Assembly: GCF_009914755.1 (NCBI RefSeq)
Contig: NC_060948.1
DNA: 64,000 nucleotides
Origin: the human T2T-CHM13v2.0 reference genome, Homo sapiens
Reading direction: 5' to 3' (one strand)
Position numbers and translations under genes: made by a program. The notes beneath the pieces were generated by a model, which saw only the letters and a list, made by a program, of their open reading frames with translations, had not been told where the DNA came from and made no database searches. Position 1 is the first letter of the stretch, and every line of letters begins with the position of its first letter. Of this stretch, positions 1 through 64,000 are shown in pieces.

Positions 1-620
1 GCCATTTAGCATTTTTGTAGTCTAGTGGTAATAGACTCTAGCAGCTTTTGTTGGTCTAGAAATGTCTTAATTTCAAGGACTGTTTTGCCAAGTACCAAAT
101 TATTATTTGATAGTATTTTCCTCTCAGTACTTCCTAATGAGCACTCAGCTGTTAGCTATTTTTGAGGGTTTTGTTGTTGTTGTTGCTGCTGTTGTTTTGT
201 TTTCATTATGTGAGGAGTTACTTTTCTTACTAATTTCTAGATTCTTTCTTTTTATAACGTTTTTTGGTGGTGGTCTTTGGGGGTGTGCCTTCCCTAGAGG
301 TACTGAGCCTTTTCTATTTGTATATATCCATGTCTTTCCTCAAATATGGCACAGTTTTGGCCACTATTTTGGCCACTATTTCTGCATGTGAGACCTCTGT
401 TTCTTTATCTTCTGCTTCTTGGACGTTCATAATGTTTGCATTTTTCCAAGTGGTGGTATTCCCTAAGTCTCTCAGGCTATTCACTTTTGACTTCTTTTTT
501 TCTCCACTTACTCTGATTTTAAATGACCTTTTCTCAAGTCGTGATTGTCAGTCCTGCCTATTGATGTCTTCTGTTGAGCCCATCTTGTTTCCGTATTTTC
601 ATCTGCAGAATTTACGTTTG

Positions 621-1063
<443 letters not shown>

Positions 1064-1183
1064 CTGTTTCTTTATTATTTTTTTTCTCTGTTGACATGTT
1101 CATTTTATTTGTATATCATTTTTCTAATTTTCTTTAGCCTCCTTTTTCATTAGTTCATTAGGCGTATTTGACTTTTTCTTAAA

Positions 1184-1490
1184 TTATTTTATTTTATTTT
1201 ATTTTTGAGACAGAGCCTTACTCTGTCTCTCAGGCTGGAGGGCAGTGGTGCGATCTTGGCTGACTGCAACCTCTGCCTCCCTGGTTCAAGCGATTCTCTT
1301 CCTCAGCTCCCCCTGGCCCCGAGTAGCTGGGATTACAGACGTGCACCACCATGCCCAGCTAGTTTTTGTATTTTTAGTAGAGATGGGGTTTCAGCATACT
1401 GGCCAGGCTGGTCTTGAACTCCTGATCTCAGGCGATCCGCCCGCCGCGGCCTCCCAAAGTGCTGTGATTAAAGGTGTGAGACACTGCGCT
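1184..1490 (-). mobile_element. AluS
   Basis: Alu consensus, antisense, (TTTTA)n tail. Confidence 0.92.
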
Positions 1491-1500
1491 GATATTTTAA

Positions 1501-2088
<588 letters not shown>

Positions 2089-3064
2089 CTCCTGAGTCAT
2101 TTTGAGCATTTGAAAAAGCACTTATATTCCCCAGTCTTTGTGAACTGGCTTGGTACAGGGGAATTCCCTTTATTAATCAGCTCAGCTTGCAGGCTTAAAG
2201 CCTGCTTTAACCTTTTCTAGGTATTTGTCTTTCTTGAGACTTTCCGTGAGTCTTTTTTACCCATGTATTTCACATGGTTCTGGTTATTCCATTCCATGAT
2301 GGTTGCTGTAAAAATTTCCCAATTCCTCCATGAGCCTCACCTCTGTTTATTTTTGCTGCCTTACCTGTCATGTGCATTCTTCATTCAGTAGTTCGCCTCA
2401 GTAGTCTACAGGTTTGTAATTCCCTTGGAGACTTCACAAATTGTCTTCCCATGGCTTCTAGTCGGAGTTTTAAGCCACTGTTGGCCCCTTGCCCTTCAGG
2501 TTGAGTATGCAGAGACTAATCCCACAGGCAGCCTGCAGACAAATTTAGAATGTTGTAAATCTAGCCCTCTTGATTCCTCCAGTTCATACAGAACTGGTGA
2601 CCAGATCACTGGTTCTGCAAACTGTACCTTGGTAGGAAGGGAGTGGGCAAGGATAAGTGAAATAACACAAAATTGCCTGTTCCCTTTGAATATGGCTTTT
2701 TCTTGAACTGGGCATTTTCTTGATAGCTGTATACTTTTGACTGATTTTCAGAATTGCAGTGAAGTTTTTTCTTTGAACAGAAACAAGGCTTTGGAGTGTT
2801 TTAGTCCACAATCTTGCTGATGTCACTCCATGAACTGATTTTTTAAATAATAAAAAGGTAGGAAAATATAATATTATAGTAAAATCATTCAGGAATATAT
2901 TTACCAAAGCTTTTAAAATTCAGTTTTTCATCGTATCAAACGTAGGATTAGAGTTATACAAGTGTATTCTTTAAAAGTTATTTTTTATTTCACATTTTCC
3001 ACATGTCCTGAATATGTTTTTCTGTTCAAACTGGAGAAATTATTTCTCTCAAGATTGGTAGTAT

Positions 3065-3433
<369 letters not shown>

Positions 3434-3888
3434 CTAAAACTTGACTCTAGAAAATGATATAAAAATCTTTCATTTTACCTTATTTCTTAATTCTTAGTTT
3501 ATTCATTCTTTTCATAACTTCTGAAGTCGTTAATTCATATTGCATCTTAACGTTTAGAGATGTTTTTAGATATACAACCTTTACCTGATTCTTACTCGTA
3601 CCAGATACATGAGATATAAACAATACCAGTTGTGTCCCCATGAACTATGATATAATTTCTGCCTGTGCTGTGTCCAGCTGAAAGATATAGAAAACAAAAT
3701 ACAATATAAAAGGTTTAAATCTCTGTAAGTATATATAGTAAACATGTCTTGTACTCTTTTTAAAGATAATTTAGTATAATTTTTTAATTAAATTTTCCAT
3801 TTCTAGTATGCTTCACACAAATGCGTTTCAAATAGTAACTTTTTTTCTGAAAGGGGGGAATTAATTTTTATTATTAACTGTATTACAG

Positions 3889-4004
3889 GGTTGGCTAGTG
3901 GATCTCATCAATAAATTTGGCACATTAAATGGGTTCCAGATTTTGCATGATCGTTTTTTTAATGGATCAGCATTAAATATTCAAATAATTGCAGCTCTTA
4001 TTAA
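3889..4004 (+). CDS. USP9Y: USP9Y coding exon (~exon 7), 116 nt, phase 0->2
   Basis: tattacag|GGTTGG ... ATTAA|gtaagt; [39 protein letters not shown]. Confidence 0.95.
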
Positions 4005-4083
4005 GTAAGTTATGTTTTCATGTTTGTTAAATAATTTCATGTTTGTTCAAATAATTGCAGCTCTTATTAAGTTATGTTTTCAT
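3980..4083 (+). repeat. Local duplication of an exon 3' end and its donor site
   Basis: ttcaaataattgcagctcttattaagtaagttatgttttcat (3980-4021) vs ttcaaataattgcagctcttattaagttatgttttcat (4046-4083). Confidence 0.95.
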
Positions 4084-4274
4084 ATTCTGTGCATTATACA
4101 AATTACTATTTTATTTACTTAAAAATCATTGTTCATTTTTTTCAGTGTGGGTTGTGTCTCACTGTAAAATGAGGACCTGTTTTTGTGTGGTCTTAAATGT
4201 TGAAAGTAATTGGCAAGTTTAGTTCTTTTAAAAAACATGAATGTTACAGAGGTTTTGTGTCCTTCGTATTTCAG

Positions 4275-4526
4275 ACCATTTGGACAATGCTATGAGTTTC
4301 TCAGTCAACATACACTGAAAAAGTACTTCATTCCAGTTATAGAAATAGTTCCACATTTATTGGAAAACTTAACTGATGAAGAACTGAAAAAGGAGGCAAA
4401 GAATGAAGCCAAAAATGATGCCCTTTCAATGATTATTAAATCTTTGAAGAACTTAGCTTCAAGAATTTCAGGACAAGATGAGACTATAAAAAATTTGGAA
4501 ATTTTTAGGTTAAAGATGATACTCAG
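4275..4526 (+). CDS. USP9Y: USP9Y coding exon (~8), 252 nt
   Basis: tttcag|ACCATTT ... CTCAG|gtaaga; PFGQCYEFL...RLKMILR (ORF 4210..4530). Confidence 0.96.
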
Positions 4527-4567
4527 GTAAGATATTTTCCACCTTAAATTATTTGTGTGAATTCTGA

Positions 4568-4751
4568 TATAACATTTACTCCAAATTTCTCTCATTTATG
4601 GTTGTAAATTTCCTCTTTTAGTGGAAAGATGAATGCACTGAATGAAATAAATAAGGTTATAACATTTACTCCAAATTTTTCTCATAGATTGTTGCAAATT
4701 TCCTCTTTTAATGGAAAGATGAATGCACTGAATGAAATAAATAAGGTTATA
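4568..4751 (+). repeat. 90-bp tandem duplication spanning an intron/exon boundary
   Basis: 4571-4660 vs 4661-4750 differ at 6 of 90 positions. Confidence 0.97.
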
Positions 4752-4826
4752 TCTAGTGTATCATATTATACTCATCGGCATAGTAATCCTGAGGAGGAAG
4801 AATGGCTGACAGCTGAGCGAATGGCA
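4688..4826 (+). CDS. USP9Y: USP9Y coding exon (~9), 139 nt
   Basis: ctcatag|ATTGTTG ... ATGGCA|gtaagc; [16 protein letters not shown]...WLTAERMA. Confidence 0.94.
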
Positions 4827-5258
4827 GTAAGCCTCTTAAATCTTTTATTGTGAATAAGACACTGCTTATGGAAAATTACATTATTACCAATTATTGTTAG
4901 AAGCAACAATAGCAAAACTAAAATTGAAAGATTTATGACTAATTGTAAGATCTTTTTATAATAATAATAAAAGGTTTAATAAATGATTAGTTGTTTGAAA
5001 CTGTTGAGGTAACTTAATTGTTTCTCAGGTAAATTTATTATTTTTGAATGTAGCTTTGATGTAAATAGATGGCTTGGTTGAAATGAAATAGTAAGATGTG
5101 ATTTTCGGAGGGGTTGAGTGGATCTGCAGTCTGGTGAATGAACTAACGTAGTGATCACTTCCTAATTCCATTTGAAGATTAATAAATAGGGATTATAACT
5201 AATGGGATAATTGAGTAGTGCTTTATCATGATTTTAAGAATATTAAGATTAATTTCTT

Positions 5259-5515
5259 TTTTTTTTTTTTGAGACAAAGTCTCACTCCATCACCCAGTCT
5301 GGAGTGCAGTGACACGATCTCCACTCACTGTAACGTCCGTATCCTGGGTTCAAGCAATTATCTGCCTCAGCCTCCCAGGTAGCAGGGATTACAGGCGCCT
5401 GCAACCACGCCTGGCTAATTTTTATGTTTTTAGTAGAGATGGGGTTTCACCATTTTGGCCAGGCTGGTCTTGAACTCATGACCTCATGATCCACCTGCCT
5501 CAGCCTCCCAAAGTG
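5259..5515 (-). mobile_element. 5'-truncated AluS with 15-bp TSD
   Basis: Ends at cccaaagtg; TSD taagattaatttctt at 5244-5258 and 5516-5530. Confidence 0.93.
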
Positions 5516-6433
5516 TAAGATTAATTTCTTAATAATTTCATTTTAAAATCACTATGTATGTCATTTTGACAGGTAATGAAACTGTTTACCATAGAAATTT
5601 TCATACATTTTAGTTTCAAAATAAATAGCAAATACTTCACCAAAGTATTAAAAAGTCTTTTTTTGAGTGTATGTGGTTTGCATAGTGGAGATCATTTCTG
5701 TAGAATAAGCTTTACCATAAAATAACCTTCAGGTTGCTAGTGGAAAGGATTAGAATGTGAAAAAAGATATGCTAAGGACATTTGGGTGGTCTTAATAGTG
5801 TTTACCTTAGACCCATGCTCATACTCAGTGCTGGTGGTCAGGTTTTATGTATGCAATTTGCCTGCTTTGTGGAATGTTAAACAGAATTACTCAGTATATT
5901 CACTAGTCCTTGAATTATTACTGGTTCTTGAGAGACACCAACATTGAAAGTATTTAGCAAAATTTGACATTGTTGTGGCACTTTTATTGTATTTTACAGA
6001 AGAATCTAAGATTGGGAATATAAAACTGGTTGTTTTCAATGGATAGTGTGAGAAGTGTACTGTTGTATCACATATGGGAATCTTTATTTGCAGAAGTAAA
6101 ATTCTGTAAAATTATTTATGTTAATGTATACTAATTGCAGATTACAACACCAAGGTAATTCATTATATTAGTGAATTATAATTTGTGAATCTAGTACACC
6201 TATGGAAAGATTTTATATGCCAAATTTTGTGAAATAAGTTATTTTAGTGTTTAATTTTGAATTAACACAACACTTAAATGTTACACTACTGTGCTGTAAT
6301 TTGTGAATGTATACATAATTTGGACTTTTGAATTCCTACTTAATATTATTTAGAAGTTGGAGACATGTTTTTATTTCGCTTTTTAAAAAAATTTCTTTTT
6401 AGTTTCAGCATTGAATTTTTGTATTACATTTAG

Positions 6434-6586
6434 GAATGGATACAGCAAAATAATATCTTATCCATAGTCTTGCAAGACAGTCTTCATCAACCACAATATG
6501 TAGAAAAGCTAGAGAAAATTCTTCGTTTTGTGATTAAAGAAAAGGCTCTTACATTACAGGACCTTGATAATATCTGGGCAGCACAG
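6434..6586 (+). CDS. USP9Y: USP9Y coding exon (~10), 153 nt
   Basis: atttag|GAATGG ... GCACAG|gtaaga; [22 protein letters not shown]...DNIWAAQ. Confidence 0.95.
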
Positions 6587-6798
6587 GTAAGAAAGTGAGA
6601 TGATAGCTATTTTCTAAGAAAGATACCAAAAAGGAGAAAATTTTTGGTAACCCTTATATAATGGCCAGCAATTTAGTATTGCCTGACTTTTACTAATGCA
6701 TGTGCTGTTCATGTAGAGAAATCTTACCAAGAATTTTTAAACAAAAAATAACATTTTTCTGTCTTTGTATATATATTCATGGTAGCAGCTTATAGGTA

Positions 6799-7115
6799 GT
6801 TTTTTTGGTTTTTTTTGTTTTGTTTTGTTTTGTTTTTAGATGGAATCTTGCTCTCCCTCCCAGACTCGGGTGCATTGGTGCAATCTCAGCTCACTGCAAG
6901 CTCTGCCTCCCAGGTTCACACCATTCTCTGCCTTACCCTCCCGAGTAGCTGGGACTACAAGCGCCCACCACCAGGCCTGGCTAATTTTTTGTACTTTTAG
7001 AAGAGACAGGGTTTCACCCTGTTAGCCAGGATGGTCTTGATCTCCTGACCTCGTGATCCATCCTCCTTAGCCCCCCAAAGTGCTGGGATTGCAGGTGTGA
7101 GCCACTGCGCTTGGC
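6799..7115 (-). mobile_element. AluY-like
   Basis: cactgcaagctctgcc, ttcacaccattctc, gttagccaggatgg. Confidence 0.92.
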
Positions 7116-7801
7116 CATACATGGTTTTAAATGAAAGATCTATATAGCAAAATAATTATGATTAAAGGAACAATTATTGAAAGAGGATAAAGAATCTATA
7201 TTTGGAGGTTTTCACCTATGTAATGCATAGAAGAAACAAATGTCACGAGTTCCATTACAGTGACTTTAAAAAACATAGGATTATTATAGAAGATTATGAC
7301 TTTCCATAATAAAAAACCCTGGTTTCAGATATACTAATGCATATGTTTTTATATTATCTTAATGGCAGGTTTCTACTCCTGGGTCACTTGGGGAGTATTG
7401 TTAGGCACTGGCTCATAAAGCTTGTTTTTTGCCTTTTTTTTAAGAGAAACAACAAAATACTTAATCTTGCTTTTATTGAGCACTTAAGCTTGGAGTTTTG
7501 AAACAATCTAATATTTTGACTTCTTTTTCTCTTAGTTTTATTTGTAAATACCTTCTAGTAAGTTTTCATATTAATTTCCGAAGTTTACTATTTGTACCCA
7601 AAAAAACTGAGTTGCCAGGTATTAAATGACAGTTCTAAAGCATTTCAAATATTAAGAATTCTGTTAATTACTCAAATGAAGTAGGAATGTTTATTAAGTA
7701 ATGGAGATTCTTGTAGTAGAACTATTTTTTTGTTATTAAAATTTAAGTATACTATAATTTTTTTTTTGCTTTTATTTATTCTACTTTTGTTTTTTCAACA
7801 G

Positions 7802-7906
7802 GCAGGAAAACATGAAGCCATTGTGAAGAATGTACATGATCTGCTAGCAAAGTTGGCTTGGGATTTTTCTCCTGGACAACTTGATCATCTTTTTGATTGC
7901 TTTAAG
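7802..7906 (+). CDS. USP9Y: USP9Y coding exon (~11), 105 nt
   Basis: tcaacag|GCAGGA ... TTTAAG|gtagta; [35 protein letters not shown]. Confidence 0.95.
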
Positions 7907-9208
7907 GTAGTAGCTTGAATAGTAAAGTATTGCCAAATAGTAAATATTGCCAGTTAATTCTAAGTAAAGTTTAATTCGTTAGATTTCTTTTGCTTATAGC
8001 TAGTGTGCTTAACTAACATTTTCATGGAAGAATCTCTGATGAAAAAGAATTGGTCATTGTTGTTTCTTCCAATCAGAGTTTAACAGTAATTTGTTGTAAT
8101 AGTTTTCATCACAAATGCAGAATCTTAATGTTTTTTCACTTACATTATTTCTTTGAATTCATTTCCACTGGTAATTTTCATTTTGACTTTGGTTAAAATA
8201 ACCTGTAGAAATGCAGAGAATAATTGGAAAATGAGGCATAAAACATTCTGGTTCTATGGAGTTATGTATATGGCATATAGAAATGAAATTCAAAAAACAA
8301 GAGGTTTCTAATATCATAATGTCACTTTTAAAGACATTTTGGCACAATGGTCTCGCTGGTTTTTAAGGTTGATGAATTTATGGATCAAGAATATAAATCC
8401 ATATGTCATTATTCAGGAATAAATATTTCAGTAAATAGTAATTAGATTTTTGGTGGGAGCTTTACTTGCTAATTACAAGAGAGAATAGGTTGGCATTGTT
8501 CTTTTAAAATGTAGATTCTTACGTTCTATCACCCAACTATTCTATTTCTGAATCTATGCCCTGGGTAAACTCCTGAATATGTTCACTAAGGAATGTTTTC
8601 AACAGTATCTTAGCAGGATTGTTTTATTAGTCCCGAAATGAAGGAAACAACTTAAATGTCTATATATTATGAAAGGATAAGTAAACTGTGGACTCCTTTA
8701 TATGGAACACTTTGTGACAATGAAAGTTAACACATTGTAACAGTTTGGCACATAGATGGATCTTGCCATTATGGAGAATATAGAAAAAAGGAAGAAAATG
8801 ATGTACAAGAAGTCAGAAGTGACCTGGATAATAGTTTCACAACTGTTACACTTTGAATTCTGACTACACCCCAGATGTGTTAAATCAGAATTACCATGTA
8901 AAGGGACTAGACTTTTAATCATGTCAGCATAATAAGAATTTATTTGAGATGACTATATGTTTTAATCTGTTGGATGTATATCAGAGGTAGGCAAGGACAT
9001 CAATATTGAGAAGTTATATTTGATACTCTTTATTTCCTATTGTTTTTAGTCCTGAGATAACTTCTGAAACAGTGATGCACCAAGACAGCCATAATAATAG
9101 ATGGAGGATCTGGTGTCAATTTCTCTCTTTTTTTTTTCTCCCTCTCCTTTTTAATTCATAAATTCTCAAGATGACTTCAAGATAATTAAAATAAAAAATC
9201 TATTATCT

Positions 9209-9491
9209 GACTGGGAACGGTGTCTTAGGCCTGTAACCCCAGCACTTTGGGAGACTGAGGAGGGTGGCTCACATGAGGTCAGGAGTTCGAGACCACCTTG
9301 GACAACATGATGGAACCCCATCTCTATTAAAAATACAAACAGTTCTCTGGGCATGGTGGTGCATGCCTGTAATCCCAGTTACTCTGGAGAATGTCTTGGA
9401 CCTCGGGGGCAGAGGTTGCAGTGAGTCAAGATCACACCACTGCACTCCAGCCTGGGTAACAGAGGGAGACTGTCACAAAAGAAAAAAAAAA
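9209..9491 (+). mobile_element. Alu (diverged, with an internal deletion)
   Basis: Alu consensus with A tail. Confidence 0.9.
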
Positions 9492-10423
9492 TCTGTCATT
9501 TCTGTATTGCTGTTTGGCTTACCTATTGTTTATCAAAAGTCTGTTATTCAGTGACTAGCATTGCATTTTTGAGGTGTTGGTAAATCTGGCAGTTCTTACA
9601 CAGCATGCCAGTGTGTCTTCAAAGGTCTTTGTTAAGGTGCTTTTAAGGAGGCAATGAGTATACGCCAATTATCAGTTCTTCGTGGGCTGCAGCTGGATGA
9701 TTCCAAGTTTATCTTTCTTCTCAGTTACATGTAGTTAATGTGCTTGCTCAAACTCTAGGTGATAAAGATTTGAATTCTAAGTAAGCCTTTGTCTTCTGAG
9801 GTGTTGGTACTAATTTTCAGTGCTTGCCAACGTTTATTTTTGGCATAATTTTTCATTTTTGAAAGTCCCATGGTTATGAGATTCTCTTTGTGGTCATCAA
9901 TTTTAATATTTCTAGATACTGAGATTGAACATTGTTACAGGTCTTTGAGCTGTTCTCACTTCCTTCTTAGAATATGTCTATTTTTCCTGTCCAGTAGTTG
10001 TCCTAATTTGTTTCCTAGGAGTTTTTGTGTATCTAAATGCTTATTGTTCAAACCGTATCACAAATAGTTTCTCACAGGTTTTATTAACAGTTTGTTTGAA
10101 TCAGGATCTAACTACATTCCTCACTGTCTAGTTTTCTATCTTTTAATCACTCCTCTTTGATTCTGTAGTTGCCTCCTTACATTTTTTTGTTCTTGTAATA
10201 ATATTCATCATTTGCTATTTTGTTAGTAGTTTCTGTATTCCTTTTGTTATTTCAGTGGGAATTTTGTGGACACCAGAGGGAATTAAAAGCAGGTGTTACA
10301 GTTGTCTTCCTAAGAAATTCTGTATTTATCATTTTAAAGTGCTGTACAGTTACTAGGTTAAGGTGATGTAGTCCTTTCTCCTATTATTGGACATTTAAGT
10401 GGATTTCAGTTCTTTAGTTCTAG

Positions 10424-10891
10424 TGTGTCCAGAATTTATTCCTTCCTGTGGGTTCTTGGTCTTGCTGACTTGAAGAATGAAGCCACAGACCCTCCTGGTG
10501 AGTGTTACAGCTCATAAAGGTAGTGCAAACCCAAAGAGTGAGCAGCAGCAAGTGTTATTGTGAAGAGCGAAAGAACAAAGCTTCCACAGGGTGGAAGGGG
10601 ACCCAAGCCAGTTGTGCTGCTGGCTTGAGTAGCCAGCTTTTATTCCTGTATTTGGTCCCACCCACATCCTGCTGATTGATCCATTTTACAGAGCACTGAC
10701 TGGTGTGTTTACAGTCCTTTAGCTAGACAAAGAGTGCTGATTGGTATGATTTTACAGAGTGCTGATTGTTGTGTTTACAATCCTTTAGCTAGACACAGAG
10801 TGCAGATTGGTGCATTTGCAAACCTTTAGCTAGACACAAAAGTTCTCCAGGTCCCCATCTGAACTAGAAGCTCAGCTGACTTCACCTCTCA
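10424..10891 (-). mobile_element. Solo LTR12-family (ERV9) LTR, short variant
   Basis: Ends tgtgtccagaatt... and ...gctgacttcacctctca; internal tandem gtgctgattggtg/tttaca-tcctttagctagacaca units; flanks ctag/ctaa are a near 4-bp TSD. Confidence 0.9.
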
Positions 10892-11394
10892 CTAATAACT
10901 ACTAATAAAATACTACATATAGCTTCCTCTGTATTGCTGGGCATTTAGAACACTTGTTTTACTTTAATAAATTAATTTTTTATACTAAGAAGATTGTAGA
11001 TTCACGTACCATGTTAAGAAGTAATGCAGAAAATCCCATATATTCTTTACCCTGTTACTCTTAGTGTTAACATCTTTAAAAATCACTGCAACCAAGATTT
11101 TGATCACTACCAAGATTTTGACATTGTTTCCATCAAGATACTGAACATCTGTGTCATCACAAGGATTCCTCATGGTGCCCTTTTATTGCAACACCCGCTT
11201 GCCTTCTGCCCCAACTTCCTTCTTAACCCCTGGCAACTAACCAGACCGCCAGTCGGCTCAATTTCTAAAGGTCTTTTGCTTTTACTTTAAACATGTACTA
11301 ACTGGAATTGAACATAATATGGACTTTTGAGGTTAGTTTTTTTTTCATTCTATTTAATTGTTTGCAGTCTCACTAGAATGATGTATGTATCTAT

Positions 11395-11947
11395 CAGGTT
11401 GAGTATCCCTTATCTGAAATGCTTAGTACCAGAAGTATTTTGGAATTTTTTTTTTTGGAGCATTTGCCTCATACTGACTACTTGAGCATCTCTGCATTAA
11501 AAATCTGAAATCCAGAATGTTTTTATTGCTGTTGTTTTTTGAGATGGAGTCTCACTCTGTTGCCCAGGCTGGAGGGCAGTGGTGCGATATCAGCTCACTG
11601 CAAGCTCTGCCTCCTGAGTTCACACCGTTCATCTGCCTCAGCCTCCCAAGTAGCTGAGTAGCTGGGACTACAGGTGCCTGCCACCACACCCGGCTAACTT
11701 TTTTGTATTTTTTTTCAGTAAAGACAGGATTTCACTGTGTTAGCCAGGATGGTCTTGATCTCCTGACCTTGTCATCTGATCTGCCTGCCTCAGCCTCCCA
11801 AAGTGCTGGGATTACAGGTGTGAGCCACCATGCCTGGCCCAGACTGTTTTAAGGAGCATATCTTTTGAGCATCATGTCACCATGCAGAAAGTTTCAGATT
11901 TTGGAGTATTTAAATTTCAGATCTTCACATTAGGCATACTGTATCTG
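11395..11947. mobile_element. Tigger4a/MER46-like MITE split by an AluY
   Basis: Starts caggttgagtatcccttatctgaaatgct; resumes after the Alu and ends ttaggcatactgtatctg (degenerate terminal inverted repeat). Confidence 0.75.
11526..11839 (-). mobile_element. AluY-like nested in the MITE
   Basis: Alu consensus; imperfect TSD cagaatgttttta / cagactgttttaa. Confidence 0.92.
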
Positions 11948-12043
11948 ACATTTGCTTCCTTTATTGACGAGTAGTACTCATGGTATGAACTACTCACCAT
12001 GAATGGACATCTGTATTATATCCAGGTTGGGGCTATTATAAAC

Positions 12044-12278
12044 TGCTGTGAACCTTGGTGGGCAGGGTTTTTGGCTTTTTTATGTTTTTATTTTGTGTTT
12101 TAATGCAATGCTTATTTCTCTAGGTGAGATGAAATGTGGAAATGTTGCAGTCTTCCTAATGCTGTGAACCTTGGTGGGCAGGGTTTTTGGCTTTTTTATG
12201 TTTTTATTTTGTGTTTTAATGCAATGCTTATTTCTCTAGGTGAGATGAAATGTGGAAATGTTGCAGTCTTCCTAATGC
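12044..12278 (+). repeat. Perfect 116-bp tandem duplication
   Basis: 12044-12159 is identical by eye to 12160-12275; TGC microhomology at the junction. Confidence 0.96.
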
Positions 12279-12776
12279 ACCTTATTGTAGCATTTTCTCA
12301 TTTTCTGTATCAGTACCCCATGTTCTTTGTCCTGTGTCCAAGAAAATTAAGGAACGTGGACACAAAGGTGGGATTGGAGTGAAAATTTAATAAGTGAAAG
12401 AAAAAAGCTCTCTTCAGCAGAGAGGAGTCCGAGTGGATTGCTGGGTTATAGCTGAATTTAACAGCTTTTATAAGAAGCTCTTCTCATCTCTGTAGCAGTT
12501 TGAATAACTTCTATTATCAGTAAAGCTGTCTGTGCAACTCCTCTTATCTTAAGCAGTTGTGGATATGTCTCTAGGCAAGCACAGAGTGCCACTTCTCTTC
12601 TTGATATAACTGAGGGTTTGTTTTCGATAAGCCCCTCACCTCCCTGTGTAAGTTCTCACCATTTGTATGCCTGAAAAACTTTTTCCTGGGAGCTGACTAA
12701 TTATACAAAGTTGCTTACCTATGTGCAGGTGCAGCCTGAGGTTTTCCAAACTGATTTTTCCTTTGCTTCTCCCTCA
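12259..12776 (-). mobile_element. 3' LTR of an ERV1-class provirus (family not determined)
   Basis: TG...CA ends (tgttgcag ... ttctccctca); the adjacent ttccctgctt reads as a polypurine tract on the - strand. Confidence 0.75.
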
Positions 12777-14924
12777 TTCCCTGCTTCAGGAGTGGAAACC
12801 CTGACTGCTGTTGGGAAGATTGGGCATTGATCTTTCTGGTTAATTCCTGCTGGAGACAGGCATTGTGTGGGGAACAGAAGCTAGGATTCCTCCAGGAGAT
12901 GGTTTAAGGCACTCAGATGAAAGAAGTGTTTATGCCTGGTTCCATTTGCATTACCATTTGGAGCTTGATAGCTTCTAAGTGAAATGAAACAATTTGGGTT
13001 ACTAGTGGACATATGTTAAAATGAGACAAGAAGTGGGGAAAGACAGCATTAAAATCCTGAGGCTGTTGACATGCCCTGATAACTGGTGGCTATAACTATG
13101 CCTGTTAAGATTTTGGGTGCATGGGGCTAGGCTTTGTTGAGCTTCCTTGGTCTTACTTTCCCAAAATGGAAACGTCTGGATTATAGGTTACCTGGCAGCA
13201 TTTGTAGGATAATCGCCCTGAACTAGAACATTGTTCCAGATTTTTACGTTACATATCCCTTTCTGTTTCCTGTGAGCTGCAGCCAGAGATGGCTGGTTAG
13301 TTTACAGGAATAAGCAATGTTAGTTTAAAATGTAGGCAGGAATGTAAAAACTACTAACGAAACTAGAAGTCAATGACAGATATGTGATAAGTTTGGAACA
13401 TAATTTCCCTTTTTTCAGTGCTCATTTCTGTTAAAAACAAATTCCAGTCCTCATTTCTGTTAAAAACAAATAAGATTGAGTTGTTTGCAAAATAGACTTT
13501 AGTTTTAAAGTTGGTCTGAGATTTGCATAAAATGCAGGAAGAATAATTATTTTTACACAGGCCTTTTAGATAGGCTTTGATGGAACTTTCTTCCACAAGG
13601 ACTCTCAGATGGGACTTTGAAGCTGAGCCCAGCCACGGGTTTGTACCCTCAGATACCTGTGACTTAGGTAAACTTTTCTTTTCTTGAGGTTCCAAGAGCA
13701 TGGTGTTCCTAGGGCTGTGAGAAAGTGAAATTTGTTACTCACCGCAGGTTAGGAAGCTTATATGGAAGCTGTGTAGACAAGGTGTGAGGCCACTTTTCCC
13801 AAAGGGCTTTTATTGGCTCTGCAAGTCAAGACTGACTCCTTCAGTGGAAACAAACCCTCCAGTCAAAACCTTGGTAAAACAACCAGTTTTTCAAATTGTG
13901 TGCAAAATAAAATGGATTCTTACTGCACTGACGCAAACAACCATATTATAAGTCAAGAATACTTACAACAAGTATCTGAATTTTAAAGGAACCAGGCAGA
14001 AAGAAACAAACATGCTCTAAACCTTGTTCACAAGAGTATACCTTACTCAGTTGTTAGTCTGTAGCTAGCTCAAGACAAGTTTCCTTGACTCTGAAAAACA
14101 AAATAAGGATCAGCACTGTTGTAAGCATAAACCAAAAAGATTGCTTTAGTTTTCTATTAGTTCAGTCCATTCTGTTAACTATTGTTCTGCTTGATATTTG
14201 TAAACATTTCAGCTTTTCGTAAGTCCTGTACATTTTTCTGTTATGAGAAACCTGCATTTGAGAGCACCTGTTAAAGTTCCATAGCTGATTATAAACTATT
14301 TTTTTGAAGAAGATTCAAGCAAGACAACAATTGTCTGTAAAGACAAAATGTCCAAGGTGGTTACAGTCAAGAACATGATTGACAAATGTGATTATTTCCA
14401 TGACTTAAAATAACTCAACATAACAACCTTAATTGCAATTAACAGCACATACTCTGGGCCTAGAATCTTGGATATCCCATACGGTTATCCCATCAGCCTT
14501 TATTATTATATGGAAATCCTGTTGAAGAGAGAAAGTTAAAATTTCACCCTTGCATTAGTTTACTATTAATTTATTTAGCCTCAGTTTTTAATGAAACATT
14601 GTAGGCACTCCTATTCAATTTTAACCAGTTTGACCATGAGGTGAGATTTTTGCAAACCTGTTATAACCCTTTACAAGTTTTGCTAAAGAGCAGATTGGGA
14701 TCTTAGGAATACCTTGTTGTGCTTTTATTTCAATATTTAATTTACAGAAAAAAACAAATACCCTTTTTAATTTAGTTAATATGTTCATACACAGTTTCCT
14801 TTGTAAGATTAAGTTTTGCAATCTTTTTCAGTTTGCTTAAACCTTCCAGTTTATCTAATTTAAGACAGTCCTTTATTCTTAGGCACAATGTACATTTCCT
14901 TGCTTTCTTATAATCTTTTACTAA

Positions 14925-15309
<385 letters not shown>

Positions 15310-16145
15310 CAGAATGTTTTTATTTTTAAAGATGAAAGTCATGTGAACTGAAAGGTACCACAAGCTTTTGCTTTTTCTTTAAAAGTATTTAAGTGCTTAT
15401 TTACTTAGGCCAATTAATTAGAACTCTTTTTATAGACATCACATACATATCACATACATGACTACACAGACAGAAGAAGATCCAACAGCTTAGAGTGGAG
15501 CCCTTTTAAGAGCAGTCTAGGAATACAGTCTCCTGTGCCTAGTAAACAAGCATAGCTGGAAGACAAAGACAGATTAGAAGGACTTACCACCTCTAATTAC
15601 AGGGGTTGTATGAAGAAAACAGAAATTTCTCCCCAAATGAGATGTGTTGCACCTTATCTGTTTTCTCAAGGAGTCCTGGGCCACCAGAAGTCATTCTAGG
15701 GTCTTTCATGCATGCACCAAGAGTGGCAAGACAGAGTGAAAAAAGTTGACTGAAGAAGAACCTTTTGCAGAAAAACAAGATCTATGAAAAGAAAAACACC
15801 AGGGCCTTTTAAATACACCCATAGCTTAGAGACCCACTTTCAATTAAGTTGAGTGCTCTTTAAAAAAATTCTTTTTCATTAATTAAAACTTTACAGAGAA
15901 TGTAAATAGTGATTCTTACTTCTTTTACCAGTTTGCTTCACTTCCTGTTCACAGTCATATTCGGGTTCCCAGTTTTCTCTGGGAGAAAATGGCTGGACTT
16001 AGGCAAGGGCAGGTTTTCAACTGGACAGGAGATCCCTTTAGCAGCGAAGCTTGATATTTGAGGAGGCAATTTGTCTGTTAGCCAGAACCTTTCCTTGGAG
16101 GACAGCAGTTCTTCTATTTTGTGTGGGGTGGTAACAGTTAAATTA

Positions 16146-16533
<388 letters not shown>

Positions 16534-19252
16534 TTAGCCACCAAGTTAAGTTCCTTGCTTAAGTAACCCACTGGCTGTTGAGCCAGACCTCAAGCCTTAG
16601 TTAAAAATTCTAGGGCCATTCCTTTCTTTCCTGATACATAGAGACTGGATGCTTTCCCTGTGGGAAGACTGAGGGCTGGTGTTTTAAGTAAGGCTTATTT
16701 TAGCTGGTTAAAGGCTTTTTGAGTCTCAGGGTCCCAAGTTGTGGGGGTGAGTTTTAACTGTTTGAGTTTCTTTTATGAGGTAATATAAAGGGAGAGCCAT
16801 TTCCCTGTACTCAGGTATTCACAGTCTACAAAATCTGGTAATACCTATGAATCCCCTTAACTAGTAAAGAAAATAGACTCAATCCTTTCCTTACCTACTT
16901 CTCTGGTCCTTTCTGTTGAGACTAGACCTAGTGACTTTACTGAAGTCTGACAGAGCTGAGTGTTAGATTTTTAGACCCTATATCCACTTTAAGCTAAGAG
17001 ATTGAGGATAGCCTCAGTGCCTTCCTGAGACATCCTTAATTAGGGCACAGAGGAGAGGGTCATTTATACACTGCAAAGTTTTTACTTGAGGGTGAGAAAA
17101 ACTAGATTTTTCAACAGAGTGTTTCATTAATTTCCTTCCCATTTTAGGAGCTGCCTGAGTAATAAACCAGCAGAGAAGGAGGTGTGTTTCACTAAAGCTT
17201 TTCTCATCCTTTCCAAAAATGCTGAAGGATTTTCATCTAGTTTTTGATCTATCTTGGAAACCTTAGAGCAGTTAATAGGTTTGGCTCTAATCCCCTGCAA
17301 GTCCTTCAGCATACACATTTGTAAAAGTTTCCATCTCCATTTTCTGATGTTATCATCATAGTCCCATTTAGAGTTCTTTAAGGTCACTGGTACTTTTCTC
17401 ATGGCTTTCCCTTCCCTGGAACATCCTTCATGGAGAATTTAAATACTTGGCTTACATCCTGGAAGGCCTTTATATGTGAGTGAAATTGGGGCTTTCCCAG
17501 AGTGAACTTTAGGGTCTGAGGATTAAAGGAGAACCAGTCTGCAATCAAGGGGATTGCAGGTGTGAGGATGGGGTATTATATATCTAGAAAAGAGACAAGA
17601 GAAGAGGCATCCCTCAGTCTCTTCAGTGACCCAGAGTGGAGAGGAAGACAGTGAGAGCAGCACCCCCACCCACTGCCAACTGTTTTCCCTCTTTGGTTAC
17701 TGTGTCCCAGCACCATGTTGAATGTGCCACCCCCAAACCGTGATACCAGAGGAGCATAGCAGTGGGGTTAGTCATGCTTACCCATGTGGCCTTAGTGCTC
17801 TGCTGGTGATAACCCTTTGACCTCCTAGACTTGTGTGGTCTGTGTGACTCCTTGATGGATGGGTGTGTATAGTATGCTGGTAAGAGTTTTAGATTTACTT
17901 TTTTCATGTGAATATTCAGTTGTCCAAGGAGCATTTGTTAAAAGATTGTTGGGAATATTGTTCAGCATCTTTGTCGAAAATAAGTCAATCATAGATGGAA
18001 GTGTTTACAAGCTTTATGTTCTGTTTCATTGTTTGGATATATCTGTCGTGAAACCAGAATTGCATTGCATTGATTTGCAGCTTTATAGAACATTTACAAA
18101 TTATGAAGCGACAGTTCTTCAATTGTGTTATCTTTTAAGATTGTTTTGGCTATTCTAGGTCCCTTGAACTTCCATATTGGTTTTAGCATTAGCTTGTTGA
18201 TTTTTGCAAAGACATTAGCTGGAATTTTGATAAACCTTATTCAGTTTGTATTGTACTACCATCTTAACAGCATTAGTCTTCCAATCAGGGAACATACAAT
18301 GTCTTTCCATTTATTTAGGGATGTCTTTCCGTTTATTTGGGTCTATCTTACTTTTGTTCAGCAATTTTTTTTTTTTAGTTTTCAGTTCAACTGTGCTAAA
18401 GTGATACCAAAAGAATTTTTTGTTTTTGTTGTGAATATAAATGGAAGTTTTCCTAATTTCATTTTGGATTTTTTAACATCTAATGTAAAGAAACATGTAT
18501 CTTGTATGTAGAAATACAGTTGATATTTGTTTATTGATCTTGCATACTGAAACTCTGTTACATTTCTTTCTTGTAGTAGTTTGTTATTGACTCTTAAATT
18601 TTTCTATGTATGGCATCATATTGTTTGCAATACAGTTAGTTTTACTTGTTCTTTTCCAATTATATAACTTCTCCTTCTGGCCTGATTTCCCTAACAAGAA
18701 CTTCTAGTACAATGTTAAAAGTAATGGTGAGAACAGTCATTTTTGTCTTGTTTCTGATTGTAGTTGGCAAGCTTTCCATTTTTCAGCATAAAATACAATG
18801 TAAAAAGGAGGGCTTTTGTAGATGCCTTTTATTGGGTTTAGGAAGTTCTCTTCAAATCCTAGTTTATTGAGTATTTTTATCATGAAAGGATATTGGATTT
18901 TATTAACTGTCTTGGTATATGGAGATGTTACATGTGTTTATGTCCTATTTTACATTAGTTGATTTTTGTATGTTCAGCCAGGTTTATACTTCTCGAATAA
19001 ATTATACTTGTCTTGGTGTATAATCTTTTTTTATATGTGTTGCTTCTTAAACTGCAATAAACGATACTTGTTATGATCTATAATCTTTTTATTTGTTGCT
19101 GGATTTTCTTTCTGTTTTGTTTAGGACATTTTTAGGTTTTTAAGAAACTGCCAAACTGTTTTCCAGAATGACTAACCTTATTCATTTCTACCCATAGTTT
19201 ATGAATATGAATAATCCAGTTTCTCCACATTCTTTCTACATTTTGGTATTGA

Positions 19253-19585
<333 letters not shown>

Positions 19586-20978
19586 CCAGTGACACTATTT
19601 TTTAAACTTGTTTTATTCTGACAGGTGTGCAGTGAAATCCCATTAATGGTTTTAATTTACATTATCCTAATGACTAATGATGTTGAAGATCTTTCATATA
19701 TTTAGTTTCTATGTGGAGTTTTTGGTGAAATGCCTTTTTATGTTTTTTGTTCATTTGCTAATTTAAGTTTGTTATTACTGAGTTCTTTATGTAATCTAGA
19801 TGATAGTCATTTATTAGAAACACAGTTAGCAAATATTTTCAAACAGTCTATAGCATATCTTTTTGTCCGCTTTAACAGGTGTTTTACCAGTTGAGTTTGT
19901 ATTCTGATGAGGTCCGACTTATTTTTTCTTAGAAATCATGCTTTTTTATGTCAAATTCTGAGCACTTATTGCCTACCCATAAATCCTATTTATTCTTATA
20001 TTGTTTCTCTAAAAGTTTTACTTATGTCATTCAGGTCTGATCCAGTTGAGTGATGCTTTCTTGCATTCTTTAGGTGTGAGACTTAGATCTAAACTTCTTT
20101 TTCTTCTCCCAGGTATTCCAGAACCATTTTGTGAAAGGCTGTCTTTCATTTTTAATTTATTATGTTGCTCTTGTACCTTTTTCAGAAATCAGTTGGTCAC
20201 ATTTGTGTGGGTTTATTTATACATTTTTTGTTTTCTTCATTGATCTTTGTTCCTGTGCCTCAGAATTGTGATTACTGCAAGTACATAATGTAGTATTAAA
20301 ATCAGGTAGACAGACTCATCCCAGTTTATCTTTTTTTCAAATTATTTAGTTGTTTTTAAATTTTGCTTACCGTAAAAATTTTAGATAATCTGATCTTCAT
20401 TTTAGATATCTGCTTCCCAGTAATAGGAGATACACTGTTTTAAATAGTAGTACGTAAATTCTGTATATCGGTTTGGGGAGAATTTTGGCATGGATTTTTG
20501 AGCCCCAGAATACTATATACCTCTTCATTGATTTAGACCTTTGAATTATTTATTCACACATACAAACCTTATACATGTTTGGTTAAATTTACAGTTAAAT
20601 GTTTATGTGTCTGGTTTTACTTTGAGTAATTGTGAATGTTTTTGATGCTGTGTTTATACATTTATTACTACTCCTGTATAGGTTTGATTTTTATATGTAT
20701 ATTCCATGTCCTGCAATCGTGTTAAAGTCCATGAGGCTTTTTTTTTCTCTTTGAGGATCCTTGCAATTTTCTTTTATATAGAAAATCATACCCCTGCACG
20801 TAGGAAGAATTTTGCATCTTCCTTCTCCTTGTGTGTGCCTGTTACTTCTTTTTCTTGCCTCATTATGTTGGTTAGAATTGCCAGTATAAAGCTCAATAGA
20901 AGTGGCTAGAGGGAGCAATTTAGTCTTGCTTTGATCTCATGGTAAGAAAACTATCAGTGTTTCATTGTTAATAACGTT

Positions 20979-21091
20979 AGCCTGGAGCAGTGGCTCACAC
21001 CTGTAATCCCAACACTTTGTGAAGTTACGGCAGGAGGATTGCCTCAGCCCAAGAGTTAGAAGCTACAGTGAGCCAAGATCTCACCCTGTCT
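20979..21091 (+). mobile_element. Alu monomer/fragment (FLAM or AluJ-like)
   Basis: agcctggagcagtggctcacacctgtaatcccaacactttg... Confidence 0.75.
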
Positions 21092-21261
21092 GTTTTAGAA
21101 CAGAAAAGCAAGTACAGAGGGAATAATGTTATCTCCCCCTTTTTTGTAGATGCCATTAATTGGTTTAAGAAAATTGCATTCCATTTTTGTTCTGAGACTC
21201 TTTGTCATGAATGGATGTTTTGCCAAGTGTTTTTTTCTGTATCTGTTGCTGTGATAGTGAG

Positions 21262-21539
21262 TTTTTTTTTTTAGACATGGTCTCACTCCGTCACCCAGGT
21301 GAGAGGGCAGTGGCGTGATCACAGTTCACTGCAGCTTTGACTTCCCGGGCCCAAGCTATCCTCCTCCCTCAGCGTCCTGAGTAGCTAGGACTAAGGGCAC
21401 ACCCTACCACACGAAGCTAACTTTTTTTCTAATTTTTATTTTTACAGAAGTGGGGTTTCACTGTCATGCCCAGGCTTGTCCTCCCAAACTTTCGCCTCCT
21501 GTCACTGGGATTACAGGTGTGAACAGCCATGTACAGCCC
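21262..21539 (-). mobile_element. AluJ-like
   Basis: gatcacagttcactgcagctttgacttcccgggcccaagctatcctcc. Confidence 0.85.
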
Positions 21540-22374
21540 AGTTTTTCTTTTCTACCCTTTTAATGTGGTGGATTACAGTGATTGTTTTTTGATTAGTTAG
21601 TTAGGCCTGTATCCCTGGAATAAACCATACTTAATCATATATCATTATTATTGTGTGTTTTTGACTTTCCTTTTCTAATAATTGTTAAGGAATTTTGCAT
21701 TCGTATTTCTGAGGGATGCAGTCTGTAGTTTTCTTTGTAATGTTCAGGTTTTGCAGTCAGAACATTACTTACTTTATAAAATATTGGGAAGTGTTTCTTC
21801 TTTTTTTCCTCACTGAAACTATCTGGTCTGGTGATTATTTTGGGGAGTTTTAACATTACAAATTTAGTTTTTCATAATAATTGTTCTTTTAAAATTGTTT
21901 ATATTGATTGAGTTCCTGTAATTTGTTTTTAAGAGATGTGATATATTTTGTCTAGGCTGTCAAATTATATATTATTTCTAGTGTTCCGTATTGTTTTTTG
22001 ATGTCAGCACAGTCTGCAGTCATAGCTGTTTTATTACTGATGTTAGTAATTTGTGTATTACCTTTAATAAGATTTTGTTTTACTCACTGCGCTAGAAGTT
22101 TAATTATACATCCTTTTGAAAAGACAAGTCTTTGTTTAATTAATTTTCTCTGTTGTTTCTTTTAAAGTTTATGGATTTTTGTTAATTCTTTAGTGTGTCC
22201 TTTATTCTGCTTTCTTCAAGCTTGTATTGCTCTTTTTTTGTAGTTTCCTAAAGTAGGAGTTAAGATGATTCACTTCAGCATTTCCTCTTATCTGTGTGTT
22301 TGGTGTTAGGAACTCCCATCTTCCACTATGTTTAAATGTTGCATATTTTATCCAAATTTTGCTTTTTTTGACAA

Positions 22375-22509
22375 GCATATATATGCAAACAGGCTTATGT
22401 ATATGTATATATATATATGCCTATATATATACATATATACCAGTATAATATACATATTATAAATATATAGATATACATGTTGCGTGTGTGTGTGTGTGTG
22501 TGTGTGTGT
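22375..22509. repeat. (TA)-rich low-complexity tract ending in (GT)13
   Basis: Read directly; GT run at 22484-22509. Confidence 0.9.
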
Positions 22510-22520
22510 ATGTATTCCTT

Positions 22521-22820
22521 CCAGACAGGGCCTCAATCTGTTCGCCCAGGCTGGAGTTTAGTGGTACAATCACACTCACTGCAGTCTCAGCCTCCCAGGT
22601 TCAAGCAATTCTCCCACCTCAGGCTTCCTGAGTAGCTCAGACTATAGGTATGAATCACTATGTCCAGCTAATTTTTAAATTTTTTTATAGAAATAAGTCT
22701 CACTGTGTTTTTTAGGCTGGGACTCAAACTTGCTTGGCCTTAAACTATTGGGCTCAAGTGATTCTCCTTCCTTGGCCTCTCAGAGTGGTGGATTACAGTC
22801 ATGAGCCACCATGCTTAGCC
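22521..22820 (-). mobile_element. AluJ-like
   Basis: Diverged Alu consensus. Confidence 0.85.
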
Positions 22821-23367
22821 TCAATTATATTAATTTCTGTGAAGATGACTCTTTGAGAACATAGAACTAGGACTTGAACAACAATTAATAGGAGGTTTTC
22901 ATGTCATCGTAATGTAATTGATTTATACTTTGATTCCTGTGTAATTATATGATTTTCATTCTTAAATTTCCTGAGGTTGGTTTTGTCACTGAAGAGGTGG
23001 TCTATCTTGTGTGTTTTCTTTTGTAGGAACTTTGAAAATAAGGTTTATCCTGCTGTTGTGTGGAGTGTTCTATAAATGTCAGTTAAATCCTGTTGGTTGA
23101 TACTTTCGTTGATATTTTTGCAAATTTTCTGTGTAGTTCTGTCGTTTGTTTAGAGAGGGTTGTTGATGTCTCTCTAATTATGATTTTGTCTCTTTTGCCT
23201 TTGATTATCTTAGTTTTTGCTTCATATATTTTGCAGTATACACATTTTGGTGTATACATGTTTAGAACTGCTGTGTCGTGTCTTGATGAAGTGATCCTTT
23301 TTCATTGTTTAGTGACCTATGACATTTTTTTCTTGTGCTGAAATCTATTTTAATCTCATTAAAATAG

Positions 23368-23740
<373 letters not shown>

Positions 23741-24398
23741 CTCACCTGCCTATTTTGTTACACTTAATAATACAAAGAATCCCTGCTACCCCTTGCTATC
23801 ATATTTTTATGTTCTGCTTATTCTCTTCTGTTTTTCATTTCTCTGTGTTTATTTTCCTGCCTTCTGGAGGGTTATTGGAATATTTTTTAAATTTCTGTAG
23901 CACATTACTGTGTCTGTTTATGTAACTTTAAAATCTTTGATAATTCTAACATCTGTCGTTTTTGTGTTGGCACCAGTCAATTCTTTTTTCATTCATGTTG
24001 ATGTCTTCCTGATTCTTGATATGTCAAGTAATACTCAGTGGAAACCCAGAGATATTCATATGTTGTTTGACTCAAGGAATATTGAAACTTCTGTTTTCCT
24101 TGATTTTTGTCTGGCAACACTCAGGCAAGGGAAGGGAGGGATACCCTTGGTTGTTACCACTTGGAAGTAGAACTCCAAGTTCCCTATACTGTCTTCCTTA
24201 ACACTCGAAGGGGGTGTTCCTTATTACTGCTATGTGGGGGGGAATTTCTGACCCCCTGTGTGGTCCACACTTCTAACTTCTACCATGGTGGGAGTGATGT
24301 TTTTTGCAACGGGCAGTGATGAAAGTTCTGATTCTCTTTTAGGCACCACTCCAGCAGAATCAGGCAGGTGCTGGCTCTTTGTTATTGTCAAGTGGAGT

Positions 24399-24477
24399 TA
24401 GAAATCCCAGCTCACTACTTGGCCTTCTTTATCTTCCATAGAAACCCCAGCTCACTAGTTGGCCTTCTTTATCTTCC
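24399..24477 (+). repeat. 40-bp tandem duplication (2 mismatches)
   Basis: tagaaa(t/c)cccagctcacta(c/g)ttggccttctttatcttcc x2. Confidence 0.93.
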
Positions 24478-25468
24478 CACAGATTTTGGCATGCTTGGTT
24501 ACAGCCTTAAGAACTTTAGGGTTTTCACTCAACTTTTTGTGGTATGCATGGGGAGTGAGTCATAGTTCTTTCTATAGTTTTTGCTTGGAGTAGGACATTT
24601 ATTTTCTAAGTTTTCAATTTGCATGTTTCCTGATCCATAGGCTATAGGGGTGGCTGTGGGGAGGGAGGGTGCTTTTCTTATCTGCACCTACTAATGTTGG
24701 CAGGTTGCTAGATCTTTTAGCTTCAAATCTGGAATATATGAAATAAAAGAAAATTCTGGGAATTCACTACCTTCTTGTTCCTTATATTTAGAAGTCTCTG
24801 TGAGGTCTACATTCTTCTCTTTACTTTTCAGGGACTATTTTCTTCCCTATTCTTTTCAGACTCCAAAGTTCGTGTTATGTATAATGTCCAGGAGTTTTGG
24901 TTGTATTTAATGGGAAGAATAATGAAACATCTGTTTTACCTTCACAAATCAAAATGATCTTAATTCTTTTCAGTGAGCATTTTATCTCCTACATGTAGAC
25001 AGCATTTGTTCATCATTTCTTTGTAAGTTGGAGGTTTTTGTTGTTTGGATTTTTTGGTCTGTAACATAATTTCTAATAAACATTTTTCACCTCTTATGTT
25101 TGCTTTTTGTTGTAAAATGTTTAATGAGGATTACTTAATCATCTGCTCTCTTTATGTATAACAGCATTTTTGTGTCAGGTATCCTTTGTTATTTTTTAAT
25201 TACGTAATTTTCAAGTTAAAAGTAACAAAGTTTATATTGGAAATAGAGGCTCTTTTTCCTGGAGTTGCAATTACTTTGTCTCGCGAGTACTATTTTGTTT
25301 CCTCTACTAACACCTTTGTTCAGATATGCTCTTGGGGTGTGTGTGTGTGCGCACACGCCCCTGTGTGTATGTGATGAATGTAGTTTATTCAAAGACTTAA
25401 AGCAGTGGTTAATGTAAACAAACGTAATAAATTATGTGGTATTTATATCATTTAAATACTTTCTTTAG

Positions 25469-25675
25469 GCAAGTTGGACAAATGCAAGTAAAAAGCAACG
25501 TGAAAAGCTCCTTGAGTTGATACGCCGTCTTGCAGAAGATGATAAAGATGGTGTGATGGCACACAAAGTGTTGAACCTTCTTTGGAACCTGGCTCAGAGT
25601 GATGATGTGCCTGTAGACATCATGGACCTTGCTCTTAGTGCCCACATAAAAATACTAGATTATAGTTGTTCCCAG
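25469..25675 (+). CDS. USP9Y: USP9Y coding exon (~12), 207 nt
   Basis: tctttag|GCAAGT ... TCCCAG|gtatgg; [28 protein letters not shown]...LDYSCSQ. Confidence 0.95.
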
Positions 25676-25734
25676 GTATGGGAGTGTTTCTTTGTTCAGT
25701 TTTCTGACTTTCCTTCACAAGTAGGATAACTTAG

Positions 25735-26062
<328 letters not shown>

Positions 26063-26782
26063 TGCCATTTTTTATTTCTAAAGTAATCTCGAGGAATTGG
26101 CATACTATTGTCGTATAAGCCTGGCTACCCGTTCTCCACCCTTGGGTTTTCCAGCCAGATTTTATATATCATTCACTAAGCATTTTTGCCTCACTGAGAC
26201 AAAGATGTTAATAGGTAGAACATATTACATTCATATTGTAACTAAATATGTAGTGCTAATACAGATCATAAAGATTTAAAAGCACTAAGTGACTTTAGAT
26301 GTATAAGGGTAATTACATTTTATTTGCTAGTAAGAAGTTAGTAAGATTAACAGAACATATTGGCTTCCCTATCAGCAAATCACAACAGCTTCCCAATGTT
26401 TAACCGATGTGCCTTATGCTACAAATTTTAAGTATTAAAACTTCACAAAACTCAATGAAATGCAGTAGCCACCATTCAGACAAATGTTTTAAAATCATAC
26501 TAACTGTAAATGTGCTGGTATTTGGGAACTGTGTCTTGGTACAGGTATTTCTGAATCATGGAACATTAAATTTATAGAAGCGCCTTACATTTTGGTGTTT
26601 TCTTTATAACTTCAAAATAATATATTTAGAGCATTTTGTTTGAACTCTTTTACAATTACATCATAAATTTGGTGATGCTAGGTTTAGAAGGTTTCCTATT
26701 TTATAAGTCTCAAAATAATTTTGAAGGTAGAATTACATTGAGTATTGATCCACTTACAGTATAAATTTTTTTCATGTATAAG

Positions 26783-26919
26783 GATCGAGATGCACAGAAG
26801 ATCCAGTGGATAGATCACTTTATAGAAGAACTTCGCACAAATGACAAGTGGGTAATTCCTGCTCTGAAACAAATAAGAGAAATTTGTAGTTTGTTTGGTG
26901 AAGCATCTCAAAATTTGAG
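26783..26919 (+). CDS. USP9Y: USP9Y coding exon (~13), 137 nt
   Basis: gtataag|GATCGA ... TTGAG|gtaaga; [45 protein letters not shown]. Confidence 0.94.
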
Positions 26920-27694
26920 GTAAGACTTTTTTAATAGAGAATTTTCTTATTTTTATCTGTATATTATGTTGGAAATGGTGTATGAAAGCAAATTTTAAAG
27001 AAAGAAAACCATGGTGGGAAAACAAGAAATTTCTAAGAGTTTGTTTACAACAAAATAAGGATACTTGATGATATTCAACTTTTTTGTATTTTATGACACA
27101 GATAGGTAAGTGATATATCCAATACTAAATAGCAATTAAGTATCATAGCGACATTACCGCCTTTCAGGTCTTAGTTCAGAATTGTCTCTGACTTCCAGCA
27201 GATGTATCAGATATTATGCCATGTGTTGTATTTATCTTACTCCTCATTTTACTCTATCCTTTCCACGGTTAACTCTGTCTTGGCTCAATATTCCTTGTAG
27301 TTACAAATAGTATTATTTGTTATTTATTTAATTGATTTAATCTAACATTTTTAACATTTGTAGGGGGGAACACCTCTTTCTTGAGTTTTAAAAATTAGAC
27401 TACAAAGTGATTTAAATTATAAAACATGACAAGACTGTTTAAAGATTTTTTTACTCATAATTTATTTTAGCTAGATTTTCTTTAATTTTAAATGTTTGGT
27501 GTTATATGTTAAATTGTGGTTATTTAAATAATTTATTTTATTTTATTGTAACATATTGAAAATTAATGAAATAAAAGGAAAAATAACATGGAGAAACCTG
27601 TGTTAGTTGAAGAAAATTCTCAGTGCAGTTAGGATTCCCAGTGATGAACTCCAGGCTTATCTAACTAGCTGTAATCTTAGAAAGATTCTCTCAT

Positions 27695-27987
<293 letters not shown>

Positions 27988-28760
27988 GATTGTCTCATGG
28001 TGTATGGACATTTGTCTTGTGTATCAGATGACGATTAATCAAGATGCTTTATAGCTTAGATTGATATAATTATGCCCCAAAGAGAGTTTTTGTGTTGATA
28101 GAAGCTTAAAATGCTATTTATGTTTTGTGATTTTTTTTCAAGTTGACTTTTGACTCTATTTTTCTAACGTTGGAAATATTACAGGAAATTTGAAAGTTTC
28201 ATGGGAATAAACACTGGAAAAAATACTTATGAAGGACACATTTTGATTATTTCTCTATCTATATCGTTTGTCTTTTATCAGACTTATCTATTTACTATAG
28301 ATAGATGCAGTACATACACTTTCTTAAGACTGGTGACCTCATTACCAGTAGATTAGTAACGATTGTGAGTTGATTGGTTTCGTCAATAATGACAAACTAG
28401 GAAGGAAAAGAGAACTATGTATTTTTTGTGATAACCCCAGGTAGAAGGGTGTGAACTCATTGTTCCAGAATGTACCTGGATGTCTGATATTCTTCATCAT
28501 GCAACACATGTGCTTTGATACTAATAGATACTTTTTATTTTTAAATAAGAATACTGAAATGGATATTTGGTTGGAGGCATGGATTATATTTTTTACAGGG
28601 TTTGATATTTTGTTAAGGGGAGGATATTGACCACATTTTGTTAAGAATGTATAGCATTAAAAATTTTTAAAGTAGTAGCTAGAATTTAGCTTCTGTAAAC
28701 TCTCTTAATTATAGCAATTTTCATGTGCCTTATTATACTGTTAAGTTCTTCTTATTTCAG

Positions 28761-28894
28761 TCAAACTCAGCGAAGTCCCCACATATTTTATCGCCATGAT
28801 TTAATCAACCAGCTTCAACAAAATCATGCTTTAGTTACTTTGGTAGCAGAAAACCTTGCAACCTACATGAATAGCATCAGATTGTATGCTGGAG
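28761..28894 (+). CDS. USP9Y: USP9Y coding exon (~14), 134 nt
   Basis: atttcag|TCAAACT ... GGAG|gtatgt; [25 protein letters not shown]...RLYAG. Confidence 0.95.
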
Positions 28895-29245
28895 GTATGT
28901 ATGATAAGCTAAAATTAACTATGGGGAATCAACTTTGTTTTGCTCTAAATGTTAATAACCTAAGAAATAACAACATTTATTTTTGAATGAGAAAAAATAG
29001 AAGTGGATTTATACTTCATATTGCATTCACTTAAGGAATATGATCTACTTGGTATCCCAAATCTTAGGCAACCTAAACTCTAGGCCACCTTTCCCAGTGT
29101 CTTTATTAAATGCATGTCTACTTACTCATCCTTCTTCTTGGTATCTTTTCTTTCATACCTGGGAGCTCTGCCTGTTAGTATCTATGGTAGGTTATAATTC
29201 TCTTGGGTCTCTTTGGTGTGTACTCAAGTCATTACGCTTTTGCTC

Positions 29246-29534
29246 TTTTTTTGAGGGGAACGGAGTCTCACTCTGTGGCCCAGGCCAAAGTGCAGTGGTA
29301 CAGTCTAAGTTCATTGCAGCATCTGCTTCTCCGGCCCAAGTGATCCTCCCACCTCAGTCTCCTGAGTAGCTAGGACCACAGGCACCCACCACTATGCCCT
29401 GCTGTTTCATATTTTTAGCAGAGACAGGGTTTCGCCATGTTGACCGGGCTGATCTTGAACTCCTGGGCTCAAGTGTTCCTCCTGCCTTGGCCTCCCAGAG
29501 TGCTGGGATTACAGGCTGAGCCACCATGCCCAGC
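29246..29534 (-). mobile_element. AluJ-like
   Basis: ctcctgggctcaagtgttcctcc. Confidence 0.88.
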
Positions 29535-31939
29535 TTAATTTGTTATTAATTTTGCCTGATTCTGTTATTACATATATTATAGTTCTTAATAATTCTGAAA
29601 TATTGTTATCCATTGTTTAAAGAGCTTATTAGAAATTCATTGGATTTGTTATCACTAGATGTGTCGTTGGTTCTTAGACTATGAAATATTTTAAAACTGT
29701 TTCTTGTATTATACTTCTCAACAGTCTTTTCGTATATGCTATGTGGAGATCTATCTTGGCATGTTGAAGGTTAATTTGAATGTTATTTGTACTCTTAACA
29801 GTTTTAATACATTTTGTGTGCTGGAGCACACAGTAGGCTTTCTACATGTATAGTTGTATGCCCCTTTCCCCAAAAGTTCATAAAACATCTGCGTCCCAAA
29901 TCAACCACTTCACAGGCCCAATTTTTATGATTATAGAGGAGACAAACTTTTATTGTCCCATGTTGAAGCCAAGATTTACCATAATGTTGGACTGAAATTG
30001 CTGCTTAATTGATACGCTACATTAGTATCTGTGGAATTCAATCATATATGTTGAAAATGTGGATATTTGTATTATTAACTGTTTGAAAAGCATAGTAGAG
30101 TCTTGGTATGGTTGAGTTTGTAAAATTCCTCAAGTTTTTGCTTAATGCTTCCTTTTAAAGTCACATAAAATAATAGAAAACTTAAGTAACTTCCAGTTAC
30201 CTCTAATTATTTCATTGGCTTCTGTTCCTCTCACATTTTACCCACTCTTTTTACCCTTGTTGTAGAACTATAAAAGCAATCTGAGCATCAGGTGCTGCCT
30301 GCATTTCAATCCTGCCAGTCAGGTTCAGAAGCTCGAAGACAAAAGTGGTATGACAGGCAAGCCCATATAGGCATGTAACCAAGCTTGCTGGCCCCTTTCT
30401 TTATCAAGAGCAGCTAAAACCAGTGAAAGCAACATAAAATTTGCATATCGTTCTCTTAAATTCTGTATCACCTCAAGCCTTGCTTGTACCTTCTTGAAGG
30501 TACAAAGGCTCTCCCAGATGCCAATGAAGACCCTCCCCAAAAGTGATCACAACTAGATACTTAACTCCAATGATAATTTTATTCATTTTGGGTGGTTTTG
30601 TCTGTAATTGTAATGTTATCGTCAACAATTGAAGACCTAATTTCCAATTCAGTCAAGAGGAAAGGCATAGGTGCATTCCAGCCTCACTAGGGTGCTCTGT
30701 TTATTTGTTCAAATTCTAGTTGAGTTCTTGACTGATGTCTTATGATCATGAGTCAAGAAATGAAGAAATTCCACATTCTCATGTTCATATTATTTGTTTA
30801 TAAAGTTGAAGTTGGAATGTAGGCTTTATAGTTAAACTGCTATAAAGTTTATATAGTTAAATACACAATTAGATTTATATAGTTTATATAGTTGAACCTA
30901 CCTCCAACTGAGTGACTTGCAAAGTACTTAAGTCTTCTGTGATTAAGATTTACCAAATTTGTAAAACAAGAATAACAGTAGTATATACCTACTTTATAAA
31001 TGAGTTAATACTTTCTAGAACATAGTATTTGCCAGAATGTTACCTGTATACAGCACATGCTTGAACACTTTCTGTAATTATACAGTCCCCTGAATTCATT
31101 GATTATGTTTTCTAGAACTAATCATTTACCTTTAATATTTTCCATTTCTGAGTAATGTTGCTCATTCTGAGTAATGTTGCTGAATAATGTCAGTTTGTTC
31201 TTAAATATAGGGACACAATTTCTCTCACTAAAACTTTTATATGATTAGGATTATATAAACCAATACCAACAAAAACTATGGTGATTGCATCTTAGAAATT
31301 TCTTCAAGCATAGGATGTAATATGCAAATAGATTTGAAGTTCTTACAGTTCACTAATGTTTTCTTAGTTTCTGATAATCATTTCATTAGTCTGTATTCTG
31401 ACTATATACGATACTACTAGTTGTTTATTTTTGTAAAAACATTTCACCAGTGGCATGGTCAGCTAATTTCATGTTATTTTAGATAACAAAGTAACATTAA
31501 AATTTTACTTATGGCAAAAATGAGTACCCTTGTCTCACTACTTGAATTTAGCCAGGAATACTTCCTGAATGACATTTTTCAAAAACCTTTATGTGCATCA
31601 ACAAACTATCAACCACTTTGTTTATCTCATTGAAAGGATGGTATTTGTGATGATTTACTTACAAGAGTATTATATGTCATTTTTCCTGATTTCTGAATAA
31701 AATTTGTAGGATTTACACTAGTTACAGGGCACATTACTGTTCAAGAAAATGTCTTTTTCTAAGAATTGTCATTTAAATGTCTTCTGTTCTTTCTACTTTC
31801 ATTATGACACTTGATTCTTTTGGGGACAAGTTGCCGCAGGAAAAAAGTCTCTTCACAAGTGTCACTCAGCAACAATGTCAGTGCTAAATGCAGAATCTGG
31901 CTTTGATTCAGTCACTAATTCTACCTCATTTTCTTTGTG

Positions 31940-32275
<336 letters not shown>

Positions 32276-33706
32276 TGAAGTACTATTAAATCTTCAGTGT
32301 GGGTTTTTCTGATCTAAAAAATATTTTGAACTGAAGTGATTAATTTCATGAAGTTTGTATCTCTTTGACAATGTAGGCTTTGTACTGGAAAGTACAGGAT
32401 GAACTTTAAACATCCTACTGTGCCAGAAATTGTAAAAAGTTTTTAGAAAATCATATTGACATATCAAAAAGACATAGGATTTGCCTCTCAGTAGTCAAAT
32501 CTGTGACAATTTGGGCATCAAAATAATTATACTTATGACATAACTGCTTTACAATATGAGTCCTTTATGTTGATTAAAATAAATGGAGAACAATGCCAAC
32601 GAAACATAGGAAAAAAACAATAGATGATAAAAGAAGTAGCTGAAAGTCTAATAAGAAACAGATTACTGACTCAGTGTCAAAGTATCCTCCCAGAAGTTTA
32701 TACAAAGAGAAAAATACTAACTTTTCAGTGGAGAAACGTGGCAGAAACACCTTAAATAAGTGATCTAAGTTAAAACATAATTAATAAAGGACACACTGAC
32801 ATGGCTTCTGATAATATGTGAAATGAACATAGGATATTTTTGGGGTATTTTGTTCAAATCATTGCAAAACCTGAATCTATGGAAAATACAGAATGCAAAT
32901 TGAGTGGTGTAAGTGGCTTTATTCTTAAAATGGTTAAAATAAAGAAACACAGAAAAGATAAAAGGAAACTTTAGGTAAAAGAAAGCTACTTGTAGTATAT
33001 GAGCCAGAGTTTTATTCTAGACTTGCAGAAAAGAAAGCATAAAGTGATGACATTATTGGTACACTTCATTAAGTTTCTAAATGCACCATGGATCTGATAG
33101 CAGTCTTATTTGGAGTCTTAAAACCTGGTAAATATACTGTGGTTATGAAAAATGTTACGTGATTGATCCTTGAACAACACAGGGTTAGGGGCCACCCTAC
33201 AAAGTCAGACACCCCACAAAGTCAGAAAATCCATGTGTAACTTTTGTAGGGGACACCCTACAAAGTCAGAAAATCCATGTGTAACTTTTGACTCCCTCAG
33301 AATTTAATTACTAATAGCATACTGTTAACTGGAAAGTATTAATGATAACCAAAACAGCTGATTAAAACATATTTTATATATTCATGCATATTGTACACTA
33401 TATTACAATTAAGTAAGCTAGAAAAACAAGATGTCACTGAGAATATTGTAAGAAAGAAAATAACCTCTACTGTTTATTAAGTGGTAGTGCATCACCCTGA
33501 AGGCCTTCATCCTGGTTGTCTTCACATTGAGCAGGCTGAGGACAAGGAGGAAGAGGAAGTGTTGGTCTTGCTGTCTCAGGGGTGTCAGTTGAGGAAGAAA
33601 TGGAATGCGAGGCAGGAAAGGCAGGCACACTCGTGTAACTTTAGGGAAATATTATTTCTGGCTGATGTTTTTGCTTTGTCATGTTTCAAAAAATGTTTCT
33701 ATACAA

Positions 33707-34035
33707 CAGGGGTCCCAAACCCCTAGGCCAAGGACCATGATTGGTCCCTGGCCTGTTAAGAACTGGGCCACACAGCAGGAAGTGAACAGCAGGTGAGAGA
33801 GCATTAGCTCCTGAGTCTTGCCTCCTGTCAGATCAGTGGTGGCATTAGATTCTGATAGGAGCGGGAACCCTATTGTAAACTGCACATGCGAGCTCTCTAG
33901 GTTGAGTGGTCATTGCACTTGATGCCTGATGATCTTATGTGGAACGGTTTCATCCCAAAACCATCCCCACCCAGTCTGTGGAAAAATTTCTTCCAAGAAA
34001 CTTGTCCCTGGTGCCAAAAAGGTTGGGGACTGCTG
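33707..34035. mobile_element. MER1B (hAT-Charlie MITE) nested in Tigger2
   Basis: caggggtcccaaacccc ... ggtgccaaaaaggttggggactgctg. Confidence 0.88.
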
Positions 34036-35211
34036 CGGTATAGTACTAATCCATCCTGCACCATTTGCTGTAGTTTCAGCACCTGTATTATGGAAGTCCA
34101 TGTCATAAAAGAAGGCAAAAGCAGTCTTTAGTGATCAGAATCCTCTGCCAGCTTGTTTAATGTCAGTTTGTTTTCTGTCAGTGCTTCTACTACTTCCTCA
34201 TTGTCTGCCACTGGTTCAGAAGCATTCATTTCCATTAAGTTGTCTTGTGTCTTAATTCCTTGGTGTAGTGTCTATTAGCTCTTGAATTTGTCCAAGATTC
34301 ATATCATTAAACCGTTAACCCATCCGGTTTTTGCTGTTTGCATGATCTCTTTCATGCGATTACCTTAATGAGCTCTGTTGTAAATCCTGGGAAGTCATGT
34401 ACAACATCTGGACATAGTTTTGAATGTGTTGTTTCCAGCCTGAGGGCTTTCATCATCTTTTCTGTTAAAATGATGGCATCTGCAGTGGTGTAATCCTTCC
34501 ACATTTTCATGATCTTCTCTCTGTTAGGGTTCTGTTACACAGTATTCACAGTCCTTTCTAGAGAGTACCATGTGTAATGAGCCTTAAAGTTCCTTATGAC
34601 TTGCTGATCTAGAGGCTGAATTAGAGACGTGTTTGGAGGCAAGCAGACCACATTGATGCCTTTGCCCAGAGGCATTGTCTAATTTCAAAAAGAACATTAA
34701 AAGGCACCCATTACTGGCAAGGTACTTCCTGACTTCAGGGACAAAGCTCTGATGGAACCAACCCAGAGAAAGGGTTCTTCTACTTGTCAAGCCTTCTTGT
34801 TGTGCAACCACAAGACTGGCAGCTGGTGTTTATCTTTTCCTTTCAAGGTGGAGCATTAACACTTTATAGGAAAAGAGCCATCCTGATCATTAGCCTGACT
34901 GCATCTACAGTTAGCATACTCTTTCCTGCCTTAAATCTTAGTACTTGCCTGTTTCTTACTAACAAATGTCCTCTGTGCCTTTTTTTTCTTCCAGAATAGG
35001 GCACTTTCATCTGCATTAAAAGTCTGTTGAGGCAGAGATCTTTTCTCAATAGTTTTTACGAATGCCATCTGGGAACTCAACTGCTGCCTCTTGCTTGGCA
35101 AAAGCTGCTTCTCCTGTTATCTTGATATTTTTAAAGACAAACCACTTTCTGAAATTATCACATCATCCTAAGCTGGCAGTTCTTCAGTTTCAAATCCTTC
35201 ACCTTCCTTTT

Positions 35212-35694
35212 TGCTGGGTCTGACCCGCAGACTCTGGCCAAGCGACGGATGAGAAAATGTACGCAGACACAGGTTTTTTTTGCCTGGGCACACGGCTAGG
35301 GGACTGACCGCTCACAGACACCCAGGAAGGTGCTGTAAAGAGTCACAGCAGTTGCAGCCCTGAGAAGTGGGCATTTATTTAATACACATTTAATGACAAA
35401 GGCTTTCAGTCAACACAACTTGTGGGTATTTACCTGGAGAGAGCAGTCCTGCACGCACATGATTAAAGGCCAGGTTCTGAGGCCTAAGTAAACTTAACTT
35501 ACCTAGATCAATTCCTTTACACTTCCTTGTTATCTACCTTTTGCTCTCAGGCTCTGGATAAGAGAATTTGGCTGCCTTCAGCCAAATTATCTTTCAAAGC
35601 TTTTGCAAAACCTCCCAGCCTTCCAAGAAGGTTTGCATCTTTTCCTATAATTTCTTCTTATAATTTCTCCCACTACCCTGACCGAACTCCTACA
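35212..35694 (-). mobile_element. Solo LTR22B-like LTR (HERV-K HML-5) nested in Tigger2
   Basis: The - strand begins tgtaggagttcggtcagggtagtgggagaaattata and ends ...tcagacccagca; perfect 6-bp TSD cctttt at 35206-35211 and 35695-35700. Confidence 0.85.
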
Positions 35695-35873
35695 CCTTTT
35701 GCTTTAAGTTGTCATATGACTTTGATTTTTCCCGTTAGATTAGTCTATAAGTGTGCCTTTTTTATAGCAGTCTTACTCAAAAAAACTGCATTTTCAATAC
35801 AAAATTGAAGATATTTCACAAAAGTGCAAAGTTTGTTTCTATTGTCATAGATGCAATGACAGCTTCATGAAGA

Positions 35874-35882
35874 GTGTGTGTA

Positions 35883-35916
<34 letters not shown>
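35874..35916. repeat. (TG)16 microsatellite with an interrupted 5' extension
   Basis: Read directly. Confidence 0.95.
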
Positions 35917-35919
<3 letters not shown>

Positions 35920-36133
35920 ACAATCGTCCTTACACTGAATTCATTTATCGTGAAATGGTGGGCAGTCATGGTTGCAGAACTCAGTCTGCAATGCATATCA
36001 AACAATTCAGCTTTTTCTTGTGATATCATGATTTTCACTATTTTGGGGGAAGCACATCATTTAGGTCCTCTGGTGTCATTCATTGTTTCCATTATTGCAC
36101 TAAACACAAAAAATACATGAGAACTGCAAGAGA

Positions 36134-36432
36134 TTTTTTTTTTTGAGACAGAGTCTCACTCTGTCGCTTAGGCTGGAGTGCAGTGGCACAATCTCAGCTC
36201 AGTGCCACCTCTACCATCTGGGTTCAAGTGATTCTCCTGCGTCAGCCTTCTGAGTATCTGGGATTACAGGCATGCTGCACCATGCCCAGCTAATTTTTGT
36301 ATTTTTAGTAGAGACACGGTTTCACCATGTTGGTCAGGCTGGTCTCAAACTCCTGACCTCATGATCCTCCCTTCTTGGCCTCCCAAAGTGCTGGGATTAT
36401 GGGATTACAGGCATGAGCCACCATGCCCAGCC
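36134..36432 (-). mobile_element. AluS nested in Tigger2, TSD caagagatt
   Basis: Alu consensus. Confidence 0.92.
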
Positions 36433-36571
36433 AAGAGATTACTTTTTACCATGATACATAATTTACTGAAGAGACTAACTGCTCACTCAGGAGTTTAGAA
36501 TCACACAGCATTTTAAGTATACTCAGCAACACTGGAGCTCACTGAAATAAACATATTTTAAGTATTCATGA

Positions 36572-36884
<313 letters not shown>

Positions 36885-38051
36885 TTTTCTTATTTTTTTT
36901 TTCAATATTTCTAAGCTATGTTGTTCATCTGTTTTCTCTAATTGTCACAAATTTTCTAAAAATTTTCCAATACTCATCATTTATGTTAAAAGATCCATAT
37001 ATATTAATGAGTAGACCAGTGCAGTTCAAGCCCATGTTGTTCAGGGGTCAACTGTACTTGTTACTGGGAAATAAACATAACTTTAAGGAATAAAATTAGG
37101 TGATGTGTCCAGCTTACCTTCAAATGGTTCATTAAAATGACATATACATATAAACAGAGATACCTGTAAAAACAAATAGGCAACATCTAAACAGTTGATA
37201 TATCTGGATAAACAGTAGTTCATTGTATTATTTTTGCACCTCGTCTATAAATTTGAAATTACATTAAAATGTAAAGTCATACACATAAACCAACCCCATG
37301 CCACACACTCCCCCTCAAGAAAAAAAAAATAGCTTTTAGTTCAAAGTGTATAGGGGATGAAAAAGTACCTCGAGTGCCAGTCTGATGTTTAAACAGATGT
37401 TTCAGTATCAGTGGTCGGAAAAACAAGAAAACATATATGCAACTGAAAGTCTTTTTATATTATTGTGCCAGATTTTTAAAGAAAACTTGAGGTTCTGAGA
37501 TTTGGTGCAATCTGTCAGTCTCATGGAAGTAAGCTGTACGTTTCTACAACAGTTAGCAGGTGTTCCTGTATATAGAAGTAAAAAGCCACGAGTCAAAATA
37601 TGTGAGATTTCTTTCTTCACTAAATAGTGCACATTCTAAACATTCTATTCCATCTTTATTGCAAGTCAAGATTTTGCTTCTAATTGAAGAACGTTTTTTG
37701 GCACCAAGTGTGAACGTTACAAGGTCCAAGAGATGTATACCTGAGAAATACCTGTGTCTGTTGCAGAAGAAAAACAACATATTTCCTCCCATACTATGTT
37801 TAAAAGTTTCGGGATAAAGGTCTTTCATTCCTGACAACACTTGGTATTGGCATGTATTTCAACTGTCTTCTGTTTAATCTCGCAAACAGTCATTTTCAGG
37901 CATATGGTTTTTATCGTATTCTTCTAATGCTTTTCTTCTGTTACTTTTATTTTGCTAGGTATTGGGATAAGCCACCTTAGGGCACTTTTCTTTAAAAGCA
38001 TGGCTTTTGTGTTGGAGTAAATTCATATTTTAGTTGAGTGTTACCTTTTGA

Positions 38052-38359
<308 letters not shown>

Positions 38360-38407
38360 AGGACAGTAGCTTTGAACTTAATCTTTGCTGTTTAAAATGT
38401 ATTTACA

Positions 38408-38701
<294 letters not shown>

Positions 38702-38988
38702 TTACAAACACTGAGATTTTCACCCAGTAGATGATGTTAATAAAGTAAATAAAAAGCATTTACCAATTTTATATTAAAAAATAAAGATTTCTGACATAGG
38801 CTAGGCCTGGTTTCCAACACAAGTATTTATAATCATAATGACAAGGTAGGTTTTTCAGAGTATCTGAGACTGTTTGAGCCAGTTCATACCCTGGTGATTG
38901 AGATACTCATATGATAACTTTATAAAATACAGCATTTTCTCTCATCTTAATTTTTTTGAGTGAATAAAGAAGTGATATTTTTAATGTT

Positions 38989-39046
38989 GAAATACTTTGC
39001 CTACAAAGAAGGAAGGAAATATTTTGCCTACAAAGAAGGAAGGAAA
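38989..39046 (+). repeat. 27-bp tandem duplication
   Basis: gaaata(c/t)tttgcctacaaagaaggaag x2. Confidence 0.93.
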
Positions 39047-39345
39047 ATGGAAACATGATGGTAAAAAAATCGTAGGCTGTACTCACAAATTGCGCCAGTG
39101 TGTGTGATGAATGAAGGGGGAATTAAGACTAAAAAAATATTTTTGATAACGTGTTCAGCAAGTTATATTTTTCTTTGTGTAAAAAGTGACTGTATTTTTG
39201 TGGGAGTAAAGGGTTTAAATAAACATACCATAATTACAAGTTTCCGTTAATGAGAATGATTATTAACTTAATAATTTCTTTTTACCTAAGTCAATAATGT
39301 TGTGGATATACATGTGTATAATGCATAATTTTGGTTTATTTGCAG

Positions 39346-39433
39346 ATCATGAAGACTATGATCCACAAACAGTGAGGCTTGGAAGTCGATACAGTCATGT
39401 TCAAGAAGTTCAAGAACGACTAAACTTCCTTAG
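39346..39433 (+). CDS. USP9Y: USP9Y coding exon (~15), 88 nt
   Basis: ttgcag|ATCATG ... CTTAG|gtttgt; [30 protein letters not shown]. Confidence 0.94.
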
Positions 39434-39504
39434 GTTTGTTTTAAACCATCAGTGCTATTCTTTTAAGGCACTGCAGTGATAAGGAATGCAGGGTTATTCT
39501 GTAT

Positions 39505-39631
39505 TTATTTTTTCTTTTTGAGACAGGATCTCATTCTGTCATTCAGGCTCAAGTGCAGTGGGGCAATCTAGGCTCACTGAAGCCTCAACCTCTCCAGGAG
39601 GTGATCTTCCCACTTCAGCCTCCTGAGTGGC
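39505..39631 (-). mobile_element. AluJ right-arm fragment
   Basis: ttgagacaggatctcattctgtc...gcctcctgagtggct. Confidence 0.8.
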
Positions 39632-40753
39632 TTGTGAATATTTTAACAATGATAGAGACAAAAGCAACCTCTAACTATGTATAATAACATTACTTTAAAT
39701 GGGATAAGTAAAGTTGTCTGTCCTTTAAGCCAAACCTATGTTCCAAACTGAATTTACTCAGTAATACATAGCTTTTAATGACATGTATTTTTTTATGTAT
39801 GTATAGCTTGAGTATTGAGAGATCTCTTAGAAATGCAGTTTACCATACTATTGCAAGAAAAGTATTTGAATAAGTATACTAAGAAAAGTTGCCAGAACTA
39901 TTTATCAGTGTTTTATAAAATTTACTGAATTCATTGTTTCTCTCTATTAATTCTGGGATTAGTTTTCTTTTTACAGAGCATGTAATTCTGTTTGCTGATC
40001 AATCAGATAATTTATGGGACAATATTTATTTGACATAAAGTCTGTTTTTTTTTTTATTCAGTCAGTTCATAACTATTGAGGATTTTACGGTCTGCCAGAT
40101 AGATCTCATCTTTATTATAGGATTTCAGTTTGCAAAATATTCTAGTATCAGGTTTTCTGACACTTGTAGTACCTTTTTTTTAACCACATAGAAAAACAAT
40201 CTGCCTCTTAATATTGAGTATCTCTTCCAAAGTGAGCCATTGTTTTTGGTAAATGTGTTCCTTAGGTTTATTGGGTTGGAAAAATTAGTTAGAATTTATT
40301 CATTCTATTAGTAAAGTTTAGAATCAGATGACCTTCCAGAGTTCATATTACAGTACTACAGTTAATCAAAGGGGGAAGCTATAAGAGCTAATGCCGGCTG
40401 TATATATTTGGCCTTGTGCTAATCACTTTACTCATCATGACAGCCTTGTGAGGCAGGTGTTAACTCCTCATTGGGATTCCATTTGGGGAAAACAAAGTGC
40501 TTTGAAATCACACAGCTGGTATGTGATAGAGACCAGATTACCCATATAGAAGTTTTTAAAAGTGTCTGCCCTATGACACCAGTGAATTTTCAGACATTTA
40601 CACTGAAACGTTAGTTTACAAACTGCTGTGTTTCATCTTGCTGGATCTCTTGTTGCTCATTTATAAATTAGGATGAGAGAGATTAGGTAGATTTAATCTA
40701 GGTGGTCCCTTCATGCTCAGCACTCTTACAGAGATATTAACAACTTAAAATTA

Positions 40754-41068
<315 letters not shown>

Positions 41069-41860
41069 GATCCAGAAGAAGAAACCTTCTGCTATTAAAT
41101 AAAAACACCACACTCTTTTTGGAATAAAGCCACTGTCATTTTGTTAACTAAGTGTGAAGTTATTATTCAAATTAAAATAAACTTATTTTTCCTTTCATTG
41201 TCATTCACAGAAATAGTAGACAGAGTGGGTGGAAGAGTGCTAAGAGAAAGTGGAAGCCAACCAAATAAAGAGACTGCTTAAAGCAGACTAATCATTGTTT
41301 TATTGTAGTGAACTAATAAATAGTGAAACAACTAAAAAGCTCGAGGACATCACTGAGGACACACTAATGATTACAGAGATAGACATAATTTTTAATTACT
41401 GGTGGATTTTTTGTTTCATATGGCTAGTTATGAGTGCAATATTTTCAGAAATGTAAGCAGTTTAAGCCGCTTTAAATTCATGGTGATATTTAGTTATCTC
41501 TGAAAGTCATTTAGTGTAATAACCTTATTTTGCAATGATATAATTTAAGGGAGAGCTAAATCAGTATTGGGTTTCAGAAGGAGAGCTGAAAATGAGGAGA
41601 AGTCTTCTTACTTAGGGCACATCACCCAGCAAAGTTGCTGGCATTTTGTAGCTGCCTCATATATATTTGTTAAACAAATGTGAATACCTGACACATTTTA
41701 AATTCCAGATATGTGTTTAACAAATTATTTTGAAAGAATTCATATTTTTAAAGCTGTAATTAAAATATAATTGTGGTGAAGTATTATGTTGTGCCTGTCA
41801 AAACTTGCTTTGCAGGAAAAAACTATGTTGACCCTAATTACTGATTTATGTTTCTCCAAG

Positions 41861-42203
41861 ATTTTTACTGAAGGATGGCCAACTGTGGCTCTGTGCTCCT
41901 CAGGCAAAACAAATATGGAAGTGCTTAGCAGAAAATGCAGTTTATCTTTGTGATCGTGAAGCCTGTTTTAAGTGGTATTCCAAGTTAATGGGGGATGAAC
42001 CAGACTTGGATCCTGATATTAATAAGGACTTCTTTGAAAGTAATGTACTTCAGCTTGATCCTTCCCTTTTAACTGAAAATGGAATGAAATGCTTTGAAAG
42101 ATTTTTCAAAGCTGTCAATTGTCGAGAAAGGAAACTAATAGCAAAAAGAAGATCCTATATGATGGATGATTTGGAATTAATTGGACTAGACTACCTTTGG
42201 AGG
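41861..42203 (+). CDS. USP9Y: USP9Y coding exon (~16), 343 nt
   Basis: ctccaag|ATTTTTA ... TGGAGG|gtaagt; [19 protein letters not shown]...GLDYLWR. Confidence 0.96.
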
Positions 42204-42458
42204 GTAAGTGAGTAGTAAGAACTTTCATATGCCAACATTGTACCTGAGGTTACTTTTTAAAAATAATTCAAGAGTCATAATTTTGCCTGAGAATTTCATG
42301 GCTATATTCTGTTTTGATGCTTGTCCTAGAAATCTAGGTGTGCAAGGATAATTGCTCTTCTTTACCTTCTTATATTTTATTCATTACTGGTTTTTTCTCT
42401 CACCCTGTTGTACTAACTTAGAATCTGTCACCCTTTTCAGATGTATAGAATTATAGTA

Positions 42459-42764
42459 GGCTGGGTGCGGTGTCTCATGCCTGTAATCCCAGCACTTTGG
42501 GAGGCCGAGGCAGGCAGATCACAAGGTCAGGAGACGGAGACCATCCTGGCTAACACGGTGAAACCCCGTCTCTGCTAAACATACAAAAACAAAATTATCC
42601 GGGCGTGGTGGTAGGTTCCTTTAGTCCCAGCTACTTGAGAGGCTGAGGCCAGGAGAATGATGTGAACCTGGGAGGCAGAGCTTGCAGTGAGTTGAGATTG
42701 CGCCACTGTACTCCAGCCTGAGGACAGAGCGAGACTCCGTCTCAAAAAAAAAAAAAAAAAAAAA
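42459..42764 (+). mobile_element. AluY with TSD agaattatagta
   Basis: gaccatcctggctaacacggtg, gagcttgcagtgag. Confidence 0.94.
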
Positions 42765-43748
42765 GAATTATAGTAACCCTCTACATGCTGACTACATCTT
42801 CTATTCTCCCCTCCTTTGTGAAAGTTATTCTCTCTTTTTTATATAAGATAGATCTTGAAGTTTATATGTATTTGATGCTGACATGAACGATGGACAGAAG
42901 ACTATTACTAGGATATCATTATGAATCAATACCTTTATTGATATTGTTCACTTTGTATATATTTAAATAGCTGGAATAAATGTTGCATGCTCATAAAGCT
43001 AACTTTCCCATATTAATAGTGTAATATATCTTGTTGCCATCTTGATATATCTAATCTGTTGTGTCACAGCTTATATTTGGGTTTTATTATTTACTTATTC
43101 TCTGGACAAACTTTATGTAAACTGAGAAGTTGCTACGGTGTTCCATTAAAACCAGTGGTTTTTGAAACATTTTAACTAGTAGTAACTCCTATCAATTAAA
43201 AAACTATATACAGGTAGTGGAAGTAAGAGAGGAAAGCTTGCATTTCTTTGCTTAGTTTCCCATTATTCATTTCCTTTCTGTCTTCAAACTCCCCAAATTT
43301 TCATTCCTGAAATACTCTAAGGTGCAAGGATTCTAAACTTAGTTTGAAAAACACTGATTTATTAAATGATTGGTAAAGATTTACAAAAATTGCTGGGGCC
43401 AGCAGGACAGCTCTATGTTAAATAGTATTTCTCGCACCTTTTTTTTTTTAGCATACTTGAATTAACCCTTGAAAACCTATCAGCTTGACTAACAAGTTGA
43501 CAAGTTAAATATTATCACTTGAAGTATTTGTGTCTTTCATTCTTAAGCAAACGGCTTTGTTCAGAAAACTTGTATTTTTTATTAATCTTTGAATTCTTAA
43601 GATCCCTTATTGTATATTAAGTATCAATCAACTTATCTTTAAGTTATTGAAGATTATATTAAAAATAATTAAGGATATGATTTAAATTTAAATACCAAAT
43701 TAAACTGTATCTTGAATGGTTTTAATACTGTAATATTTTTGGAACCAG

Positions 43749-43844
43749 GTTGTGATTCAGAGTAGTGACGAGATTGCTAACAGAGCTATAGATCTTCTTA
43801 AAGAGATATACACAAACCTTGGCCCAAGATTAAAAGCCAATCAG
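43749..43844 (+). CDS. USP9Y: USP9Y coding exon (~17), 96 nt
   Basis: aaccag|GTTGTG ... AATCAG|gtgaga; [32 protein letters not shown]. Confidence 0.94.
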
Positions 43845-44124
43845 GTGAGAATTGAAGTGCTTAAAAAGATCCACAACAATTGGGTTAAGTTGTTGGGTAG
43901 TATCTTTTTTAACCTGAAAATAACTAGAAAATAATCTTTAACTCTTGTCAAAAATATTTTTTCAGTGTTTAATCCACTTTTCTCCCTTGCCCAATGCTGA
44001 CTAAAGAAATGTTTCTTTGATAATTATCCTTAGGTGATTGAAATAATTTTAAATGTAATTATTCATTATCGTACGTTGAGATGGCCAGAACTTTGTCTTA
44101 GATTGGCCTTTTGTCTAGGCATTT

Positions 44125-44412
44125 GTTTTTTTTTGTCTTTTTGAGATTCCTGTCTGTCACCCAGGCTGGAATGCAGTGGTGCAGCCACAACTCAGCTACA
44201 GCCTGGAACTCCCAGGCTCAAGCTATCTCCCTGCCTCTGATTATAGGCGCACACCACCGCACCAGCTAATTTTTTTTTTCATTCTTCTTGTTAGAGATGA
44301 GACCTCACTATGTTGCCAGAGCTAGTGTCTAACTCCTGGGCTCATGCTATCGTCCCTCTTCAGCCTCCCAAAGTGCTGGGTTTACAGGCATGAGCCACAT
44401 GTGCCCGACTGG
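44125..44412 (-). mobile_element. AluJ-like
   Basis: Diverged Alu consensus. Confidence 0.85.
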
Positions 44413-44420
44413 ACATTCAC

Positions 44421-44717
44421 TTTTTTTTTTTTTTTTTGAGATGGAGTTTCACTCTTCTTGCCCAGGTTAGAGTTCAATGGCGGGATCTTGGCTGTCTGAA
44501 CCTCCGCCTCCCAGGTTCAAGCAATTCTCCTGCCTCAGCTTTCCGAGTAGCTGGGATTACAGGCGCCTGCCACAACACCTGGCTAATTTTGTATTTTTTT
44601 AGTAGAGACGGTTTCACCATGTTGGTGAGGCTGATCTTGAACACCTGACCTCAGGTGATCCACCTGCCTCGGCCTCCCAAAGAGCTGGGATTACAGGCGT
44701 GAGCCACCACACCTGGC
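44421..44717 (-). mobile_element. AluSq-like with TSD acattcacttt
   Basis: Alu consensus. Confidence 0.93.
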
Positions 44718-44926
44718 CAACATTCACTTTTTAAAAACAAAATTGGTTTATACTTGCTAGTTTCACGTAATCAGTTTCCTTTTCAGGAAACTTGTGTTTT
44801 ACTACTGGGTAAATATGACTATGATTGAGTTACCTTTAAATTGACATTTTACTGCTTTTTATTAGATTGATGTCACATTTCATTTGTAAACAACCTGGAT
44901 TATCTGTATTTGTCCATTATTTATAG

Positions 44927-45138
44927 GTGGTTATCCATGAAGACTTCATTCAGTCTTGCTTTGATCGTTTAAAAGCATCATATGATACACTGTGTGTTTT
45001 TGATGGTGACAAAAACAGCATTAATTGTGCAAGACAAGAAGCCATTCGAATGGTTAGAGTATTAACTGTTATAAAAGAGTACATTAATGAATGTGACAGT
45101 GATTATCACAAGGAAAGAATGATTCTACCTATGTCGAG
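44927..45138 (+). CDS. USP9Y: USP9Y coding exon (~18), 212 nt
   Basis: ttatag|GTGGTT ... TCGAG|gtttgt; [20 protein letters not shown]...MILPMSR. Confidence 0.95.
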
Positions 45139-46296
45139 GTTTGTGTGAAGTTGATCTCTAGTGTTAATTTACAATTACTTAATATTTTCTTAGAAATTTA
45201 CTTAGGAAAGTAATAATAGGTTAAAAGGAAAGTGGGGGATATTCTTATTTCTGAATTCCAATATTCTCACCTTTAAAAACAGCTATATCTTTTTTAAAAA
45301 AGATGCTTTTTGATAGGGTACATTTTTATTTTGATTTATATTTTGGTAAGGTATTTCACTCCTTAGTTAACAGTGTCTCTTTTATTTTTCCAAGTTGTTA
45401 TCATTCCTTAAGTGTGATAGAGTTATTTTGCATTTGATGGTTTTTTTATTTGAACGTTCTTAAAAATAAAATTAAGAACTGCTTATTAAGCCAGTATGAG
45501 AAGGAATATTTTTAAATGGTGTTTGCTAAAATTCCTTTAAATTTAAAAACTAATTACCATAAAATAATTAGATGATCTAATAGTCAGATATTAATATAAT
45601 CATAAATTATATCCAAATTCTATAGCATGTGATACGAATAATAATCATATAACTAAATCATATAAGTATAACTAAAGTCAGTTACTTATTAACAATTTAA
45701 TGGCAATTACAGTTTTGGGGAAAGTTTACAGAATGAGCACAATCACGTTTTTTAAAAGTCTGATTCCACTTTCTTAACTGAAAAAATGTAAAATTGCTTT
45801 TTAATACTGTTTATTTTGCATCTTACCTATCAGAAGAGAATAAAGTAAGCAAGATTATACCAAGATAAATATTTTGGGGTATATTTTGACAGAAATGTGC
45901 ATTTTAGCATTTTTGTTGATATGTTCAAGCCGAAACTCATATTCCGTGTTTGAAAATAGTCTTAGTGAGTTGAGTTTTGTGGCATGAAAATAACTGAAGC
46001 ATTATTCATGTCTGTTGTGATCTATCATAAGTAGGAAGCTTTTTTTCAGCCTTCACAGAGATAAGATTAACAACAGAATTTGATTATTGCATTTCCAAGA
46101 TTGTGATGTTTGTTCACTGTTTAAAAGAAGCATGGTGTTCTAAAGATCCTAAATACAAAATAAGTTGTTTTAACTGTCATCCTCTGACTTAATAATAAAA
46201 TATTAAATTTTCAGGGTTTTTTTTAGCAGTCTGCTGAATATCATTGTGGTTTTTTCTTTTTTTAAAATTCTTTTTATTTACTTATTTATTTTTCAG

Positions 46297-46537
46297 AGCA
46301 TTTCGTGGCAAACACCTCTCTCTTATAGTTCGGTTTCCAAACCAGGGCAGACAGGTTGATGAGTTGGATATATGGTCTCATACGAATGACACAATTGGTT
46401 CAGTACGGCGATGTATTGTTAATCGTATTAAAGCCAATGTAGCCCACAAAAAAATTGAACTTTTTGTGGGTGGTGAGCTGATAGATTCTGAAGATGACAG
46501 AAAGCTAATTGGACAATTAAACTTAAAAGATAAATCT
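46297..46537 (+). CDS. USP9Y: USP9Y coding exon (~19), 241 nt; encodes most of the ubiquitin-like domain
   Basis: tttcag|AGCATTT ... AAATCT|gtaagt; [16 protein letters not shown]...[27 protein letters not shown], matching the USP9 UBL domain. Confidence 0.95.
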
Positions 46538-46573
46538 GTAAGTAAATACAGCTTTTAAATAAGTCATGAAACT

Positions 46574-46610
46574 TAAATGTTGAGGCTATATTAGTAAGCC
46601 TCAACATTTA
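46574..46610. repeat. Perfect 14-bp inverted repeat with a 9-nt spacer
   Basis: taaatgttgaggct-atattagta-agcctcaacattta. Confidence 0.95.
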
Positions 46611-46883
46611 TTATTAACGTATTATTTAGTAAATGTCTGTTGGGCATCTAACTATTATGTACAAACTTCTGTGTTGGTATCTAGATTATAATCACCTTGA
46701 ATAAGATAGATGTCACAGAACTTAAAGGAAATACAATTAAATGGTTATGTTAGACAGTAATTTTTAAATGTATTTCTAAAATTAAAGCCTAAGGTGTATT
46801 TTAACCTTTCAATGTATCTAGTTCCCATTACTTGTAGAAATGTTTTGCCTTGTCTTTGCTAATAAACACACTGTTATTTTCAG

Positions 46884-47033
46884 CTAATTACAGCCAAACT
46901 TACACAAATAAATTTCAATATGCCATCAAGTCCTGATAGCTCTTCCGATTCCTCAACTGCATCTCCTGGAAACCACCGTAATCATTACAATGATGGTCCC
47001 AATCTAGAGGTGGAAAGTTGTTTGCCTGGGGTG
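46884..47033 (+). CDS. USP9Y: USP9Y coding exon (~20), 150 nt; Ser-rich segment
   Basis: ttttcag|CTAATT ... GGGGTG|gtgagt; [29 protein letters not shown]...ESCLPGV. Confidence 0.95.
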
Positions 47034-47803
47034 GTGAGTAATTCTCTATTCAAAATATGAAGAAATGTGTAGAATAGTTCTTTTTCTGAGGAGCTTCATA
47101 GATTTATAGAGATTCATAAATGGGTCAAAATGTCAACGGTATAGTCAACTGTTAACTTCTGAGTGAATTTCTTAGTTGTAGGAATTTATAATAAAATTAT
47201 GTAGGTAGAATTAATCTGTTATAGCTTACGTATGGTATTAAATATATAGCTCTAGAAGGTACTACTATATTTTCAGTCTTTTAGGATAGTTTTAAAGAAA
47301 AATAGGATGTATTATTTTCTATGATTCTTAGAAATACATCTCATATGTAAAGGAACAACAGCTTCTACCTTTCTTAGCCTTTCCCTCAGCCTCTTAAAAA
47401 TTATGCCTACAATTATACCAGTCACTTCAGCATTAGGGAGGTTTAAGTCTCTGAAAAAATTGGATTAGGAATTTAATTCCTGAGGGAGTGAGGTGCCTTT
47501 TGTATAATCAGCATCTGAGTACTATGTGAAACTACAGTTTACAAAAAAATCGAAAAACTGTTGCAATGAAATTACTCAAAGTATATTAGAAAGCTTAATA
47601 TGTAATGTATAAATTTGCATGTTGAATCAATGGATTTATCAATGTAAAAATAGTCATTTGGGGTGGTATAAATGGTATATCCAGAAATGTGATTGACCAA
47701 TAGAAACCTTATTTGAAGGATAGAGAGTGGATAAATTTTCATTAACAAAAAACTTTTTGTAGCACAATTTGCAGGTAAATATTTTGTATATTCTGTATTC
47801 TAG

Positions 47804-47924
47804 ATAATGTCAGTGCATCCCAGATACATCTCTTTCCTTTGGCAAGTTGCAGACTTAGGTAGCAACCTGAATATGCCACCTCTTAGAGATGGAGCAAGAG
47901 TACTTATGAAACTTATGCCACCAG
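47804..47924 (+). CDS. USP9Y: USP9Y coding exon (~21), 121 nt
   Basis: ttctag|ATAATG ... CCAG|gtaaga; [40 protein letters not shown]. Confidence 0.95.
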
Positions 47925-49353
47925 GTAAGAAAATGGTCCATCCCCCTATTCCACAGAAAGGATGCTCATAACTACATGATGGATGAAAAAGAAAATATTA
48001 ACAAATTCTGTTTGCAAATCTAATATACTTTGTGGAATAGTCTCTAATGTTGAACATGTGTCTTTCATAGTGTTGCTGATGAAAATATTTTCATGGATGG
48101 GAAAATATTTAGGAGCATGTAATTTTCATGAAATACTTCTAGAAAACTAATACTTCAGAAAGTCAGGGTTCTTTCAAGGCTCCCAGTGATGAACAACAGT
48201 CTCCTACCTCATCCATCTATCAAAGAAAACTCACCCTCAAGGTTTACCTTTCATTACTGGATATACCACTTTTTTTCTAAGCACTATGCCCATGCTATTT
48301 TTGTGTGTCAGGTTTTAGACATTAAGTATTGACTTGTGAAAATGTATTTCTTATGCGTTACCGCATCCTTACTCTCTGGTCATGTCACAGTTTTTGTTTA
48401 AATCTATATGCATTGTTCACATTTTTAACACAATGTGAAAATACTACAATCTCCTAAGTTACTCACACATGATTATACTAGATTTTAATATTGCCTTTAT
48501 CATTTGCTTGGTTTTCTTGGTGTTAATTACTAAATTTTCTCATACTCCTTCCAGTAATTTCCTACAACAATTGTTCATGTGGTCAGATCTGTTATATCAT
48601 GTTTTCTTGGAGCATTTCATCTTCCTGCTGCCTTGTGCTTTGTTCTCTTTGACACAGCTATCATTCTGGGACTTCTGTATACAGCCTTTCCTTTGGTGGT
48701 CTTCTGGTGCTCCTTGGTCTTGCATCTTTCTTGAGTTAATCTTCATTTTGCCGAAGCACACCCTCCTAAAAATCGATACATGGAAAACAAGATTTTTTTG
48801 TTAAGACATTACTTTTCTGAATGCACCTAAACTCTCCCACATGCAGTAGTTTATTATTTGGTTGTTTTGTTTTTTTCTATTTTTTTACTTGGAGTTGGTT
48901 GAACATAGAGCTGAAAGTAGAACATCTGCAGTTTCATGGCAATATTGGCTGCTGGGAGGACTGAACCTGTTGTGTCTTAACTTTCTGTCTAGAAGCTTTG
49001 TTTTTAACTCTTTAGTTCTGAAATCTAATGATGAAGTGCCTTGGAATGGTAGTTTTACTTTGATTTTTTTGTTGTTTGTTGTGTGTACTAAGTAATCAAC
49101 AGATCTTGTTAGTTGAAAGAGTAGTTTCTTCAGCTGTGAGAAATTGGTATTTTTGTATAAATAGCATCTGATTTTGAACTTACTGTCATTAAATGGCTTG
49201 TATTTCTTGGCCTACAAATGAGCCATTTTCCAGCTCCAAGACTAAATTGGCCATTTACCTGATCACTGATTTCTTTTAGTGTAACATGTTCCATAGAAGA
49301 TAAAATATGGGCTCTCTAACATATAAATAAAATCTACCATATGTATATGTCTA

Positions 49354-52028
49354 TAGATGTGCCTTGGAGATACTGTGGTTTCCATTACCATACCACCACA
49401 ATAAAGTGTACCTCTCAATAAATCAAGTCAGACAAGTTTCTTTGTATCCCGGTGCGCATAAAAGTTTTTTACACTAGTATAAAACTAAAAGTTTTATACA
49501 CTATACACATAAAAGTTTTTTACACTATAAATGTGCAATGGCATTATATCTTTTTTAAAAGGTATACAGCAATTAAAAATACATTATTGCTAAAAAATAG
49601 TAACTATCTTGTGAGCCTTCAGCGAATTGTAACTTTTTGCCATTGAAGGGTCTTGCTTCAACATCAACTGCTGCTAACTGATCAGGGTGATGGTTGCTGA
49701 AGCTGGGGACATCTGTGTTGATTTCTTAAAAGGAGACAACAGTGAACTTTTCTGCTATTGACTCTCCTTTCTGGATAGATTCCCATGTAGCTTGGGATAG
49801 TATTTTATAGCATCTGACCCCAAGTAAAACTTATTTCAAAACTTGAGTCAGTCCTCTCAAACTCTGCTCCTGCGTTATCAACTAAGCTTATGTAGTGTAA
49901 TATTCTAAATCCTTTGTTGTCATCTCAACAGTATTCATATAATCTTTTCCAGGTGTAGATTTTGTCTCAAGAAACCACTTCGTTTGCTCAGCCATGTGAA
50001 GCAAGTTCATCTCTGTTAAAGTTTTATTGTGATATTGGCAGCAATTCAGTCACATCTTTAGGCTTCACTTCTAATTCTAGTTCTCTTGCTGTTTCCACTG
50101 TATCTGTAGTTCCTTCCCCGACTGATGTCTCAAAGTCATCCAACTTCTTCCAAACTCCCAGTAACGTTGTTATATTGACCTTTTCCCATGAATCGTGAAT
50201 GTTCTTAGTGGCATCTAGAAGGGAAAATACTTTCCAGAAGGCTTTCAACATAGTTTGCCCAGATTCAACAGAGGAATCACTGTCTATGGCAGCAACAGCC
50301 ATACAAAATGTAATCCTTTTTTTTTTTGAGACAGTTTCACTATGTCACCCAGGCTGGATTGCAGTGGTACCCTCTTGGCTTACTGCAATCTCCGCCTTTT
50401 AGGTTCAAGTGATTGTCCTGCCTTAGCCTCCAGAGTGGCTGGGATTACAGGTGTGTGCCACGACGTGCAGCTAATTTATCGTATCTTTTGTAGGAATGGG
50501 GTTTCACTGTTTTGACCAGGCTGGGTCTTAAGCTCCTGGCCTCAAGTGATCTGCCTGCCTTGGCCTACCCAAGTTCTGAGATTATGGGTGTAAGCTACCA
50601 CACCCAGCTATTCTTAAGTGATAAAGTGAAACTCACAATTACTCCATGGGCTGCATAATGGACATTGTGTCAGCAAGCAATGAAAACACCATTCATTTCC
50701 ACATACATCTCCGTGAGAGCTCTTGGGTTGCCAGATACATTGTCAATCAGCAGTAATACATTCAAAAAATCTTTTTTTCTGCATAGTAGGTCTCAACAGT
50801 GGCTTACACTATTCAATAGGCTATCCTGTAAACAGATGTGGTGTCATCCAGCCTTTGTTATTTTGCTTGTAGGGCACAGACGAAGTAGATTTCGCGTAAT
50901 TCTTAAGGACCCTAGGATTTTCGGGAATGGTAAATAAATATTGGCTTCAAATTAAATTTACCCATGACATTAGCCCCTAACAACAGAGTCAGCCTGTTTT
51001 ATAAAGCCTGGAAGCCAGGCATTAATCTCTCCTTTACAGTTAAGAAAGGTCTAGATGGAATCCTCTTCTACTACAAGGCTGTTTTGTCTGTACTGAAAAT
51101 CCATTTACTGTAGACACCATCGTCAATTATCTTAGCTCCATGTTCTAGGTAACTTGCTATAGCTTCACTTGGTGCTTCAACTTGTACTTTTATGTTTTAG
51201 AGATCGCTTCTTCCCTTAAACCTCATGAACTAACCTCTGCTAGTTTTAAGCTTTTCTTCTGCAGCTTTCTTTTCTCTCAGCCTTTATAGAATTGGAGAAA
51301 GTTAGAGCTTCACTCTGGTTTAGGCTTTGGCTTTTAATGGAAGGCGTGGCTGTTATTGATATATCCAGACAGCTAAAGCTTTCTTCTTCTTTTCAATAAT
51401 TCTGTTTCATTTTCTAATCTTTCCTATGTGTAGTGGAGCAACACTTCATTTTCTTCAAGAACTTTTCCTTTGCATTCACAACTTGGCTAACTGGTGTAAG
51501 AGATCCAGCTCTCAGCCCATTTCAGCTTTTGGCATGCTTTTCTTACTAAGCTTAATCACTAGCTTTTAATTTAAAGTGAGAGATATGTGACTTCCTTTCA
51601 CAAGAACACTTAGAACATTGTAGGGTTATTAATTGGCCTAATTTAAGCATTATTGTATATCAGGGATAGGGCGGCCTGAGAAGGAGGACAGATGGGGAAA
51701 GACCAGTCAGTGGAGCAGTCAGAATGCACACAGCATTTATTAAGTTTGCTGTGATATACTGGTGCAATTTATTGTGCCCTGAAACAGTTACAATAGGAAC
51801 ATCAAAGACTGCTGGTTACAGATCACCTAACAGATATGATAATAATGAAAAACTTTGAAATACTGTGAGAATTACCAAAATGTGACACAAGACACAAAAT
51901 GACCACATTCTATTGAAAAAATGGTGCTGATAGACTTGGATGCAGGGTTACCATAAGCCTTCAATTTGTATAAAACACAGTATCTGCAAAGGATAGTGAA
52001 GTAGAGCACAATAAAGCCAGGCTTATCT
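49354..52028 (-). mobile_element. Near-full-length Tigger1 DNA transposon (decayed)
   Basis: Termini gccttggagatactgtgg...accacaataaag and cagtatctgca...gcacaataaagccagg; ORF 50024..50302(-) AAIDSDSS.SGQ..LK.FWK.F..LDA.KNIHDSWE.V....L.GVWKKL is a Tigger1 transposase remnant. Confidence 0.9.
50317..50608 (-). mobile_element. Alu (J/Sx-like) nested in Tigger1
   Basis: Alu consensus. Confidence 0.9.
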
Positions 52029-52046
52029 ATCTATCTATCTATCTAT
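52024..52046. repeat. (TATC)5 short tandem repeat at the Tigger1 end
   Basis: Read directly. Confidence 0.85.
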
Positions 52047-53279
52047 GAATGAGATCACACCATTACCTCCAATTTTAGTTCAGTTCCGCAAGCTTCTTTT
52101 TGTTTCTTTTCTCTTTCCCTATACGAAAGTTTTGTCTCCAGGAGTGAGAAACCTGGCTGAGTATTATTCTTTAATATATTTACTTGTTTGATTAATCCTA
52201 TAGTTACCAATTATTTATCTTCTCTACCAACCTTTTCCTTGCCTAGATAACCTCCTCTTCACTTAGCTCTGGCTTCAGCCTCTAATGCCAGGCTGCCATG
52301 CAACATACAATTTAAGCAGAGTACTACTAGAAATAAGAGTTACTGACTTTGTGTATAATTTGGATGGCCCAGGTAGATGCCTCACTGTGACCAGCTCCTG
52401 TTTTGGAAGATATTAAGTATGCACAAAATGAAAAGAGAAATTGTTGGCTTAACAGCATTGAGATAAAGCAAGTGAATGATAGAATATTCTGAAACAGAGG
52501 GACTGCCATATAGGTGGAACATAAAAAGCATCAGCAGGTGATGTGGTCTGAGAGCATTACAAGGATGGGAATAGGTGTTCCCTTTTTATTTCTTAAGGTA
52601 GAGCTGAAAGCTTTTATGTATGTAGCACTCAAGCTAATGGTTTCTTTCTTTCTATCTGAAGGTTATACTTCTACTCTCTGGCTCTTCTTGCCTATGAGGG
52701 ATCCCATCTGCCAAGCTTAGCTTACACATTATACTAATATTATGACCCTCTTTGCCGATTGGAAATGAGCTAATTGGTATTATAGAAATGTGTTGTTATA
52801 CAACAAGCAAGCTTATTTCTCCAGCGCCTGTACCGAGTTTTGCTTGGTTTCTTCTGTTTTGCATGGTCGCCCCTGTCCACTGAATCTTTTTTTTCTTCTA
52901 TTAAAATATAACCAACTTTTGACATTGTAATAGTTTTAAAGTCATCATGAATAATACAGAGTGCTTCCATATACACTTCCAGATTCAGCAACTGTTAAAA
53001 TGTTGTCACACCTGCTGTATCATTCTTTCCTCCATATAATTCTTCTAACATTTGGAGAGGAAGTTACACATAACCTGTGTTTTTACCTAACTGTCTCAGT
53101 GTGTTTCCTTAGAACAAGAACATTCTCTTATATAACCACAGAAGAATTTATCAATATCAGGAATTACAACACCTTTGATGATATTGACATTGTTGAAAAA
53201 GACCAGTTTTGTACAATATTTCTCAAATTGGGCTTGCATGCCTTCTGACTATTACCATCAGGCAATTCACTTTTTAAAA

Positions 53280-54130
53280 GAAATTGTGGAAAAGTTACCA
53301 TACAGTTTATCATCTTAACCATTTTAAATTGTATAGTTCATTAGTAATAAGTGTTTTCACATTGTTGTGCAACCAGTCTCCAGAATTTTTTTCTTCTTAC
53401 AAAGCTGAAACTCAGTACCCACTAAAAACAACTCTTCTATTTCTTCCTGCTCCCCTACCCTCAAAGTCATCATTCTACTTTCTCTTTCTGAGTTTTACTG
53501 CTCTACGTAGCTCATGCCAATGAAATAATACAGTATTTTTCTTTTTGTGACCAGCTTGTTTCGCTCAGTAATGTCCTCACAGTTCATCATGTTTTAGCAT
53601 GTGGCAGAATTGTTTTGTTTTTAAGGCTGAATAATATAGTGCGGTTTGTGTATACTAGATTTTGTTGATCCCCTCATCTGTTGATGGACAGTAAAGTTGT
53701 TTTCAGCTTTTGACTACCATGAACCATACTTCCTTGAATATTTGTGTAGAAGTTTTGTTGGGGGCTTATGTTTGCATTCTCTAGGTTTTATATCTGGGAC
53801 TCAAATGGCTGGATGACAGTAAGTCTATGTTTAACTTATTGAGAGCTACCAAGTTTTTCCAAAGTGGCTGTACCACTTTACAATCCTCCCAGTAAGGTAG
53901 GAGTGTTACAGTTTCTCCTCGTCTTCACCAATACTACTTAAATGTTTTTTTGATTTGGTTATCCATTCTACTGATGTTGAAGTGGGATGTTAATATGGTT
54001 TTGTTTGCATTTCTTTGATGGCTAATGATGCTGAGCAATTTTTCATTTGCTTCCTAGCCATTTATCTATTTTTGAAGAAATGTCTGTTAACATCCTTTGC
54101 TCATTTTTAATTGATAATTTGTCATTTTAT
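53280..54130 (-). mobile_element. L1MA/MB-type 3' end
   Basis: tttaaggctgaataata, tcatctgttgatggaca, ttccaaagtggctgtaccactttaca motifs. Confidence 0.8.
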
Positions 54131-54480
54131 TATTCAATTATATGTGGTCAATGCTTGTATTATTTCTCTTTCCAGTTTTTGGTTTTGGGTTTTTTTTTTC
54201 CTTTCTGTCTGCAGTGGATGAAGGAGGATTTATTGATCTGAACTCTCTGGATAGGAAACCCTTCCCTTCATATTTTGTGTTGGCAGTTAAGGAGTCCTGA
54301 TTGATCACTAATCAGTCAGTTCAGTTCTAGTTATATATTGTAACATTTGATCTCAGCTTAATGAGATTTGTGGATATAATTTTTATTTATTTAAGATAAT
54401 ACTCTTCAAAATGGCAAATGTGAAACATTAATAACACATGAGTTACACTTTATTTTAGTCTGTGTCTTTTTCCTTTGCAG

Positions 54481-54611
54481 ATAGAACAGCTGTAGAAAAA
54501 TTACGAGCTGTTTGTTTGGACCATGCAAAACTTGGAGAAGGCAAACTTAGTCCACCCCTTGACTCTCTTTTCTTTGGTCCTTCTGCCTCCCAAGTTCTAT
54601 ACCTAACAGAG
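54481..54611 (+). CDS. USP9Y: USP9Y coding exon (~22), 131 nt
   Basis: ctttgcag|ATAGAA ... ACAGAG|gttggt; [44 protein letters not shown]. Confidence 0.95.
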
Positions 54612-54798
54612 GTTGGTTTTTGCCTTTGCAAAAATGTAATTTTTATATTATACGGTAATGTGAAGAACACTGATAAGACTGTAAAGAAAGTTTTTTAAAT
54701 AGTCGAATTTCTTAGCAATGATCAGAGGAGAAATAGATGTTACTAAGTTTTTTTTTAAATCCCTTTTAATATACTCTCCTTTTTTTTTTTTTTTCCAG

Positions 54799-55077
54799 GT
54801 AGTTTATGCCTTGTTAATGCCTGCTGGTGTGCCTCTAACTGATGGGTCCTCTGACTTTCAAGTTCACTTCTTGAAAAGTGGTGGCTTACCTCTTGTACTG
54901 AGTATGCTAATAAGAAATAACTTCTTGCCAAATACAGATATGGAAACTCGAAGGGGTGCTTATTTAAATGCTCTTAAAATAGCCAAACTGTTGTTAACTG
55001 CGATTGGCTATGGCCATGTTCGAGCTGTAGCAGAAGCTTGTCAGCCAGTTGTAGATGGTACAGACCCCATAACACAG
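54799..55077 (+). CDS. USP9Y: USP9Y coding exon (~23), 279 nt
   Basis: T15-ccag|GTAGTT ... ACACAG|gtaata; [10 protein letters not shown]...DGTDPITQ. Confidence 0.96.
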
Positions 55078-56986
55078 GTAATAAATGTTAAGAAACTTTT
55101 AAAAATATTTAGTCCTTACTATTTAATAAATGTAAACTCTGTAATAATTATTAATTATTACTATTTAATAAATGTAAACTTTTAAGTAGATGATGGAAAT
55201 AATTCAACAGATAGCATATTATCTTAGGGATTTTTTTGATTAAGTTGTATTTATATTAAAAATGTAAAGATTGACTGTTGCCTATCCTACTTTGAGTGAA
55301 CTTCCCAGTCTCTTTAAATCATTTTTTACTTTCAGTTGTTTAAAGTGTAATGAAAACTTCACCTGAATCTTTTGTTAAGTCATACCAAAAAGATACATAA
55401 AGACAGTTCGTCATAAAGGAGAATATATAATTGCCATGCAGCAAACCTCTCTTCCCACAACTGTGAATCTCTTTCTCCTTTGCTGTTAGCCTTGAGCAGC
55501 ATCACCAACAGTTCTCAAGAAGTGCTTAGATTGGATGCAAAAGATGAATTCAGTTCTAACTAAATTGAGTTCACTCACTTATGTTATAAAGGATGGTTTT
55601 ACTAATTACTGCTTGAAGATAAAATGGTTCAGGGATACAGATTATTACATTTAGATATATGTGAGGTGTTAATTAGGGAAATTTGGATAGTGACTGGATT
55701 ATCTGTATATTCTAGACTGATTAATTTTATTTTGGGTATGAGTCATGCTGTCATTATTGACCTAAGATAAAATGTCTCAGGTTTGCTTCAAAATAATTCT
55801 GGGGTAATATAATTCTGGGTTTGTTTCTTGGGGAGTCAGTGAAACAAGTTTAAACATTTGTTAATAATTATTGAAGCTAGATAATGGGTATTTGAGGATG
55901 TATTATATTCTTTTATCTGCTTTTATATATTTTTTGAAATGTTTCATTCAAAAAAAGGACAAAAAGAAGAAAGTGGTCTTGTACATGTCAATTTAGATAT
56001 TAATTTACAAAGCTCTGTCTCCATCCTGAGTAAGTTTTATTGCTTTATATTGTGGGCTTCATGCATATTTACATAAAAAAAGGTAGGGTTCTTATTATGG
56101 TCCTTGTTATGGGAGTTTACTGAAATACAAACAAGATATTTTTTGTATCTTTTTACATATTTCTTTCTGTATGCATGTTTAAGAAGTGTGCTACCAAAGG
56201 ACACAGAGATACATAATAATCTCTAATCATATTCTGGTAAGGAGCTTAAGGAAAATTAGTCTTTAAAATATGTTTAATGTACGACTGTCTACAATACGTA
56301 CAAGAGGTTACCTTTTGAGAAATTGGAAAACGCAAAGAAAATTCTGAGGGGTTTCTCTCATAGATTTAAAAGCTTTTTATGCTATTAAGTAAGATGTTGT
56401 AGTACTTTCTACACATTCCACACTTATTAATCCTTGATTACTATAATTCCTTTCCATGGAGAAGTTATGAATAGAGAATATTTGGTTCTGCCAGTATTAG
56501 AGTAAACACAGTTATTTTTGCATTTTGGAGCACTCCTAATCCTTCTTTTGCTACTGAGTTGAATTAGAGAGTTAATATATTACCAGTAATGTTAACAAGA
56601 CAATTTTGGTGTAAGAACAAGTGACACAAGACTTTGCTGACATGAAAAACTCTAGTTGGATTAGCAAAATTCAATTTGCAGTTTTAAAGCATTGTGTAAC
56701 TTTTTATTCAACAAGTAATTGATATTATGTATGTACTTAGTACCTAGTATAAAACAGATAATTGCTAGAGATGCATGTAGACCTCACATAATTTCTAAAT
56801 TTATTGGATATTAATGGTCAAAATATATTGAGCTGTTTCTTGTATGCCAGTCACTATGCTTTATCTCCTTTAATCACGAAGACAGCTATATTTGTTGAGC
56901 CTCTGCTATTACTTTCTATTTAGTAAGTGAAAATTGAGACCTGGAGCCATGAAGTAGCTTGGTCCAAAATGATAACCGTCAGCTGA

Positions 56987-57432
<446 letters not shown>

Positions 57433-57627
57433 TGAAAATAATATGTACATAACAGTTAAATTTTAAAATTCGTTGGTTGAAGTTGGAAACAGTGGCTGGA
57501 AGTATTTGATTTGTTCAGTCTTAACGCTTTGACCGCCTGACAGTTGCAGTAACATCTCCCCCAGGCTCTCGAATCTCTTAAAATATCTGTTTTAATATGG
57601 TCTTTTTAAACTTTTTTTAAACTTTAG

Positions 57628-57930
57628 GCCAGGTGTGGTGGCTGATGCCTATAATCCCAGCATTTTGGGAGGCCTAGGGGTGAAGATCACTTGAGGTCAA
57701 GAGTCCAAGACCAGCCTGGTCAGCATGGCGAAACCCTGTCTCTCCTAAAAATACAAAAATTAGCCGGGCGTGGTGATGTGTGCCTGTATTCCCAGTTACT
57801 GGGGAGGCTGAGGCAGGAGAATTGCTTGAACCCAGGAGGGAGAGGTTGTAGTGAGTCGAGATTTCACCACTGCACTCCAGCCTGGGTGACAGATTGAGAC
57901 TCTGTCTCAAATTTTAAGAAAATAAAATAA
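57628..57930 (+). mobile_element. AluS with TSD aaacttta
   Basis: Alu consensus. Confidence 0.93.
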
Positions 57931-58269
57931 AACTTTACTGTGTAAATAACAGCGGTAGAGAGGATAATAGGTTAAGCTGCGAGAAGCTTTAGCCTGTCTG
58001 TGAAATGAGCATTAGAATGCAGGTGGCATAATCAGCCTTGGGCAAAATAAGTAGCTTCCTAAAGACTAAGTCTGTAGATTTTAAAGGACTGTTTAATGGT
58101 ATCCTCAGTTTTCTCCATTGTATTATGGTAGGCCTAGTCACCTGTGGCAAAGGGGGACCAGGAGAAGTTTCTACCCAGAGACATGTTGTATCATTTATCC
58201 CCTGCAAATGAGCCCAAGTGCAGAAATAATAGAATTCATCTCAAATTGGAGTTTCCAGGGTGTTACTAC

Positions 58270-58468
58270 GTGTGTAGTTTATTTCACTTTGAGTAATATT
58301 CGATATTCAAGGCATGGTAATTCCACATTTTGTTAATTCGTTTGTTGATGGGCATTTGGATTGTTTCTAGTTTTGGCTGATGATGGGAGTAAAACTGTTA
58401 GGAAACTCATCAACATATCATAGAGCTTCTGTGGATATATGGTTTTATATCTCTTGGGTAAACACCTC
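58270..58468 (-). mobile_element. L1M 3' fragment, direct-repeat partner of 59254-59451
   Basis: gttgatgggcatttggattgtttctagttttggct motif. Confidence 0.7.
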
Positions 58469-58683
58469 CGTACGTCTATCACTTTGAAAGACAGCTCCAT
58501 AATGTTGGCAATGTGAAATAATTTTTATGCAAACCCCCATAAACTCCACAGGGGTAAGTGAAGGAATAACATGCCGAGGAAGTGGTGATGGATGAGGAGT
58601 AAAAATTTTTTTAATGTAAAAATTTTAGGGATTATGGTATATACAGTTTTTTCATTTGACGTAAAATGATTCACTTTTTTCAG

Positions 58684-58809
58684 ATTAACCAAGTTACTCA
58701 TGATCAAGCAGTGGTGCTACAAAGTGCCCTTCAGAGCATTCCTAATCCCTCATCCGAGTGCGTACTTAGAAATGAGTCCATACTTCTTGCTCAGGAAATA
58801 TCTAATGAG
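58684..58809 (+). CDS. USP9Y: USP9Y coding exon (~24), 126 nt
   Basis: ttttcag|ATTAAC ... AATGAG|gttagt; [42 protein letters not shown]. Confidence 0.94.
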
Positions 58810-59129
58810 GTTAGTATGAAAGTTAGACAGTTCTGGGATCTTGAATGATCTCTACTTAACACGTAAATAAATTAAGCTATGAGAATTTGAGGCTAAATAT
58901 TGTAGACCCAAAACACTTTAGTCTCTATCTCAATTTATTTAAAATTTCATAAAGTTATGTTTGACCTGATAGCTGCTGATAATATTAATATTAGAGCTTT
59001 AGAAATTTTGAAATTTTTAAATAAGCTTTCTGAGTTATAATTTACATTGCACAAACTAGATCAAATAAGTTTTAGTATATGTTTAAACTGCTCACACAAG
59101 CAAGGAATAGGACGTTTATAATGGCTCCA

Positions 59130-59460
59130 GAAGTTTTCTTGTGATGTTTATTCTCTTAAATTTTACATAAATGGAATCATATACGTTGTACTCTTTTGGG
59201 TCTGGCTTATATCCATCAGCAAAATTTTGAAAGTTATTCATGTTGTTATATATGTGTGTAGTTTATTTCACTTTGGGTAATAGTCCATGTATGGTTACTC
59301 CACATGTTGCTAATTCATTCGTGTGTTGATGGACATTTGGATTATTCACAACAGTCTAGTTTTGACTGTTGTGAATAAAATTTTTGGGTAACTCATCAAG
59401 TCATAGTGCTTCTGTGGACATACATTTTTATATCTCTTGGGTGAACACCTCTGCATAGCA
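59130..59460 (-). mobile_element. L1M 3' fragment
   Basis: ataaatggaatcatata...tctggctt...gttgatggacatttggattatt. Confidence 0.75.
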
Positions 59461-59775
59461 TGGCTAAGTAATTTGACTGTTGTTATTTTTAAAATTTTAT
59501 GAAAAATAGGATAAAGCCATATCAGACTTGAACCTGAAGCATACTTGGTGGGTATTGCTGTGTCTTCCGTTCATATGGGAAGCCATATTTTTTGACTTAA
59601 TGTTAAGATATTAAAAAAATGAGAACAAGGGAACTTTGGTCCTTAAAGGCAGGTCTGATGCATGTTTACTTTTACTTCCATTTCCACTTCTTTCACTAAG
59701 AGAAATATTTTGTTTTCCTGATTATTCACTTTAATGTTCTGCCAGCACTTTTAATTATTTATTTCTTTTCTGCAG

Positions 59776-59901
59776 GCTTCAAGATATATGCCTGATATTT
59801 GTGTAATTAGGGCTATACAGAAAATTATCTGGGCATCAGCATGTGGGGCATTAGGACTAGTTTTTAGCCCAAATGAAGAAATAACTAAAATTTATCAGAT
59901 G
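59776..59901 (+). CDS. USP9Y: USP9Y coding exon (~25), 126 nt
   Basis: ctgcag|GCTTCA ... CAGATG|gtaaga; [42 protein letters not shown]. Confidence 0.95.
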
Positions 59902-60263
59902 GTAAGAATTATTACAGAAATAGATTTTTAAGAAAATGTTGCTTCATTGTACATGTGATTAAATTTTCATCATTTCTGTCACCTTATAGACCAAGTCGCT
60001 TGTATCTAATGGTTTAAAATTTATTGCTACCTATAAATAAAATGAGAATATATTGTTTTATTTTGGAAATAAAATACTCTAGAAGCCTGCTATGAGGCAG
60101 CTTTCTTTTCCTACTTTTTTAAAAAGACTTCTCATTGACTCAAATATAGTTATACTGTAATGAATCCACCTCTCCCTATTTTCTTTAGTTCTTCTTGATT
60201 TTGTCCTGTGTAAATTTTTGGTAATTGTCTCTTTGGGAATTATGGCATTTAAATTTTACCTGG

Positions 60264-60572
60264 CGTCGGGCACAGTGGCTCACACCTGTTAATCCCAGCA
60301 TTCTAGGAGGCCAAGGTGGGCGGATCGCCTGAGGTCAGTAGTTCAAAACCAGCCTGGTCAACATGGTGAAACCACATCTCTCCGGCAGGTGGGGGGCGGG
60401 GGAAGGGGGCAAATTAGCCACACATGGTGGCGCATGCCTGTCATCCCAGCTACATGGGTGGCTGAGGCATGAGAATCACTTGAACCTGGGAGGCAGATGT
60501 TGCAGTGAGTGGAAATCCTCTGCACTCAAGCCTGGTGACAGAGCAAGACTCTGTCTCAATCAATCAATCAAT
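60264..60572 (+). mobile_element. AluS with a G-rich replaced linker and (TCAA)n tail
   Basis: Alu consensus arms; see finding at 60381-60410. Confidence 0.9.
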
Positions 60573-61308
60573 CCATTTTACGTGGTTCTTTTAGAACACT
60601 CAACAGCAGGAAGAGTGTCTAACATTTAGGTATTATCACCAGCCTTGTGGTACATTAAGCAAGCTATTTACAGAAATAAGACTGTTTAGCTCTTTGTTGT
60701 CTGTGGTGTTTACCTACCCATATAGAACCCTGATGGTCTCCATTAAAATATACATTAGTGTATTTAAATATACATTAGTATAGTTAAAATGAGAAAGTGT
60801 GTCATGGCATTATACAACTTCCGTTTTAGGAATAGTTGAATGGTTATTCTGTTCCAAACGTACAAGTCTTAGTTACATTTTGATGGATAGTGACAGATTA
60901 AAAATTATTAGCTACCTAGTTATATTTTAGGTTGCAGAAGTCTTCCATAGGCTTCCTGAACATTTGTATTATGATCAATTTTTGAATGAAATGACTTGTA
61001 GGTAGGCTCTACAATAGAACTACTCAAAGACCCAAACTGCAGTGCCAAAGTGATTCTGTAGTAGCAGTTATGATTGAGGCAGATCAGTCACATCCAGAAG
61101 AACATGAAAAGTGAGGAGTACCTATCACTGAATGTGCTTCTTAAATCCCCCTTGGAGTATATCCCAAAGAGCCTCTCTAGCCGCAAGTGAAGAGTCTGAG
61201 GCCGCATGGTCTTTACCAAGTAGGCAATTGTAAATGTTAACCAGAGGGTTTGTGAATTTCTTCTTGAATATGTCTCTAGGTAACTTGCTCCTGATTCTAA
61301 TTTTGCAG

Positions 61309-61478
61309 ACCACCAATGGAAGCAATAAGCTGGAGGTGGAAGATGAACAAGTTTGCTGTGAAGCACTGGAAGTGATGACCTTATGTTTTGCTTTACTTCC
61401 AACAGCGTTGGATGCACTTAGTAAAGAAAAAGCCTGGCAGACCTTCATCATTGACTTATTATTGCACTGTCCAAGCAA
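61309..61478 (+). CDS. USP9Y: USP9Y coding exon (~26), 170 nt
   Basis: ttgcag|ACCACC ... AGCAA|gtatgt; [27 protein letters not shown]...LLLHCPSK. Confidence 0.94.
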
Positions 61479-61699
61479 GTATGTGATTTTTATGTGTAAT
61501 TTGAAGGAAGGCTTACCTTACCGTTCCAAGCAGAAATGAATGACTTCTGAAGAAAATTTTTTTCCAGAAGTGAAGGAAGGAACCCTTTTACTTGCCCATG
61601 TAATACCTTGAAGTGTAGAAGCATTTTTTTAAAAACATTTCCAGTTAACCTGAATTTTTTTCTCTGCAAGATGCCAGCATTGATTTTTTTCTTTTACTT

Positions 61700-63760
61700 T
61701 TTTTTATTGTAGTAAATCATGTAATTATATACATAACACAAAATTAGCCATTTTAACCTCTTTTTTAAGTTAGCTTTATTCAGTGGCATTAATTGCACAA
61801 TATTGTGCAGTTATGACTGGTGTATATTGAATGATTGCAATATTGTGCAGTCACTCCTGCTTTATCTCAAAAATATTTTATCACCCTCAAAATATTTTAT
61901 CACCCTCAACAAATTCTTTTTAACTAATGACTCCCATTTTCACTACCCTCCAATCTCTGATAACTTAAAATATTCATTTAGTTTCTATGCATTTCCTATT
62001 TTAGGTATGTCACATAAGTGAAATCACACAAATTTGTGCCTTTGTGTCTAGTTTGTTAGCTTAGCATAATGTTTTAAAGGTTCATCTATGTTGTAGCATG
62101 GTCAGAACTTGATTCATTTTCAGGGGATACTCTCTCATATGTGTATACTAGATGTTGTTTATACATCGGTCTGTTGATAGACACCTGGATTATTTCTACC
62201 TTTTAGCTCTTGATTACTGTTATTGTGAATATTACTATGAGCACAGATCTCTGAGTTCTTATTCTCAGAGCTATTGAGTATATTTGTAGAAATGGATGTG
62301 CTGGGTCATAGGGTAAGTTGTGTTTAACTTTTTGAAGATCTGCTGAACTTTTTTAACATTGGCTTCACCACTTTACACTCCCAACCTCACCTTACACAGG
62401 CTTTAGTTTCTCCAAATCCTCTCCCACACTATTTTCACTTTTGTTAATGGCCATCCTAACGTATGTAAGATGTAACCTCATTGTGGTTTGTATTTACATT
62501 TCCTTATGACTATTGTAGTGATATTGAGCATTGGCTCTTGTGATATTACTGGCCACTTGTATATCTGCTTTAGAGAAATGTATCTTCCAGTTTTTATAGC
62601 ATTATTGAATTTGATTATTTTTGTAGTGAGTTTCTGTATATATTCTGGATATTAATTCCTTTCCAGACTAATGATTTACAAACATTTTCTCCTATTCTTC
62701 AGGATTTATTTCCACTCTGCTGATAATGTTATTTTATGCACAGAAGTTTTTAATTTTCATGAAGTTTAATTTATGTCTTTTTTGGTTTCCTGTGTTTCCA
62801 TCATCCTCAGTATAGAAATCATTGGCAAATCCAGAGCAAAAGCTATTTTCTCCTACATTGTTTTCTAAGAATTTTTTATTTTTATAGTTCTTAATTTTAG
62901 ATCTTTCATCCAATTGGAGTTGATTTTTGTGAATGATGTGAAACTAAGTGTCCAACTCCATTCTTTTGAATGTGGATATCCAGCTTTCCCATCATGATGA
63001 ACATGGTCTTACCCCATTGAGTGGTCTAGGCACCTTGTTGAAGATACAAGGGGTTGTTTCTAGGCTCTAAATTATATTCCTTTGGTCTATATGCCTGTCC
63101 TTAGGCCAATGCCACACTCCTGATTAGTACATCAGGGAATATAAGTCCTTCAGCTTTGTTGGGGTTTTTAGTTTGTTTGTGTTTTGGTTTTGCCTAGGTT
63201 TTTATTTGTTTTTGAGGTTATTTGGACCTTCTAGGTTCTATAAAAATCCATATAAATTTTAAGCTGGATATTGCATTGAATCTCTCTCAAAAGAGTGATT
63301 GCCTCTTAACAGTATTAAGTCTTCCAAGACATGAACATGGGATGTCTTTTCATTTACTTAGATTCTGTTTACTTCTTCAACACTCTTATTTCTTCTCTGC
63401 GAAATTATTTCTAAGTACTGTAGTGCTAACTCTTTTTGCTGCTCTTGTGGATGGAATTGTTTTCTTAATTTTGTTTTGGGATATTCATTGCTAGTATATC
63501 AAAACAACTAATTTTTTTATATTGATTTTATTTATCCTGCAATTTTGTTAAATTTCTTTATGAATTAGAGGTTTTTTTACAGTAAGATCATGCCACTTGC
63601 AAATAACATAGTTTTACTTTTTCTTTCCTTTTTGGACCAAATTTATCTCTTCCCTTTTTTGCCTATATGCTCTACTGCCTTGATTAGTAGTAGTAAGAGC
63701 AGGCGTACTTATCTTGTTCCTGATTGAGGAAAAGCTTTTAGTCTTTCACGATTTAGTGAT
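61700..63760 (-). mobile_element. L1M (MA/MB-like) 3' UTR and ORF2 3' remnant
   Basis: ttagcataatgttttaaaggttcatctatgttgtagcatg, tatattctggatattaattcc, tgtggatatccagctttccc motifs. Confidence 0.85.
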
Positions 63761-64000
63761 GTTGTTATTCCTGATCCAGACCCCTAGAGAGGGTTCCTGG
63801 ACCTGGGTCAAGTCCACAGAGTAAAATAAGAGCAAGTTTATAGAGAAGTAAGGAACCAAAAGCACGGCTACTCCATAGGCAGAGCAGCCCTGAGAGTTGC
63901 TAGTTGGTTATTTTTGTGGTGATTTCTTGATTACATGCGAAACAAAGTTTATTTGTGCTAAACAAGTGGATTATTCATGGGTTTTCTGGGAAAGGGGTGG
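63760..64000 (-). mobile_element. LTR8/LTR8A-like ERV1 LTR, cut by the window edge
   Basis: gatccagacccctagagagggttcctggacc...ggctactccataggcagagcagccctgag...ggattattcatg. Confidence 0.8.

What the first reader, a model, noticed from the sequence alone, without database searches (positions are those of the whole stretch)
12044..12278. Perfect 116-bp tandem duplication of an AG|GTGAG motif builds a candidate poison / recursive-splicing exon
Seen: two identical 116-bp units in the window's largest intron (7907-25468). Each contains ttttaat...gcttatttctctAG|GTGAGAtg, i.e. a branch-like motif, pyrimidine tract and acceptor fused to a near-consensus donor. Acceptor 1 (AG 12122-12123) and donor 2 (GT 12240-12241) bound a 116-nt exon, 12124-12239. 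After the phase-0 upstream exon it reads GTG AGA TGA, an immediate premature stop. Established: AG|GT junctions followed by a downstream donor are the architecture of vertebrate recursive-splicing exons, and tandem duplication of AGGT is a classic model for exon or intron gain. Inference: a very young duplication (no mismatches; it postdates the ERV because it copies the first 17 nt of the LTR end) may have created an NMD-coupled exon or ratchet point in USP9Y.
Basis: partly seen in the sequence, partly recalled or inferred. Interest (0 to 1): 0.75.

Follow-up and report, generated by a model that had tools for sequence, protein, structure and literature searches.

The report
Intronic tandem duplication doubling cryptic splice motif
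A 116-base stretch deep inside a USP9Y intron has been copied head to tail without a single difference, which doubles a splice-site look-alike and outlines a possible false exon, but nothing in the sequence shows that this exon is used and many equally good look-alikes lie nearby.

Summary
Window 12044-12159 and 12160-12275 are identical 116-nt units, followed by TGC (12276-12278), which also starts each unit. This is a 3-nt microhomology junction. The unit occurs nowhere else in the assembly. An LTR begins at 12259, so each unit carries its first 17 nt and the duplication postdates the LTR insertion. Exon 7802-7906 ends in phase 0. Including 12124-12239 reads Val-Arg-stop and shifts the frame.

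- With splice models trained on the window's 20 exons, the donor TAG|GTGAGA is good (above 13 of 20 real donors).
- The acceptor is in the lowest quarter (above 4 of 20 real acceptors; 439-630 of 4006 AGs score as well).
- 104 acceptor-donor pairs in the window score as well on both sites, and only 11 are real exons.
- Better acceptors (11921, 12026) and another donor (12367) mean a false-exon layout existed before the duplication.
- The exon body is 45% T, more than any real exon.
- The USP9X intron has no counterpart.
- Zero mismatches only bounds the age at about 15-19 Myr.

No RNA data or other Y assemblies could be reached. My best reading is a neutral microhomology-mediated duplication that makes an unused or noise-level pseudoexon.

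The parts
12044..12159 (+). Tandem duplication, unit 1 (116 nt)
   Evidence: Identical to 12160-12275. No CpG. Found nowhere else in the assembly at E<=0.001.
12160..12275 (+). Tandem duplication, unit 2 (116 nt)
12276..12278 (+). TGC microhomology at the duplication junction; it also forms the first 3 nt of each unit
   Evidence: The flanking bases 12043 and 12159 differ, so the repeat ends here.
12124..12239 (+). Putative 116-nt pseudoexon (acceptor of unit 1 to donor of unit 2). It reads GTG AGA TGA after the phase-0 exon 7802-7906.
   Evidence: translation ...DCFKVR*. Composition is T 45%, A 19%.
12102..12123 (+). Acceptor 1: branch-like TTAAT (A at 12102), pyrimidine run, TAG
   Evidence: Window-trained scores are 2.8 and 4.3 bits, above 4 of 20 real acceptors.
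12237..12245 (+). Donor 2, TAG|GTGAGA. Donor 1 is the same 9-mer at 12121-12129.
   Evidence: 8.9 bits, above 13 of 20 real donors; 27 of 3847 other GT sites score as well. The real exon 43749-43844 uses CAG|gtgaga.
12259..12710 (.). ERV LTR whose left edge lies inside unit 2. Orientation was not determined.
   Evidence: Other copies are 73-84% identical. No second LTR is in the window.
12143..12159 (.). 17-nt copy of the LTR edge carried into unit 1 (20 nt with the TGC)
11986..12100 (.). Fragment of an old dispersed repeat that supplies the 5' half of the unit
   Evidence: Four other loci match at 74-78% identity. The family name was not tested; it looks L1-like by recall only.
12026..12123 (+). 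Alternative 98-nt pseudoexon that needs no duplication (acceptor tccag|GTT at 12026, donor 1). A further acceptor lies at 11921.
   Evidence: Acceptor scores are 6.7-7.4 bits, higher than the candidate's.
12365..12373 (+). Further donor-like site AAG|GTGGGA inside the LTR, 128 nt after acceptor 2
   Evidence: 7.4 bits.
7802..7906 (+). Upstream USP9Y exon. It ends AAG in phase 0, and joining it to 12124 gives AAG|GTGAGA.
   Evidence: 9.3 bits.
25469..25675 (+). Downstream USP9Y exon

Best explanation
This is a neutral structural change with no established function. A single replication or repair slip at a 3-nt microhomology (TGC...TGC, 116 nt apart) duplicated 116 nt of intronic filler. That filler is the end of an old dispersed repeat plus the first 17 nt of an ERV LTR. 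The event happened some time after the LTR inserted and within roughly the last 15-19 Myr.

The copied stretch happened to carry a chance AG|GTGAGA. The allele now has two identical acceptor/donor look-alikes and a 116-nt pseudoexon with an immediate stop codon. I expect the spliceosome to ignore it almost always, for three reasons: a mediocre acceptor, a T- and G-run-rich body, and many equal decoys nearby.

If acceptor 1 is used occasionally, the junction rebuilds AAG|GTGAGA, which is at least as strong as donor 2. Most such events would then be erased by a second (recursive) splice, and the rest would be degraded by NMD. Neither path has a measurable effect on USP9Y output.

Shown: the duplication, the microhomology, the order relative to the LTR, the frame and stop, and the relative site scores. 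Inferred: the slippage mechanism, neutrality and non-use.
For: - Perfect 2 x 116 + 3 nt structure, and the unit is unique in the assembly.
- The LTR edge lies at 12259, inside the unit.
- The acceptor is above only 4 of 20 real acceptors in two window-trained models, and 630 or 439 of 4006 AG sites score as well.
- 104 acceptor-donor pairs of 50-300 nt score as well on both sites. Of these, 11 are real exons, 24 are a real donor with a decoy acceptor, and 69 use one of 27 decoy donors, 15 of which are in this same intron including the two here.
- The motif is expected by chance 0.56 times per strand.
- The exon body is 45% T, against 24-38% in all 20 real exons and 36% in introns.
- There is no counterpart in the 3,740-nt USP9X intron.
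- The hub's table lists no exon of NM_004654.4 here.
- In Zhang et al. 2018, only 342 of 36,870 AGGT sites that passed motif, strength and conservation filters had junction support in their cells (passage).
- An older Y-specific 90-bp duplication across a real acceptor in the same gene (4568-4747) has left one copy unannotated and without its AG.
Against: - The donor is good and identical in its intronic hexamer to a real USP9Y donor.
- The pyrimidine count before the AG (12 of 17) equals the median of the real acceptors, so the low acceptor score rests on small, noisy models of 20 sites.
- This is the only place on the + strand of the window with polyY + YAG|GTRAG.
- It lies 4.2 kb into the longest intron and 13.2 kb before the real acceptor, so it is transcribed well ahead of its competitor.
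- Zhang et al. report junction reads for 60% of their putative sites when 806 ENCODE data sets were pooled, so rare use is quite possible.
- No RNA data were examined, so non-use is inferred and not shown.
Confidence: 0.72

Rival explanations
1. Low-level recursive-splicing or poison exon. Acceptor 1 or 2 is used in a detectable fraction of transcripts. The exon is defined by the duplicated donor 116 nt downstream. It is then either removed through the rebuilt AAG|GTGAGA, leaving no trace, or included, giving a stop at the third codon and NMD. This would be a by-product of the duplication and not a selected regulator.
For: - The layout matches the RS-exon model: an exon that starts with a partial 5' splice site and rebuilds one at the junction, competing with its own downstream 5' splice site (PMC6224609 passages).
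- It meets the motif, intron-length (at least 5 kb) and distance (more than 2 kb) filters of PMC6110456 and the YAGGT + polyY motif of PMC10156609.
- The rebuilt donor scores 9.3 bits against 8.9 for donor 2.
- The stop codon and frameshift hold.
- 68% of RS exons in PMC6110456 carry a premature stop (figure legend).
Against: - The acceptor is weak-to-middling.
- The exon body is T-rich.
- There is no conservation in the X paralogue.
- Many equal decoys exist.
- There are 0 USP9Y or chrY entries in the 4 supplementary files held for PMC10156609.
- 0 papers in the library hold USP9Y together with 'recursive splicing' or 'poison exon'.
Confidence: 0.2
2. Selected regulatory poison exon. The duplication was retained because NMD-coupled inclusion tunes the USP9Y dose.
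For: Only the architecture.
Against: - Poison exons are characterised as conserved, alternatively spliced exons (PMC8819188 passage).
- This one sits in repeat-derived, Y-specific sequence with no X counterpart.
- It consists of two copies that cannot be told from a recent neutral event.
Confidence: 0.03
3. Assembly artefact: the true Y carries one unit.
For: None from any call. Perfect identity is what an artefact would also give.
Against: A 232-nt duplication in single-copy sequence is short compared with long reads (my own knowledge of how this assembly was made; not tested). The clean 3-nt microhomology junction is typical of a real event.
Confidence: 0.03

Closest known systems
Cryptic vertebrate RS-exons (Sibley et al. 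2015, recalled; Blazquez et al. 2018 PMC6224609 and Zhang et al. 2018 PMC6110456, passages read)
   Same: An intronic AG|GT, a rebuilt 5' splice site after joining to the upstream exon, a downstream 5' splice site that defines a short exon, and a premature stop if the exon is included.
   Different: Known sites are conserved, have strong 3' splice sites, and were found through junction reads, lariats or sawtooth profiles, mostly in much longer introns. Here conservation is absent in the paralogue, the 3' site is middling, and there is no RNA evidence.
Pseudoexons (false exons) of long human introns, as catalogued in PMC8819188 (passages read)
   Same: A deep intronic pair of splice-site look-alikes at exon-like spacing that is normally silent. 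15.7% of catalogued pathogenic pseudoexons show some splice-site use in normal cells.
   Different: Catalogued cases became visible through an activating mutation with a disease phenotype. Here the 'mutation' is a duplication in a reference genome with no known effect.
Intron or exon gain by tandem duplication of an AGGT-bearing segment (Hellsten et al. 2011 PMC3265369; PMC4974935; search listing and abstract starts only)
   Same: A tandem duplication places a GT of one copy and an AG of the other copy one unit length apart.
   Different: In those cases the duplication lies in an exon and the new intron restores the reading frame. Here it lies in an intron, so nothing needs to be spliced for the gene to work.
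Poison exons (NMD-coupled cassette exons)
   Same: A non-coding cassette with an early stop far upstream of the last junction.
   Different: By the definition quoted in PMC8819188 they are conserved and regulated. Neither property is shown here.

Membership tests
Recursive splice site / RS-exon (criteria of Zhang et al. 2018 and Blazquez et al. 2018) | AGGT motif (3' splice-site AG directly followed by GT) | tested here: met
   AG|GT at 12122-12125 and 12238-12241.
Recursive splice site / RS-exon | Lies in a long intron (at least 5 kb) and more than 2 kb from annotated splice sites | tested here: met
   The intron is 17,562 nt. The site is 4,218 nt from the upstream exon and 13,230 nt from the downstream exon.
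Recursive splice site / RS-exon | Strong 3' splice site (MaxEnt at least 5 in Zhang et al.) | tested here: inconclusive
   MaxEntScan was not available. Two models trained on the window's 20 acceptors place it above only 4 of 20 real sites, but its pyrimidine count equals the real median.
Recursive splice site / RS-exon | The rebuilt 5' splice site at the exon junction is strong | tested here: met
   AAG|GTGAGA scores 9.3 bits, above the leave-one-out median of the real donors, 7.6.
Recursive splice site / RS-exon | A downstream 5' splice site defines an RS-exon | tested here: met
   Donor 2 lies 116 nt downstream (8.9 bits). A further donor at 12367 scores 7.4 bits.
Recursive splice site / RS-exon | Evolutionary conservation of the site | tested here: not met
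   There is no counterpart in the homologous USP9X intron, and the sequence is repeat-derived. Cross-species conservation could not be tested because no primate genomes are held.
Recursive splice site / RS-exon | RS junction reads, lariats or a sawtooth profile | not testable with these tools
   No RNA data. The supplements held for PMC10156609 have no USP9Y or chrY entry. Wan 2021 and Sibley 2015 are not held.
Poison exon | A premature stop more than about 50 nt before the last junction | tested here: met
   The stop is at the third codon, and the exon length of 116 nt is not a multiple of 3. 15 further coding exons lie downstream in the window alone.
Poison exon | Observed alternative inclusion, and conservation | not testable with these tools
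   No RNA data. The conservation proxy (X paralogue) is negative.
Microhomology-mediated tandem duplication | Head-to-tail copies with a short shared sequence at the junction and no filler | tested here: met
   2 x 116 nt plus a shared TGC.

The most novel reading that the evidence does not exclude
The duplication is a Y-lineage-specific, possibly polymorphic, structural variant that turned a silent AG|GT into a working RS-exon or poison exon. Men with the two-copy allele would lose a measurable share of USP9Y transcripts to NMD. This would be a natural, datable case of exon birth by tandem duplication of a fused acceptor-donor motif in a human gene.
Probability: 0.05. Interest if true: 0.6.

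Novelty: new member of a known kind. Interest (0 to 1): 0.2.

Why it matters
If the exon were used, it would be a clean natural experiment. One-copy and two-copy Y chromosomes would differ only by 116 nt. That difference would show whether supplying a downstream donor is enough to activate an AG|GT as a recursive or poison exon, and it might modulate the dose of an AZFa gene. As things stand it is an ordinary intronic duplication. Its main use is as a possible Y-lineage marker and as a caution that AG|GT look-alikes are common.

Tried and rejected
- **Rfam scan of 11400-13000:** only Alu-derived sub-threshold hits, plus SNORD39 at 12121-12189 with E 0.79 and 18.4 bits against a gathering score of 35. 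I take this as chance.
- **Second LTR, to date the ERV:** none in the window, so no LTR-LTR dating was possible.
- **Pfam on 10 stop-to-stop ORFs in 12128-20243:** 1 of 10 hit. It is Gag_p30 on the minus strand at 17127-17438, E 1.5e-8. The 84-aa frame across the duplication hit nothing.
- **X-Y intron comparison:** outside the exon-adjacent 30-40 nt, the rows were Alu-type multi-copy matches plus one weak 86-nt match (72%, Y 9513-9598). Nothing matched 11950-12278.
- **Naming the old repeat under the unit's 5' half:** only 4 weak loci were found. The family was left unnamed.
- **Literature:**
  - USP9Y with 'recursive splicing': 0 papers.
  - USP9Y with 'poison exon': 0 papers.
  - USP9Y with 'cryptic exon': 4 papers whose titles concern other matters. 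I saw the listing only and did not read them.
  - The first broad search listed 20 of 360 papers, none holding USP9Y.
  - Wan et al. 2021 and Sibley et al. 2015 are not held, so their site lists could not be checked.
  - The supplements of PMC6110456 were not opened.
- **Not available:** MaxEntScan, SpliceAI, other human Y assemblies and ape genomes.

Full report
**1. Is it there?**

Yes. Reading the sequence, Tandem Repeats Finder (12044-12278, period 116, 2.0 copies, 100% matches, score 470), the repeat finder and a direct string comparison all agree. Window 12044-12159 and 12160-12275 are identical.

The three bases after the second unit (TGC, 12276-12278) equal the first three of each unit. 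The base before unit 1 (C) differs from the last base of the unit (A). The structure is therefore exactly 2 x 116 + 3 nt: a head-to-tail duplication with a 3-nt microhomology at its junction.

The unit was found nowhere else in the 3.1-Gb assembly at E <= 0.001. Of the 9 TRF rows scoring 100 or more in the whole window, this is the only perfect one with a period above 30.

**2. Anatomy**

- Each unit carries ...ttttaatgcaatgcttatttctctAG|GTGAGAtg.
- A yUnAy-like TTAAT puts an A at 12102, 22 nt before the would-be exon start.
- Acceptor 1 (AG 12122-12123) and donor 2 (GT 12240-12241) bound 12124-12239, which is 116 nt.
- The only open frame through the window's 20 annotated exons shows that exon 7802-7906 ends in phase 0. 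Inclusion reads ...DCFK V R stop. 116 is also not a multiple of three.
- The host intron (17,562 nt) is the longest of the 19 in the window. The site lies 4,218 nt from the upstream exon and 13,230 nt from the downstream one.

**3. What the duplicated DNA is**

To the right, a search of the assembly with 12262-13000 gave 47 matches at 73-84% identity. Their pattern, about 450 nt with adjacent internal sequence and several pairs 7-11 kb apart, is that of an ERV LTR.

Aligning 12180-12420 to eight of these copies puts the start of homology at 12257-12260 in 8 of 8. The printed edges show the element beginning TGTTGCAG at 12259, with the T present in 7 of 8.

So 12259-12275, 17 nt, is LTR. The same 17 nt (20 with the TGC) recur at 12143-12162, followed by non-LTR sequence.

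There is no second LTR in the window. A Gag_p30 remnant lies on the minus strand at 17127-17438 (1 of 10 frames tested). I did not establish whether it belongs to the same element, nor which way the LTR points.

To the left:
- 11850-11950 is a common repeat: 348 first-look candidates, of which 40 were scored. The 39 matches other than the query's own place are about 76-87% identical.
- 11986-12100, including the first 57 nt of the unit, matches four other loci at 74-78%.

The unit is thus built from the end of an old dispersed repeat, about 40 nt of unassigned sequence holding the AG|GT, and the LTR edge.

**4. Conservation proxy**

The exons flanking this intron have USP9X counterparts at 93-94% identity. 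The USP9X intron is only 3,740 nt. Against the Y intron it aligns over the 30-40 nt next to each exon. The other rows are multi-copy matches of an Alu-type repeat plus one weak 86-nt match to Y 9513-9598. Nothing matches 11950-12278. Other species could not be examined.

**5. How good are the splice sites?**

MaxEntScan and SpliceAI were not available. I trained position weight matrices on the window's own 20 donors and 20 acceptors and scored real sites by leave-one-out. These are small, noisy models.

*Donor.* TAG|GTGAGA scores 8.9 bits, above 13 of 20 real donors. Only 27 of 3,847 other GT sites on the + strand score as well. The real exon 43749-43844 uses CAG|gtgaga. The junction 7906^12124 would rebuild AAG|GTGAGA at 9.3 bits.

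*Acceptor.* It scores 2.8 bits in the full matrix, above 4 of 20 real acceptors, and 630 of 4,006 other AG sites score as well. In a less noisy model with a pooled pyrimidine-tract term it scores 4.3 bits, again above 4 of 20, with 439 of 4,006 AG sites scoring as well. Against this, its pyrimidine count at -20..-4 is 12 of 17, which is the median of the real acceptors.

*Pairs.* 104 acceptor-donor pairs spaced 50-300 nt score at least as well as the candidate on both sites:
- 11 are real exons.
- 24 combine a real donor with a decoy acceptor.
- 69 use one of 27 decoy donors. Fifteen of these donors lie in this same intron, including the two here.

*Exon body.* It is 45% T and 19% A. All 20 real exons have 24-38% T, and the introns average 36%. 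It also contains GGTGGGCAGGG. That G-runs act as silencers inside exons is recalled knowledge, not tested here.

**6. Did the duplication create the architecture?**

Only in part. Acceptors at 11921 and 12026 both score higher (6.7-7.4 bits), and the one at 12026 is itself an AG|GT. They pair with donor 1 to give 203-nt and 98-nt pseudoexons that need no duplication.

A donor-like AAG|GTGGGA at 12367 (7.4 bits) lies 128 nt after acceptor 2. In a one-copy allele that is 128 nt after the single AG|GT. What the duplication adds is a stronger donor at a similar distance, plus a second identical AG|GT.

**7. Is the motif more than chance?**

AGGTRAG occurs 26 times on both strands, against 16.1 +/- 3.9 in shuffles. 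That count includes seven real donors.

The stricter motif, five pyrimidines then 0-4 nt then YAG|GTRAG, occurs on the + strand only at these two sites. That is once before the duplication. It is expected 0.56 times per strand, and 43.5% of 200 dinucleotide shuffles have at least one. The ancestral motif needs no explanation beyond chance.

**8. Age**

The unit has no CpG. The rate used in the 43-Y-assemblies preprint is 0.76e-9 per bp per year, with a 95% interval of 0.67-0.86e-9 (passage). At that rate the first difference between two 116-nt copies is expected at 1.55-2.0e-7 per year.

Zero differences therefore has probability 0.5 at about 3.5-4.5 Myr and 0.05 at about 15-19 Myr. Gene conversion between the copies would loosen this further. 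'Very young' is possible but is not shown by the identity. The event could be human-polymorphic or shared with apes.

**9. Comparison with the known**

The RS-exon model runs as follows: an exon begins with a partial 5' splice site, rebuilds an RS-5ss at the junction, and this competes with the exon's own downstream 5' splice site, with the EJC repressing the RS-5ss. I read it in passages of PMC6224609.

The working criteria for human RS sites come from PMC6110456:
- an AGGT motif;
- an intron of at least 5 kb;
- more than 2 kb from annotated sites;
- 3' splice-site strength of at least 5;
- conservation of at least 0.5;
- then junction reads.

That paper also gives base rates. Of 36,870 putative sites, 342 became candidates and 16 showed a sawtooth profile. 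Junction reads for 60% of putative sites appeared only when 806 ENCODE data sets were pooled.

The site here meets the motif, length, distance, rebuilt-donor and downstream-donor features. It is inconclusive on 3' strength, fails the one conservation proxy I could run, and is untested on RNA.

- PMC10156609 uses YAGGT plus a pyrimidine run. In this window 26 intronic sites fit that motif, including these two. Its four held supplementary files contain no USP9Y, USP9X or chrY entry.
[quoted passage not shown] It reports that 15.7% of catalogued pseudoexons show some splice-site use in normal cells.
- The AGGT tandem-duplication model of intron gain is in print (PMC3265369 and PMC4974935; listing and abstract starts only). 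It concerns duplications inside exons.
- The library holds 0 papers with USP9Y and 'recursive splicing', and 0 with USP9Y and 'poison exon'. It holds 4 with USP9Y and 'cryptic exon', whose titles concern other topics; I did not read them.

**10. Verdict**

The most likely account (0.72) is a neutral, microhomology-mediated tandem duplication of intronic repeat-derived DNA that doubles a chance AG|GTGAGA. The resulting pseudoexon is unused or used at noise level. If it is used, the near-equal rebuilt donor and NMD would remove most traces.

Detectable low-level recursive or poison-exon use is a real possibility (0.2). A selected regulatory role (0.03) and an assembly artefact (0.03) are unlikely.

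The deciding data are junction and lariat reads in male RNA, and copy number in other Y assemblies and in apes. Neither could be reached with the tools here.

Noticed in passing
window 4568-4751: A second, older tandem duplication (period 90, 93% matches) spans the real acceptor and the first 60 nt of USP9Y exon 4688-4826. USP9X has a single copy and an intron of about 75 nt where USP9Y has 161 nt. The upstream Y copy is intronic. It reads tctcatttat|gg where the exon copy has tctcatag|AT, so its AG is lost. It has ttttag|TGG where the exon copy has ttttaaTGG. This is a Y-specific duplication that lengthened an intron and left one splice-site copy unused.
   Followed up: partly
window 7907-25468 versus L023 (USP9X): The homologous USP9X intron is 3,740 nt against 17,562 nt in USP9Y. 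The difference is filled with Alus, an LTR with internal ERV sequence, and other repeats.
   Followed up: partly
window 17127-17438, minus strand: A stop-to-stop frame matches Pfam Gag_p30 (E 1.5e-8, 34.9 bits). This is a class I ERV gag remnant antisense to USP9Y. Its link to the LTR at 12259-12710 was not established, and no second LTR is in the window.
   Followed up: no
window 43749, 44927, 54799: Three of the 20 annotated exons start with GT, so they have AG|GT at a real acceptor. The rebuilt junction 54611^54799 (GAG|GTAGTT) scores 7.2 bits and 43844^44927 (CAG|GTGGTT) scores 5.4 bits in the window-trained donor model. These would count as putative annotated RS-exons in the sense of Blazquez et al. 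2018. The third (AGG|GTTGTG) scores -1.1 bits.
   Followed up: partly
window 12026: A further intronic AG|GT (tccag|GTTGGG) lies 98 nt upstream of the first AG|GTGAGA, inside the old-repeat fragment. Its acceptor score is higher than the candidate's, and its donor reading CAG|GTTGGG scores 7.2 bits.
   Followed up: partly
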